Positions 1 through 47,861 of a stretch of DNA of 47,861 nucleotides are shown here, piece by piece; the stretch's first letter is position 1, and every line of letters begins with the position of its first letter. The notes under the pieces were generated by a model. The model searched no databases. It was not told the origin of the DNA and worked only from the letters and a program-made list of their open reading frames with translations. The stretch lies in sequence record SRR20825006_2659. One strand, written 5' to 3'. The position numbers and the translations under genes were made by a program.

Positions 1-74
1 AGAAATTCTAATATTAGAATTTCTTAATATAAATTCATTTCTGCCGTAAAGTTTAGAAATAAACAAAGGCAGAC

Positions 75-806
75 ATGAAAATTTCCTATCTATTATTTCT
101 ATTACTCTTCGCGAACATTGCATGTGTTCCTGCACTAGTTGATAATGAAGAATCTCAAGAAGTACTTGTTCCAGACTTTGAAGCCTTAGATTTCAATCAC
201 TCTTTATTCAAATCGAAAGCTTCAAATAGACATGATGGCATGTCTAAGAATGCAGCTAATGCGGCATATAGATTAGAATTAGCTCATAGTTATTTTTCTG
301 AATATGTAGAAGTAGAGGTAAGTATTTTTAACGAACTAGCTAATTCTATCAAGAACTTCAGCAAGAGTGAAGTTAGCAGTACTAAGTATATTTCGTTTGG
401 AGAATATAATGGAGAGTTTACACTAACTGGTGAATTAATTGCAGGTTTGATGAACTGGGAAATGATTTATAAATCCTCTGGTTCAACATTTCAAATAATG
501 AACGGCACTAATAATGGTTTAGGAAAGATTCTAAATTGGAAGATTAGCTCACCCAATAGTGTTGTTCATACAGTAAACGTTGAACGTATTGAAGATAAAA
601 TGGAAGTGTCTTTTTTAAGTAACGATTCTAAGGAAGACATCAAAGTTAGCATCGAGAAAACACAAAAGAGTAACTTAGTTGAATTTTCGAACCTATATTC
701 ACAATTCTCAATAGCATTAGATAACGAAAGCTCAAGAGGTTACTTAGAGGAAAGAAATAGCAAAATTTGTTGGGATGAAAACCTCAACAATGCTATTTGT
801 AATTAA
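75..806 (+). CDS. Hypothetical lipoprotein
   Basis: 243-aa ORF; hydrophobic N-terminus ending in lipobox-like NIA-C; C-terminal CWDENLNNAIC cysteine pair; no recognised family. Confidence 0.7.
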   Translation: MKISYLLFLLLFANIACVPALVDNEESQEVLVPDFEALDFNHSLFKSKASNRHDGMSKNAANAAYRLELAHSYFSEYVEVEVSIFNELANSIKNFSKSEVSSTKYISFGEYNGEFTLTGELIAGLMNWEMIYKSSGSTFQIMNGTNNGLGKILNWKISSPNSVVHTVNVERIEDKMEVSFLSNDSKEDIKVSIEKTQKSNLVEFSNLYSQFSIALDNESSRGYLEERNSKICWDENLNNAICN

Positions 807-1735
807 CCCTTCGAAGCGTGCTTAATGTTTCTGATTAACCCTTCGTATTTAGTTCTTTTAACCGGGCTTCCCTCAAAAAGAATATTGAATTGATCTTCAT
901 TTAGATTTTGCCAATCATGATAATCCATATTTGTAACACGTTCTCTAGGAAATAAGTCTTCATACTTTGATAGTGTAGCTCTCGAATTCCACGGACACAC
1001 ATCTTGGCAGATATCACAGCCGAAAATCCAGCCATTCAAGTCTTTACCTTGCTCTTTAATAAAATCGCCTCGGTGCTCAATAGTTTGATAGGATATACAT
1101 TTCCCCGCATCAACACGGTAAGGCTCGTAAATCGCATTTGTTGGGCACGCATCAATGCAACGAGTACATGAACCGCAATGATCCGTTTTGGGTGCGTCAT
1201 AAACTAAATCAACGTCTAGAATAATTTCCCCAATAAAGAAGTAAGAGCCAATTTCTTGGTTTATAAGATTTGAATGCTTGCCAATCCATCCAAGTCCAGC
1301 ACGCACCGCCCAAGCTTTGTCTAAAACAGGGGCGGAGTCTACAAAAAAACGACCTTCAATATTACCGACGGTCTCTTCAATAAACTCATACAGATTTTTA
1401 ATCTGTTTCTTTACCACTTTATGATAATCTCTGCCAAGTGCGTATTTGGCAATTTTTAATTCGCTGTCTTGGTATATTTCTCTGTGCGAGGGATGGTGAT
1501 AGCTAGCAAGTACTGAAATAACAGATTTAGCTCCAGGAACCAGTAACGTAGGGTCGGTTCTTTTATCGAAATGGTTTTCCATCCAACTCATAGAAGCATT
1601 TCGCTGTTGGTTTAACCATTCCTCGAGTCGTCTAGCTTCAGGTTCCATAAAACCAGCTCTAGCAAAACCACAGGCTTCAAAGCCAAGATCCAATGCCTTA
1701 GATCTAATCTTGGCGGTAAGCTCTGCTGAGTTCAT
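803..1735 (-). CDS. queG: tRNA epoxyqueuosine(34) reductase QueG
   Basis: YALGRDYH, FVDSAPVLDKAWA, CGSCTRCIDACPT and FGCDICQDVCPWN 4Fe-4S motifs. Confidence 0.96.
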   Translation of the reverse strand: MNSAELTAKIRSKALDLGFEACGFARAGFMEPEARRLEEWLNQQRNASMSWMENHFDKRTDPTLLVPGAKSVISVLASYHHPSHREIYQDSELKIAKYALGRDYHKVVKKQIKNLYEFIEETVGNIEGRFFVDSAPVLDKAWAVRAGLGWIGKHSNLINQEIGSYFFIGEIILDVDLVYDAPKTDHCGSCTRCIDACPTNAIYEPYRVDAGKCISYQTIEHRGDFIKEQGKDLNGWIFGCDICQDVCPWNSRATLSKYEDLFPRERVTNMDYHDWQNLNEDQFNILFEGSPVKRTKYEGLIRNIKHASKG

Positions 1736-1749
1736 AATACTTACAAAAT

Positions 1750-2457
1750 TTATTTATGCTGAACAGGCACAAGTTTATCGCCTTTCCATTGAAGTTCTTG
1801 TAAAGCCCCGTCAATCATTCGCACGGTACGGAAAGGATACTTCTTTACCAGCGCATAATCGTGAGTTACCATTAGTACGGCCATGCCTCGGTTGTTAATT
1901 TGCTTAAGAAGCTCCATAATGTTTTTACTAGCAACAGGGTCTAAGTTTCCCGTTGGCTCATCAGCGAGGAGAATCCGAGGCTCATTTGCTAAAGCGCGAG
2001 CAATAACCACACGTTGTTGCTCGCCACCAGAAAGTTCATCAGGCATATGCTTACGGCGATGACTAAGGCCAACCATGGTAAGCACTTCAATAACACGTTG
2101 TTTAACAAATTTGGGTTTTTCGCCAGTAACTTGTAATGCAAACGCTACATTGTCGAAAACGTCTCGATCTTGTAAAAGTTGGAAGTCTTGGAATACAATT
2201 CCTAGCCGACGACGTAGCATCGGAACTTCTTTTAAACTGATTTTATTTACTGGATAATCAGTAACTCTAACCGAACCCGAATCAGGTACAATATCTCTAT
2301 AAAGAAGCTTTAGGAAAGAGCTTTTACCTATTCCAGTGGCACCTATTAAATAGGTAAACTCACCATTATGGAGTTTAAAGTTGATATTCTTGAGAATCGG
2401 ACGATGCTCAAAATTCAAACTAACATTTCTAAGTTCTATTACTGCGGTGTCTGACAT
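1750..2457 (-). CDS. ftsE: Cell division ATP-binding protein FtsE
   Basis: Walker A GATGIGKS, LRRRLGIVFQDFQLL, LSGGEQQRV, LLADEPTGNLDP. Confidence 0.88.
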   Translation of the reverse strand: MSDTAVIELRNVSLNFEHRPILKNINFKLHNGEFTYLIGATGIGKSSFLKLLYRDIVPDSGSVRVTDYPVNKISLKEVPMLRRRLGIVFQDFQLLQDRDVFDNVAFALQVTGEKPKFVKQRVIEVLTMVGLSHRRKHMPDELSGGEQQRVVIARALANEPRILLADEPTGNLDPVASKNIMELLKQINNRGMAVLMVTHDYALVKKYPFRTVRMIDGALQELQWKGDKLVPVQHK

Positions 2458-3215
2458 CTAAGTACAATGGTTACTCTTGAGCTTTGTTCATCTGCATCTA
2501 GCAGTTCAAAGTCGCCATATTTGGCTACTAGATGATAGGAGGTTTGTTCCACAATTGACAACATTTCCTGCAAGGAATATATACGTTGTTCATGAACTTC
2601 TTTCAGTTCTTGAATCACTGTTTTCCCATCATCAGCTAATTCTTCAATCTCAAATTCGTTGTAATGCATTTTGTTCTGATGATCATAACGACTTGTTCTA
2701 AAAAAACGAAGATTTCCAGAGGTAGCTTCTTCATTATTTAAATAATCGACGGCTTCCATGGAGTTTTTTGGAGTCGAAAAATCGAAAATAAGAAGTCCAC
2801 CAGGCTTTAGAACTTTTTGGCACTGGTTGAGCATAGTTAATATGTCTTTCTCACTATGTAGATAATTCACACTATCAAAAAGAGAATAAATGGCGTCGAA
2901 TGAATCCTCAATATCGATATTCAGAAAATCCATTGGCCTAAATACTACGTTTACATCAGCGTTTTTGGCTTTTAATGCTGCTATTTCGACCATTTCTGGG
3001 GATAAATCAGTAGCCGTTATAAAATAGTAACCAAACTCATCAAGTGAGATGGCAACAGAACCCGTTCCACAGGCTAATTCTAATATCTTTTCAGGGTAGG
3101 GATGATGAAGCTGAAGAATCTCGTCTATATAATCCGCCCAAGAATCATAATCTACATCTTCCATCAAACGATCGTACAAAGGTGCTAACGAAGTATAAAT
3201 ATCGGATTTATTCAT
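2439..3215 (-). CDS. Class I SAM-dependent methyltransferase
   Basis: Motif I ILELACGTG, DLSPEM, FDSVNY, LKPGG; ATG at 3215 overlaps the pdxA stop (track uses an upstream TTG at 3221). Confidence 0.88.
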   Translation of the reverse strand: MNKSDIYTSLAPLYDRLMEDVDYDSWADYIDEILQLHHPYPEKILELACGTGSVAISLDEFGYYFITATDLSPEMVEIAALKAKNADVNVVFRPMDFLNIDIEDSFDAIYSLFDSVNYLHSEKDILTMLNQCQKVLKPGGLLIFDFSTPKNSMEAVDYLNNEEATSGNLRFFRTSRYDHQNKMHYNEFEIEELADDGKTVIQELKEVHEQRIYSLQEMLSIVEQTSYHLVAKYGDFELLDADEQSSRVTIVLRCQTPQ

Positions 3216-4203
3216 GAACAATCTTTTTGTGGGCTAGTTTTACTGCCAAGTTATACGCTTGCTTGAATGAGGAAGCGTCGGCAACACCATTTCCTGCTAT
3301 GTCAAAAGCAGTACCGTGATCTGGCGAGGTTCTGATAATTGGAAGTCCTGCTGTAAAGTTAACGCCGTTGCCAAAAGAAGCCAGTTTAAATGGAGCTAGG
3401 CCTTGGTCGTGATACATGGCAAGCACAGCATCATATTTTTCGTAGAGTTTCTGACCAAAAAAACCGTCAGCAGGGAAGGGGCCATCAACTTGAATACCTT
3501 CTTTTCTTGAGTTTGATATTGCTGGCTTAATAATTTCAATTTCTTCCATTCCAATCACTCCACCATCACCCGCATGTGGGTTAAGCCCAAGAACAGCAAT
3601 CCGCGGAGAAGGGATTAAAAAATCGTCAGTGAGGCTTTTATTCAGAACTTTTAGACGCTCAATGATAATTTTCTCAGTAATAGCATTGGCAACTTCTCGA
3701 ATAGGAATATGAACGGTCGTAAGCGCTACTCTCAAATTCTTATTTACAAGCATCATTAACACGGAGTCGGCATTTGCCTTTTCAGCAAGAAATTCGGTAT
3801 GGCCTGGGATTTTATATCCAGCAAGGTTAACAGCTTCTTTTGAGATTGGAGCGGTGACCATGGCACTAATCTTTTTGGATAAACAAAGATCGATGGCTCC
3901 CTCAATCGATTTCATTGCAACTAAACCGCTTTCCTTATTCTGTACGCCAGGAGTAGGCGTGAATGTGGTGTTAAATGAATTTGCATACACGTTAATAGTA
4001 GATGATTTTGCTTGCTGAAGTGCTGAAATCTCATTAAGCTCTATTGACAGACCAAGCAAGTCTTTATAGAATTCTAGAATATAGGTAGGAGCAATAACTA
4101 CAGGTTTAGATTGCGAAAAATCAATATCACTAAGGCCCTTGAGAATAATCTCAGGACCTATGCCATTACAATCTCCAAGTGATATGCCGATAGTTGGTTT
4201 CAT
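3208..4203 (-). CDS. pdxA: 4-hydroxythreonine-4-phosphate dehydrogenase PdxA
   Basis: GDCNGIGPEI, TAPISK, PGHTE, GLNPHAG, MYHDQG, RTSPDHGTAFDIAG. Confidence 0.96.
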   Translation of the reverse strand: MKPTIGISLGDCNGIGPEIILKGLSDIDFSQSKPVVIAPTYILEFYKDLLGLSIELNEISALQQAKSSTINVYANSFNTTFTPTPGVQNKESGLVAMKSIEGAIDLCLSKKISAMVTAPISKEAVNLAGYKIPGHTEFLAEKANADSVLMMLVNKNLRVALTTVHIPIREVANAITEKIIIERLKVLNKSLTDDFLIPSPRIAVLGLNPHAGDGGVIGMEEIEIIKPAISNSRKEGIQVDGPFPADGFFGQKLYEKYDAVLAMYHDQGLAPFKLASFGNGVNFTAGLPIIRTSPDHGTAFDIAGNGVADASSFKQAYNLAVKLAHKKIVHE

Positions 4204-4241
4204 CAAGCTTAAGGTACTGCTAAAGCTTTAAAAACGCATTG

Positions 4242-5639
4242 TCATTCTTTACCCAATAATATGAAATCAGAAAAACCTGTGCCTTTTTCAAACACAAAGG
4301 TTCTATCTGCATACTTCCAAGATTCAAGGACTCTACCTTTTGATGGGAATTGACGTTCTGTCGAGATTGGGGGACCGTACTTTATATAAACATTACCTCT
4401 ATCAGTATCTTGTCCGTCTGGATGTTCTGGATTTCTAAACTCTTTAAATGCGTAGTCAACCCTTCTATAATACTCGGTCATCAGTTCGTTATATTCTGTT
4501 TCGGGCGATGGATCTTTGCTTGCCCAGAACTCACGAAATTTAGCTTCTTTTTCTTGATTATTCCCTTTTCTGAGAGCATCAACAGACTTTTCAGGAATAA
4601 TAAATTTTAGCATTTCTAGCGCTATATCTACATTCAAGAGGCTAGGTGGCATGTCTGGCCAATACGAACGTATAACTCTAGAAGCAAAAGGTTTGGCGTC
4701 GCCTACTTTCTTCACTTCAATTTTATACAGTGAATTTTCTAGCTTCTTGTTTGGAATGTTAACCAACGCATAAGTGAACTGTGACGATCCTTTTGTAAGT
4801 ATAAGCGAAGGGTCAGAGCTTTTATCAAAGGCGAGATTCGCATTATCATAAATATCACCTTTACTAATGGTAGTTTTGAAAACTGATTCTTGCTTGGTGG
4901 TATCTTTTTTTCCAATATTTGCTTTAAACATCTCAACTGTATACTCCGCACTGATATCGAATTTGGGTATACGAATTAGCGAGTGGAAGTCTTTTCCATA
5001 AATCACATTATTGCCCATATTGAGAAGTGTAAGTGATTTATCTGAATTGGAATCTTGTACTGTTTTGATTAGGTGAATTTCCCCTGTTTTTTTAGTATTT
5101 AAATTTTCAATTTTGATATTTCGACGTGTTGAGTTCCTTTCATTAGTCTCTTCCATCATACTTAGCTGCAGCAGATAGTTATATAAACCGGGAGTTAAAT
5201 CAGCAGTTAAAATTCCAGAGGTATAGATACTATTTGACTGAGTATCGTCAAAAGTTTTGGCAAACATGGTGTCTTGCCAAGCATCTCTATATACAGATGT
5301 TGTATTGAATCCATCTTTTTTCTTTAGTTCCCCATTAAAAATTTCAGAATTTATACGTACAGTGCTAAAAAATTCAAACCCTTTAGGTTGGTTTAAGTTG
5401 TTCTCAAAATGTATTTTTTTGAAGGGTAGGAAATTATTATCCATGCGAAAAACGAATCCGATGGTTGTTGTACTATCGGTGTTGCCAGGAATGGTGACTT
5501 CATCAAAAAAGAATACCGGTGAAGAAGCCTGATTTGCAAGCGATGCATAATTAACTTGCCTTCCTCGACCTCTTTGTTGCGCAAACAACGGGGCTGAAAT
5601 AAAGAAGATGGTGAAGAAGGTGAATAGAACTTTTATCAT
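4242..5639 (-). CDS. GWxTD domain-containing secreted protein
   Basis: Signal peptide APLFA|Q; C-terminal FWASKDPSP..NE...EYYRRVDYA..F..G(Q)DTDRG.VYIKYGPP matches the GWxTD domain. Confidence 0.85.
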   Translation of the reverse strand: MIKVLFTFFTIFFISAPLFAQQRGRGRQVNYASLANQASSPVFFFDEVTIPGNTDSTTTIGFVFRMDNNFLPFKKIHFENNLNQPKGFEFFSTVRINSEIFNGELKKKDGFNTTSVYRDAWQDTMFAKTFDDTQSNSIYTSGILTADLTPGLYNYLLQLSMMEETNERNSTRRNIKIENLNTKKTGEIHLIKTVQDSNSDKSLTLLNMGNNVIYGKDFHSLIRIPKFDISAEYTVEMFKANIGKKDTTKQESVFKTTISKGDIYDNANLAFDKSSDPSLILTKGSSQFTYALVNIPNKKLENSLYKIEVKKVGDAKPFASRVIRSYWPDMPPSLLNVDIALEMLKFIIPEKSVDALRKGNNQEKEAKFREFWASKDPSPETEYNELMTEYYRRVDYAFKEFRNPEHPDGQDTDRGNVYIKYGPPISTERQFPSKGRVLESWKYADRTFVFEKGTGFSDFILLGKE

Positions 5640-5755
5640 TGGGAGCAGGTTTTAAATTCAATTACATCAATATCGCAATTTCAATAATATAAAATGCCTA
5701 TTTTCAACGTGCGAATTAGAATAGGTATTATAATTTAAATGATTTTTCTGAAAAT

Positions 5756-7387
5756 ATGAGCATAACTACTGGAAGCGCTACCAACCACTGGCTACAACAA
5801 ATTATTGAAGAGATTAATGCCCAAGAAACAGAGATTAAATTGGGCGGTGGTTTATCTAGAATAGAGAAAGAACATTCTAAAGGAAAGTTAACTGCAAGAG
5901 AGCGCATCGACTTGTTAATCGATAAAGATAGTGACTTTCAAGAGCTTAATCTATGGGCTGGTTTTGAAATGTACGAAGATGTAGGTGGTTGCCCATCTGG
6001 AGGAGTGGTGACAGGAATTGGAGTTGTTAGCGGACGAGATTGTATGATTGTAGCTAACGACGCTACAGTAAAGGCTGGAGCTTGGTTTCCAATTACAGCC
6101 AAAAAGAATTTGAGAGCTCAGGAGATCGCAATAGAAAATCACATTCCACTTATATATCTGGTAGATTCGGCGGGTGTATTTTTACCTATGCAAGACGAAA
6201 TATTTCCAGACAAAGAACATTTTGGACGCATGTTTAGAAACAATGCGATTATTTCAGCAAAAGGGATTCCACAAATAGCTGCTATTATGGGTAGTTGTGT
6301 TGCCGGTGGCGCTTATCTACCTATTATGAGTGACGAAGCGCTTATAGTTGATGGAACAGGGAGCGTTTTTCTTGCAGGAAGTTATTTAGTAAAAGCGGCT
6401 ATTGGCGAAACCGTAGATAATGAGACTTTAGGAGGTGCTACCACGCATACCGAAATTAGCGGAGTTACTGATTATAAAATGAAAGATGATCAGGAATGTC
6501 TGAAAACTATTCGAGATTTGGTTGATAAGTTTGGGCCTTACAAAACAGCAGAATTTAACAGAGCTGATGCAAAAGAGCCTGCTAGACCGGCATCTGATAT
6601 TTTCAAGATATTGCCAGAGTCTAGAACTGCACCTTATGATATGAATGAAATTCTAGAGTGCATTATTGATGAGGATAGCTTTACCGAGTTTAAAAAAGGA
6701 TATGGTCAAACTATTATAACAGGCTATGCTCGCATTGATGGTTGGAGTGTTGGAATTGTAGCAAATCAGCGCTCAATTTCGAAAACTAAGCAAGGGGAGA
6801 TGCAAATTGGTGGTGTTATATACTCTGATAGCGCGGATAAAGCGGCTCGGTTTATCATGAATTGTAATCAAAAGAAGATCCCACTTATTTTTCTACAAGA
6901 TGTTTCTGGCTTCATGGTTGGAAAGCGAAGCGAGCATGGCGGAATTATCAAAGATGGAGCAAAAATGGTGAACGCAATGAGCAATAGCACGGTTCCGAAA
7001 ATTACTATTGTTATTGGGAATAGTTATGGTGCTGGTAATTATGCAATGTGCGGAAGAGCCTACGATCCCCGTTTCATGTATGCCTGGCCAACAGCTAAAA
7101 TCGCGGTTATGGGCGGTGCATCTGCTGCTAAAACGTTACTTCAAATCCAGGTTGCAGCAATGAAGAAGAAAGGGCAAGAGGTTAGCGAAGAAGACCAAGA
7201 AACGCTTATGAAAGAAATCACAGAGCGTTATACAAAGCAAACGGATGTACGATATGCAGCTTCAAGAATTTGGGTTGATGGTATCATTCACCCATTAGAA
7301 ACTAGAGAACGAATTTCCAAAGCTTTAACTTGTGCGAATCTAAATCCTGAGATAGAAACATACAAAACGGGTGTGCTTCAAGTATAA
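5756..7387 (+). CDS. Acyl-CoA carboxylase carboxyltransferase subunit (methylcrotonoyl-CoA carboxylase beta-like)
   Basis: GKLTARERI, ANDATVKAG, LRAQEIA, LVDSAGVFLPMQDEIFPDKEHFGR, GSCVAGGAY, SYGAGNYAMCGRAY. Confidence 0.92.
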   Translation: MSITTGSATNHWLQQIIEEINAQETEIKLGGGLSRIEKEHSKGKLTARERIDLLIDKDSDFQELNLWAGFEMYEDVGGCPSGGVVTGIGVVSGRDCMIVANDATVKAGAWFPITAKKNLRAQEIAIENHIPLIYLVDSAGVFLPMQDEIFPDKEHFGRMFRNNAIISAKGIPQIAAIMGSCVAGGAYLPIMSDEALIVDGTGSVFLAGSYLVKAAIGETVDNETLGGATTHTEISGVTDYKMKDDQECLKTIRDLVDKFGPYKTAEFNRADAKEPARPASDIFKILPESRTAPYDMNEILECIIDEDSFTEFKKGYGQTIITGYARIDGWSVGIVANQRSISKTKQGEMQIGGVIYSDSADKAARFIMNCNQKKIPLIFLQDVSGFMVGKRSEHGGIIKDGAKMVNAMSNSTVPKITIVIGNSYGAGNYAMCGRAYDPRFMYAWPTAKIAVMGGASAAKTLLQIQVAAMKKKGQEVSEEDQETLMKEITERYTKQTDVRYAASRIWVDGIIHPLETRERISKALTCANLNPEIETYKTGVLQV

Positions 7388-8188
7388 TTATAAGTCGCTA
7401 GTTGTAAATAATACATTGGTCCAGTCTAAGAGAATAAAACGGTTTTTATCTCTATCAACGATGTTATTAACACCAAAATCTCTTATAAAAGAGCCCGCAC
7501 TATATACGTTTTGAATATTCTCATATTTGAAAAAACGAGTGGCATAATTTACTTCAAATCCGGAAAGAGAATCTGGATAAGGGGTAAGCCCAGAGTCTGG
7601 AAATGTGAATTCTGTGAAATCATATTTTTGATCTAACGAGTCAAAAAGCTGAGTGTAAAGTGTATCGCCACCATACTCTGTACCAGCAAAAATGGCAAAA
7701 GAAGATTCAGGGTATTTCCAGTATTTGGTATTGTTGGGAGTAGAAAAGGTGAACATTTCATCTTGTGCTATTACCATCGTAGAATCAGAAATGGTGAGTT
7801 TGTATTTATCTTCCGAATCTTTGTACTTGATATTCAAATCATACGTGCCATTATTTTGATACAAAGGAACAATAGAAGATGCTGGTGAAGAGCTTCCAGA
7901 GCAGGAACTATTCGCTCGATATCCACGAAGTGTGATAGTAATTGAAGTGGTGGTTGTTTCTAGATATTGATAAAGAAGATTGTTATTACAAGAAAACAGT
8001 TCATTTGTATAAAATCCAATAGCTGGGATTGGGAAAGAGTTAGAGTACTGGTAGTACTCGCCTACGGTAAAATTAATCCCATTATTAATAGGTTTTAAGT
8101 CGTCGCCTCCTAAATCACATGATGAAATAGATAAAAATATTAGGCCTAAAAAAAATAAAGCGGATTTGTTTCGTGTGTTCATATTCAT
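7388..8188 (-). CDS. Hypothetical lipoprotein
   Basis: 266-aa ORF; lipobox ISS-C after a hydrophobic stretch; stop abuts the stop of the carboxyltransferase. Confidence 0.72.
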   Translation of the reverse strand: MNMNTRNKSALFFLGLIFLSISSCDLGGDDLKPINNGINFTVGEYYQYSNSFPIPAIGFYTNELFSCNNNLLYQYLETTTTSITITLRGYRANSSCSGSSSPASSIVPLYQNNGTYDLNIKYKDSEDKYKLTISDSTMVIAQDEMFTFSTPNNTKYWKYPESSFAIFAGTEYGGDTLYTQLFDSLDQKYDFTEFTFPDSGLTPYPDSLSGFEVNYATRFFKYENIQNVYSAGSFIRDFGVNNIVDRDKNRFILLDWTNVLFTTSDL

Positions 8189-8291
8189 AATAAGTGTAGA
8201 GTGCAGAAACAGTATAGTTTCAAAATAAGAGAATTATTAATAGAAGTCTTAAAACAATTGACTCTAATTTCGTATTTGTTGAGCTTCTTTG

Positions 8292-8783
8292 ATGAGATAT
8301 AAACTCACAAAAGGTAGTAATTATCGAAGGTTAAATGTGGAAGCCAGCTTCACACTTATCGACTTCATGGTGCTATTTGCTTGTTTTCTGTTGGGAATAT
8401 TCTTTGCACTATTTCTATGGATGTTCGCGGCAGCAGTATTCATTAAGCTTTTCACAAGTCACGATTTTGAATTTGATACCGATAGTTACCAGATTAAACA
8501 TTATATAAGAGTGTTTAGCTATTTCAGGTTTAGCCGAAGAACAATCTCTTTTGGTGAAGTTCAGCAAATGCTACTTTCAAATCAGGATTCAGGTAAAGCC
8601 CTCGGTGAACGTGGATTAACAACCAAGGAGTGGTACACGCTAGATATTGAAACCAAAGACCGACCTATAAGGATTGCGAGAGTTGAAAAGGATGAATTGG
8701 AAGAACTCCACGAGTTATTTCTTGAAATTGAAGAGCTCTACGAAGAGTACTTTCAATTTCAGCTATTCGTAGTTGAAGTGTAA
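8292..8783 (+). CDS. Hypothetical membrane protein
   Basis: Long hydrophobic segment followed by a soluble domain; ATG at 8292. Confidence 0.65.
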   Translation: MRYKLTKGSNYRRLNVEASFTLIDFMVLFACFLLGIFFALFLWMFAAAVFIKLFTSHDFEFDTDSYQIKHYIRVFSYFRFSRRTISFGEVQQMLLSNQDSGKALGERGLTTKEWYTLDIETKDRPIRIARVEKDELEELHELFLEIEELYEEYFQFQLFVVEV

Positions 8784-8790
8784 GATTTAT

Positions 8791-8879
8791 GTCATTCCTA
8801 CGGAGGCAGGAACCTAGAGCTACTAATCAACACAACCTTCACTATCAATCTCGAACTCGAGCATTCGCCACGAGATGAC
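8791..8879. repeat. Degenerate REP-like/miniature palindromic element
   Basis: Starts GTCATTCCTACGGAGGCAGGAACC (TTCCT..AGGAA hairpin) and ends ATCTCG..CGAGATGAC; GTCAT/ATGAC terminal inverted ends; lies between convergent genes. Confidence 0.45.
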
Positions 8880-8918
8880 TGATGGCTTTTAATTACGACG
8901 AAACCAAAACAAACCTTC

Positions 8919-9410
8919 TTAGTATAACTCTGTTAACAAATCATGGATATCAAGAGCGTTGGTATACATTTCAACAGATCCATCAGCTTTGTGAGGCCAT
9001 AATTCGCGAGGACGATCCCAGTATAATTCAACGCCATTTTCATCAGGGTCGTTCAGATATAATGCTTCCGAAACGCCGTGATCGCTAGCACCCGTTAGTG
9101 GATAGTTTGCATTTCGAATGCGTACGAATATTTCGGCTAAATCTTTTCTTTCGGGATATAAGATTGCGGTGTGAAACAACCCAACACTTTGGGCAGGAGT
9201 TGGAGGCATACCTTTGCTGTTCCAAGTATTTAAACCAATGTGATGATGATATCCACCAGCCGAAATGAAAGCGGCTTCAGTTCCGTACATAGTAATCAAC
9301 TCAAAGCCAAGCAATCCGCAGTAGAAGTCGAGTGAACGTTGAATATCCGACACTTTTAAGTGGACATGACCAATTCTTGTTTGAGATGGAATTACATACT
9401 TATCCGACAT
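8919..9410 (-). CDS. VOC/glyoxalase family protein (CatE-like)
   Basis: IGHVHLKVSD, AGGYHHHIGLNTW, GLFHTAI, DHGVSEALYLNDPDENGVELYWD. Confidence 0.9.
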   Translation of the reverse strand: MSDKYVIPSQTRIGHVHLKVSDIQRSLDFYCGLLGFELITMYGTEAAFISAGGYHHHIGLNTWNSKGMPPTPAQSVGLFHTAILYPERKDLAEIFVRIRNANYPLTGASDHGVSEALYLNDPDENGVELYWDRPRELWPHKADGSVEMYTNALDIHDLLTELY

Positions 9411-9540
9411 TTTGAACCTTTATCTGTAATGTGAAATAATTCATACTTGGATAAAGTACTAGTTCTTAATACCTAAATGAATAAAAATATTTTTGTGGTT
9501 TGAAAGACTCCTTTTTCAATGTTCGCAAACCAATTCACAT

Positions 9541-9572
9541 AAAAAAAGCCCGAATGAAACACTCGGGCTTTT
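9541..9572 (-). terminator. Rho-independent terminator of icd
   Basis: Minus strand AAAAGCCCGAGTG-TTT-CATTCGGGCTTTTTTT, about 50 nt after the icd stop. Confidence 0.85.
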
Positions 9573-9622
9573 AGAATTAGTACAGTTCCGATTAACGGAT
9601 AATCGAAGCTAGTTAAACTACC

Positions 9623-11863
<2,241 letters not shown>

Positions 11864-12071
11864 TTAGGAGTGAGTCTCCAAGCCAAGAAGTGGATAAAAC
11901 ACCACAAATTCAGCCTAATTGGAGCAATTATATTAGGGCATGGAGTTTACAAAAAAAGGAGCTTCTTCGACAGCCTAATTATGAAAGAATAATAGTGGGG
12001 CGTGAGTGTAAATACCAAGTCTTTAGAGCCTGAGAAATTAAATAAGGGAATAACACGCAAATAGGCGTTTC

Positions 12072-13547
12072 TTATTTGGATAATTTTAGATGAACTTTCT
12101 TTCCTTCCCTTATTATTATTTCGATGATCTCTTCGATATCTTTTTCAGAAGTTCTAAAATTTACTATGCAAGCTCTCAAACAATATTGGCCTTTTACGAT
12201 GGCATTGGATAAGAAAACTTCTCCTCCAGCTTGTAATTCATTTAATAGTTCTTCATTTAATTTATTGAGGTAATCGCTGTCTGTATCGCTTTTTAAAGGA
12301 ATGTATCTGAAAGTAGTGATGCTTAAATTTTGAGAGACAGCTTCTAATTCAGAATGCTTTTGAGCAAGTTCAAATAGCAATTCGGAGAGTTCAATATCTT
12401 CACCAATAAGTTTTTTATATCCGGTTCTGCCTACTTGCTGCAATGTGAGCCAAACTTTTAAAGCTCTAAAGCCACGGGAGTTTTGAAGTCCATACTCATA
12501 AAAATTCTGAGCGACTTCATCATTATTCTTACTGAAGTTGTAATACTCTGGATGTGAACTAAATGTGTCTAATAAATGCTGTGGGTTTTTCACTAAAGTA
12601 CATCCCGCTTCAAGAGGACTATAGAGCCATTTATGGGGATCCAAAGCTATAGAGTCTGCATCTTCAATACCCTCAAATATATGTTTGAGTTTTGGAATAA
12701 TTGCAGCGGGTGCACCATAAGCACCATCAATATGGAACCACAAGTCGTATTTCTTAGAAATCGCTGATAGTTCAGCCAAATTATCAACCACACCCGTACT
12801 TACATCGCCAGCTGTGCCAACTACCATTAATGGTAAACAATCATTTTCTAAATCTTTTTTGATGGTGGCTTCTAAAACTTGAGTATCCATTTTATTGGAA
12901 TCATCAGTTTGAATCCATCGTATAGAATTGGTTCCTAAACCAAATAAAATAGACGCTTTTTCAATCCAAGTATGTGTTGATTTCGAACAGTAAACAGTCA
13001 GTTTTCTAGATGTATTTTGAATCCCATCTTCTTTTACACTTTTTGGGGCTTTTGCAGTTCTAGCCGCTAAGAATGCTGTGAAATTTGCCATATTTCCACC
13101 ACTAACTAATATTCCGCCATAATCAGAGGAGACACCAATAAATTCAGAAAGCCACCTAACGGTCTGTTTTTCAATTTCAGTGGCAATAGGACTTAAAATA
13201 TGTGCGCCAACATTCGGATTAACAGACGCCGAAAGTAAATCTGCTAATGCGCCAATAGGGGCAGGCGAAGAAGTAATATATCCCAAAAATTTAGGATGTC
13301 CGTTAAGTAAAGAATGGTTGAATAGTAAGTCAGTGGTTTTAGAAATCAACTCATTTGTAGGTTTACCATTTTCTGGTAGAGATGAAATACCGAGGAGGCT
13401 CTGAAGTTGGCTCGGACTTTCATTGGGCGTAACCGGCTTTTGATCTATGGAACTAATAAAATCAGAAATATCATCGATAAGTTGATGTCCAATTCTTCGA
13501 AATTCTTCCTTATCCATTTCGATAGATGATGTCCTGACTTTTGCCAT
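12072..13547 (-). CDS. Group II PLP-dependent amino-acid decarboxylase (aromatic-L-amino-acid/glutamate decarboxylase family)
   Basis: HPKFLGYI, SGGNMAN, WFHIDGAYG, DSIALDPHKWL (PLP lysine), SRGFRALKVW. Confidence 0.9.
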   Translation of the reverse strand: MAKVRTSSIEMDKEEFRRIGHQLIDDISDFISSIDQKPVTPNESPSQLQSLLGISSLPENGKPTNELISKTTDLLFNHSLLNGHPKFLGYITSSPAPIGALADLLSASVNPNVGAHILSPIATEIEKQTVRWLSEFIGVSSDYGGILVSGGNMANFTAFLAARTAKAPKSVKEDGIQNTSRKLTVYCSKSTHTWIEKASILFGLGTNSIRWIQTDDSNKMDTQVLEATIKKDLENDCLPLMVVGTAGDVSTGVVDNLAELSAISKKYDLWFHIDGAYGAPAAIIPKLKHIFEGIEDADSIALDPHKWLYSPLEAGCTLVKNPQHLLDTFSSHPEYYNFSKNNDEVAQNFYEYGLQNSRGFRALKVWLTLQQVGRTGYKKLIGEDIELSELLFELAQKHSELEAVSQNLSITTFRYIPLKSDTDSDYLNKLNEELLNELQAGGEVFLSNAIVKGQYCLRACIVNFRTSEKDIEEIIEIIIREGKKVHLKLSK

Positions 13548-13598
13548 AGTATTATTTTTTTGGGATGTATTAGTAGGGGTTACTAGATTTAGTAATGG

Positions 13599-13991
13599 CT
13601 ATTTCATTGAATGGATTCCAAACATATTGCCTTCAGTATCCGTTGCCAGAACCATGAACCCATACTCCGTTAGAGATGTTTTAGATTTAAAGACGTTCCC
13701 TCCAGCATTTACAATACGTGCTTCTTCGATACTGCAATCTTCGCTCATAAAATATACGATGGTGCTATTGTTACCTGCCTTAAAGCCATCCATCCTAACT
13801 AAAGCACCTGAAGCTCTGTTTTTAGATTCCAAATTGCTAGGGAAGAATAACATCTCCATACTGTCTTCTCCGATTTCTGGAGTTGGCAACGCATCAAGTT
13901 TAAGGTCGAATACGGTCTCATAGAATCTTTGGGCTCTATTTAAATCATCGACATAAATCTCGAACCAAACGACGGGGTTTTCATTTTTCAT
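13599..13991 (-). CDS. VOC family protein (glyoxalase/bleomycin-resistance-like)
   Basis: NPVVWFEIYVDDLNRAQRFYETVF ... DTEGNMFGIHS. Confidence 0.9.
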   Translation of the reverse strand: MKNENPVVWFEIYVDDLNRAQRFYETVFDLKLDALPTPEIGEDSMEMLFFPSNLESKNRASGALVRMDGFKAGNNSTIVYFMSEDCSIEEARIVNAGGNVFKSKTSLTEYGFMVLATDTEGNMFGIHSMK

Positions 13992-14508
13992 AAGCTAATT
14001 GTAAGTCTGATTTATTTTATTCTTAATACTGAAAGCTTAAGATGTAGAAAACGGGTTTTATTTCAAAATGGTAGACTAGTATCTATCATACCAGATATGA
14101 TTCTACAGGAAGAGGATGGGTAGGTTATACAAATTTCAAAAAATTATTTCTTTATATAAAAGAATCTAGATAGCTAACAAAGCAACGTTTCAAAGCCATA
14201 ACAAGAGGATGGTTATAAGGACCAAAAACCCGTGAATTCTTCAATTAGATTTCCCATTAACGGGTAATAGTCAATCAGTTACAAAGCGCTGCACCTTAGA
14301 ACTCCACACACAACATTCTTACTAATAAAGTATGCCATTCAACTTTACTAATGGAATGGGAAGTTTAATCTCGAAGAGTGGTAAAGAGGTATTCGCCCTG
14401 ATTAGATAGTCTTTTTAGATAGAAAAATTAGGCACTTAAACATCTTGAATAATTAAGTGTGATATAAAATATTGTTCCCGAAGAGTATAATCACATAAAA
14501 GAAATGTC

Positions 14509-14940
14509 ATGGGGAATATAAAAATCACAAAATATTTTAGATGGATTTTAGGTGCGGTATTAGCTGCAGCTGGAATCTTAAAAATCATAGATCCAGAGAA
14601 TATGATTGAGGTACTACTCTTTTTTGGAGTATACCCAGAAAGTACAGCTAAGTTTTTAGTGTACGCCGCTGCTACAACAGAAATTATACTCGCCATGTAC
14701 TTATTTAAACAAGTACAAAAGAAACTTATACACTTGCTTGTTGCACTGTTGTGCGGCTTTTTTTTGTTGATCGCTTTAGTTGGTTATAGCAACGGTTGGG
14801 AGTTTGCTTGTGGTTGTTTAGGACGTTTTTCTTTTGGGAGATTTGATTTGCAGATGGTGCTAAGAAATGCGGTTTTGGCAATAATGTCTGGTTGGATGTA
14901 CTACCAAACCAAGAAGGAAGTGAAGCTCGGAGTGAGCTAA
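14509..14940 (+). CDS. MauE/DoxX family redox-associated membrane protein
   Basis: About four TM segments; RWILG..AGILKIIDP, E-I-I-L-A, ACGCLG (CxC) and LRN motifs typical of MauE-like proteins. Confidence 0.85.
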   Translation: MGNIKITKYFRWILGAVLAAAGILKIIDPENMIEVLLFFGVYPESTAKFLVYAAATTEIILAMYLFKQVQKKLIHLLVALLCGFFLLIALVGYSNGWEFACGCLGRFSFGRFDLQMVLRNAVLAIMSGWMYYQTKKEVKLGVS

Positions 14941-14969
14941 CTAACAAACAATAACAAATGGAGATAATC

Positions 14970-15248
14970 ATGAAGATTAAGAATTATATCAATCAATTTG
15001 TAGCAATTTTAACTGTTGTTACTCTTGTAAGTGGATTCCAAATAAGCACTAACGATGGAATGGTTAATACTTTTGAATCAGTAATCGGTATTGAAGAAGC
15101 CTATGCTGGCCCTTGTGGTAATAGAGGATGTACCGGAAAGGAAGGGTTTTGTACAGCATATGTAGTTTTTGAAATAGGTGGAATTCAGGTAATAAGATAC
15201 TGCAAAGGTATAAAGAGGAATGATGACGATGTAATAGTCCAAATGTGA
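14970..15248 (+). CDS. Small secreted cysteine-rich peptide precursor (leader ending IEEAYA plus 46-aa four-Cys core)
   Basis: ATG at 14970 with GGAG 6 nt upstream (alternative ATG 14958); basic N-region, hydrophobic H-region, AYA|G cleavage-type site, core GPCGNRGCTGKEGFC...YCKG; followed by a strong hairpin. Confidence 0.8.
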   Translation: MKIKNYINQFVAILTVVTLVSGFQISTNDGMVNTFESVIGIEEAYAGPCGNRGCTGKEGFCTAYVVFEIGGIQVIRYCKGIKRNDDDVIVQM

Positions 15249-15255
15249 TGACTAA

Positions 15256-15286
15256 AATAAAGGCACCTTAAAAGGGTGCCTTTATT
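15256..15286 (+). terminator. Terminator or mRNA-stabilising stem-loop after the peptide gene
   Basis: Perfect 12-bp inverted repeat AATAAAGGCACC / GGTGCCTTTATT starting 7 nt after the stop codon. Confidence 0.8.
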
Positions 15287-15392
15287 AATCTAATCTTACG
15301 AATAGTTGAGCTAAGAGAAGACAAAGCTTCGAATCCATAAATAATATTGCTTTAGAATAATGAACAAAGTAAAAATATAAAATCATAGAGTT

Positions 15393-16385
15393 ATGAATAG
15401 AATTTACTGGTATATGGTAATAATAATATTGTTATTTAGCTCAAATCTTATGTCTCAAGAGCGACTTTATAATAATGTTGAACTCACTTTAGTAAAGGAC
15501 TTAGAATTAGCTGAATTTGGTATTTATGATCCAGATTTACTTTCTGTAAACGAACGAGGAGATATCGTAATGTTTGATTACGCTGAATATAAAATTGCAT
15601 ATGCTAGCGTTGACGATTTAGAGTTTGTGTTGTTTGATAAAGGAGGGCGCGGACGGGGGCCTGCTGAATTTCAGATGGTTATGGACTTAGAGCTTGATGA
15701 AGGTGGGAATATATACCTTGCAGATAGTGATAAAGGTACTGTTGTTCAATGGAATACTTCTGGAGAGTTTATTAAAGAGTTTAAGCCAAATAAACTTATG
15801 CCGGCACCTTCTAGGTTAACGAGATGTTCTAATGGAAATTTATATGTGCTTTCTCAACAACATAGCAAAAAAGGCATATTCCATAGAGTGAGTGAAGAAG
15901 GGAAGCTACTCAATTCTTTTTTTAAGATAAAAAGCTTTGAAAAGCGCTTTGCTTATTATACTGATGGTAGATTAAGCTGTGATGAGAATGAATACCTGTT
16001 TCATGCCCCTCTGTATATAAATGAAATAAAGAAATTTAATACCAAAGGGGAGATAATATTTGAAATTCCTGTTTATGGTTTTGAAGAGAATGAGAACATT
16101 ATGATAAAAGACGGTCGCTTTTATGAACCTGCTCCAGATGTTAGAAGAGCTACAGGTGATATTTTTGTGCGAAATGGAAAAATGATTGTCGCCTATTCAG
16201 GAAGAAAAGATATGAATTCTCAACTATTGGATGTGTACTCCTCAGAAGATGGTAAGTATGAGTACTCAATTGAAGTACCGTATATCTTTAATGAAGTTGC
16301 AGTAACTAGTAAAAACATCATTCTTTTTAGAGAGGATACTAATGGCGAGTACTACGTAACAGTGTATAGTTACAGTGGTATTTAA
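15393..16385 (+). CDS. Secreted 6-bladed beta-propeller protein (NHL/TolB-like)
   Basis: Signal peptide ..SNLMS|Q; GRGRGPAEF motif; blade repeats such as DEGGNIYLAD..GTVVQWNTSGEFIKEF. Confidence 0.8.
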   Translation: MNRIYWYMVIIILLFSSNLMSQERLYNNVELTLVKDLELAEFGIYDPDLLSVNERGDIVMFDYAEYKIAYASVDDLEFVLFDKGGRGRGPAEFQMVMDLELDEGGNIYLADSDKGTVVQWNTSGEFIKEFKPNKLMPAPSRLTRCSNGNLYVLSQQHSKKGIFHRVSEEGKLLNSFFKIKSFEKRFAYYTDGRLSCDENEYLFHAPLYINEIKKFNTKGEIIFEIPVYGFEENENIMIKDGRFYEPAPDVRRATGDIFVRNGKMIVAYSGRKDMNSQLLDVYSSEDGKYEYSIEVPYIFNEVAVTSKNIILFREDTNGEYYVTVYSYSGI

Positions 16386-16456
16386 TTTTCATTATGCAAT
16401 AGAATAATAATTGCATACAGAATATAATTAAACATTAAGATAGGGTGAGGTTAAGC

Positions 16457-17497
16457 ATGAAAAAAGATCTTCTAATATTCGTAGGACTTATTGTTTGGTC
16501 ACTCTTTGTAGTAAACAATACCACCGCACAAAATATTGAAAACTCAACAATGAAAAGAGAGTTTAAAGAGGTTATTAAAGAGGAGTGGAGGTTTGTTCCT
16601 TCTGAATTTGAATTATTCCGAGCAGAAATTTACACTATAAACAATAATCATAGTGCCTTGTTTGTGTTTGACTATACCAAGAAAAATTTATTTAAACTGT
16701 CTATAGAAGGTAGCGAAATTGTGGATATGGAAACTATTGGGAACGGGCAAGGGTCTGGACCTGGGGAGTTTAGAAACCCAACTGATATGTGTGTTTCTTT
16801 AACTTCAAAAGGAGAGAAGCTAGTCCTGATAGATTCTGATTTGGCGAGAGTTTCCATCTGGGATGTAACTTCAGGGGAATTTGAAAAGAGCTTTAACCCA
16901 AAGAAATTTTCACCATCAAGGGTAAGCTGTACTCCCAACAAAATATTCTTATATAATGCAACAGGATCAAAGAATGGAGATTACCTAGTTTATAATTTTG
17001 ACAAAGAATTAATAGCAGGAATAAAGGATAATAGAAAGAAGAGGAACACTTTTTTAGATGCAGGTGAAATAGTAGCAGACGATTCGTCACTATTTTTTTC
17101 ATCAAAAGGTAGGTCCGAACTAAAAAAATTTAGTCTTATAGATAATGCGTTTGAGCTGAGTAATAGTTTGGTTGAAGCTGTTGTTGAAAATAAGACAGAT
17201 ATCAAAGAGGATAAAAAAACAAGAACTGAGAAAAGAAGCAAAGATTTCAAGTACCAAACAAGGGGTATTGGAGAGTATGGGGATTATATACTTGTTTTAT
17301 ATTCAGGTGAGAAGCACGGGCATGGAAATACCATCGATTTTTACAATAAACGTACATTAGTCTATGAGTTTTCTGTACAACTAGAGTTTTGGAGTATTTC
17401 TATGGATGTTCAAGGAGACAGAATTATTCTAGACTCTTACTACAAAGATAGAAAAGAGTACATGTTTATGGCGTACAAAATAGAGTTGGTTGAGTAG
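16457..17497 (+). CDS. Secreted 6-bladed beta-propeller protein (NHL/TolB-like)
   Basis: ATG at 16457; signal peptide ..NTTA|Q; IGNGQGSGPGEFRNP motif; IDSDLARVSIWD..GEF blade. Confidence 0.8.
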   Translation: MKKDLLIFVGLIVWSLFVVNNTTAQNIENSTMKREFKEVIKEEWRFVPSEFELFRAEIYTINNNHSALFVFDYTKKNLFKLSIEGSEIVDMETIGNGQGSGPGEFRNPTDMCVSLTSKGEKLVLIDSDLARVSIWDVTSGEFEKSFNPKKFSPSRVSCTPNKIFLYNATGSKNGDYLVYNFDKELIAGIKDNRKKRNTFLDAGEIVADDSSLFFSSKGRSELKKFSLIDNAFELSNSLVEAVVENKTDIKEDKKTRTEKRSKDFKYQTRGIGEYGDYILVLYSGEKHGHGNTIDFYNKRTLVYEFSVQLEFWSISMDVQGDRIILDSYYKDRKEYMFMAYKIELVE

Positions 17498-17596
17498 GGT
17501 TTAGTGTTTTAAGAATAGATGCACACCTAGTGAGTGATTAGTTAAGAGTGAAGCAATCTCAATTGATGTTACTTAAATACAGGTAGAATAGAGAAA

Positions 17597-18175
17597 GTGA
17601 GCCACATTACCTTGAAAAGAGCTATTGGATTAGTGTTATTTGTTTCAATAACCTATTCGATTGTAATGGTAAAGCCTTACAAAGTAATGACAAACTCTAT
17701 GGCGGATGTTATTCAACCAAAGGATTATGTGCTGATTTATAAAAATAAAAGTAATGGTGACTTTGAAAAAGGTGACATAGTAGCGTTCCATAAATCAGTA
17801 GAAGATTCAATTACATTTATAAAGAGGATTGCAGCAGTTCCTGGTGATACAATTCATGCTTATCGGTATGAATTAGTTATTGCTGATAGAACTATTCCGC
17901 ATGATCCAATTTTTGAGATGTTAGTTACCACTGATGAAGACAACGAAATGGATTATTCCTCTAGAAGGTACTTTGAGTTTCTCATCCAGCAAATGGATAG
18001 AAAAGATAGCCTAATTCTACAGTATTCTAATATTATCGAAAGTGGAAATGGGCTTGTAGTTCCAGATGGCGTGTTCTTTATGGTGGGCGATAATGCCTAT
18101 GAAAGCATGGATAGTCGATTTTGGGGGTTTATACCCAAAGAGCAAGTCCTAGGTGAAGTATTCGCAATATTTTAA
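17597..18175 (+). CDS. lepB: Signal peptidase I (S26), cluster-associated paralog
   Basis: One N-terminal TM; catalytic Ser in NSM; GDIVAF; catalytic Lys in FIKRIAAVPGD; box E FMVGDN..SMDSRFWG; GTG start. Confidence 0.9.
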   Translation: MSHITLKRAIGLVLFVSITYSIVMVKPYKVMTNSMADVIQPKDYVLIYKNKSNGDFEKGDIVAFHKSVEDSITFIKRIAAVPGDTIHAYRYELVIADRTIPHDPIFEMLVTTDEDNEMDYSSRRYFEFLIQQMDRKDSLILQYSNIIESGNGLVVPDGVFFMVGDNAYESMDSRFWGFIPKEQVLGEVFAIF

Positions 18176-18316
18176 AGAAAATTTGATTTTTATAGATAAT
18201 TATATTTCATTAGATGTAGGGTAAGTAAAAACAACACAAAAGAGTAGCACCTAATTTGGAAGGACAATAACTATAGCTTAGGGTAAATGTAAATTTATAA
18301 CCTAAAATTTAGAATT

Positions 18317-18655
18317 ATGACACCACCAATAAATGATGCAGTAAATTTTGCCATTCAAAACTTAAACCATATGTATTCGGTCGAGGATTGGGCCAAAGAA
18401 TACGGGTATTCGAACGCTAAGTCTTTTTCCAAATACTTCAGAAATCATTTTCAAAAACGGCCATCGAAAGTATTAATTCAACTCAAAATTAAACACGCTT
18501 TAAAACTACTGAGCTCAAAAGATTGCCAAAAGAATTACTGTATTGCACAGGAGATTGGGCTTCCCGATGAACAGGCTTTATACAAATTTTTTAAATATCA
18601 CACAGGATATAGTCCTAGTGATTTTAAAGATAACCTGCATCGATATAGAGGCTAG
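18317..18655 (+). CDS. Stand-alone AraC-family helix-turn-helix protein
   Basis: 112 aa; SVEDWAKEYGYS..SFSKYFRNHF..P and IAQEIGL.D...LYKFFKYHTGYSPSDF twin-HTH pattern; no sensor domain. Confidence 0.8.
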   Translation: MTPPINDAVNFAIQNLNHMYSVEDWAKEYGYSNAKSFSKYFRNHFQKRPSKVLIQLKIKHALKLLSSKDCQKNYCIAQEIGLPDEQALYKFFKYHTGYSPSDFKDNLHRYRG

Positions 18656-18774
18656 TAAACCTATTGAAGTACTAACATATGCATGGCCTATTGCCAAATG
18701 AGTGCATTGCAAGAATATAGAGTTTCAGAATTACCTCAACCTATAAGTATCAGATTAAAAGGCTTAATCGTTGT

Positions 18775-19101
18775 TTAGCTTGATACGACCTTGAGTCCTA
18801 CAATAGAGCTTACTAGAGTTACTAAGAAAAAGATTCTCCAAAAAGTAACAGGATCTTTAAACACAAAAATACCCATTAAAACAGTTCCGACCGCGCCGAT
18901 ACCAGTCCAAACTGCATAGGCCGTACCAATGGGTAAGCTCTGAGTTGCTTTTATAAGAAGCATCATACTAACTATAAGGCATACAAAGAAAGCTCCATAC
19001 CACCAGTATACATCATTTCCAGTGGCTTCTTTGGCTTTACCAAGGCTAGAGGCAAAACCAACTTCAAATAATCCAGCAATAATCAAAAGAATCCAATTCA
19101 T
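18775..19101 (-). CDS. sugE: SMR family small multidrug/guanidinium exporter (SugE/Gdx-like)
   Basis: MNWILLIIAGLFEVG (conserved TM1 Glu), LPIGTAYAVWTGIGAVG, GLK. Confidence 0.85.
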   Translation of the reverse strand: MNWILLIIAGLFEVGFASSLGKAKEATGNDVYWWYGAFFVCLIVSMMLLIKATQSLPIGTAYAVWTGIGAVGTVLMGIFVFKDPVTFWRIFFLVTLVSSIVGLKVVSS

Positions 19102-19167
19102 AAAAATCTGTTTTCAAAAAGTTATATTCAAAAGTTCTCTATCTGGGCTTAAAAGAAGAGCTAGTAC

Positions 19168-20013
19168 TTATTTTGTGGCAATAGGTTTATTATTACGGCT
19201 CCACTCACTCCAAGAACCAACATACAGTTTAGGAATATCAAAGCCTGCAGAGTGTATTGCTAAGAGTGTGTTATAAGCGGTCACTCCTGAGCCACAATGT
19301 ACAATAACGTCTTTACCTTTGTGATTAAATAGAGGCTCATATTTTTCTTTTAGTTTTTCGGGAGAAAGAAAAAGTCCGGAATGATCTAAGTTCTCTGTTA
19401 ATGGGATATTAATAGCATTAGGGATGTGTCCTGCTACTAAATCAATAGGCTCAAAATCTCCATCATAACGTTCTTGGCTCCGCACATCAATAATATATGA
19501 TAGTTTGGTTTGCGAGGCTTTCTCTACATCAGAAAGTTCAGCAATAGGCAAATTCCAGCTATTTACTTCAATAGTATCGGTAACTGTTATAGTTACAGGA
19601 TTTGAGTTGGTAGGAAAACCTATCTTTTCAGCCTCATCGGGTCCACCGTTTAACACTTGTACTTTTTCTAGACCTATAGATTTAAGCATCCACCAAAATC
19701 GCGCTGCAGCGTTAGATCCATTTTTATCATCATAAATCACAACATGACTATCATGCGAAATTCCGAGGTTTGCGACAGTACGAGTAAAATTTCCAATCTT
19801 TGGTAGGGGATGTCGTCCTCCAACCGAAAAATCATTCTCTATCTCTGTAAGATGGGTATTCAAGTCTACAGAAATAGCTCCATCCAAATGCTTAGTCTCA
19901 TAATTCCTTTGAGCACTTTCACCATTGCTAGCATCTACAAGTATAAAATTATGAGACTTATATAACTTTATTAGCTCTGAGGCTTGAATAATAGGAGATA
20001 GGGTTTCTGTCAT
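19168..20013 (-). CDS. Two-domain rhodanese / 3-mercaptopyruvate sulfurtransferase (SseA-like)
   Basis: GRHPLP, AARFWWML, VLNGG, GHIPNA, active-site CGSGVTA, LYVGSWSEW. Confidence 0.92.
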   Translation of the reverse strand: MTETLSPIIQASELIKLYKSHNFILVDASNGESAQRNYETKHLDGAISVDLNTHLTEIENDFSVGGRHPLPKIGNFTRTVANLGISHDSHVVIYDDKNGSNAAARFWWMLKSIGLEKVQVLNGGPDEAEKIGFPTNSNPVTITVTDTIEVNSWNLPIAELSDVEKASQTKLSYIIDVRSQERYDGDFEPIDLVAGHIPNAINIPLTENLDHSGLFLSPEKLKEKYEPLFNHKGKDVIVHCGSGVTAYNTLLAIHSAGFDIPKLYVGSWSEWSRNNKPIATK

Positions 20014-20221
20014 TAGTTGATCGTAATTATAATTTTGTTGGAATGTTCAAGAATATTAAACGAATTAATCCAATCGTAGATAGCCAATTATTTAGGAAAT
20101 GAGAATGTAGTAATAATTACTTTCATAGCATGGTCGTGTTTATTGGAATTAAATAGATTTAAAGATTAATATAAACCAATAGAGTGGTTGAAAAATTTAC
20201 TGAGTAGCTTCTACAAATCAT

Positions 20222-20839
20222 ATGTTTACAATAAATATAATGCATGCTTTTAAAAGACCGCTGAGTCTAATTTTAGCTTGTATGGGGTTTTCAGCTGTTA
20301 TATTCTTCGTTTTTATAATAGCGAGTACAGGGTCCATTTATATAAACGCTCTAGACAGACTTGATGGAACAACGCTTTTAATGATCAGCGTTTTATTGAT
20401 TAAAAGCGTTTGGGTTTATAGGAATTTGCCAGACACGATTTCTTTTGGCAACTCGGTTGTTATAGTTTTAGCCTTCATATATACATTTGAGAGTGTATAT
20501 AAATTTCTATTCTTTGATTGGGTAACTAACCCTGCAGATCTAAGAGTGCTATTATTACAAATTGGTACAGTTTCAGTAATTATGTTACCTATAGGCTATA
20601 AAAGTTTACAAGTTACAAAAACAGTCGTTGGGTTTATAATTCTTTATGTCGCATTTATGTTTATATGGTGGATTTTTGGCTATCCACAAATATTTGAAGA
20701 CGTAGATAATAGAGTGATATTCTTAGGTGCGGATCGTATTCATGTAAGCCTGAATCAAGTTTTTATCTGGAACAGGGTTGCCAAATTATGGCTTTTTTTA
20801 GCTTTTATATTTTCGATAAGGATAAATAATCGGAAATGA
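20222..20839 (+). CDS. Hypothetical polytopic membrane protein
   Basis: About six hydrophobic segments; no recognised family; start may be the ATG at 20240. Confidence 0.65.
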   Translation: MFTINIMHAFKRPLSLILACMGFSAVIFFVFIIASTGSIYINALDRLDGTTLLMISVLLIKSVWVYRNLPDTISFGNSVVIVLAFIYTFESVYKFLFFDWVTNPADLRVLLLQIGTVSVIMLPIGYKSLQVTKTVVGFIILYVAFMFIWWIFGYPQIFEDVDNRVIFLGADRIHVSLNQVFIWNRVAKLWLFLAFIFSIRINNRK

Positions 20840-21054
20840 CTTTACATCTTCTGAGAAAGGGCTAAATAGAAGTACGGTATTTATCTGTTTGCAAGTGCTT
20901 ATGTGATGAGAAGATAATTAAGTTCCAATTCAGCAGAAATTTAGATTGAAATGGGTTTTAGGATGAAACCGAAGGCAAGATTATGTATATTAAAATGACC
21001 ATAAAGCCGTAGATGGCGTTCTGAGAAAACAAACCATAAAAACGAGGTAGAGTT

Positions 21055-21273
21055 ATGATTAGACCTATGTTTGGTTTCCGCCCGAAGCCTAAGAAATTTG
21101 ATTTACCGTTAAGATACTACGATCCTGAAAAGGAAGAGCGGGAGAATAATAGAGAACGTAGAAACATTACGTTTGAGACACACAACAGAGTACGCCCAAA
21201 GCAATTTTCTAGAGTTGTTTCGCTTGCTGTATTATTAGGTCTAGTTGTATATATCATTTCACTTTTAAGCTGA
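21055..21273 (+). CDS. Small hypothetical membrane-anchored protein
   Basis: GAGG upstream; basic N-terminus with RYYDPEKEER and a C-terminal TM; ends 9 nt before mutL. Confidence 0.7.
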   Translation: MIRPMFGFRPKPKKFDLPLRYYDPEKEERENNRERRNITFETHNRVRPKQFSRVVSLAVLLGLVVYIISLLS

Positions 21274-21282
21274 GTTTAACCC

Positions 21283-23121
21283 TTGAGCGAGACGCGTACC
21301 CGCAATTCTATCATACATCAATTACCTCCGGAAATAAGTAATAAGATTGCCGCTGGTGAAGTTATTCAAAGACCTTCATCAGTAGTTAAAGAATTACTCG
21401 ATAATTCTATCGATTCTGGGGCAGACTCCATTAAAATTATAATTGAGAGAGCTGGCCGTACACTTATACAAGTTATTGATAATGGCTGTGGAATGAGTGA
21501 GGATGATCTTGTGCTTTGCTTTGAACGCCACGCTACGTCAAAAATAAATTCTGTAGACGATCTGTTTCGCATAAAAACGCTGGGTTTTAGAGGTGAAGCA
21601 ATGGCTTCAATAGCCTCAATTTCTCAAGTATCTGTTCGCTCTAAAAGAGCTGAAGACGAAAACGGCTGGGAATTTGAAATATGGGGTGGTAAGGAAAAAG
21701 AACCTGTACCCGTTGCAACCGATAACGGAACTTCAATTTCGGTTCGGAATTTATTTTTTAATGTGCCGGCGAGACGTCAATTTCTAAAAACGGACGTGAC
21801 CGAGCTTCGACATATTTTGCGTACTGTTCAATACGCGGCTTTGGCTAATACAGAAGTTGCCTTTCAAGTTATTGCTGATTCTGAAGAAATTTATAATTTA
21901 CCAGCTCAATCCCTTAAAGAAAGAGTTACGGCAATCTTTGGAGCTCCCTATAAAGCGAGTCTTATTAAGTTTGAAGAACAAACTAGTTATGTCCGTATTT
22001 TTGGCTTTGCATCAGATCCTAAATTGGCGAAGAAAAGCAGGGGAGAGCAGTTTCTATTTGTGAATGGACGACCATTTCAACATCGCTACCTGACTCATGT
22101 TATTTTGAGTTTATATGATGCTTGGACTAGAAATAATGAGTATCCATTTTATGCGCTATTTTTCGAAATTGATCCGTCTAAGGTTGATGTTAATGTGCAT
22201 CCATCTAAAATGGAAGTGAAGTTTGAAGACGAAAGAAGTGTAATTCAGCTAGCACGATCGGTTGTAAATAGAGCTCTTAATACTCATTTTCAAGTTCCTA
22301 ATATCCAACCTGATGAGAGTTCTTTTTTAAGCGATGATTTTGGAAAAGGATTTGATACAGGAATGAGTTTTAACAAACCTGAATTGGGAACAAGGGATCA
22401 AACTGGATTTCATATTCCATCCAGAATTAATAAAAATTCAATGGACGGGAATGGGGACCATTTTGCGGGACAGATGTATGCTCGGAAAGATGGATTGAGT
22501 TCTAAGAGTGGTGAAGGTCTTGCTTTTTCTAATTCAGAGTCTACTTCTAACAAACCCTCAGAAAAAAGCTTTTGGCAGCTCCACAATACTTTTATAGTTA
22601 CCCAAACTAGAACTGGAGTTTGCTTAATTGACCAGCACTTAGCTCATAAGAGAATTATTTTTGAAAAGGCTTTAACTGCATCTGAATCAGCATTGCCTAG
22701 TACCCAACAACTGCTCTTTGCTCAAACAATGGAGCTTTCGGCAAGTGATTACACATTGTTGAAAGAATTGCATCCTATTTTGCAGCGTATGGGATTCTCA
22801 GTGCAACTTTTAAGCGGAAATACAGCAATGATTAATGGTGTTCCTGCTGATATTGAAATTGGTAATGAACAAGAAGTGTTAGTTGAAATGCTTCATCAGT
22901 ACCAAGAACTTGGACAGAAATTACAACTCGAAGCACGTGAAAAACTAGCGATAGCTTTTGCATCGAAGGCAGCAATTCCAAGAGGGAAAAAGCTAAGCGA
23001 GGAAGAAATGGAAGCTTTAGTAGACCAACTTTTTGCATGTGATCAGCCTTATTTAGACCCTTTGCAAAAGCCTACAATAGTGTATCTTTCTCTGGATGAG
23101 ATACAATCTAGGTTTAGGTAA
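21283..23121 (+). CDS. mutL: DNA mismatch repair protein MutL
   Basis: NKIAAGEVIQRPSSVVKELLDNSIDSG, RHATSKI, LGFRGEAMASI, VDVNVHPSKMEV; TTG start. Confidence 0.96.
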   Translation: MSETRTRNSIIHQLPPEISNKIAAGEVIQRPSSVVKELLDNSIDSGADSIKIIIERAGRTLIQVIDNGCGMSEDDLVLCFERHATSKINSVDDLFRIKTLGFRGEAMASIASISQVSVRSKRAEDENGWEFEIWGGKEKEPVPVATDNGTSISVRNLFFNVPARRQFLKTDVTELRHILRTVQYAALANTEVAFQVIADSEEIYNLPAQSLKERVTAIFGAPYKASLIKFEEQTSYVRIFGFASDPKLAKKSRGEQFLFVNGRPFQHRYLTHVILSLYDAWTRNNEYPFYALFFEIDPSKVDVNVHPSKMEVKFEDERSVIQLARSVVNRALNTHFQVPNIQPDESSFLSDDFGKGFDTGMSFNKPELGTRDQTGFHIPSRINKNSMDGNGDHFAGQMYARKDGLSSKSGEGLAFSNSESTSNKPSEKSFWQLHNTFIVTQTRTGVCLIDQHLAHKRIIFEKALTASESALPSTQQLLFAQTMELSASDYTLLKELHPILQRMGFSVQLLSGNTAMINGVPADIEIGNEQEVLVEMLHQYQELGQKLQLEAREKLAIAFASKAAIPRGKKLSEEEMEALVDQLFACDQPYLDPLQKPTIVYLSLDEIQSRFR

Positions 23122-23125
23122 ACGT

Positions 23126-24250
23126 ATGAATATCCTTGCTATCGAGCCTTTTTATAGTGGTTCCCATAAAGCTTTTTTAAAAGGCTTAGAGAAACATTCC
23201 AGCCATAACATTATTCCGATAAAGCTCAATTATAAAGGCTGGAAATGGAGAATGCATGGCGACTCCGTTACGTTATCGGAGCTTACAAACGAAGTTGAAG
23301 AGGATATTGATTTACTATTAACCAGTAGCATGACCAATCTCCCAGCTTTTTTAGCACTTACAAATCCTCGTTTCGCTTATACGCCGAAAATCATGTACAT
23401 GCATGATAATCAGTTTACGCGGCCTATTCCTGAAGGGGAAACTAGAGATTTAACGTTTTGCTATATTAACTATTTAAGTATGTTAGTGGCAGATAAACTT
23501 CTTTTTTCATCGCAGTTTCACTTAGACGATTTGTTGGATGCTTTGCCTAAATTTCTCAATAATTTTCCTGATGATAAGCACTACAAAACCGTAGATCAGA
23601 TTAGGGAAAAGAGTATAGTGATGTATCCTGGTTTAGATTTAAAGCATTTTGATAACCAACCAGATACAAGAGAAAGTAACCCAAATCCAGTAATTGTTTG
23701 GAATCAGCGGTGGCAGTTTGATAGAAACCCAGCCATGTTTTTTCGCGTTTTAAATCGGCTTAATGATATTGACCTGAAATTTGATTTGATTCTAGCAGGA
23801 GATAGTAAACATGAAAAACCTGCTGAGTTCGAAAGAGCTTGGCAACGCTATGGAACTCAAATTAGCCATTTTGGTTATGTTGAAGACATTGAGAGTTATA
23901 GCAAGCTCCTTCATTCTGGGGATATTGTAATTTCTACGGCTACTTACGAGTTCTTTTGTACCCCAATAATGGAAGCTATTTATTGTGGCTGCCATCCTCT
24001 ATTGCCAAAGTCACTTCACTACCCTGAACTTATACCAGAACACCTTAAAAAGCCTTTATTACATGCACCAGTGCTTTATGAGACGGAAGATGAGTTGTTC
24101 TACATCCTCAGAGATTTACTTTCAGCAAAGACGAAATCCTTACCAAAATCATCGTTACAGACAATTAACAAACACCTTGATTGGAGTCAAAAGATCAAAG
24201 ACTACGATAAGCTGTTTGAAGAAATGGTCTATAGCTCCAAAGAGCTATAG
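23126..24250 (+). CDS. DUF3524 / GTDC1 (tRNA-queuosine alpha-mannosyltransferase)-like GT-B glycosyltransferase
   Basis: MNILAIEPFYSGSHK, WKWRM, YMHDNQ, WNQRWQFDRNP, EFFCTPIMEAIYCGCHPLLP..LHYPE (E-x7-E); ATG at 23126 is 4 nt after the mutL stop. Confidence 0.85.
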   Translation: MNILAIEPFYSGSHKAFLKGLEKHSSHNIIPIKLNYKGWKWRMHGDSVTLSELTNEVEEDIDLLLTSSMTNLPAFLALTNPRFAYTPKIMYMHDNQFTRPIPEGETRDLTFCYINYLSMLVADKLLFSSQFHLDDLLDALPKFLNNFPDDKHYKTVDQIREKSIVMYPGLDLKHFDNQPDTRESNPNPVIVWNQRWQFDRNPAMFFRVLNRLNDIDLKFDLILAGDSKHEKPAEFERAWQRYGTQISHFGYVEDIESYSKLLHSGDIVISTATYEFFCTPIMEAIYCGCHPLLPKSLHYPELIPEHLKKPLLHAPVLYETEDELFYILRDLLSAKTKSLPKSSLQTINKHLDWSQKIKDYDKLFEEMVYSSKEL

Positions 24251-24253
24251 TTT

Positions 24254-25534
24254 TTAGATTGATTCCACAAAAAGGAGAATTAAGCGAAAGTAATCTTCGA
24301 ACTCGGTTAATGGAAGTGTCTCTGGTCGGTCATAGATATCGTGGTAAGCTTTGATTCCACCCAAGGTGTATATGAAGAAAGAGGGGACATCTTTTCTGTC
24401 GAACATGCAGTGATCACTATTACAAGCTGCTCCTCGAATTTTTACTTCGGCTAATAAATTGTGATCGGCATTGATTTTTTTAAGCTGATTAAATTTTTCT
24501 TGATATACAGACCCATTTACAACTTGGATTCCTTCTTCTCCAGTACCAGTTAAATCAAAGTTGACAAGGAATTTAATTCTAGAGAGTTCGAAAAGAGGGT
24601 TTTCTGTAAAATACTTTGATCCCAGAATTCCAAGTTCCTCGGCACCAAATGCGATAAAAGCAGTACTATATTTTGGCTTATTTTGAGCGTAATACTTTGC
24701 AGTACTCAATAGCATTGCAACTCCACTAGCATTATCGTTAGCACCATTAAAAGTAGCTTTTTTACCCATCATACCTAGGTGATCATAATGAGCAACTAAC
24801 ACAATTAGAGAGTCAGTATTTGTGCCTTCTATATAGCCAAGAATGTTCTGAGTTTTGTATTCTTTATAGAACTTATTCTTTAGTTCTACTTCAACATTTA
24901 TTAACTCTTCGTTAAAAGCTTCGGTACTTACCGTAAATATGGGTTTAGGATTCAAAGAAGTAGAGCCTGCCCAAGTGAGCTTACTATCAGAGAGAACAAT
25001 GGTTCCTTTTGAAGGATTATTTTCGTGATATGTTAGAAAGCTAATTACAGCATTAATACGGTCATTTTCTTCTTTACTAAATGAGCTCTTATCGTAAGGA
25101 GGTATGACAATAAACTTATTGGTAGCCTCAGATAATATTTCTGTAAAAGTTGCATCAACTAGCATATCATTAGCGCTTAATGATACGGTGCTAAAGGATC
25201 CTTTTATGGAAGGTGAGCCAGCGCCAACTAGAAAGTCTCTACCAGGCATGAGTTCTTTGCCGTTGAGCTTAAATAAAATAGCATTGGGGAACGTATTTAC
25301 AGGCGTAGTAAATGTTTGAGTATAATTCTTGGAATAAGTCTGGAGTCCAATTTTCTCAAATTCAGAACGAATATATTCTGCAGCTAATTTATCTCCATTA
25401 CCGACATAACCACGTCCTTTGTACTCATCTGAAGCAAGCGTTCCAACCACTTCTTTTGCATAATCTAAGACTTGAGCAGTACTTTTAAAGCTGATGATTA
25501 ATATAAAACTAAGAAGAAGGACCGATTTTTTCAT
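24254..25534 (-). CDS. M28 family metallopeptidase, secreted
   Basis: Signal peptide STA|Q; AHYDHLG, GANDNASG, FGAEELG, SDH, YHDIYD. Confidence 0.92.
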   Translation of the reverse strand: MKKSVLLLSFILIISFKSTAQVLDYAKEVVGTLASDEYKGRGYVGNGDKLAAEYIRSEFEKIGLQTYSKNYTQTFTTPVNTFPNAILFKLNGKELMPGRDFLVGAGSPSIKGSFSTVSLSANDMLVDATFTEILSEATNKFIVIPPYDKSSFSKEENDRINAVISFLTYHENNPSKGTIVLSDSKLTWAGSTSLNPKPIFTVSTEAFNEELINVEVELKNKFYKEYKTQNILGYIEGTNTDSLIVLVAHYDHLGMMGKKATFNGANDNASGVAMLLSTAKYYAQNKPKYSTAFIAFGAEELGILGSKYFTENPLFELSRIKFLVNFDLTGTGEEGIQVVNGSVYQEKFNQLKKINADHNLLAEVKIRGAACNSDHCMFDRKDVPSFFIYTLGGIKAYHDIYDRPETLPLTEFEDYFRLILLFVESI

Positions 25535-25575
25535 TGTAGACCTTAGTAAAGAGTGTTAATAAAAGAGTATTCGTA

Positions 25576-27111
25576 CTAAAATGGGGCGTCTTCATCAGGC
25601 GCTACGTTATGAGGAAGAGGAGGCGCATCCGCAGGAGAGAAATTACTACCGCTCATTTCGTTTCCTTCACCTCCGCCTAAAAATGAATTTCCAGAGTCAG
25701 ACGAACTTAGATTTTCAAAACGAGCGTAATCTTTAATAAACTGATGCCATTTGCTACCAACAGGTCCGTTACGTTGCTTCCCAATAATTACTTCGGCAAG
25801 CCCCGCAGTGCTTTGCCCTTCTGGAGTTGTTGCAATTCCATAATACTCTGGTCGGTATAAAAACATTACAATATCAGCATCCTGTTCTATGGAACCTGAT
25901 TCACGTAAATCACTAAGCTGTGGCCGTTTATCACCACCACGTTGTTCTACAGCTCTACTTAACTGAGACAATGCAATTACCGGAACATCGAGCTCTTTGG
26001 CTAGCGATTTTAGCCCTCGGGAAATAGAAGCAATTTCTTGTTCACGGCTACCAGAGTCTTTAGCAGAGCCTTGCATCAACTGGAGATAATCAACTACAAT
26101 CATTCCAATATTATGTTCACTTTTTAAACGGCGACATTTGGTTCGCAATTCCATTAAGGTAATTGCGGGAGTATCATCAATAAATAAATCGGCAGTAAAA
26201 AGTCTACCAGCGGCATCAATAAGGTGCTTAAAGCTTTCGTCGTTTAGAGTTCCTTTTCGAGCTTCATCAGCACGCACTCTAGCTTCCATTGTGAGAAGAC
26301 GTTGGACTAAAGACTGGTTCGACATCTCCAAAGAAAAGATAGCTACTGGAGTTTTAAGCTCTGCATCGGGGTGCATAGCTGCATTTCTTGCAGCAGTAAG
26401 TACAAAAGCTGTTTTACCCATAGAAGGGCGAGCCGCAATAATAATTAAATCTCCTTTTTGCCAACCGGCCGTCATCTGGTCGATTGCCAAACCTGAAGGA
26501 ACACCTGTAATACCATACTTTTTACCACGCATATCTTCCAGATACTGAAGTGTATCTTTTAAGATATCTGAAACAGGTTGAGCAGCACTTCTATTTTTTT
26601 GATTAGCTAAGTCGAATATCTTTTGCTCAGCATCATCTAAAACATCGTATGCATCACTGGTAGAGTCGTAAGAGTCTTTTATTACATCCGTACAGCTAAG
26701 TATCAAGTTACGCTTTATCGCCTTCTCTGTGATAATTTGTGCGTGATATTCAATATTTGCTGCAGAGCTAACAGAACGTGTTAAATCTGATAAATATGTT
26801 GAACCACCGCATACATCTAGTAAACCGCGGTCACGAAGTTCGTTCTCAACGGTTAAAAGATCTAGTGGATTATCACGTTCAAATAAGTTGGTAAGCGTCT
26901 CGTAAATATGACGATGAGCAGGTTTATAGAAATCATCAGGTTTCAACATTTGTAACGCGATAGTTGCAGCACCGTGTTCAATAAGCATAGCACCCAATAC
27001 CGCTTCCTCAACTTCTACAGCTTGTGGTGGAACTCTGCCTTCTTGTTCAAGAAGAGCATTTACATCTTTCTTCTTATTGTTGTTATATCCTGAACCGTTG
27101 TTTTTTGCCAT
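25576..27111 (-). CDS. dnaB: Replicative DNA helicase DnaB
   Basis: PPQAVEVEEAVLG, AARPSMGKT, FSLEM, VDYLQL, LSQLSRAVEQR, SDLRESGSIEQDAD, KQRNGP; no intein. Confidence 0.97.
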   Translation of the reverse strand: MAKNNGSGYNNNKKKDVNALLEQEGRVPPQAVEVEEAVLGAMLIEHGAATIALQMLKPDDFYKPAHRHIYETLTNLFERDNPLDLLTVENELRDRGLLDVCGGSTYLSDLTRSVSSAANIEYHAQIITEKAIKRNLILSCTDVIKDSYDSTSDAYDVLDDAEQKIFDLANQKNRSAAQPVSDILKDTLQYLEDMRGKKYGITGVPSGLAIDQMTAGWQKGDLIIIAARPSMGKTAFVLTAARNAAMHPDAELKTPVAIFSLEMSNQSLVQRLLTMEARVRADEARKGTLNDESFKHLIDAAGRLFTADLFIDDTPAITLMELRTKCRRLKSEHNIGMIVVDYLQLMQGSAKDSGSREQEIASISRGLKSLAKELDVPVIALSQLSRAVEQRGGDKRPQLSDLRESGSIEQDADIVMFLYRPEYYGIATTPEGQSTAGLAEVIIGKQRNGPVGSKWHQFIKDYARFENLSSSDSGNSFLGGGEGNEMSGSNFSPADAPPLPHNVAPDEDAPF

Positions 27112-27205
27112 AAAGTTAAAATAGCCGCTTTCACTTCAGTTGAAGAGAAATGAAATTCACTTTGATTAAAATTGTTTAGAAAAAGGAGCTTTCCAGATTA
27201 ATTAA

Positions 27206-27281
27206 AGTAATTAATTACTGAAAACTAAATTTGAGTTGTTTTGAACAAACTATCCACACGATGTCAACAAAATTGTTAACA
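27206..27281. promoter_or_regulatory. DnaA-box-like sites and AT-rich palindrome upstream of dnaB
   Basis: CTATCCACA (27250-27258, one mismatch to TTATCCACA), ATGTCAACA, TTGTTAACA; perfect palindrome AGTAATTAATTACT at 27206-27219. Confidence 0.4.
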
Positions 27282-27291
27282 CTTTGGGTTA

Positions 27292-28113
27292 TTAAGGCTT
27301 ACCGCCTAGTTCATCGTAACGCTCGCGCAGTAGCTGAACATCTTCCCAAGTAGGACGTTTCCAATTCGGATTTCTTAAGAGAGCGGCAGGGTGGTAGGTT
27401 GCCATTAATTCACGACCATGAAACTCATGAAATTGTTGACGCATGTCTTTTAACGACATGTCTTTGCCTAAAAGCGTAATTGCAGATATTCGCCCAACAC
27501 AAAGTACTAATTTGGGATTAATGAGTTCAATTTGGCGTAGTAGATAGGGGAGACTGCGTTTACGCTCGTCAGGTTTTGGATCTCGGTTATTCGGCGGACG
27601 ATGCTTTAGAATATTTGCTATATAAATATCATCGCGAGTAAAGTTAATTGCTTCCATAATTTGGTCTAGCAACTTACCGGCTCTACCAACAAAAGGCTCT
27701 CCAACTTTATCTTCATTTACGCCAGGAGCTTCGCCAACAATCAACAAATCTGCATTAGGGTTTCCAACACCGAAAACGAGGTTAGTTCCTTCTAAGTCAG
27801 TTCTAAGAACTTCTTCTTTCTCACAAAGTGCTTTTAATTCATCTAGAGTTGAGCACTGAGCAATTAAATCTGATTTAGAAGGCATAGAAACTGTTTTTTC
27901 TTTAATGGTAGGAGGCGACTGAGGTTCTGTATCTTGAGTTGTTTCGGAAAAAGATACAGAGGGCTCCTCAACTTTAGTTGATTTTATAACTGGTTCTTCA
28001 GCAGGTTTGGTAGCATCAATTTTAGTTGAAAAATCACCATAAAGCTCACGTTGCTGTTTAATAAGGTTTATTGAGCGTTCAATAAGTTCGTCGGGACTAA
28101 AAGAATCTGACAT
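27292..28113 (-). CDS. Uracil-DNA glycosylase family 4
   Basis: [50 protein letters not shown]. Confidence 0.93.
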
Positions 28114-29447
28114 TAACCGATAAGCTCCTGTATAGTTTTTTGTTCGTCAATAACTTCGTTAGGAAGTTTTCCAAAATGGAAACCATCTTTAGAGCGAGAT
28201 CCAATTTCAACATCAATAATGGAGTTTACTAATCGAGGATTGAACGGTGTAGCTATACGAACGTAATTATTAGTCCAGCCAAGCATGAAGCCATCTTTGT
28301 TCTCTTCTTCAAACAAAACAGGACGTGTTTGTCCTTCAAACCGAGCATCAAAATCGAATCGCTTTATATCAGAAAGTCGGCGAAGTTTATGAGTTCGTTT
28401 TTTACGTTCGGCTTTATCAACTATTGGCTTCAAAGTAAGCGCATGTGTGTTTGGTCGTTCTGAATAAGTAAAAACATGCAGATAAGAAACATCGAGTGAG
28501 TTTATAAAGTCGAATGACTCTTGGAAAAGCTCGTCAGTTTCACCAGGATGGCCGGTGATTACATCCACACCAATACAAGCATCCGGAATAAGTTTACGAA
28601 TCAACTCTACACGACCTTTATACAAGTCTGAGTTGTAACGTCGACGCATGGTCTTCAACATTTCATCGGATCCACTTTGTAAGGGAAGATGAAAGTGAGG
28701 CTGCAATTTCTTTGACTCTGCCGCAAAATGGATAATATCCTCGTGGAGCAAGTTCGGTTCAATAGAAGAGACTCGTAAGCGCTCAAGTCCGTCTACATGT
28801 TCTAAAGCCTGAAGCATTTGAAAGAAGTTCTCGTCGGTACCGTATCCAAAATCTCCAGAGTTTACGCCTGTTATAATAATTTCTTGAAATCCTTCTTCAA
28901 CTAATTGTTGTGCATTTCTGACAACCGTAGATATTTTTGGACTTCGGCTTGCACCACGTGCTAATGGAATGGTGCAAAACGCACATTTATAGTTACAACC
29001 ATCTTGAACTTTAAGAAAAGCTCGAGTTCTATCATCGGAAGAAAATGCATTATGGAAATCAACCGCTTCATTAACATCGGTGTTATGAATGATGGTTTTT
29101 TCCTGTTTCACAAAATCATCGAAAAGGTCGAGGAGCTTAAACTTATCTTTAGCGCCAAGAACTACATCTACGCCTTCAATTAGAGCAATTTCTTCAGGTT
29201 CAAGCTGTGCGTAACATCCCACAACAGCTACAAAAGCTTCTGGGTTGCGGCGTAAAGCTTGGCGTACGGTTTTTCTACAAGCGCTGTTAGCATCCATGGT
29301 AACAGAGCAGGTATTTATAATATAGATATCGGCTTCTTCATTGAATTCACCCAATGCAAATCCTTCAATCTCAAAATCTCTGCGCATCGATGATGTTTCA
29401 GAAAAGTTGAGCTTACAGCCTAGAGTTTCAAATGCTACTTTTTTCAT
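28113..29447 (-). CDS. mtaB: tRNA t6A37 methylthiotransferase MtaB
   Basis: TLGCKLNFSET, INTCSVT, GCYAQ, RTRAFLKVQDGCNYKCAFC (radical SAM CxxxCxxC), LHVFTYSERPNT. Confidence 0.93.
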   Translation of the reverse strand: MKKVAFETLGCKLNFSETSSMRRDFEIEGFALGEFNEEADIYIINTCSVTMDANSACRKTVRQALRRNPEAFVAVVGCYAQLEPEEIALIEGVDVVLGAKDKFKLLDLFDDFVKQEKTIIHNTDVNEAVDFHNAFSSDDRTRAFLKVQDGCNYKCAFCTIPLARGASRSPKISTVVRNAQQLVEEGFQEIIITGVNSGDFGYGTDENFFQMLQALEHVDGLERLRVSSIEPNLLHEDIIHFAAESKKLQPHFHLPLQSGSDEMLKTMRRRYNSDLYKGRVELIRKLIPDACIGVDVITGHPGETDELFQESFDFINSLDVSYLHVFTYSERPNTHALTLKPIVDKAERKKRTHKLRRLSDIKRFDFDARFEGQTRPVLFEEENKDGFMLGWTNNYVRIATPFNPRLVNSIIDVEIGSRSKDGFHFGKLPNEVIDEQKTIQELIG

Positions 29448-29531
29448 GGCGGTAAAGATAAGGAGATTGTGTGGCTTTCCGAAAAGTTTAGTACGTTTCA
29501 GTACAATCTAAATCAAAATAATTTTTTTACT

Positions 29532-30713
29532 GTGAAAAAGAATTTTTTATCCCCTCTAACTCTTGTTATTGCTGTACTTTTATTAGCGTGTAACTCTGGT
29601 CAAACTGTTGATAAAACAAATGAAATTGCAACTATTTTTAAAACTAAATACGCTCCTGATAAAAGAGTTGCGGTATTTAATGTTAAAGCTGAACAGAAAA
29701 ATGGTGCAATTACTTTAACTGGAGAGACGGATAAGGTTGAAGGAATGGAGTTGTTTGTTGACTCGCTTAAGAAAGCAGGGATTGCATTTGAAAACGAAAT
29801 TGAAACCCTACCGTCTGCTGAGTTAGGTGATAAGATTTACGCTGTTGCCAATAACTCTGTAGTTAATATGCGCTCTAATGCTCGTCATTCTGCCGAACTT
29901 GCAACTCAAGCACTTTTAGGAATGCCATTAAATGTATTGAAGAAGAGTGGTGGTTGGTATCTTGTGCAGTCGCCAGATGAATATATTTCTTGGATTGACC
30001 AAGGTGGAATCAAACTTATGAATAAAGAAGAATTAGATAGTTGGAAAAAAGCCGATAAAATTATCTATCTATCTAATTATGGCTTTAGCTATGAAAGCGC
30101 AAAATCTACCTCACCAAAAATTGGCGACTTGGTGATGGGTAATGTATTGCAACTTGTTGACACTCAAAGAAATTTCTATGAAGTAAAATATCCAGATGGA
30201 AGAATTGGGTTTGTATTACGTAGCGAAGCACAGCCATTTGAGCGTTGGAGAACTTCTCTGAAAGCAACACAAGAAAGTTTAGTTGCTACAGGTAAAGAGT
30301 TAATGGGAGTGCCTTACCTTTGGGGTGGAACTTCTACAAAAGGAGTAGATTGCAGTGGATTCACAAAAACTATTTACTTGATGAATGGTGATATTATCCC
30401 ACGTGACGCATCTCAACAAATTACTGCTGGCGAAAATGTAGATTTAACTAAGAACTTTGAAAATCTTGAGCCAGGTGATTTATTGTTTTTTGGTGTTCCA
30501 GCAACAGCCGACAAGCCGCAACGTGTAGTTCATGTTGGAATGTGGATTGGTAACAATGAGTACATTCATTCATCATCGCGTGTACAGATAAATAGTGTAG
30601 ATCCGAACGCTGAAAATTTCAGTGAGTATAATCTTAATCGATATCTTGAATCGCGTAGATATCTAACAAGTCGAACTGATAATATGCTGGAAGTTTCGCA
30701 GATGTTTGACTGA
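29532..30713 (+). CDS. NlpC/P60 (C40) peptidoglycan peptidase lipoprotein with SH3-like domains (YkfC-like)
   Basis: GTG start at 29532 gives MKKN..LLA-C lipobox; PYLWGGTSTKGVDCSG, PRDASQQ, PGDLLFF, HVGMWIG, IHSS. Confidence 0.9.
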   Translation: MKKNFLSPLTLVIAVLLLACNSGQTVDKTNEIATIFKTKYAPDKRVAVFNVKAEQKNGAITLTGETDKVEGMELFVDSLKKAGIAFENEIETLPSAELGDKIYAVANNSVVNMRSNARHSAELATQALLGMPLNVLKKSGGWYLVQSPDEYISWIDQGGIKLMNKEELDSWKKADKIIYLSNYGFSYESAKSTSPKIGDLVMGNVLQLVDTQRNFYEVKYPDGRIGFVLRSEAQPFERWRTSLKATQESLVATGKELMGVPYLWGGTSTKGVDCSGFTKTIYLMNGDIIPRDASQQITAGENVDLTKNFENLEPGDLLFFGVPATADKPQRVVHVGMWIGNNEYIHSSSRVQINSVDPNAENFSEYNLNRYLESRRYLTSRTDNMLEVSQMFD

Positions 30714-30883
30714 TAGATTGAGTTTTTTTTAGGATTGTGAGGATGGTGCCACTTTAAAATATTAGAATTAAAGTATAGAAGCGGTTCCATCTATTTTTTG
30801 GTGATTGGCGAGCAAAGGTTTTCTTTTGATAGTAAAAAAACACATTTTACACAACGAATTAGCCCTAACATAATTTACTCCTA

Positions 30884-32755
30884 ATGAGCATCAAAGATCA
30901 GATTAGAGAGGAGGTCACTATTCGCTTTGCAGGTGACTCCGGAGACGGTATGCAATTAACCGGCTCACTTTTTACCAACACAGCAGCTCTCCTTGGTAAC
31001 GATTTAAGAACCCTTCCAGAATTTCCTGCTGAAATCCGCGCTCCTGCAGGTACAGTGCCTGGTGTTTCTTCTTTCCAACTTAAGTTCGGTAGCCATGAAA
31101 TTTTAACACCAGGTGACGTGTGTGACGTTCTCGTAGTGATGAACTCTGCCGCGCTTAAAGCTAATCTAAGCCTTTTGAAACGGGGTGGTATAATCATTGC
31201 TAATACCGCTGGTTTCGATAAAAAGAATTTAAATCTAGCTAAATATCCAGAAGGAGTTAATCCGTTAGAAGATAATTCATTAGCGGATTACGAATTGATT
31301 GAAATTGATGTAAATAAGATGGTTAAAGAATCTGTTAAAGATTTAAACCTTTCTTACAAAGACGAGGACCGTACCAAAAATATGTACGTTCTGGGTTTAC
31401 TTTATTGGATGTATAACCGTCCAATGGATTCTACTGTTGATTTCTTAAATAAGAAATTTGGTAAAATTCCGGGGATTTCAGAAGCAAACATAAGAGTGTT
31501 GAAGGCGGGTTATTTCTACGGTGAAACCGCAGAGATTTTCAGTTCTAGAATTATAGTAAAACAGGCAGACTTGAAACCAGGTAGATATAGAAATATCACT
31601 GGTAATGAAGCTACTGTTTTGGGGCTTGTTGCTGCCGCCAGAAAAAGTAACTTGCCTATGTTTTTAGGTTCATATCCTATTACACCTGCTTCGGATGTTC
31701 TTCATGGATTATCGAAGTATAAGAAATACGGGATTACTACTTTTCAAGCAGAAGATGAGATTGCAGCCGTTTCTTCAGCAATCGGAGCATCTTTTGGTGG
31801 TAGTATTGGCGTAACAAGTTCGTCAGGCCCTGGTATCGCTTTGAAAGGAGAAGCTATTGGGCTTGCCGTAATGTTGGAGCTTCCTTTGGTTATTTTGAAT
31901 GTTCAAAGAGCTGGGCCGTCAACAGGAATGCCAACCAAAACGGAACAATCTGATTTGCTTCAGGCATTTTATGGAAGAAATGGAGAAAGTCCTCTTGTTA
32001 TTGTGGCTCCGTCATCGCCCGCTGATTGTTTTGAAATGGCATTTGAAGCGGTTAGAATTTCTCTAGAGCACATGATTCCTGTGATGTATCTATCGGATGG
32101 ATACATTGCTAATGGATCTGAGCCATGGAAATTTCCAACTAGTGCTGAGTTATCAGATATAAATATAGAGTTCCAAAAAGCTCGAAAAGATACGGATGCT
32201 GCTTTTTTGCCGTATGAACGTGACGATCGGTTTGTTCGACGTTGGGCTATTCCTGGTACTGAGGGAATTGAGCATCGTGTTGGTGGTCTAGAAAAAGAAG
32301 ACAAAACGGGAAACGTTTCATACGATCCTGATAATCACCAAAAGATGACTGACCTTAGAAAAGGGAAGCGCGATAAAGTTGCCTTTAACATTCCTGAACA
32401 GGAAATCGATCAAGGTACTGTTGGTGGAGACGTTCTTGTACTAGGATGGGGCGGAACGTATGGCACGCTTCGTACGGTGGTTCACCAACTTAGAAAAGAG
32501 GGAAGAGACGTATCTCATATTCATGTTCGTTATCTAAGTCCTTTTCCAAGAAATCTACACGAGCTTTTGAAAAGCTATAAACAAATTATCGTTCCTGAAA
32601 TTAACGACGGTCAACTTGTTCGCTTAGTTCGTTCTGAATTTATGCTGAATGCAGTTGGTATAAACCGAGTTTCAGGACGTCCTTTTAATGTTCACGAACT
32701 TAAAGACGATATCATCAAAGTTATTGAATCTGATCAAGTATCAGCTCACTCTTAA
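30884..32755 (+). CDS. korA: 2-oxoacid:acceptor oxidoreductase subunit alpha
   Basis: FAGDSGDGMQLTG, PAEIRAPAGT, YPITPAS, QAEDEIAA, QRAGPSTGMPTKTEQSD. Confidence 0.93.
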   Translation: MSIKDQIREEVTIRFAGDSGDGMQLTGSLFTNTAALLGNDLRTLPEFPAEIRAPAGTVPGVSSFQLKFGSHEILTPGDVCDVLVVMNSAALKANLSLLKRGGIIIANTAGFDKKNLNLAKYPEGVNPLEDNSLADYELIEIDVNKMVKESVKDLNLSYKDEDRTKNMYVLGLLYWMYNRPMDSTVDFLNKKFGKIPGISEANIRVLKAGYFYGETAEIFSSRIIVKQADLKPGRYRNITGNEATVLGLVAAARKSNLPMFLGSYPITPASDVLHGLSKYKKYGITTFQAEDEIAAVSSAIGASFGGSIGVTSSSGPGIALKGEAIGLAVMLELPLVILNVQRAGPSTGMPTKTEQSDLLQAFYGRNGESPLVIVAPSSPADCFEMAFEAVRISLEHMIPVMYLSDGYIANGSEPWKFPTSAELSDINIEFQKARKDTDAAFLPYERDDRFVRRWAIPGTEGIEHRVGGLEKEDKTGNVSYDPDNHQKMTDLRKGKRDKVAFNIPEQEIDQGTVGGDVLVLGWGGTYGTLRTVVHQLRKEGRDVSHIHVRYLSPFPRNLHELLKSYKQIIVPEINDGQLVRLVRSEFMLNAVGINRVSGRPFNVHELKDDIIKVIESDQVSAHS

Positions 32756-32767
32756 ATTGCTACCACT

Positions 32768-33847
32768 ATGTCTATTGAAACTCTAATTGACGAATTTGTA
32801 TCAAATAACGAAGCTGACTTGAATATTCTACCTTCGTATTCCTCCAAAGATTTTGCTTCTGACCAAGATGTACGTTGGTGTCCAGGTTGTGGAGATTATA
32901 CGATTTTGAAGCAGGTTCAAAATGCGATGCCAGAACTAGGTCTTGCCAAGAAAGATATTGTATTTATATCAGGTATTGGCTGTTCATCACGTTTTCCATA
33001 TTACATGGATACGTTTGGAATGCACTCCATCCATGGCCGTGCACCTGCAATTGCTTCTGGCTTGAAAGTATCTCGCCCAGATTTAACGGTTTGGATTATA
33101 ACTGGAGATGGAGATTCACTATCTATCGGTGCTAACCATTTTGTGCAGTTATTACGCCGTAATATGAATGTGAATATGCTATTGTTTAACAACCAGATTT
33201 ATGGGTTAACAAAAGGCCAATATTCACCAACAACACCAGAAGGTTCCGTATTTAAATCTACACCTTATGGTTCGATTGATCACCCGTTCAACCCATTAGC
33301 GTTAAGTTTAGGCGCTGATGGAACTTTTGTAGCTCGTGCGATGGATAGAGATCCAAAGCATCTCAAGGAAATGATTTTGAGAAGCCATAAACACCAAGGG
33401 ACATCAATGCTGGAGATTTATCAAAATTGTATTGTATTCAACGACGGTGCTTTCGAGTTGTTCACGGATAAGAAAACTCGTCCAACAGAAGCAATTTATT
33501 TAGAACATGGGCAACCATTAGTTTTTGGTAAAGACGGCGAAAAGGGTGTTCGCTTAAATGGCTTAATGCCTGAAGTCGTTGAACTTGGCAAACATTTTAC
33601 GAAAGATGATTTATGGGTTCATGACGAGCAAGATGCTACAAAAGCACATTTACTATCTCGTTTCTTTGAGCATCCAAGAAATGGAGATGGAGTTGCTTTC
33701 CCACGCCCTTTTGGTGTGCTTTATGCTATTGATCGTCCTTGTTATGATGTGGAGGCAAATGCTCAAATTCAGCATGTAAAAGATAATCAGAGTCCTGCAA
33801 ATCTAGATGAGTTGCTAGAAGGACCTGAAACTTGGGTGATTAAATAA
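32768..33847 (+). CDS. korB: 2-oxoacid:ferredoxin oxidoreductase subunit beta
   Basis: WCPGCGD, SGIGCSSR, HSIHGRA, TPP motif GDGD..NNQIYGLTKGQYSPT. Confidence 0.93.
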   Translation: MSIETLIDEFVSNNEADLNILPSYSSKDFASDQDVRWCPGCGDYTILKQVQNAMPELGLAKKDIVFISGIGCSSRFPYYMDTFGMHSIHGRAPAIASGLKVSRPDLTVWIITGDGDSLSIGANHFVQLLRRNMNVNMLLFNNQIYGLTKGQYSPTTPEGSVFKSTPYGSIDHPFNPLALSLGADGTFVARAMDRDPKHLKEMILRSHKHQGTSMLEIYQNCIVFNDGAFELFTDKKTRPTEAIYLEHGQPLVFGKDGEKGVRLNGLMPEVVELGKHFTKDDLWVHDEQDATKAHLLSRFFEHPRNGDGVAFPRPFGVLYAIDRPCYDVEANAQIQHVKDNQSPANLDELLEGPETWVIK

Positions 33848-33864
33848 TTACCACCTAAAAAAAA

Positions 33865-34764
33865 TTAGTTCATTGGGAGTTTCCAGAAGTCAACTCTGTT
33901 TAGGTTGATGTATGGAACCCCAAGAACGTGTCTTCTGGTATCTATACCAATATCAGCAGGACTACCAACTGTTTTAATTATTAGCGATTCATTAGTCCCA
34001 TCATAAGCGTAAATTGCAGAATCAAGCTGGCTTGTAACCAGTAAGGTATTCCCTACATATTCTGCACCATCAAAAAAACCACCGCTTAATTCGGTGTATA
34101 GTTTATGAGTGCTATTCTTGGAATTAAAACTATAGAACGCTCTTTTTCCGCGCCAAGGCAAAAGTAGGAATTCGTCATTTACAGAATTATACGTAATGCC
34201 ATTTGGATAGGTAGCAAGTGAGTCTAAATAGACCGAAGGAATGTAATCTTCAATTTTATATACCTTTGCTGTTCCTGTATCTGTCACAAAAAGAGTTGAG
34301 CTTCCATCGGAAGAAATATCATTTAAAAAACCTGGATTGAATGAAGTGAAATCTATGAATTGAAGCCACTCTCCATTAATTATGTTAAACACATGTACGC
34401 CGTCTATATCTGCAACAAATAGCTCTTTATCTACAATAAACATTCCTCTTGGTGCGTGAAGGGGATGGTCTTTAGTTCCCACCATATACTTCAAATCTAT
34501 TATTTTCCCTCGCTGCGATACCTTACTTATAAACCCATTCGCATCTCTTACATTTCCACCTCCGTTAAAATTAGAGATAAAGAAAACATCCAATATTTTA
34601 TCGTATCGTACAGCTTCTGGACCTTTTAAACCTTCTGTAACGCTAAAGTCAATATGGGTAGAATCTTGAAACTGAGTTGTATCCAGCTTAAAACTTTCGG
34701 GTAAATTTTTCTGACAGCTTAATAACATAATACTAAGCAATAGTAGAGAACTTGTTTTAACCAT
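33865..34764 (-). CDS. SMP-30/gluconolactonase-like beta-propeller lipoprotein
   Basis: ATG at 34764 with lipobox LLS-C; GPEAV, GFISKV, APRGM, LFVADID, FLNDI, PNGI, DG, PADIG blades. Confidence 0.78.
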   Translation of the reverse strand: MVKTSSLLLLSIMLLSCQKNLPESFKLDTTQFQDSTHIDFSVTEGLKGPEAVRYDKILDVFFISNFNGGGNVRDANGFISKVSQRGKIIDLKYMVGTKDHPLHAPRGMFIVDKELFVADIDGVHVFNIINGEWLQFIDFTSFNPGFLNDISSDGSSTLFVTDTGTAKVYKIEDYIPSVYLDSLATYPNGITYNSVNDEFLLLPWRGKRAFYSFNSKNSTHKLYTELSGGFFDGAEYVGNTLLVTSQLDSAIYAYDGTNESLIIKTVGSPADIGIDTRRHVLGVPYINLNRVDFWKLPMN

Positions 34765-34828
34765 GGAGCGAAAATTATTATAGATTAAATTCAATTCATA
34801 TATAAACAGAATTAGGATATAAATAAAC

Positions 34829-36049
34829 CTAATTTAAAAAGCTTTTTACTAGTAATTTCACAGAAATAGTAGTTCCAATTCCTTCTGTTGAAGATATTTG
34901 AATTTTACCATCTAAGGATTTAATCAGATGGTCAGCAAGCTGGAATCCAAACCCAAAGCCGCGTTCGTGAATCGTACCTTCAGTGCTTCTATTTTTATCA
35001 GAGTTTAGCATAGTTTCAATTTGGTTCTCTTTCATTCCAATTCCATTATCAACTACCGTAATGCCTAAATTTTTAAATTGTCCTTCACCTTGAAGGCTAA
35101 TTCTTACAGTAACTTCGCCATGTTCATGAGTAAACTTAAGAGCATTTGAAATAAGGTTTCCCGTAATCTGAAGAAGTTTCGCTTTTGGAAAAAGAACATT
35201 TCTATTTTCTATATCTGTGCGAATAGTAAGTGAAATACCTTTTGTTAAGGCTTGAGGAGAGTATAAATCGGTTAATTTATGTTGAAACTCAGAAATGGTG
35301 ATTCTATCGTCACTTTGATCTTTCAGATGAGAACTGTCTTTTTTATCGGTAAGTATTTCATCTGCTAGATCTATTATTGATCTTCCACTTTTGCTAACGA
35401 GGTCAATCAATTCAGTAATTTTATCAGACTTTATCTCGATAGACTCAACTTTAATCATATCAGATAAACCAATGATTCCGCTAATAGGTCCGCGAATATC
35501 ATGGCTAACTTTCCATACTCGTTCTGTAGCTTCACCCAAGCTGAGACGTAGTTCTCGTGTTGTTTTCTTTTGTTCAAGCACAGAAATAATCTCATTAGAT
35601 ATAGTCTGTAGCATTTCTATTTGGCTTTGAGAAAAAGTGTGGCCTTTTTGATCTAAAACACATAGCGAGCCAATATTAAATCCGTCGGAAGTTTGTAATG
35701 GAACTCCAAAATAGTATCTAACTTTTGGAGTATCTACTACATATTTTTTATCCTTAAATCGTGGATCGGTGGCCAAATCAGGCACTTCAAAGAAATCAAC
35801 CTCATGTATGGTATATTGGCAAACAGATTGATCTCTGGCAATTTGTTTGTCTTCCAGCCCAAAATGTGAAATAGTCCATTGGTTGTTTGGGCCAATTAAA
35901 TTTATCTGTGAAATAGGTGTACCAGCTATATGTGCTGCTAACTTTGTAAGATTGTCTAAGTTTTCTTGATTCTGAGAATAATCGAAATCATACTCGGCTA
36001 AACGAAGAATTCTTTCAAGCTCATTACTTTTAATTGGAGCGTTATTCAT
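34829..36049 (-). CDS. GAF-domain sensor histidine kinase (cytoplasmic)
   Basis: GAF (SVCQYTI, DPRF, GVPL..GSLCVLD); H box SHDIRGP; N box NLISNALKFT; DNGIGM; GFGFG. Confidence 0.92.
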   Translation of the reverse strand: MNNAPIKSNELERILRLAEYDFDYSQNQENLDNLTKLAAHIAGTPISQINLIGPNNQWTISHFGLEDKQIARDQSVCQYTIHEVDFFEVPDLATDPRFKDKKYVVDTPKVRYYFGVPLQTSDGFNIGSLCVLDQKGHTFSQSQIEMLQTISNEIISVLEQKKTTRELRLSLGEATERVWKVSHDIRGPISGIIGLSDMIKVESIEIKSDKITELIDLVSKSGRSIIDLADEILTDKKDSSHLKDQSDDRITISEFQHKLTDLYSPQALTKGISLTIRTDIENRNVLFPKAKLLQITGNLISNALKFTHEHGEVTVRISLQGEGQFKNLGITVVDNGIGMKENQIETMLNSDKNRSTEGTIHERGFGFGFQLADHLIKSLDGKIQISSTEGIGTTISVKLLVKSFLN

Positions 36050-36148
36050 TGATGTTCGAATTTATTCTAGAGAGAGATTATACACGTATTATTTTTGATT
36101 GGACGTTCCATTGAAATAGGTAGAGCATTCTATATACTTATTAAAAAA

Positions 36149-37141
36149 CTAGGCTAGCTCTGGTAAGTGCTCGGGTTTTGCATTTTTGTACGAGGGGCGA
36201 GGCTTTAGGCCAAATAATTCAAACATATGCATGTCTTGGTCCAACTCATTATTGTTGGTGGTTAAAAGCTTTTCTCCCGTAAAAATTGAATTAGCACCTG
36301 CCATAAAACAAAGTGCTTGTTCTTCAAAACTCATTCGAACACGTCCCGCTGAAAGACGAACCATAGAAGCTGGCATTAAGATTCTAGCGGTGGCAATCAT
36401 TCGTGCCATGTCCCAACTAGGTACTTTAGGTTGATTTTCCATCGGTGTTCCTTCTACAGCAATAAGCGCGTTTACAGGAACAGATTCTGGGTGCTGATCT
36501 AGGTTGGATAATGTGAATAGTAAACCAATTCTATCGTCATGAGTTTCTCCCATTCCAATAATACCGCCAGAACAAACAGAGATGTTATTATCCTGAACTT
36601 TCTTAATGGTATCTAAACGATCATCATAAGTTCTTGTAGTGATAATTTTTTTATAGAAATCCTCACTTGAATCAAGATTGTGGTTATAAGCATATAGTCC
36701 AGCTTTTTTGAGCTTTGAAGCTTGGTCGTCGGTAAGCATTCCTAAGGTTGCACAAACTTCCAAGCCCATGGAAGCAACATCTGAAACAACTTCTAACACT
36801 TGATCAAAATCTTTATTCTCCCGAGCGCTTCTCCAAGCGGCACCCATACAAAAACGAGTGCTTCCTGCGTCTTTTGCACGTTGTGCTGAGGCTAATATTA
36901 GCTCCTTAGGCATCAACTTCTCAGCTTTTACCTCAGTATTATAACGAGCTGATTGTGGGCAATAAGCGCAATCCTCAGAGCAACCACCAGTTTTAATCGA
37001 TAAGAGTGTACACACTTGAACTTCACCAGTCTCGTGATATTCCCGATGAACGGTAGCCGCTTTATAAATAAGCTCCATCAAAGGGGTGTTATATAGTTCA
37101 GTAATTTCTTCCTGTGTCCAGTTATTGCGAATCATCGTCAT
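36149..37141 (-). CDS. bioB: Biotin synthase
   Basis: SIKTGGCSEDCAYCPQS, RFCMGAAWR, YNHNLD, CSGGIIGMGE, HPESVPVN, VRLSAGR. Confidence 0.97.
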   Translation of the reverse strand: MTMIRNNWTQEEITELYNTPLMELIYKAATVHREYHETGEVQVCTLLSIKTGGCSEDCAYCPQSARYNTEVKAEKLMPKELILASAQRAKDAGSTRFCMGAAWRSARENKDFDQVLEVVSDVASMGLEVCATLGMLTDDQASKLKKAGLYAYNHNLDSSEDFYKKIITTRTYDDRLDTIKKVQDNNISVCSGGIIGMGETHDDRIGLLFTLSNLDQHPESVPVNALIAVEGTPMENQPKVPSWDMARMIATARILMPASMVRLSAGRVRMSFEEQALCFMAGANSIFTGEKLLTTNNNELDQDMHMFELFGLKPRPSYKNAKPEHLPELA

Positions 37142-37255
37142 AGAATACCCTGTGTTTCAAAAAAAGTTTTAAGAAAGTAAGAGGCTTTTACTGTAAATAC
37201 TATTCTAGAGTAAAAATTCTTACTAACTCTGGTAAGATAATTTTTATATTTAACA

Positions 37256-39115
37256 ATGCACACACCGAGAAAATGGAGACGCTCATTTCTATACTACTTA
37301 GCTCAGACCAGGAGCAAGGTTAAATCTCTGAGAAACTCTTTTAAAGATGTTGAGGTTGAGCTTTACGACCTCAATAAGAAAGCGGCACCTTACTCTCGTT
37401 TTTTAAATATAGTGCTTGCATCGCTTACTATTATAAGCTTAGTAATGTCCGATATTTTGTTATTAGACTCTCATTATGGGCTCATCAATAGTTATTTTGA
37501 GTTTGCCATTGTTATAGGTTTCGTATTCAATTATCTGTTTCGATTAATTCTTACATCGAAACGAATGGAGTTAATAAAAAGCAAAATACTTGAAACCATT
37601 CTCTTTGGTTTTTTGATGATTTCAGGCTTTTTGATGTTCCTTGACTACGAAAATATTCTTAAGATTCTGCTTGAGTTAACCGGTATCGAAAGTGCGTTTG
37701 CTCTGCTTGCAATCCTAACAAAAATATACCTACTCGTTTACCTTATTGTAAAGGTAGTTCAGGCGCTTCCAATCCTGTTGGCGCTAAAGCAACATCCAGC
37801 CCAAGTAATTGTATCGTCATACTTCTCATTTATTCTTTTGGGAATGATTTTGTTAATGCTCCCACGCTCAACCGTAGATAATGCAGGATTAGACTTTATC
37901 GATGCACTGTTTACCTCAACAAGTGCGGTATGTGTAACGGGGCTAGTAGTTGTTGATACGGCTACTCAACTCACCACTTTTGGGCAAGTAGTGGTTCTAA
38001 TGCTCATTGAAATTGGAGGTTTGGGAATCTTAACCTTTGCAACCTTATTTGCTCTGTTCTTAAGTTCTGGCTTGGGCGTTGGACAAATGACTTTCTTAAA
38101 AGGTGTTATAAGTGAAGACAGCGCAGGAGAAACGCTCAATACTATAAAGAAGATTTTAGGGATCTCCATTTTTATACAGATTCTAGGTGCAATTGGCTAT
38201 TATATAAGCTGGACGGAAGTTTTTTCTGATTCAGGCTTTAGGCTTTATAATGCAGTTTTTCACTCTGTTTCAGCCTTTTGCAATGCGGGGTTTTCAATAA
38301 TAAGTAATAGTTTGGCTGACCCTGAAAATGCACTTAATTGGGGTGTAAATATTACCACCATTCTTTTAGTTGTGATAGGAGGGTTAGGCTTCACAACTAT
38401 ATGGGAATTAGTTAAGGGAAATAGAAATCGAAGTATTAAACAGTGGAATTTATCCATTCATACTCGGTTAGTACTTATTTCAACGGCAGTGCTAATTGTT
38501 GGAGGAACGGTAGCGTTTCTATCTCTAGAATGGAATGGCATCTTAAAAGACTATGCCACATCCGATAAATTTCTCGTATCGTTATTCCAAAGTGTAATTA
38601 CTAGAACAGCAGGCTTTAACTCTGTGGATATTGGTGCGCTCAATATGAGCACTACCGTAATTTTCCTAGCCTTAATGATAATAGGTGCTTCTCCAGCCTC
38701 AACCGCGGGAGGGATTAAAACAACAACAATTTCTGTTATTATACTTGCTGCTTGGGCTGTGATAACGGGTAAGAATAAAGTAGAGTTTTCGCGCAGAACG
38801 ATAATGCCGCAAACTATATTCACTGCGTTAACAGCGTTTACTCTCGCAGCAATTTGTTTGTTTGTATTTACATTCGCACTTACTATTACAGAAGATTTAC
38901 CATTTTTAGATTTAATTTTTGAAGAGTTCTCTGCATTTGCTACTGTTGGACTTTCCCGTGGAATAACACCGCTTTTAAGCGATGGCGGAAAATATATCAT
39001 TATTATATCCATGTTTATAGGAAGGGTGGGAAGTGTTACCTTGGCGTTAGCTTTTGCAAACCGAAAACGAATTTCCAATTACAATTATCCCACAGAAGCG
39101 GTGATTGTAGCTTAA
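37256..39115 (+). CDS. ktrB: Ktr/Trk potassium uptake membrane subunit (KtrB/TrkH) with N-terminal membrane extension
   Basis: Four pore loops SAVCVTGL, SAFCNAGF, TRTAGF, SAFATVGLS; STAGGIKT; MFIGRVG. Confidence 0.9.
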   Translation: MHTPRKWRRSFLYYLAQTRSKVKSLRNSFKDVEVELYDLNKKAAPYSRFLNIVLASLTIISLVMSDILLLDSHYGLINSYFEFAIVIGFVFNYLFRLILTSKRMELIKSKILETILFGFLMISGFLMFLDYENILKILLELTGIESAFALLAILTKIYLLVYLIVKVVQALPILLALKQHPAQVIVSSYFSFILLGMILLMLPRSTVDNAGLDFIDALFTSTSAVCVTGLVVVDTATQLTTFGQVVVLMLIEIGGLGILTFATLFALFLSSGLGVGQMTFLKGVISEDSAGETLNTIKKILGISIFIQILGAIGYYISWTEVFSDSGFRLYNAVFHSVSAFCNAGFSIISNSLADPENALNWGVNITTILLVVIGGLGFTTIWELVKGNRNRSIKQWNLSIHTRLVLISTAVLIVGGTVAFLSLEWNGILKDYATSDKFLVSLFQSVITRTAGFNSVDIGALNMSTTVIFLALMIIGASPASTAGGIKTTTISVIILAAWAVITGKNKVEFSRRTIMPQTIFTALTAFTLAAICLFVFTFALTITEDLPFLDLIFEEFSAFATVGLSRGITPLLSDGGKYIIIISMFIGRVGSVTLALAFANRKRISNYNYPTEAVIVA

Positions 39116-39129
39116 TTAGTGAGGTATAG

Positions 39130-39825
39130 GTGAAAAAGAATCAATTTGTAGTAATAGGGCTTGGTGAATACGGATTCTCCTTGGCAAAGTCGTTGGCAGA
39201 AAATGGTGCTTATGTATTAGCTGTAGATCATGATTTAGCCCGAATTGAAGAAATAAAGAATTACGTTGATCAAGCCATTCAATTTGATGCCACAAATCCA
39301 AAATTACTAAAAGAACATGGCATTTTTAGTGCAGATATTGTTATCGTTGCAATAGGTGATTCTTTTGAGCCAGTGGTTCTTATTTCTATGGAATTGTTGA
39401 AAGCAGAAGTGGGAAGGATAATTGCTCGAGCATCTAGTAATACAGAGCAAATGATTCTCAATAAAATTGGAGTCAAAGAAGTAATTCATCCAGAAAAAGA
39501 TGAAGGTGTTAGGATGGCTACAAGTTTAATGAGTTCTTCTATCACTGATTATTTTAAACTGAGCGATGAAGTTGGTATTTTCGAAATAGAAGCACCAAAA
39601 GATATGATTGGCTATAGTTTGTTGGACTTAAAAATCCGCCAAAGGTACAATTTGAACTTACTTACAATTAAACGGCCAAAGATTAAAGAGAGTGATACAG
39701 AAGAAGAAGTAAAACTCTACGATGTTCTAGGAGTTATTGAACCTAGCTTTAAAATTAAAGAAGGTGATAAATTACTTCTGATGGGAGCTCAAGAAGCAAT
39801 AGACAAACTAATAAACACAAATTAA
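39130..39825 (+). CDS. ktrA: Ktr/Trk potassium uptake regulatory subunit (KtrA/TrkA, RCK N+C)
   Basis: VVIGLGEYG Rossmann motif, VAIGD, IIARA, VIHPE, C-terminal TrkA-C; GTG start. Confidence 0.9.
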   Translation: MKKNQFVVIGLGEYGFSLAKSLAENGAYVLAVDHDLARIEEIKNYVDQAIQFDATNPKLLKEHGIFSADIVIVAIGDSFEPVVLISMELLKAEVGRIIARASSNTEQMILNKIGVKEVIHPEKDEGVRMATSLMSSSITDYFKLSDEVGIFEIEAPKDMIGYSLLDLKIRQRYNLNLLTIKRPKIKESDTEEEVKLYDVLGVIEPSFKIKEGDKLLLMGAQEAIDKLINTN

Positions 39826-40520
39826 TGTCAGCAAAAGAAGTTTTAATATCGGGGAAGAGTTCTTTCAAAATCGAAGTTCCTTATAAATTGATTGAAACAG
39901 GGCCGAAGGGCGAAAAGCCACTTATTGTATATCTTCATGGATACAAGCAGAATATCAAGAAATTTGAGGCGCTAGTTGAAGGAATGATGGAACTGAATGC
40001 GTACCACCTTTTTATTCAAGGGCCGTATCCAATTTATGATGAATCAAGAAAGGTGAGTGTTTCTAAATGGGGAAGATCTTGGTACCTATATGATGGCAAA
40101 CGCGGCCAATTTGCGAAGTCTCTTGAAGTTACTTCTGAATTTATTCAAGAAATAGTCGAAGGATTATTCAATGTAATTAAAGTGAATAAAGTCTGTCTCT
40201 TTGGATATTCGATGGGTGGTTATCAAGCAGGTTATTTTGCGCTTTCAAGATGGAAGCATGTTTCCGAATCTATTATTATTGGAGCACGAATTAAGACAGA
40301 GCTCTTTGAAGATAAACTGGAGTTAGCAAAACACATTAAATTTTTGGCACTTCATGGCAAGGATGACACCGATGTGTACCCCGAACCACAGCAAAAGGAA
40401 ATAGAAAAGTTAAAAGAAGAAGGTTTTGTTGCAGATTTTGTGCAACTTAATGAAGGGCATAAACTAACTAAACCATTTGTAGAAGCGTCTAAAAGCTGGT
40501 TAATAAAGCAAGGTTATTAA
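39825..40520 (+). CDS. Alpha/beta hydrolase (phospholipase/carboxylesterase-like)
   Basis: YLHGY, GYSMGG nucleophile elbow, HGKDD, GH. Confidence 0.85.
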   Translation: MSAKEVLISGKSSFKIEVPYKLIETGPKGEKPLIVYLHGYKQNIKKFEALVEGMMELNAYHLFIQGPYPIYDESRKVSVSKWGRSWYLYDGKRGQFAKSLEVTSEFIQEIVEGLFNVIKVNKVCLFGYSMGGYQAGYFALSRWKHVSESIIIGARIKTELFEDKLELAKHIKFLALHGKDDTDVYPEPQQKEIEKLKEEGFVADFVQLNEGHKLTKPFVEASKSWLIKQGY

Positions 40521-40652
40521 CAGACGAGATTGTATTCATATCTATGTTGCAGTTTCTAATGTTTGTTAATATTTTCTAATTATACTATTGCTTTGCTTAT
40601 CATAAATGCGTACGATTAAGAAAGTGATTGAACTAATAACGAAGATTTAGGT

Positions 40653-41324
40653 ATGAACATACTTGTCGTAGAAGACGATCCCTCAGTAAGGACTTTAGTA
40701 AAGGCGGTACTTGAGCATAATGGCAATCAAGTAAGCACATCAGACACTGCAACAGAAGGTCAAGCTAAAGCAACTGAAAATAATTATGATATGATTATTT
40801 TAGACTTGGGCTTACCCGATGGCGATGGTTATGAGGTTTGCAAAAATTTAAGAGACGAGAATATTACAACTCCTGTACTTATTCTTTCTGGGGAACAAGA
40901 AACAGATGTAAAGGTTAAGTGCCTTAAAGTAGGTGCAGACGATTACCTTACGAAACCTTTTAATACGGAAGAATTAATTGCAAGACTAGAAGCAATTAAA
41001 AGAAGGTCGGAAGCATCGGGTGATCAAATTATTAACTGTGGTGAACTTAAGGTTAATCTTCTCAGAAGAGAGTTCCATGTTAATAATGAAAAGGTTCAGC
41101 TCACCAATAACGAGTTTAATCTTCTTGTGTACTTCTTGAAGAATAGAAATAGAATTATTACCCAAGAAGAACTTGCTGAGAAGGTTTGGGATATTCATTT
41201 CGATACACAAACAAACTATATCAACGTATACATCAGTTATTTACGTAAGAAAATTCGAGAATACACTGAAACTGATTACATTGAAACAGTTCGTAAGAAA
41301 GGATTCACTTTTCGCTGTGAATAA
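40653..41324 (+). CDS. OmpR/PhoB-family response regulator
   Basis: ILVVEDD, ILDLGLPDGDG, GADDYLTKPF, winged helix VYISYLRKKI..IETVRKKGF. Confidence 0.94.
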   Translation: MNILVVEDDPSVRTLVKAVLEHNGNQVSTSDTATEGQAKATENNYDMIILDLGLPDGDGYEVCKNLRDENITTPVLILSGEQETDVKVKCLKVGADDYLTKPFNTEELIARLEAIKRRSEASGDQIINCGELKVNLLRREFHVNNEKVQLTNNEFNLLVYFLKNRNRIITQEELAEKVWDIHFDTQTNYINVYISYLRKKIREYTETDYIETVRKKGFTFRCE

Positions 41325-41349
41325 TCATTTTTGAAATAGATTAATTTAT

Positions 41350-41373
41350 GGGCTGCTACGTGCAGCCCTTTTT
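41350..41373 (+). terminator. Rho-independent terminator after the response regulator
   Basis: GGGCTGC-TACGT-GCAGCCC followed by TTTTT. Confidence 0.8.
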
Positions 41374-41378
41374 GTTTT

Positions 41379-42074
41379 ATGGAATACGGTTTAAAATTAG
41401 AAGTAATAGACTACCTAAAAGGGTTTATTAAAGAGGGTAGATGGGAAACCATTAACGAAGTTTTAGATAAACGTACTGAGCATGTTACAGTAGTTCTCGA
41501 AAATATCTACCAACCACATAATGCTAGTGCTGTACTTCGAAGTTGTGATGGCTTTGGCATTAAAGACGTTCATGTAATTGAAAATACCTGCGAGTTTGAT
41601 CCTCATATTCAAATTACTCTCGGAGCTGACCAATGGCTCGATATTATTCGATATAACACTCCAGGCATTGATAATACCGTAACCTGCTTAGAGAACTTAA
41701 AAGCCAAAGGCTATCAGATTATAGCCACAACGCCCCACGAGAAAGAAGCTAACCTGAATGACCTAGATATTACGAAACCAACGGCTTTAGTTTTTGGTAA
41801 CGAATTGGATGGGTTTAGCAAAACGGTGTTAGAGCACGCGGACGGTTTTGTTAAAATACCCATGTATGGTTTTACGGAAAGTTTCAACATCTCGGTAAGT
41901 GCCGCAATTTGTATGTATGACTTAACCACAAGGATGAAGAAAGAAAACTCCAACATTGCTTGGCAATTATCCGAAGAAAGAAGAAATGAACTTCTTTATA
42001 CGTGGCTAAGAAGCTCAATCAAAGCTGGAGAACAACTCGCTGATAAGTACTTGAGAGAAAGAGAGACTACCTAG
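41379..42074 (+). CDS. trmH: tRNA (guanosine(18)-2'-O)-methyltransferase, TrmH/SpoU family
   Basis: VVLENIYQPHNASAVLRSCD, ALVFGNELDG, IPMYGFTESFNISVSAA. Confidence 0.85.
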   Translation: MEYGLKLEVIDYLKGFIKEGRWETINEVLDKRTEHVTVVLENIYQPHNASAVLRSCDGFGIKDVHVIENTCEFDPHIQITLGADQWLDIIRYNTPGIDNTVTCLENLKAKGYQIIATTPHEKEANLNDLDITKPTALVFGNELDGFSKTVLEHADGFVKIPMYGFTESFNISVSAAICMYDLTTRMKKENSNIAWQLSEERRNELLYTWLRSSIKAGEQLADKYLRERETT

Positions 42075-43452
42075 GTAGTCTCATTTCCATATCTGCAACG
42101 CCATACGCAAACGTAGCCATCGTTGCTACACATTGATTAAACTCTTCAATATCTAGTTTGTCGATAGTATCTGCATCGGTGTGATGAAACCAAAAGTATT
42201 TCTCGCCTTCAACAATAAGTCCCATACCAGGAACACCATCTTTCATCAATGGTGCAATATCCGCTCCGCCGCCGCCTTTTCTAACTTCACCAGATTCAAT
42301 AGGCTCTAAAATGGTTCCGATTTCCTTTAGCATTTCGTAAGCAACATCGCTTCCGGTAAAGCCAAAACCAATTGGATCAAAAACTCCACCGTCTGATTCA
42401 ATTGCAAGAACATGGTTATCTAGAGACTTTTCATTTTCTTTTACCCATCGGTGATATTCTAAGCCACCTTTTGAGCCATTTTCTTCGTTCGTCCATAAAA
42501 CCACTCTGATGGTACGTTTTGGTCGGACGCCAGTTTCTTTAATCAAACGCAAAGCTTCCCAAGCTGCCACACATCCGCCACCATCATCCATTGCGCCTTG
42601 TCCAACATCCCAAGAGTCGATATGACCACCCATTACAATAATCTCGTCTGGAAATTCACTTCCCGTTATTTCTGCAATTACGTTTCTTGAATCTGCATCT
42701 GGAAGAGTTTCGGCTTCCATGTTTAACTGAACAACTACTTTATCTCCCTTGTCAATCATACGCTGAATCATATGTGCATCTTCTACGGTAATGGCCGCAT
42801 GTGGAATTTTCTTTGTGCCTTCCTGATAATACATTGTACCAGTATGAGGCGTTTGTATTGAGTACGAAGCTATAGAAGAGATTATACTCGCTACAGCGCC
42901 ATGTTTTGAAGCTTCAATAGCACCATTCACGCGGTAAGAAACGGTTCTGCCATAGCTGGTAAACTCCACATTGAAGAGTACAATTTTACCTTTGGCTTCA
43001 GCACTTCGTTCATTCAATTCATCGAAGCTATTTACCACCATCACCTCCGCTTTAATTCCTTCCTTAGGCGTTCCGATACTTCCGCCTAGTCCTAGCATAG
43101 GTAAATCCTTTTCGCGCGGTAAAATTAGTGTAGCAGACTCGTTACCACGAACCCAATGAGGAACTTTAACCGGTTGAGTCCATACTTTATCGAAACCGTC
43201 AGATTTCATCTTTTCAGCAATCCAATCTATGGCATCTTCCAGACCTTGGGATCCACTTAAGCGAGAACCAAAAGTATCTACCAAATCTGTGAGGCGATTA
43301 AAGCCTTTATCACTTTCGATAGACGAGTTTATTAAATTTTTAGCGGTCTCAACTTGAGCTTTTGTAAGCACAGACTTTGGCTGTGCGAATAATGGGCTAG
43401 CTACAAAAAGTAAAAGGAGAAGGAGAAGAGGGAGGGATGTTCTTTGCATCAT
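42067..43452 (-). CDS. M28 family peptidase, carboxypeptidase Q-like, secreted
   Basis: Signal peptide LFA|Q; FGSRLSGS, HWVRG, TPHTG, GHIDSWDVGQGAMDDGGG, NEENG, HHTDADT. Confidence 0.92.
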   Translation of the reverse strand: MMQRTSLPLLLLLLLFVASPLFAQPKSVLTKAQVETAKNLINSSIESDKGFNRLTDLVDTFGSRLSGSQGLEDAIDWIAEKMKSDGFDKVWTQPVKVPHWVRGNESATLILPREKDLPMLGLGGSIGTPKEGIKAEVMVVNSFDELNERSAEAKGKIVLFNVEFTSYGRTVSYRVNGAIEASKHGAVASIISSIASYSIQTPHTGTMYYQEGTKKIPHAAITVEDAHMIQRMIDKGDKVVVQLNMEAETLPDADSRNVIAEITGSEFPDEIIVMGGHIDSWDVGQGAMDDGGGCVAAWEALRLIKETGVRPKRTIRVVLWTNEENGSKGGLEYHRWVKENEKSLDNHVLAIESDGGVFDPIGFGFTGSDVAYEMLKEIGTILEPIESGEVRKGGGGADIAPLMKDGVPGMGLIVEGEKYFWFHHTDADTIDKLDIEEFNQCVATMATFAYGVADMEMRLPR

Positions 43453-43548
43453 TATCAATTTGGTGAATTAATTAATGAGCAAATAAAGGAAAAAGCTAGA
43501 CTAATTCCTTTTTTTTGTGAAATAAGTTATTAAAAAGTGTTTGGATGC

Positions 43549-44523
43549 TTAATCCATTGACTTCGTGTTCTTTTCAGCAATCTCTTGATACATTTTGAAT
43601 TCCTCAGGAGAGATATCAGCAAAGAGGTAGTTGATTGGATCAACTGTTTTTCCATTCAAGTGAATCTCGTAATGAAGGTGAGGACCCTCGGTTAAGCCAG
43701 AGTTACCTGAAAAAGCAATGAGTTCACCACGATTAAGCTTAACACCTTTTTTAACATTCTTAGGATAAGAAGAAAGGTGAGCGTAAAGAGTTTCGTATCC
43801 ATAACCGTGATCGATGATAATAACACGACCAAGATTTCCACGGAGACCAGTGAATTTAACAACTCCATCTGCAGTAGAATAAACAGGAGTTCCAATATCT
43901 GCACGGAAATCAGTTCCGTTGTGCATTCTCTTGTACATCAAAATAGGGTGGTCTCTCATTCCAAAACCACTAATGATAGTGCCGCCTGCAGGCTTAATAG
44001 CTGGTAAATGCTTAAGCACGTCACGATTTGTGTTGTAAGCACTTTTAAGCTCTTCGAAACTTAATTTCTGAATGCTGATTCGGCGCTCTAAATTATCCAC
44101 TTTTTCGGCCGTCCATTTTAGTAAATCTGCAGTAGACTCGCTGTATGAATCGAACTTCGAGTAAGCATCAGAGCCACCCACGCCCGCCTCGCGTTCATCT
44201 TTTGAAATTTCTTCCATACCTAAAACAGATCTGTAAAGCTCGTTATCGGTAGTGGCAATCAATCTAAGCTGCTCGTCTAATGTATTAATAGAGTTCTTTG
44301 TAGACTCTAGCTGCTCAAAGAGCACTTCGTTTTCTGCTTGAAGTTTAAGCTCGGCTGGAGTAGCCGCATAATTAGAAAGGAAAATGATACCCAAACTAGC
44401 AAGTACAACGCCAGTTAAAATCCAGATAGACAAATTGTATACAATCTGCTCAGAGCGGCTGTATTCGATGGGTAAAAATTCACAAGAATCTTCGTCGTAA
44501 TAATAATGGTTTTTCAACGGCAT
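43549..44523 (-). CDS. M23 family metallopeptidase
   Basis: N-terminal TM and coiled coil; HNGTD (HxxxD), YAHLS, GPHLHYE. Confidence 0.93.
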   Translation of the reverse strand: MPLKNHYYYDEDSCEFLPIEYSRSEQIVYNLSIWILTGVVLASLGIIFLSNYAATPAELKLQAENEVLFEQLESTKNSINTLDEQLRLIATTDNELYRSVLGMEEISKDEREAGVGGSDAYSKFDSYSESTADLLKWTAEKVDNLERRISIQKLSFEELKSAYNTNRDVLKHLPAIKPAGGTIISGFGMRDHPILMYKRMHNGTDFRADIGTPVYSTADGVVKFTGLRGNLGRVIIIDHGYGYETLYAHLSSYPKNVKKGVKLNRGELIAFSGNSGLTEGPHLHYEIHLNGKTVDPINYLFADISPEEFKMYQEIAEKNTKSMD

Positions 44524-44600
44524 AGATTATTTAATTCCCGAAAAGTTATAAATTACCAACACTAGACGTATGATACAAAGAGTAGTTACATATTCTAATG

Positions 44601-45632
44601 TTACTCAAAGTCGCCTTCGAAATATTCAATAGCGCGCTTCATAACTTCTTCAGATCCGGGGGTCTTATTTGCAATACTTTCCTTAATTCGCTTTTGAAAT
44701 GCCTCTGCAGGGTCATATCCGTAATGTTTTAGCAAATAATTCATCGCAATTACTTCGGCAATTACCGTAATGTTTTTACCAGGCGTTATAGGGAGTTGAA
44801 TAAGAGGAATGTCTAAATCTAAGATGCTTACAGAATCATGGTTAAGTCCTGTGCGCTCAACATCGTGCGTTTCGTCCCACAATGTTAACTCCAAAACCAC
44901 TTCTAATCGTTTTTGATAGCGGATAGACCGAATACCAAACATCGACATTACGTCGATAATGCCTAATCCTCGAATTTCCATAAAGTGTTTACTTATCTCT
45001 GTAGCGGAACTCATGAGTATATGATTTTTTTTGGTAAGCATCACAACATCATCTGCCACAAGGCGATGGCCTCTTTCTATAAGGTCTAGTGCCACCTCGC
45101 TTTTTCCAATTCCAGACTTCCCCGTAACCAGAATTCCAATTCCATACACATCTACCATTGCACCGTGAACCATGGTTTGTAAAGCAAATTGATCTTCCAA
45201 AAAATCCCGAAGTAGAAACATAAATCGGGTGGTTTCTTTGGAAACATAATAGACGGGGATTTTGGCCTCTTGTAACATCTCAATGATGTAATCGGGCAGG
45301 GTGTTGCCATCCGTTAGAAAGATAACAGGAATATCAAACTGAGTGAGATTTGAGAAAGCCTCAATTTTTTTCTTTTTTGATAAACGCTCCAAGAATTGGG
45401 ACTCCGTGTTCCCAATTACTTGAATACGTTGAAATGTAAATAGCTCTATATAGCCAGCGAGAGCCATTCCAGGGCGATGCAATTCAATTTCCCGAACAAA
45501 ACGATAATCGCTACAATCACCTTTTAAACAAGAAACGATGTCAAGGTTAACACGTTCTTGCAATCGTTTAACCAAATAGCTTACGCTTATTTCGTTTTTA
45601 CGTGGAATAGGCTCACTGGCTGAAAAGGGCAT
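44601..45632 (-). CDS. hprK: HPr(Ser) kinase/phosphatase
   Basis: HRPGMALAG, HGAMVDVYGIG, GKSGIGKSE, RGHRLVADD, MEIRGLGII, PGKN. Confidence 0.95.
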   Translation of the reverse strand: MPFSASEPIPRKNEISVSYLVKRLQERVNLDIVSCLKGDCSDYRFVREIELHRPGMALAGYIELFTFQRIQVIGNTESQFLERLSKKKKIEAFSNLTQFDIPVIFLTDGNTLPDYIIEMLQEAKIPVYYVSKETTRFMFLLRDFLEDQFALQTMVHGAMVDVYGIGILVTGKSGIGKSEVALDLIERGHRLVADDVVMLTKKNHILMSSATEISKHFMEIRGLGIIDVMSMFGIRSIRYQKRLEVVLELTLWDETHDVERTGLNHDSVSILDLDIPLIQLPITPGKNITVIAEVIAMNYLLKHYGYDPAEAFQKRIKESIANKTPGSEEVMKRAIEYFEGDFE

Positions 45633-45643
45633 AAATTAATTGA

Positions 45644-45943
45644 TTAGGATGTAGCGTATAGTTTCTCTTTGTACCTTTTTAGTTGCCTACTGGCAATATC
45701 AACGGCGTTACCCATCGCTTTTTCGTATGATTCGGCTGATTCAGATACAGTAATAATTTTTTTTGGCACTTTAATAATAAGGTCCACTTTTTGTGGGGCT
45801 TTATCGCTTGGTGTAGGCTCTAAGATGATGTCGCATGAGACAATGCGATCGTAAAATAAGGTTAGTTTATCAACGCTATCGGTACAAAAATCTTTTAGGT
45901 TTTGGCTGGCTTCAAAATGGCGAGCAGTTAGTGAAATGTTCAT
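45644..45943 (-). CDS. hpf: Ribosome hibernation promoting factor (HPF/RaiA)
   Basis: MNISLTARHFEAS...RQLKRYKEK; ATG at 45943 preceded by AGGAGA. Confidence 0.9.
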   Translation of the reverse strand: MNISLTARHFEASQNLKDFCTDSVDKLTLFYDRIVSCDIILEPTPSDKAPQKVDLIIKVPKKIITVSESAESYEKAMGNAVDIASRQLKRYKEKLYATS

Positions 45944-45962
45944 AAGTCTCCTATAAAATAAT

Positions 45963-46880
45963 TTAAGTTTTCGCTCTTGGATGCGCTTGTTCGTACACAT
46001 TTTTTAATCGCTCAACGCTTGTATGTGTATATATCTGAGTAGCCGCAAGGCTCGCATGTCCCAGAAAATCTTTTATTATTCGTATGTCGGCCCCGTTATT
46101 AAGCATATGCGTTGCAAAACTATGCCTTAGAACGTGAGGGCTTTTTTGTGTTACCTCGCTGGTTTTAGTTAGATATTTTTCGACTATACGCTGTGCTGCG
46201 CGTTGATACATCCGTTGGCCACTTGCCGCTATAAATGCAGCTCTCCGTGCGTCTGTACTTGTGCGGGCTCCGTATAGTTTTGGTTTTTCTGATAGATGAT
46301 TTTTCAATGCATGTACTGCGTCTTTCCCTAATGGAACAATTCGCTGTTTATTGCCTTTCCCAAGTACAATAACCTGATTTTGACGAAAATTAATATGTTC
46401 AGCATCTAAGTTAACGAGTTCACTTAAGCGAATGCCTGTAGCGTAGAAAAGTTCCAAAATTGCTAAATCTTGTTTCCCCGTAGCCGATTCGGTGTTTACG
46501 GATTCCATCAACCTTCCTATATCTTCGGAAGTCACCGTTTTGGGCAATACTTTGTCTTTCTTTGGAACCACCAACAAATGAGCCGGATTCTTAAGGATGT
46601 AACCTCTTTTAAAAGCGTACTTAAAAAAGGAACGAAGGGAAGCTACTTTCCTAGCGATAGTGCTTTTGGCCAAATCTCTGCCAGAAAGCTCGCCCAACCA
46701 AAGGCGGATGTTAATGCGTGTGATACTTTCGATGGCTACGTTGTCAGTCTCAACCTCTTGCTGCAAAGCACAGTAATCGAGAAAGCTATTCAAATCGGTT
46801 TTATAGCTAATAATGGTGTGTTCAGAGAAGTTTTTCTCCACACTTAAGTACCTAAGATATTTTTCAATCACTGCTTTCAT
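45963..46880 (-). CDS. xerC: Tyrosine recombinase XerC
   Basis: SEHTIISY, RKVASLRSFF, LFYATGIRLSEL, GKGNKQR, HVLRHSFATH, LGHASL..TQIYTH; xerC-hpf synteny. Confidence 0.88.
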   Translation of the reverse strand: MKAVIEKYLRYLSVEKNFSEHTIISYKTDLNSFLDYCALQQEVETDNVAIESITRINIRLWLGELSGRDLAKSTIARKVASLRSFFKYAFKRGYILKNPAHLLVVPKKDKVLPKTVTSEDIGRLMESVNTESATGKQDLAILELFYATGIRLSELVNLDAEHINFRQNQVIVLGKGNKQRIVPLGKDAVHALKNHLSEKPKLYGARTSTDARRAAFIAASGQRMYQRAAQRIVEKYLTKTSEVTQKSPHVLRHSFATHMLNNGADIRIIKDFLGHASLAATQIYTHTSVERLKNVYEQAHPRAKT

Positions 46881-47134
46881 CTATTGCTAATATGACTAAC
46901 ACAGCACTAAAATGAAACTATAACTAGAAAATTAGTAAAGTTTATAAAAAGGCTATTAAAACCATAATAAGCTAAGGTTTTGAGGAAGAATCAATTAAAG
47001 CGAATTCCCAAAATTTGTAAATAATACCGATTAGTGCGAACGCTTAAACAGGGGTGAAGTATTGGAATTTAGCCCAATAAATAATTCGGTATATAGGTTG
47101 GTGAATTTAGTACTAAGCCTCTTATCTTTAGAGT

Positions 47135-47794
47135 ATGAAAAAACACCGTGGCAAACCTGTCGTACCCATCACCGATTCTGCAATTGATACCTATGCAGAA
47201 GCTCATACTACACCCGAAAGCGAAGAAATTCTAGCTCTTATCGCTTCTAGCGATGCTGAACTGGAATATATTGACATGCTAAGCGGAAGGCTTGTAGGGG
47301 AATTACTTAAGATTCTCGTTCAGATATCTGGAGCAAAGCGTATTCTGGAGATTGGAACCTTTACGGGTTTTTCTGCAGTGACAATGGCGGAGGCTCTTCC
47401 TGAAGACGGCGAAGTTGTGACCTTAGAGATGAACTTGCGATACCAGAAGTTGGCGCAAAAGCATTTTGATGAATCTTCGGTGGGACATAAAATCACGATG
47501 ATCTGTGGCAACGCCCAACAAACCGTGGATGAGTTAGAAGGGGAATTCGACTTGGTGTATTTAGATGGCGACAAGTTACGCTACTCGTTGTACTACGAAA
47601 AAACCTTGCAACAGCTAAAGCCTAACGGATTGATTGTAGCTGATAATGTACTTTGGGATGGAACAGTATTAAACCCTGAAGACCATAAAGCCCAAGCAAT
47701 TGCAGACTTTAACGAACTTGTTGCCGAAGACCCAAGAGTAGAACAAGTCTTACTCCCAATCCGCGACGGAGTGAATGTAATTAGGAAGCGGTGA
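47135..47794 (+). CDS. O-methyltransferase (caffeoyl-CoA OMT / YrrM-like)
   Basis: LEIGTFTGFSA, FDLVYLDGDK, VADNVLWDG, LPIRDG. Confidence 0.92.
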   Translation: MKKHRGKPVVPITDSAIDTYAEAHTTPESEEILALIASSDAELEYIDMLSGRLVGELLKILVQISGAKRILEIGTFTGFSAVTMAEALPEDGEVVTLEMNLRYQKLAQKHFDESSVGHKITMICGNAQQTVDELEGEFDLVYLDGDKLRYSLYYEKTLQQLKPNGLIVADNVLWDGTVLNPEDHKAQAIADFNELVAEDPRVEQVLLPIRDGVNVIRKR

Positions 47795-47831
47795 GAGGCT
47801 GTAGCTAGAAAGCAGAAGTTTGACACTTAAA

Positions 47832-47861
47832 TCTCGTTCCGTAGCTCTGCTGCGGAATGCC
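47832..47861. repeat. REP-like palindromic element (may continue beyond the window)
   Basis: TCTCGTTCCGTAGC-TCT-GCTGCGGAATGC resembles CTCGTTCC..GC-TCT-GC..GGAATGC REP-type hairpins; 9-bp stem with one G-T. Confidence 0.5.

Follow-up and report, generated by a model that had tools for sequence, protein, structure and literature searches.

A six-gene cluster pairing a hypervariable four-cysteine peptide with a type-matched beta-propeller in a marine Balneola-type bacterium

Results

Gene content and conservation of the cluster

The window analyzed here is the whole 47,861-nucleotide stretch of record SRR20825006_2659, from a marine Balneola-type bacterium. The initial annotation had described six co-oriented genes at positions 14509..18655, and all six open reading frames were found there with the family matches given in Table 1. 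The flanking genes encode a PLP decarboxylase, a Ble-like/VOC protein, an SMR pump, and a rhodanese. No other mau gene (mauA, mauB, mauD, or mauG type) and no radical SAM, YcaO, or lanthipeptide gene was found in or beside the cluster, in agreement with that annotation.

Table 1. Positions of the cluster features in the window and the evidence for each
Feature	Position	Strand	Evidence
MauE/DoxX-type four-TM membrane protein	14509..14940	+	Pfam MauE 2.8e-17
Precursor leader, 46 codons	14970..15107	+	Alignment A1
Precursor core (G47-M92, type A) plus stop codon	15108..15248	+	Alignment, four Cys
Stem-loop, 14 bp	15256..15286	+	Folding energy versus shuffles
Propeller 1, six-bladed NHL-type, predicted exported	15393..16385	+	AlphaFold2, Foldseek, clade A of tree
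Propeller 2, NHL-type, predicted exported, clade B	16445..17497	+	96% identity to G001 propeller
S26 type I signal peptidase, membrane-anchored	17597..18175	+	TIGR02227 1.3e-33
AraC/XylS-type regulator, DNA-binding domain only, 112 aa	18317..18655	+	Pfam HTH_18 9.3e-15
Strain-variable cassette	15117..16517	+	blastn breakpoints versus G001

Sixteen related loci were gathered by means of the peptide alone, and the order MauE, peptide, propeller(s), and S26, together with an AraC-type HTH protein, recurs in them. This identical order in loci found through the peptide places the gene arrangement far above chance. A propeller follows the peptide in all 16 loci, MauE is the gene immediately before the peptide in 15 (a count that includes L010, where MauE is a C-terminal remnant; the sequence of L020 begins inside the locus), and an AraC HTH gene adjoins 15, either upstream or downstream. 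S26 is found in 14 of the 16, the exceptions being L005, which runs into the end of its contig, and L010, where a second locus on the chromosome (L016) has S26. The six genes are conserved together as a cluster, and their homologues lie together in other genomes (these 16 loci and more), bearing out the co-location that had been proposed. The distribution of the peptide is patchy, with 18 of 151 sampled genomes of the family and 7 of 14 in the same genus carrying it. As also anticipated, Cys-rich peptides lie beside homologous propellers further afield, including distant Bacteroidota, where the pairs are sometimes accompanied by MauE. Upstream of 13 of 23 distant propellers lies a short ORF that has a signal peptide and four or more Cys, compared with 7 of 89 control long ORFs. 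MauE occurs at 4 of 20 distant loci and an HMM search returned S26 at none of the 20; these maturation genes are not universal across the distant loci. The related locus L068 (G249) encodes a spacer-type leader and has neither S26 nor MauE within 8 kb.

Precursor peptide and hairpin

The peptide ORF spans 14958/14970-15248 and encodes 92 residues when read from its second ATG, in line with the start in most homologues. Because 18 homologues share an invariant motif and the same gene order is found in 16 loci, the small ORF is a genuine gene. The homologues with names are all from Balneolaceae. Profile searches gave no Pfam or NCBIfam match for the peptide, and no Pfam, NCBIfam, or PDB relative of the core was found. 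The leader comprises signal-like n- and h-regions, a near-invariant LVSGFQ, a spacer, and GIEEAYA, and ends at an invariant AYA/GPC junction; the motif AYAGPC..GC is invariant in the alignment and the four Cys are conserved. AYA precedes GPC in 17 of 17 intact peptides (the window and the 16 loci). Mean pairwise identity over 136 pairs is 0.63 for the leader versus 0.39 for the core, which is hypervariable among the peptide relatives. The type A core has the Cys spacing C-x4-C-x6-C-x16-C and contains no Trp, and the cores are neutral to acidic as counted from their sequences. The presumed cut would fall ~23 residues past the hydrophobic segment, a predicted position that departs from normal signal-peptide geometry. 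Directly 3' of the peptide gene is a stem-loop of -19.9 kcal/mol (z = -5.9), with none of 200 shuffles as stable, and stems of ~9-18 bp with varying sequence follow 17 of 17 related peptide genes. This element may be read as a terminator/attenuator or a transcript-stabilizing hairpin.

MauE-like protein and signal peptidase

The MauE-like protein scores 63.7 bits with the Pfam MauE model (cut-off 27) and contains ACGCLG; all 19 cluster-linked MauE proteins share its CGC. The CGC sits in the TM3-TM4 loop, which is predicted to be periplasmic by the positive-inside rule, applied by eye with no tool. The synteny and the invariant CGC favor the involvement of MauE put forward in the initial annotation, and from them we infer that the protein may assist oxidation of the peptide.

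The S26 protein scores 116 bits with TIGR02227 (cut-off 47). All 15 cluster orthologues retain the motifs SM, KR, and GDNxxxSMDSRxWGF, and the Lys aligns with the IKR of Escherichia coli LepB. The enzyme is an extra paralog: in the nearest genome, G001, a further S26 gene with a 374-aa open frame is also present. Among the 16 loci, every S26-bearing locus examined has AYA before GPC. L094 and L095 have S26 and the junctions AFA and VYA, and L092 and L093, with no S26 in the locus sequence examined and none known from the rest of the genome, have the junctions FWGPGPC and GRMGPC. The presence of S26 appears to track a small-x-small junction, a correlation that, together with the extra paralog, the AYA/G junction, and an S26 fusion at an NVEALA locus (see Discussion), is consistent with the proposed dedicated signal peptidase.

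Propeller fold and conservation

Both propellers have an N-terminal signal-like segment and GxGPxEF. Single sequences match Pfam weakly (NHL, 0.048), and a 48-member propeller profile matches NHL domains in the PDB at 5e-35. The AlphaFold2 model of propeller 1 (pLDDT 94.9) has an all-beta fold, for which the top Foldseek matches are the six-bladed NHL domains of TRIM2 and Brat; the PDB/Foldseek matches also include the extracellular domain of the kinase PknD. The profile further matches peptidylglycine amidating lyase (4.7e-8) and virginiamycin B lyase (Vgb, 0.0036), and both lyases recur among the fold or Pfam matches. Of 48 relatives, 15 match DUF5128 and 5 match TolB_like, models below which the propellers of the window fall. 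The SGL lactonase family is touched by 9 of the 48 and Vgb by 1, contacts that leave room for an enzymatic propeller. The invariant columns are G87, G89, D280, Y282, and Y289, and the near-invariant ones P90, E92, D111, P139, and G192. No conserved set of His, Cys, Ser, or Lys is present in the family alignment, unlike in known propeller enzymes, which have metal or catalytic sites of that kind.

Co-variation of core and propeller

Four core types (A, A', B, and C) were assigned by eye from the peptide sequences, and propeller clades were taken from a separate maximum likelihood tree, with support of 100/100 for three clades and 85/89 for clade A. Of the propellers directly after an intact peptide, all 16 sit in the clade matching the core type, and four further loci match by best BLAST hit. 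This co-variation of core type and adjacent downstream propeller is new here and is perfect in 20 of 20 pairs, lending strong support to the suggested link between peptide and propeller. The flanks in G001 are ~98% identical to those of the window, with a different core and no propeller 1. By blastn, the match breaks off at 15116, where the Cys codon of GPC ends, and resumes at 16518. The variable cassette between these breakpoints holds the part of the core that follows GPC, propeller 1, and 24 codons at the start of the propeller 2 ORF (as listed, from GTG 16445), which lie within the signal segment of propeller 2. G001 carries 258 other bases in place of the cassette, and the same joint with the alternative allele is found in a marine-metagenome contig. 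From the different core and the lack of propeller 1 in G001, with a break after GPC, propeller 1 is assigned as the probable cognate partner of type A cores. Propeller 2 shares 96% identity with the G001 propeller located behind a type B core and is an orphan here, because its clade goes with the type B core, which the sister genome carries and the window lacks. The two propellers, treated alike in the initial annotation, should consequently be separated, as propeller 1 alone matches the core type of the window.

Orphan propellers are also found at L007, L013, and L015, and at L006, where the gene has an in-frame stop. L014 contains a leaderless, stop-ridden core remnant and L020 a chimeric one, and G149 has kept propellers, S26, and AraC without a peptide or MauE. 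These orphan and decayed modules resemble those of polymorphic toxin loci.

Discussion

The cluster may encode a toxin-like, Sec-exported peptide that is polymorphic and disulfide-bonded, together with a cognate propeller that serves in the periplasm as its immunity or binding partner, a reading that we place foremost but hold tentatively. The precursor would reach the periplasm via Sec by its N-terminal signal-like segment, and its four Cys would be oxidized with the aid of the MauE-like protein and its predicted periplasm-facing CGC. The extra membrane-anchored S26 would then cut after A-Y-A46, giving a 46-residue core starting GPCG, and the propeller encoded downstream, also Sec-exported, would bind its core type specifically. 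The core would most likely be a bacteriocin-like toxin and the propeller a periplasmic immunity or holding protein, shielding the producer during toxin transit and kin from incoming toxin. Propeller 2 would be an immunity gene kept as an orphan and directed at the type B core of sister strains. The HTH-only AraC protein may control the operon, and the hairpin may keep the transcript of the peptide well above that of the accessory genes.

Parallels can be found in known systems. Polymorphic toxin-immunity loci with orphan modules, such as the CdiA-CT/CdiI, Rhs, and colicin-type systems, resemble the cluster: a conserved N-terminal part is joined to a variable C-terminal one, the recombination breakpoint lies where the two meet, the cognate gene comes directly after, and some modules are orphaned or decayed. 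Unlike in these systems, the variable part here is a predicted Sec-exported disulfide mini-protein of 40-50 residues, not a large delivered toxin domain, and the partner is a predicted periplasmic propeller. Vgb is a beta-propeller that inactivates a peptide antibiotic and offers a precedent for this fold as protection against a peptide, although its profile match is weak and the window family has no conserved catalytic set. Dedicated type I signal peptidases such as SipW of Bacillus subtilis, a Ser/His ER-type peptidase serving TasA/TapA, are a parallel to the extra S26 paralog of the window, which is encoded in one operon with its presumed substrate; the S26 of the window differs in keeping a Ser/Lys dyad and in its presumed cut ~23 residues beyond the hydrophobic segment. 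Bacteroidetocins, class IIf bacteriocins of Bacteroidetes, are ~42-aa mature peptides with four Cys, the activity of which needs both an adjacent multi-TM (five-TM) protein and a thiol oxidoreductase, neither of which gives immunity, and Bacteroides are stated to be without general machinery for disulfides (PMC6671954). Both systems would thus place a private disulfide helper next to a four-Cys peptide. The leader of bacteroidetocins is of the GG type and 15 aa long, and export is by an ABC transporter with a C39 peptidase; an immunity gene is not obvious in their regions, and the text of the paper makes no use of the word "propeller" (PMC6671954). The window differs in its Sec-type leader, AYA junction, S26, and lack of an ABC transporter.

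The likeness to NVEALA loci noted in the initial annotation is apt as regards architecture. The NVEALA (PF14055) plus TolB_like/DUF5128 loci of Bacteroidota are curated families only, with no function assigned there. In one NVEALA genome (G032) the peptides are built like the window precursor, with a signal-like segment followed by a spacer, N[VI]EALA, and a Cys-containing core, and lie directly upstream of six-bladed propellers. At one G032 locus an S26 domain (1.8e-27) forms part of a fusion with Wzy_C and TPR, unlike the stand-alone S26 of the window. The window peptide has no match to PF14055 (profile-profile probability 1.7%), and an HMM search found no MauE in the G032 NVEALA loci.

Several observations speak against a toxin. 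Bacteriocin peptides are usually cationic, unlike these neutral to acidic cores; a propeller of ~330 residues would be an unusual immunity protein for a 46-residue peptide; and no outer-membrane route by which the peptide could leave the cell is encoded in the cluster. The co-variation, cassette exchange, and orphan modules would fit equally well a non-toxic ligand-partner pair, in which core and propeller form a complex for self or kin recognition, signaling, adhesion, or surface assembly. This alternative is rather unlikely. In its favor, the cores are neutral or acidic mini-proteins and not cationic membrane-active peptides, and NHL propellers are typically ligand-binding platforms (compare the TRIM2, Brat, and PknD matches); however, the propellers have no transmembrane or signaling domain, the cluster has no partner sensor gene, and protection accounts more readily than recognition for peptide-less islands that retain propellers. 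It is less probable still that the propeller is a type-specific maturation factor, an enzyme or a folding or export chaperone, in an unusual RiPP-like pathway. A precursor-then-modifier order is common in RiPP clusters, six-bladed propellers include peptide-acting enzymes such as the two lyases matched by profile, and SGL is touched by some relatives, but the invariant Asp and Tyr and near-invariant Glu come without a conserved His/Cys/Ser/Lys set, and orphan propellers persist without a substrate gene.

The adjacency of MauE, a small exported Cys-rich protein, and a propeller also recalls MauE/MauD and methylamine dehydrogenase, with the propeller as large subunit and a MauE-matured, disulfide-rich quinone protein as small subunit. 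To our knowledge, MauE is known genetically only from maturation of that disulfide-rich small subunit, and the large subunit is a seven-bladed beta-propeller. Such an enzyme is extremely improbable here and is effectively ruled out by sequence: the type A core, being without Trp, could not form a tryptophan-derived quinone, no Trp is conserved, the core is hypervariable, the mauA, mauB, mauD, and mauG types are missing, and the model matches six-bladed NHL domains, not seven-bladed ones. Nothing beyond the lack of a curated family for the peptide would suggest unrelated neighbor genes and a small ORF that is not a gene; this reading has a negligible chance and is refuted by synteny, with the homologues sharing an invariant motif, the identical order in the 16 loci, and the excess of Cys-rich small ORFs before distant propellers all against it.

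The toxin-like peptide with a protective propeller is retained as the tentative first choice. The arrangement looks like an undescribed toxin-and-antidote or recognition system, and if the pair is non-toxic, the polymorphism of the cores would represent recognition types, not toxin types.

Synteny of the Cluster and Exchange of Its Modules

The initial annotation described six co-oriented genes here, and all six open reading frames are present as described. A scan for the peptide motif over one genome per prokaryote species returned 16 loci. These come exclusively from Balneola, Balneolaceae, or Gracilimonas, and the six window proteins were mapped onto each of the 16. Co-location of the homologues in other genomes was borne out, with the gene order recurring in these 16 loci. 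A propeller gene lies directly 3' of the peptide gene in all 16, and a MauE gene directly 5' of it in 15, with the copy in locus L010 truncated to a C-terminal remnant and L020 beginning inside the locus. The S26 peptidase gene is found in 14 of the 16; one exception (L005) runs off its contig, the rest of it lying on L020 of the same assembly, and the other (L010) is without S26 but has a second full locus, L016, on the same chromosome. An AraC-type HTH gene accompanies 15/16 loci, upstream in the more distant ones and downstream in the closest. The features discussed are located in the table.

Positions of features in the window and in related loci
Feature	Sequence	Position	Strand	Remark
Six-gene cluster	Window	14509-18655	+	
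Peptide gene	Window	14970 (ATG)	+	92 aa
Propeller 1	Window	15393-16385	+	
Propeller 2	Window	16445-17497	+	
First breakpoint against nearest genome	Window	15116		About 98% identity up to here; final base of the Cys codon in GPC
Second breakpoint against nearest genome	Window	16518		About 98% identity from here on
Window-type arrangement in another run	Window	14400-17314		
Segment 5' of MauE gene	Window	13992-14508		517 bp
Segment of low G+C	Window	14001-18000		
Segment searched with Rfam	Window	13900-18800		
Short contig of run X6	Window	15033-15219		Core-coding part of peptide gene only
Loose end in run X6	Window	18218		About 100 nt 5' of AraC gene
Wzy_C-TPR membrane protein	L061	2255-4138		No S26 domain
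Wzy_C-TPR-S26 protein	L086	1181-3886	-	901 aa
Type A-like core, long leader	L092	6332-6775	-	
Type A-like core, long leader	L093	5747-6130	-	

The nearest genome, G001, has 72% of the window's sampled words, and its locus encodes near-identical MauE, S26, and AraC proteins between identical flanking genes. Its peptide has the same leader and another core, with the framework C-x4-C-x6-C-x13-C and ILWG..R.C. Propeller 1 is missing from G001, and its single propeller is 96% identical to window propeller 2 outside the signal segment. Between the two breakpoints defined by blastn lie 1401 bases in the window compared with 258 in G001. One marine-metagenome contig has exactly the G001-type joint and the window-type arrangement was recovered in another run, indicating that both alleles exist in nature.

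The cores were sorted by eye, from the peptide sequences alone, into types A, A', B, and C, the window core being of type A, and a maximum-likelihood tree of the 24 propellers of these loci was built separately from this typing. The tree resolves four clades, three with 100/100 support and clade A with 85/89. Every propeller directly following an intact peptide falls in the clade that matches the core type (16/16; 6 A, 2 A', 5 B, and 3 C), and pairing by best BLAST hit agrees in the later found loci L092-L095, giving a total of 20/20, a count in which related loci are not independent of kinship. The modules have been reshuffled between genomes: L017 carries C and B, L014 has A', a decayed C core, and then a B-clade propeller, L015 has B with an orphan A' propeller, and the window has A with an orphan B propeller. 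The pairing therefore exceeds the shared ancestry of whole loci. Decay is also visible: in L006 the orphan, propeller 2, is interrupted by an in-frame stop, L014 retains a core remnant that has lost its leader and contains stops, L020 has a frameshifted propeller-leader chimera, and the MauE gene of L010 is truncated. In genome G149, S26 and AraC genes accompany propellers from clades A and A', with no peptide or MauE gene in the regions covered (18 kb, and 10 kb up to a contig end). Its islands, L089 and L090, in which several propellers lie with an S26 gene and with AraC genes or gene fragments, are possibly protection-only loci. At the sequence level, a conserved leader, a variable end whose breakpoint falls at the junction, a co-varying gene downstream, and orphan modules match a polymorphic toxin-immunity layout.

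The Peptide Precursor

The peptide is a real, conserved small protein that no curated family covers, with no family found in Pfam or NCBIfam and 0 matches of its profile in the PDB at E-values up to 10. A search of 5.8 billion proteins gave 18 matches among 19 candidates, the few named relatives being from Balneolaceae or Gracilimonas. Its distribution is patchy: 18 of 151 genomes sampled from the family have it, as do 7 of 14 from the same genus. In the alignment the precursor starts with a signal-like MKIKNYIN and a hydrophobic run, followed by a near-invariant LVSGFQ and a spacer of about 20 residues. Residues A44-Y45-A46-G47-P48-C49 and G53-C54 are invariant, and the C-terminal part is hypervariable apart from four conserved cysteines. 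Mean pairwise identity is 0.63 over the 46 residues before the junction compared with 0.39 after it (17 peptides, 136 pairs). The A-x-A directly before the conserved GPCG reads as a putative signal peptidase I site. The presumed cut, about 23 residues past the hydrophobic segment, differs from normal signal-peptide geometry.

A stem of about 9-18 bp follows the peptide gene within about 60 nt on the 3' side in 17/17 cases, its sequence varying by locus. The window hairpin, at 15256-15286, has a folding energy of -19.9 kcal/mol (z = -5.9), which fits an attenuator or stabilizer raising the peptide over the accessory transcript. Rfam gave no match in the searched segment at E-values up to 1, and a sigma-70 promoter/terminator scan, ill-suited to Bacteroidota promoters, found 18 sites against 20.2 expected from shuffles. 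The segment 5' of the MauE gene is without a convincing ORF; distant loci have the AraC gene upstream there. Most of the cluster lies in a segment with a G+C content of 0.335-0.339, compared with about 0.35-0.43 over most of the window, and a strong positive GC skew of 0.16-0.29, which could reflect an accessory island or nothing more than coding-strand bias. No RNA run is listed as containing the stretch; the four runs examined are contigs, so depth cannot rank genes. In run X6, guessed to be RNA, the short contig restricted to the core-coding part has a depth above that of the other pieces, and the loose end near the AraC gene resembles a cDNA template-switch adaptor. This pattern is taken as a hint only, because contigs cannot show expression or transcript ends.

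The Propellers

Both propellers have N-terminal signal-like segments and GxGPxEF. As single sequences they barely touch NHL in Pfam (0.048), whereas a profile of 48 aligned relatives matches the NHL domains of TRIM71, TRIM2, and Brat in the PDB at 5e-35 to 1e-18, with TRIM71 and TRIM2 at 5e-35 to 8e-32. An alignment-based AlphaFold2 model of propeller 1 (pLDDT 94.9) supersedes the poor single-sequence model (pLDDT 44), and Foldseek aligned it with six-bladed NHL propellers at a probability of 1.00 and a target-normalized TM-score of up to 0.78; an exported protein of Bacteroides fragilis, 4raa, is found at rank 33. By profile similarity and predicted fold, the window propellers are NHL-repeat six-bladed β-propellers. 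Neither matches DUF5128 (PF17170) or TolB_like (PF15869) in Pfam at E-values up to 0.1; among the 48 aligned relatives, 15 match DUF5128 and 5 match TolB_like. Prediction of a complex between propeller 1 (residues 22-330) and the core (residues 47-92) scored 0.02 in a run without alignments and is evidence neither way.

The Accessory Proteins

The MauE-like protein matches PF07291 with 63.7 bits (cut-off 27, E 2.8e-17) over model positions 5-127 of 128, with a DoxX match slightly below the Pfam cut-off. It contains the motif ACGCLG, whose CGC is kept in 19/19 cluster-linked proteins and probably sits in a periplasmic TM3-TM4 loop, as read from the sequence by the positive-inside rule. Neither the cluster nor its flanking genes include mau, radical SAM, YcaO, or lanthipeptide genes, which for the cluster agrees with the initial annotation; Pfam, NCBIfam, and the flank annotation gave no mau-type context for MauE, and no MauG-type maturase lies near the cluster. 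The flanks encode a PLP decarboxylase, a Ble-like/VOC protein, an SMR pump, and a rhodanese. The rhodanese was dropped as a DoxX-type partner, as it belongs to the conserved flank in the closest genomes only. The AraC-type protein matches HTH_18 (9.3e-15) and HTH_AraC (5.4e-7) in Pfam and is, as proposed, a bare double HTH without a ligand domain; since its 112 residues leave no N-terminal domain, it is of the HTH-only kind.

The S26 protein matches TIGR02227 with 116.2 bits (cut-off 47). The Ser/Lys dyad claimed for it is intact, with SM, KR, and GDNxxxSMDSRxWGF kept in 15/15 orthologues, all with a hydrophobic N terminus, and the lysine aligned with IKR of E. coli LepB. By model, motifs, and predicted membrane anchor it is classed as a type I signal peptidase, S26A (TIGR02227/PF10502). 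Besides the cluster copy, G001 carries one other, separate S26 gene, whose open frame spans 374 aa. The window protein gives only two short matches to the separate one (35% over 60 residues and 34% over 38), and the cluster S26 is therefore an extra, divergent paralog.

AYA precedes GPC in all 17 intact peptides (the window and 16 loci), and L094 and L095, which have S26, show the junctions AFA and VYA. In L092 and L093, from relatives with small genomes (1.7-1.8 Mb), a type A-like core lies behind a far longer leader of about 80-100 residues without a small-x-small junction (FWGPGPC and GRMGPC), and no S26 or MauE gene is found within the DNA examined. The presence of S26 tracks the junction, on the strength of two related negatives; an exception is L068, with a spacer-type leader yet no S26 within 8 kb.

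Distant Bacteroidota and the Likeness to NVEALA Loci

At E-values up to 1e-25 the propeller profile had matches in 44 of the 401 genomes sampled across the phylum, and for the window's family the figure was 25 of 61; 20 of the more distant propeller loci were examined. Analogous peptides beside homologous genes, which the initial annotation expected, were found as small Cys-rich ORFs 5' of 13/23 distant propellers. Same-strand ORFs with a signal-like start and at least 4 Cys, at most 420 bases upstream, precede these 13 of 23 propellers compared with 7 of 89 other long ORFs in the same DNA, and most of the seven look spurious. Several distant peptides keep the framework C-x4-C-x6-C, and the L062 peptide is type B-like, its core adjoining the end of an ordinary signal peptide. 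MauE is present in 4/20 distant loci (three confirmed by Pfam, 2e-18 to 2e-21) and S26 was found by HMM in none of the 20. The universal unit is therefore the peptide-propeller pair, with MauE and S26 as lineage-specific additions. L061, a peptide-propeller-MauE locus, also encodes the Wzy_C-TPR membrane protein and a thioredoxin-like protein containing the motif CGSC (weak match to AhpC/TSA, 0.011).

PF14055, the NVEALA family, was above cut-off in one of the 401 sampled genomes, G032, with 7 of 8 matches above cut-off. Its NVEALA peptides begin with a signal-like segment, continue through a spacer to N[VI]EALA, and end in a core containing Cys; they sit immediately 5' of TolB_like or DUF5128 propellers. 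One G032 locus, L086, ends with a protein combining Wzy_C and TPR with a peptidase S26 domain (1.8e-27), next to NVEALA peptides and four six-bladed propellers in an array. Given the Wzy_C-TPR proteins of L086 and L061, some of these peptides might undergo glycosylation or another kind of handling at the membrane. The likeness to NVEALA loci drawn in the initial annotation holds for the layout, which shares the signal-like segment, spacer, xEAxA junction, Cys core, downstream propeller, and S26, as compared by eye from the two peptide alignments and gene maps with one NVEALA genome. It does not extend to sequence homology: PF14055 gave no match at E-values up to 5 for the window peptide and 14 other Cys-rich peptides, and hhalign of the peptide alignment with seven true NVEALA peptides gave a probability of 1.7%. 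A Protein Atlas neighbor with 14% NVEALA members (score 0.80) is a lead only, the best scores of 0.80-0.85 all being below the 0.9 threshold.

Within the literature searched, which left subscription journals outside its scope, nothing was found on this system or on NVEALA/propeller loci, and no matching paper on DUF5128 or on MauE with DoxX and disulfide. Queries for MauE with bacteriocin returned mostly author-name matches, those for MauE, β-propeller, and cysteine-rich only eukaryotic papers, and those for Pfam accessions and TolB-like 6-blade returned papers matching through Plasmodium gene identifiers and one that, by title and abstract, concerns outer-membrane tethering. A Bacteroidales RiPP-mining paper is without mention of propeller, MauE, NVEALA, or signal peptidase (PMC10352776). 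According to the bacteroidetocin paper, a multi-TM protein and a thiol oxidoreductase encoded at these loci are both required for the four-Cys peptide, and Bacteroides is without general disulfide machinery (PMC6671954). Among tested systems, this one comes closest to a precedent for a private helper in disulfide formation. Bacteroidetocins (class IIf) have a GG leader and a C39-peptidase ABC exporter, whereas the window leader ends in AYA and the cluster has no ABC transporter.

Possible Function of the Peptide-Propeller Pair

In the proposed mechanism the peptide would be exported by Sec, its disulfides would form with the help of the MauE CGC, the private S26 would cut after AYA, and the cognate propeller would capture the core specifically, with the AraC-type protein and the hairpin controlling the cluster. 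Exported disulfide peptides that have a cognate partner for protection are already known as a general kind. We favor, as a plausible reading that falls somewhat short of probable, a toxin whose partner is an immunity or holding protein in the periplasm, because the loci carry a polymorphic signature: a conserved leader, a junction breakpoint in a variable end, a cognate gene downstream, modules that are orphaned or decayed, islands of propellers alone, and a patchy distribution. Against it, the cores are neutral or acidic, the cluster encodes no outer-membrane route, the partner protein is large, and all genetic signatures fit nearly as well if peptide and propeller form a non-toxic recognition pair, which we consider unlikely though worth keeping in view. 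The methylamine dehydrogenase small subunit has a Trp pair for its quinone, unlike the type A core of the window, and an enzyme of that kind is ruled out because the core is Trp-free and hypervariable. That the propeller itself is an enzyme or chaperone is quite improbable; for an enzyme, no conserved catalytic set was seen in the family alignment.

The architecture, in which a propeller is the partner, a private signal peptidase I would cut at an internal AYA, and MauE would act as helper, appears to be undescribed, and there is a fair chance that with the NVEALA loci the system defines a phylum-wide class. It is possible, if doubtful, that all cassettes of Cys-rich peptide and cognate six-bladed propeller, NVEALA loci included, form one polymorphic interbacterial class in Bacteroidota, in which the propeller would be the specificity partner (immunity protein or recognition receptor) of a disulfide mini-protein and some lineages would add a private signal peptidase I at an internal xEAxA-type junction and a MauE-type CxC disulfide helper. 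To our knowledge, MauE is known only through methylamine dehydrogenase genetics, and the cluster, if the mechanism is correct, would offer a second, more tractable substrate class. The co-varying peptide-propeller pairs, of at least four types, are a natural specificity set for binding studies, and the two alleles within one species make direct competition tests possible. If true, the system would be an architecture new to peptide warfare or recognition among bacteria, combining Sec export, a private signal peptidase acting at an internal site, and a propeller partner, and would give a function to large families known by name only, the NVEALA-like peptides, the DUF5128/TolB_like/NHL propellers of Bacteroidota, and the cluster-linked MauE proteins.

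Follow-up and report, generated by a model that had tools for sequence, protein, structure and literature searches.

The gene at positions 14,970 to 15,248 (+ strand) of the window, the 47,861-nt stretch of DNA from record SRR20825006_2659 that was analysed here, belongs to a marine Balneola bacterium and joins a long, highly conserved export leader to a swappable hairpin peptide with four cysteines. We tentatively favour, while placing it somewhat short of an even chance, the reading that it forms part of a Balneolaceae cassette of five functions, in which an exported, disulfide-bonded and bacteriocin-like hairpin peptide would be accompanied by a periplasmic propeller acting as its immunity or neutralising partner. 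Its most likely role is in strain competition or recognition, as a type of system that has so far gone unstudied.

The 92 aa encoded by the precursor ORF (14970–15248, +) divide evenly into a leader that ends in AYA and a core, of 46 aa each. The list of ORFs gives it as 14958..15248 (+, 96 aa) and the 92-aa version begins at an internal ATG at 14970, which is the likely start because several homologous loci without an in-frame ATG further upstream begin with M[KRN]IK; a Shine-Dalgarno-like GGAG can be read six bases 5′ of this ATG (14960..14963, +). From sequence and alignment, the leader (14970..15107, +, 46 codons) consists of the n-region MKIKN, the 14-residue h-region FVAILTVVTLVSGF, a near-invariant LVSGFQ, a spacer of about 20 residues and an invariant EEAYA with its A-x-A end, the motif IEEAYA occupying precursor residues 41–46. 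The basic n-region, the hydrophobic h-region and the small residues at −3/−1 are those of a Sec-type signal peptide; the short c-region of type I signal peptidase substrates, of about 3–7 residues, is not found in this leader. A lipoprotein was rejected because the leader contains no lipobox cysteine. The core, designated type A, extends from 15108 to 15248 (+, 46 aa and the stop codon), has GPCG as its first residues and comprises a GPCGNRGC loop, a predicted hairpin (residues 14–33) and an acidic tail, with cysteines at positions 3, 8, 15 and 32. The ORF, the leader and the C-x4-C-x6-C-x16-C core are thus laid out as proposed in the initial annotation.

Conservation far beyond chance indicates that the ORF is a real gene. 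Searches identified 18 close homologues of the precursor (E from 4e-48 to 2.8e-7) and, in a library of 1.84 billion proteins, 31 remote homologues at E ≤ 0.001. Residues A44, Y45, A46, G47, P48, C49, G53 and C54 are invariant in 19/19 sequences, L19, G22, F23 and Q24 of the leader are at least 90 % conserved, and the four core cysteines, first noticed in this one peptide, are invariant in 44/44 sequences. The pN/pS of the precursor was 0.00–0.43, and pS among close relatives was 0.10–0.27 for the leader versus 0.55–0.77 for the core. With a pN/pS below 1, the core gives no indication that positive selection is under way, which counts against our reading of the locus. The anticipated pairing of a conserved leader with a variable core therefore holds for the leader, but the core does not vary freely: the cores share the scaffold G-P-C-x3-G-C-x-G-x4-C...C and fall into a few discrete types. 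No match to plasmids or phages was obtained by tblastn with the peptide, and none of 48 candidates for longer fused forms scored at E ≤ 0.01. Three locus matches (L013–L015) were dismissed as chance, L015 because it lies inside a DnaB-like ORF, and L013 and L014 from their short matches and hosts only. The ESM Atlas gave weak leads, with a best score of 0.85 and, at rank 8 (0.80), a cluster in which 14 % of the members carry NVEALA. The locus is accessory and patchily distributed, being found in 9/19 genomes of the genus, 12/61 of the family and 13/401 in a sample of the phylum.

Comparison of 12 Balneolaceae loci revealed a common cluster encoding an AraC-type HTH, a MauE with a CXC motif, the precursor, one or more NHL/DUF5128-like propellers and a second S26 peptidase. 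A propeller follows the precursor in 12/12 loci, whilst MauE is present in 10/12 and the HTH protein in 11/12. In the window, all on the + strand, the precursor is preceded by a MauE/DoxX-type membrane protein of 143 aa with C101-G-C103 (14509..14940; PF07291, 63.7 bits, cut-off 27), and is followed by propeller 1 (15393..16385, 330 aa), an exported NHL-type six-bladed beta-propeller with an N-terminal hydrophobic segment, by propeller 2 (16457..17497, 346 aa; start ATG at 16457, with a GTG at 16445 also possible), by a second type I signal peptidase of the S26 family (17597..18175, 192 aa), with an N-terminal membrane segment and matching PF10502 and TIGR02227, and by an AraC-type double-HTH regulator of 112 aa without ligand domain (18317..18655; PF12833, 9.3e-15; PF00165, 5.4e-07). 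The cluster contains no outer-membrane exporter, C39/ABC transporter or small membrane immunity protein, which also weighs against the favoured reading. Among known maturases, those of the radical-SAM, YcaO and lanthionine types included, none is encoded there; a RiPP would have such a modifying enzyme, and the propellers, which have no known catalytic signature, may still have an enzymatic role.

A blastn comparison of the window with the nearest genome, G001, delimited a variable cassette (15117..16517, +). It opens with the rest of the core beyond GPC, takes in the hairpin, propeller 1 and intergenic DNA, and closes with the codons for the signal peptide of propeller 2: an identity of 97.8 % stops at 15116 and one of 98.9 % restarts at 16518. 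The leader DNA is identical to that of G001 through the GPC codons and, at base level, the junctions fall exactly after the Cys3 codon and within the signal peptide of propeller 2. MauE and S26 are 98 % and 100 % identical between window and G001, versus 32 % for the core and 28 % for the adjacent propeller. The matched, swappable cassette of peptide core and neighbouring propeller had been missed in the initial annotation. Propeller 1, the presumed cognate of type-A cores, belongs to a type-A clade (6 rows, support 97/98), whereas propeller 2 is 96 % identical to the G001 propeller located after a type-B core and lies in a clade of B-linked and orphan propellers (support 100/100); it is itself an orphan, since the window holds no precursor of its type. 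In locus L002 the orphan propeller contains an in-frame stop, which counts against the reading favoured here. Core and propeller distances remained correlated once those of MauE were taken into account (partial Mantel r = 0.73, reached by 0/5000 permutations), and the propeller tree required 6 changes of upstream core type (minimum 5), a number as low as this being found in 0/200 shuffles. The propeller clades mix Balneola and Gracilimonas. These comparisons indicate that recombination at the junction of leader and core moves core and propeller together, and that there are a few old allelic types, A, B, C and D. The co-variation of core and propeller could come from physical linkage alone.

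The combination of a conserved leader with co-varying alleles of peptide and binding protein is the pattern of polymorphic signalling loci, for which the agr and com pherotypes are the comparison systems. The peptide might be the secreted signal of a pheromone-receptor system, the propeller its periplasmic binding protein and the AraC-type regulator the output, with allelic peptide/receptor types that make communication strain-specific and orphan propellers that eavesdrop, an explanation that we regard as unlikely. NHL propellers are typically ligand-binding modules, and the A3 propeller profile matched the NHL domains of TRIM2/3/71 (E = 1.8e-23); moreover, the regulator is retained at 11/12 loci and the peptide is not cationic. 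Nevertheless, the propellers have a signal peptide but neither transmembrane nor signalling domains, and the regulator is a double HTH without sensor domain, so that no path from the periplasm to the DNA is visible; besides, two-disulfide peptides of 46 aa are large for Gram-negative signals.

The invariant presence of a propeller beside the precursor could also reflect an obligate two-subunit periplasmic protein, after the model of the subunit architecture of methylamine dehydrogenase, in which the peptide is a small, disulfide-rich subunit matured by MauE and a dedicated peptidase and the whole has a non-antagonistic role in binding, catalysis or envelope maintenance. We give this proposal a low probability as well. 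It agrees with the purifying selection on the core and with the invariant acidic and aromatic residues of the propellers (E92, D98, D111, D280, Y282 and Y289). The propellers lack, however, any invariant His, metal site or known catalytic signature, and the core contains no Trp or other obvious cofactor-forming residue. A PAL-like catalytic propeller was rejected on account of the missing His, and a quinoprotein small subunit with a Trp-derived cofactor on account of the missing Trp. Orphan propellers and old allelic types swapped between near-identical strains would also be unusual for enzyme subunits, and the locus is found in only nine of the 19 genomes of the genus. In favour of two subunits, the role in which MauE was originally recognised, according to a preprint, is the maturation of the small, cysteine-rich subunit of methylamine dehydrogenase (10.64898/2026.03.05.709764).

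The MauE of the cluster suggests how the cysteines might be oxidised. In the same preprint, MauE can stand in for DsbB in E. coli, with the CXC as an essential active site; the cluster protein resembles active MauE proteins as described there in having Gly at the X of the CXC, followed by [LF]-G (10.64898/2026.03.05.709764). This CGC is invariant in 10/10 cluster homologues. The cluster protein is the only full-length MauE in G001, a genome in which no DsbB or VKOR match was found, and a MauE match extending past model position 91 occurred in 0/10 genus-mates that lack the peptide. The MauE of the cluster is therefore a candidate DsbB-like disulfide oxidase for the peptide. It differs from the general MauE pathway and from the mau operon, as far as the available text describes them (10.64898/2026.03.05.709764), in being an accessory MauE tied to one small peptide. 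No DsbA/MauD-like carrier is encoded in the cluster, a further point against the favoured reading.

The distance between the hydrophobic segment and the A-x-A was thought from the outset to be unusual, and proved to be so: in this precursor, 26 residues separate the end of the best 11-residue hydrophobic window from GPC, versus 9–11 residues in the remote homologues P0033, P0038 and P0041. The signal peptides of these three are short and ordinary and end in ANA, AEA or STA right before GPC, supporting a mature N-terminus at GPCG, and Ala occupies position −3 in 31/43 homologues and position −1 in 31/43. Sequence comparison thus supports the earlier supposition that the A-x-A ahead of GPCG has the properties of a type I signal peptidase site. 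A scan of metagenomes for the genomic context of the homologues with short signal peptides yielded three loci, two of them inside large unrelated ORFs and the third (L042) overlapping two long unrelated ORFs; a 90 % cluster search with P0033 found only itself.

The gene next to propeller 2 supplies a candidate enzyme for this cleavage. The S26 of the cluster scored 115.3 bits with PF10502 (cut-off 22.9) and 116.2 bits with TIGR02227 (cut-off 47), and the S-M, K-R and G-D-N...D-S-R boxes, including the Ser and Lys boxes and which we take to be the catalytic ones, are kept in 11/11 cluster enzymes. Since G001 encodes a 374-aa LepB elsewhere, the cluster enzyme is an extra paralogue; its presence at 10/12 loci agrees with the expectation of an additional S26 in the cluster. 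In a phylogenetic tree of S26 proteins, read without row G071_C62_231, a wrongly chosen ORF, a branch with 98/97 support divided the cluster enzymes from the LepBs, and the cluster enzymes did not group with NVEALA-linked S26. Dedicated type I signal peptidases include SipW for TasA/TapA in Bacillus, TraF for conjugative pilins and SpsB acting on AgrD. The present case resembles these in that an extra S26-family enzyme lies beside a specific exported substrate with an atypical leader, and differs from them in its unrelated substrate and in its propeller and MauE partners, which are not known from those systems; against the TraF-type models of NCBIfam, the cluster enzyme reached 36.9 bits (cut-off 100.25). 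The proposal that the spacing of the leader explains a dedicated peptidase is supported in part only. G028, a Balneolaceae genome that is 97 % complete, encodes NVEALA-like precursors with a similarly long leader and a single S26 gene, and a long spacer alone therefore demands no dedicated peptidase. The cluster S26 remains, by its gene linkage, a candidate enzyme for cleavage at AYA|G.

A canonical site, V-S-G|F, is also found directly after the h-region, within the near-invariant LVSGFQ, and the housekeeping LepB could cut there instead of, or before, AYA|G. On this basis, the product might be an ordinary small secreted protein cut by LepB at VSG|FQ, with the 24-residue spacer kept or trimmed non-specifically and the S26 serving the propellers or other proteins, or merely linked; this explanation seems to us quite improbable. 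The V-S-G|F site obeys the −3/−1 rule and four residues around it (L19, G22, F23, Q24) are well conserved, G028 handles similar leaders with one S26, and 9/43 remote homologues have N-terminal extensions before GPC without A-x-A. Against it, A-Y-A is invariant in the 19 close sequences and A-x-A is retained across divergent leaders, the homologues with short signal peptides place the cut right before GPC, the S26 is linked at most of the loci, and conservation is higher in the leader than in the product, the opposite of what occurs in ordinary secreted proteins.

The structure predicted for the core contains two strands (residues 14–23 and 26–33) with a mean pLDDT of 78.9, one of five models being confident, so that the hairpin proposed between Cys15 and Cys32 is borne out as a prediction. 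The hairpin sequence, YVVFEI-GG-IQVIRY, is hydrophobic and is predicted with a pLDDT of 93 over residues 21–30; the model of the full precursor was poor (mean pLDDT 60.2). Neither Foldseek against the PDB (no match at E ≤ 0.001) nor VIA-align wide (no chain at Z ≥ 2) matched the core model. The peptide scaffolds are approximately neutral (median charge 0) and their tails acidic, unlike classic cationic antimicrobial peptides, which is another point against the favoured reading; the suggestion that the core behaves like beta-hairpin antimicrobials or fibril-forming peptides is not supported. A self-assembling matrix or amyloid-like peptide, with the propeller as a chaperone against premature assembly, would account for the hydrophobic predicted hairpin and for a dedicated S26, with SipW-TasA as precedent, but is very improbable given the neutral scaffolds and acidic tails, the absence of repeat structure and of a nucleator or secretion pore in the cluster, and discrete allelic core types with matched propellers that it leaves unexplained.

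Directly 3′ of the precursor stop codon there is a terminator- or attenuator-like stem-loop with a 14-bp stem (15256..15286, +; MFE −19.9 kcal/mol, z −6.2), equally stable structures being found in 0/200 shuffles. A comparable hairpin is situated 3′ of 15/15 precursor genes examined. The stem-loop was not listed by a simple terminator scan, and no Rfam match at E ≤ 0.1 was obtained for positions 13500–19500.

Returning to a bacteriocin-like peptide with a neutralising propeller, the following route can be proposed from the sequence. As a signal anchor, the MKIKN end and the hydrophobic segment would bring the precursor into the Sec pathway. The short S26 of the cluster would then cut after A-Y-A, 26 residues past the h-region, freeing a peptide that starts with GPCG; the position of this AYA|G site is backed by homologues, and the choice of the cutting enzyme by gene linkage. 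The CXC-type MauE would drive oxidation of the four cysteines to two disulfides, with a thioredoxin-fold protein encoded elsewhere as the probable carrier; C3 would be likely to pair with C8, closing the N-terminal loop, and C15 with C32, at the base of the hairpin. The mature peptide would specifically pair, presumably by physical binding, with the exported NHL/DUF5128-type propeller encoded right downstream, with which it is co-inherited. Leader, MauE and peptidase would represent the conserved backbone of the system, and core plus propeller the exchanged unit; with its genotype, the window would specify production of type A while also keeping an orphan type B propeller.

The proposed analogy of IEEAYA with the NVEALA motif stands for the architecture, the leader length (42–46 aa) and the DUF5128-type partner, and fails for the match to PF14055 and for the alignment of the motif. 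NVEALA precursors follow the same plan, in which a basic N-terminus and a hydrophobic segment lead, over a spacer of about 15–20 residues, to E-A-x-A at about residues 42–46 and on to a cysteine-rich variable core, and a precursor or a pair of them is followed by a six-bladed propeller with G-x-G-P-x-E-[FY], as in the present family. This association, taken from genome G071, recurs here, with a propeller directly downstream at all 12 loci. In G071, the one NVEALA genome examined, the gene for a 901-aa Wzy_C-TPR-S26 protein is found about 0.5 kb away from one of the NVEALA genes. However, PF14055 (gathering score 27 bits) did not match the window peptide at E ≤ 0.1 nor 32 further family members at E ≤ 1, whereas true members from G071, used as control, scored 29–42 bits. 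By hhalign, the probability against NVEALA was 1.9 % with full profiles and 64 % with leaders only, in this case over the signal-anchor part alone. Unlike in NVEALA, the motif is IEEAYA, with only E-A-x-A and its position (residues 43–46) in common, the cores have a fixed GPC-x3-GC scaffold with four cysteines, and MauE and a stand-alone S26 are fixed members of the cluster. The propellers also depart from those of NVEALA loci, as only 5/19 family members reached PF17170 (DUF5128; best E 2.2e-07) and 1/19 PF15869, with neither of the two in the window reaching either model. The Balneolaceae genome G028 is intermediate, with GIEALA precursors, a DUF5128 propeller and an AraC-type HTH; its GIEALA peptides scored 19.9 and 20.6 bits with PF14055, below threshold. 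In terms of sequence, therefore, the system is NVEALA-like in architecture and is not a member of PF14055. It is conceivable, albeit doubtful, that the NVEALA/DUF5128 loci of Bacteroidota and the present locus are two branches of one unrecognised Sec-dependent class, with the E-A-x-A leader as a handle both for processing and for recombination in core/propeller swaps, and with the propeller as a new immunity or receptor protein whose orphans record past encounters.

Among described toxins, the peptide can be likened to the bacteroidetocins, class II-like toxins of Bacteroidetes, which in the available part of their description have about 42–46 aa and four cysteines and a patchy distribution among strains, as here (PMC6671954). 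Their regions encode the four-Cys peptide, a thiol oxidoreductase and a multi-pass membrane protein, in hosts described there as lacking general disulfide machinery (PMC6671954). In both systems the peptide gene has for neighbours a multi-pass membrane protein and a function devoted to oxidising thiols. The export route differs: the accessible text gives the bacteroidetocins a 15-aa double-glycine leader and a C39 ABC transporter, versus a 46-aa Sec-type anchor, A-x-A and S26 in the present system, and reports no propeller partner for them (PMC6671954). The GG motif that precedes the core in class II peptides is absent from the precursor, and an ABC transporter or C39 domain from the conserved cluster.

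The window (core A, propeller 1 and orphan propeller 2) and G001 (core B and propeller 2) represent a natural pair, with flanks about 98 % identical and thus almost isogenic for comparison, which makes the idea directly testable. Should our reading be correct, it would offer a first lead to what NVEALA and DUF5128/TolB_like do, two widespread Pfam families without known function, and would make of a six-bladed propeller the specificity partner of a small peptide. It would also supply the MauE disulfide pathway, which was proposed recently, with a natural case of a single substrate, and would add a maturation route through Sec and a signal peptidase for bacteriocin-like peptides of Gram-negative bacteria.

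The mechanically called precursor ORF spans positions 14958..15248 of the plus strand and encodes 96 aa. An internal ATG at 14970, with a GGAG (14960-14963) six bases 5′ of it, gives the 92-aa precursor quoted in the initial annotation; the upstream in-frame ATG is absent from several homologous loci, where the start is the Met equivalent to 14970. The remainder of that description, a plus-strand core starting at 15108 with 46 aa and Cys at positions 3, 8, 15 and 32, agrees with the window. Although the peptide matches nothing in Pfam or NCBIfam, a word-indexed search retrieved 18 homologous proteins (E 4e-48 to 2.8e-7), the few named ones being from Balneolaceae and Gracilimonas, and a profile search against 1.84 billion representative proteins retrieved 31 at E ≤ 0.001. 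Residues A44, Y45, A46, G47, P48, C49, G53 and C54 are invariant among the 18, the other two Cys being at least 90% conserved. The predicted conservation of the cysteines was borne out by a 44-row alignment, where core residues G1, C3, G7, C8, C15 and C32 are invariant and 42 cores have exactly four Cys. Pairwise pN/pS was 0.00-0.43, in leader and core alike. The precursor ORF is thus a real, conserved gene, and its family is present in 9/19 genomes of the genus, 12/61 of the family and 13/401 of the phylum sample.

Upstream of the precursor lies a gene for a MauE/DoxX-type membrane protein (14509-14940; PF07291, 63.7 bits), and downstream are genes for two exported propellers (15393-16385 and 16457-17497), a 192-aa S26 signal peptidase (17597-18175; PF10502, 115.3 bits; TIGR02227, 116.2 bits) and a 112-aa AraC-type double HTH protein (18317-18655). 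A scan of species-representative genomes yielded 15 loci, 12 from Balneolaceae and three chance matches. All 12 Balneolaceae loci carry a propeller 3′ of the precursor, 11 the HTH gene, 10 a MauE ORF (L006 having just a fragment and L012 none) and 10 an S26 gene; of the two exceptions, L001 lies on a contig that breaks off within the propeller, and L006 is a second, partial locus of a genome whose locus L010 has S26. A stem-loop follows the precursor stop codon (MFE -19.9 kcal/mol, z -6.2, 0/200 shuffles as stable) and was not flagged by a simple terminator scan; comparable hairpins of different sequence occur after 15/15 precursor genes. The 517-bp gene-free stretch 5′ of MauE (13992-14508), with no Rfam match at E ≤ 0.1, may hold the promoter and regulatory sites of the cluster. 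The G+C content is 34.0% in the cluster (14509-18655), 33.0% in the variable cassette and 37.6% in the whole window. On the minus strand follow genes for an SMR-type small multidrug resistance protein (18778-19101; PF00893, 79 bits) and a two-domain rhodanese (19171-20013; PF00581, 102 bits). Both are shared with L002 and with G001, the nearest genome compared, and the stretch of L003 covered includes only the SMR gene; since they were not found beside more distant loci, they are probably not part of the system.

Our central new finding is that the peptide core and its adjacent propeller form a matched cassette. Of the words sampled from the window, 72% are also found in G001, and blastn aligns both with 97.8% identity up to 15116 and 98.9% from 16518 on, with 1401 bases between these blocks in the window versus only 258 in G001. 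The left junction falls exactly after the codon for core Cys3, and the right one at the TTAQN signal-peptide end of propeller 2. In G001, an identical leader is followed by a different core (type B, one of the discrete allelic classes A-D; 32% identity) and then directly by propeller 2; in the window, the order is core A, propeller 1 and propeller 2, the type-B precursor being absent. MauE is 98% and S26 100% identical between both. Propeller 2 starts about 70 bases from propeller 1, without an upstream precursor of matching type, and shares 96% identity with the propeller that stands 3′ of the type-B core in G001; it thus looks like an orphan partner gene. Locus L011 contains two precursor-propeller pairs, of types C and B. 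Broken genes were found in L009 (7396-7640; a second, type-C-like precursor interrupted by stop codons, 5′ of a B-clade propeller) and L002 (7408-8457; an orphan second propeller with an in-frame stop at about codon 266), which may reflect decay or MAG assembly errors. In addition, the called ORFs of proteins P0012 and P0030 and of locus L059 join the first part of a type-A-like propeller (to ...QQYSKKGIFHRV) in frame to the latter half of the leader (NDGMVNT...AYAGPC) and to a core, and look like recombination products of a propeller gene and the following precursor.

Among 12 precursor-propeller pairs (L006 and L012 were dropped for lacking MauE), core identity correlated with the identity of the adjacent propeller (r = 0.70) and not with that of MauE (r = 0.03). 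With MauE identity controlled for, the partial Mantel r was 0.73, reached in 0/5000 permutations, a result that is only descriptive because related loci are not independent. In a tree of 19 propellers, these clustered by upstream core type: type A (6 rows, support 97/98), type C (3 rows, 100/100), type D plus L012 (3 rows, 99/96) and type B plus four of the five orphans (6 rows, 100/100), with six label changes, against a minimum of five, and 0/200 shuffles as low. Since Balneola and Gracilimonas propellers are intermingled in the C, D and B/orphan clades, the core types predate both genera. In close relatives, pS was far lower in the leader (0.10-0.27) than in the core (0.55-0.77); this pattern points to mosaic ancestry rather than to rapid positive selection.

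The propeller profile matches the NHL domains of TRIM2/3/71 (E ~1e-23) and, more weakly, PknD and PAL. PF17170 (DUF5128) was reached by 5/19 propellers and PF15869 by 1/19, and neither by the two in the window. A hydrophobic N-terminal segment in 18/19 argues that the propellers are exported. Invariant residues include G87, G89, P90 and E92 (in a G-x-G-P-x-E-F motif), D98, D111, D280, Y282 and Y289; no His is invariant among the propellers aligned.

The precursor would be inserted via Sec and released by the cluster S26 enzyme at AYA|G. Positions -3 and -1 to the G of GPC are each Ala in 31/43 homologues. As initially proposed, the A-x-A lies far beyond the H-region, 26 residues past the hydrophobic core in Balneola-type leaders versus 9-11 in the remote homologues P0033, P0038 and P0041, whose ordinary short signal peptides end in ANA, AEA or STA right before GPC. 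Other N-terminal extensions, in 9/43 homologues, lack A-x-A, so GPC marks the domain start, yet not a cleavage site in every branch. G001 has two S26 genes, that of the cluster and a 374-aa housekeeping LepB elsewhere. The Ser, Lys and GDN...DSR boxes are kept in 11/11 cluster peptidases, which split, with branch support 98/97, from LepBs and from the S26 sequences of a genome that carries NVEALA genes, in a tree that includes one row from a wrongly chosen ORF. Cluster peptidases have the motifs [MQ]-T-x-S-M and G-D-N-[YA]-x-x-S-[MF]-D-S-R (L012 being the most divergent), and LepB-like enzymes P-[ST]-x-S-[ML] and mostly G-D-N-R-x-x-S-x-D-S-R. The residues that differ lie beside the catalytic Ser and box E and might tune substrate choice. 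Less probably, the peptide is an ordinary LepB substrate: a canonical V-S-G|F site, which may be cut first, lies within the near-invariant LVSGFQ of the leader, and G028, a Balneolaceae genome with NVEALA-like precursors, gets by with a single S26 gene.

The peptide disulfides would form in a MauE-dependent manner. According to a 2026 preprint (10.64898/2026.03.05.709764), MauE replaces DsbB in E. coli, and its CXC motif, in which X is usually Gly and which is followed by Phe and Gly, is essential. The cluster MauE has C-G-C and then [LF]-G, invariant in 10/10 homologues. In G001 (99% complete) there is no match to DsbB or VKOR and the cluster gene is the only full-length MauE match, and 0/10 peptide-less genomes of the genus have a MauE match past model position 91, showing DoxX-like N-terminal matches only; the cluster thus supplies its own candidate oxidase. 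It encodes no thioredoxin-fold carrier. Since the spacing from C15 to the last Cys is 13, 16 or 18 depending on core type, we infer the pairs C3-C8 and C15-C32. The hairpin initially proposed between Cys15 and Cys32 is also predicted by modelling: whereas the full-precursor model was poor (mean pLDDT 60.2), the best core-only model (44 aligned rows; mean pLDDT 78.9) has strands 14-23 and 26-33 around a G24-G25 turn, with pLDDT 93 for residues 21-30, but the other four models reached only 54-56. No solved structure resembles the core model.

The view of IEEAYA as an NVEALA analogue holds for the architecture and not for family membership. No family member tested matched PF14055, and when full profiles were compared, seven true NVEALA peptides aligned with a probability of 1.9% and in a shifted register; leader-only profiles reached 64% (E 6.4e-05), over the compositionally generic signal-anchor part only. 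In G071, the one genome with true NVEALA genes examined (seven, 29-42 bits), the precursors follow the same plan, with a signal anchor, then a spacer, an E-A-L-A motif at residue 42-44 and finally a core rich in cysteines; a TolB_like or DUF5128 propeller comes after each gene or pair. About 0.5 kb separates one of these genes from that for a 901-aa protein (L038, G071:C76, 3184-5886, minus strand) in which an S26 domain is joined to TPR repeats and a Wzy_C domain of O-antigen-ligase type, and which adjoins several TolB_like/DUF5128 propellers. Beside the same NVEALA gene is a 288-aa lipoprotein-like ORF (7056-7919, minus strand) whose N-terminal half includes a C-T-S-C motif and whose C-terminal domain is DUF1573, with no Pfam call for thioredoxin at E ≤ 0.01. 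Two GIEALA precursors occur in G028, together with a DUF5128 propeller and an AraC-type HTH; against PF14055 the precursors score 19.9 and 20.6 bits, which is below threshold. An ESM Atlas lead was weak. The term NVEALA was absent from the literature searched; the consulted parts of publications on DUF5128, PF17170, PF14055, PF15869 and BF3164 did not concern the present system, and those on dedicated signal peptidases, bacteriocins and leader peptides described no such cluster. A Bacteroidales RiPP mining study (PMC10352776) contains no mention of propeller, signal peptidase, S26, MauE, DoxX or DUF5128.

In the reading that we favour, the peptide would pair specifically with the propeller encoded beside it, although the co-variation of both could arise from physical linkage alone. 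A pherotype-like signal with its receptor and the two subunits of an obligate periplasmic protein are readings that we consider less likely than a bacteriocin; a matrix peptide is likewise less probable. Against a bacteriocin, no outer-membrane export function was found and the peptide is not cationic, the scaffolds of the family being about neutral (median charge 0, range -5 to +4) and the C-terminal tails mostly acidic (median -1.5, down to -15). Even so, a polymorphic bacteriocin of putative antagonistic activity, for which the propeller would be the immunity partner, is the most likely reading of the system, and the window would make the type A peptide while retaining an orphan type-B partner.
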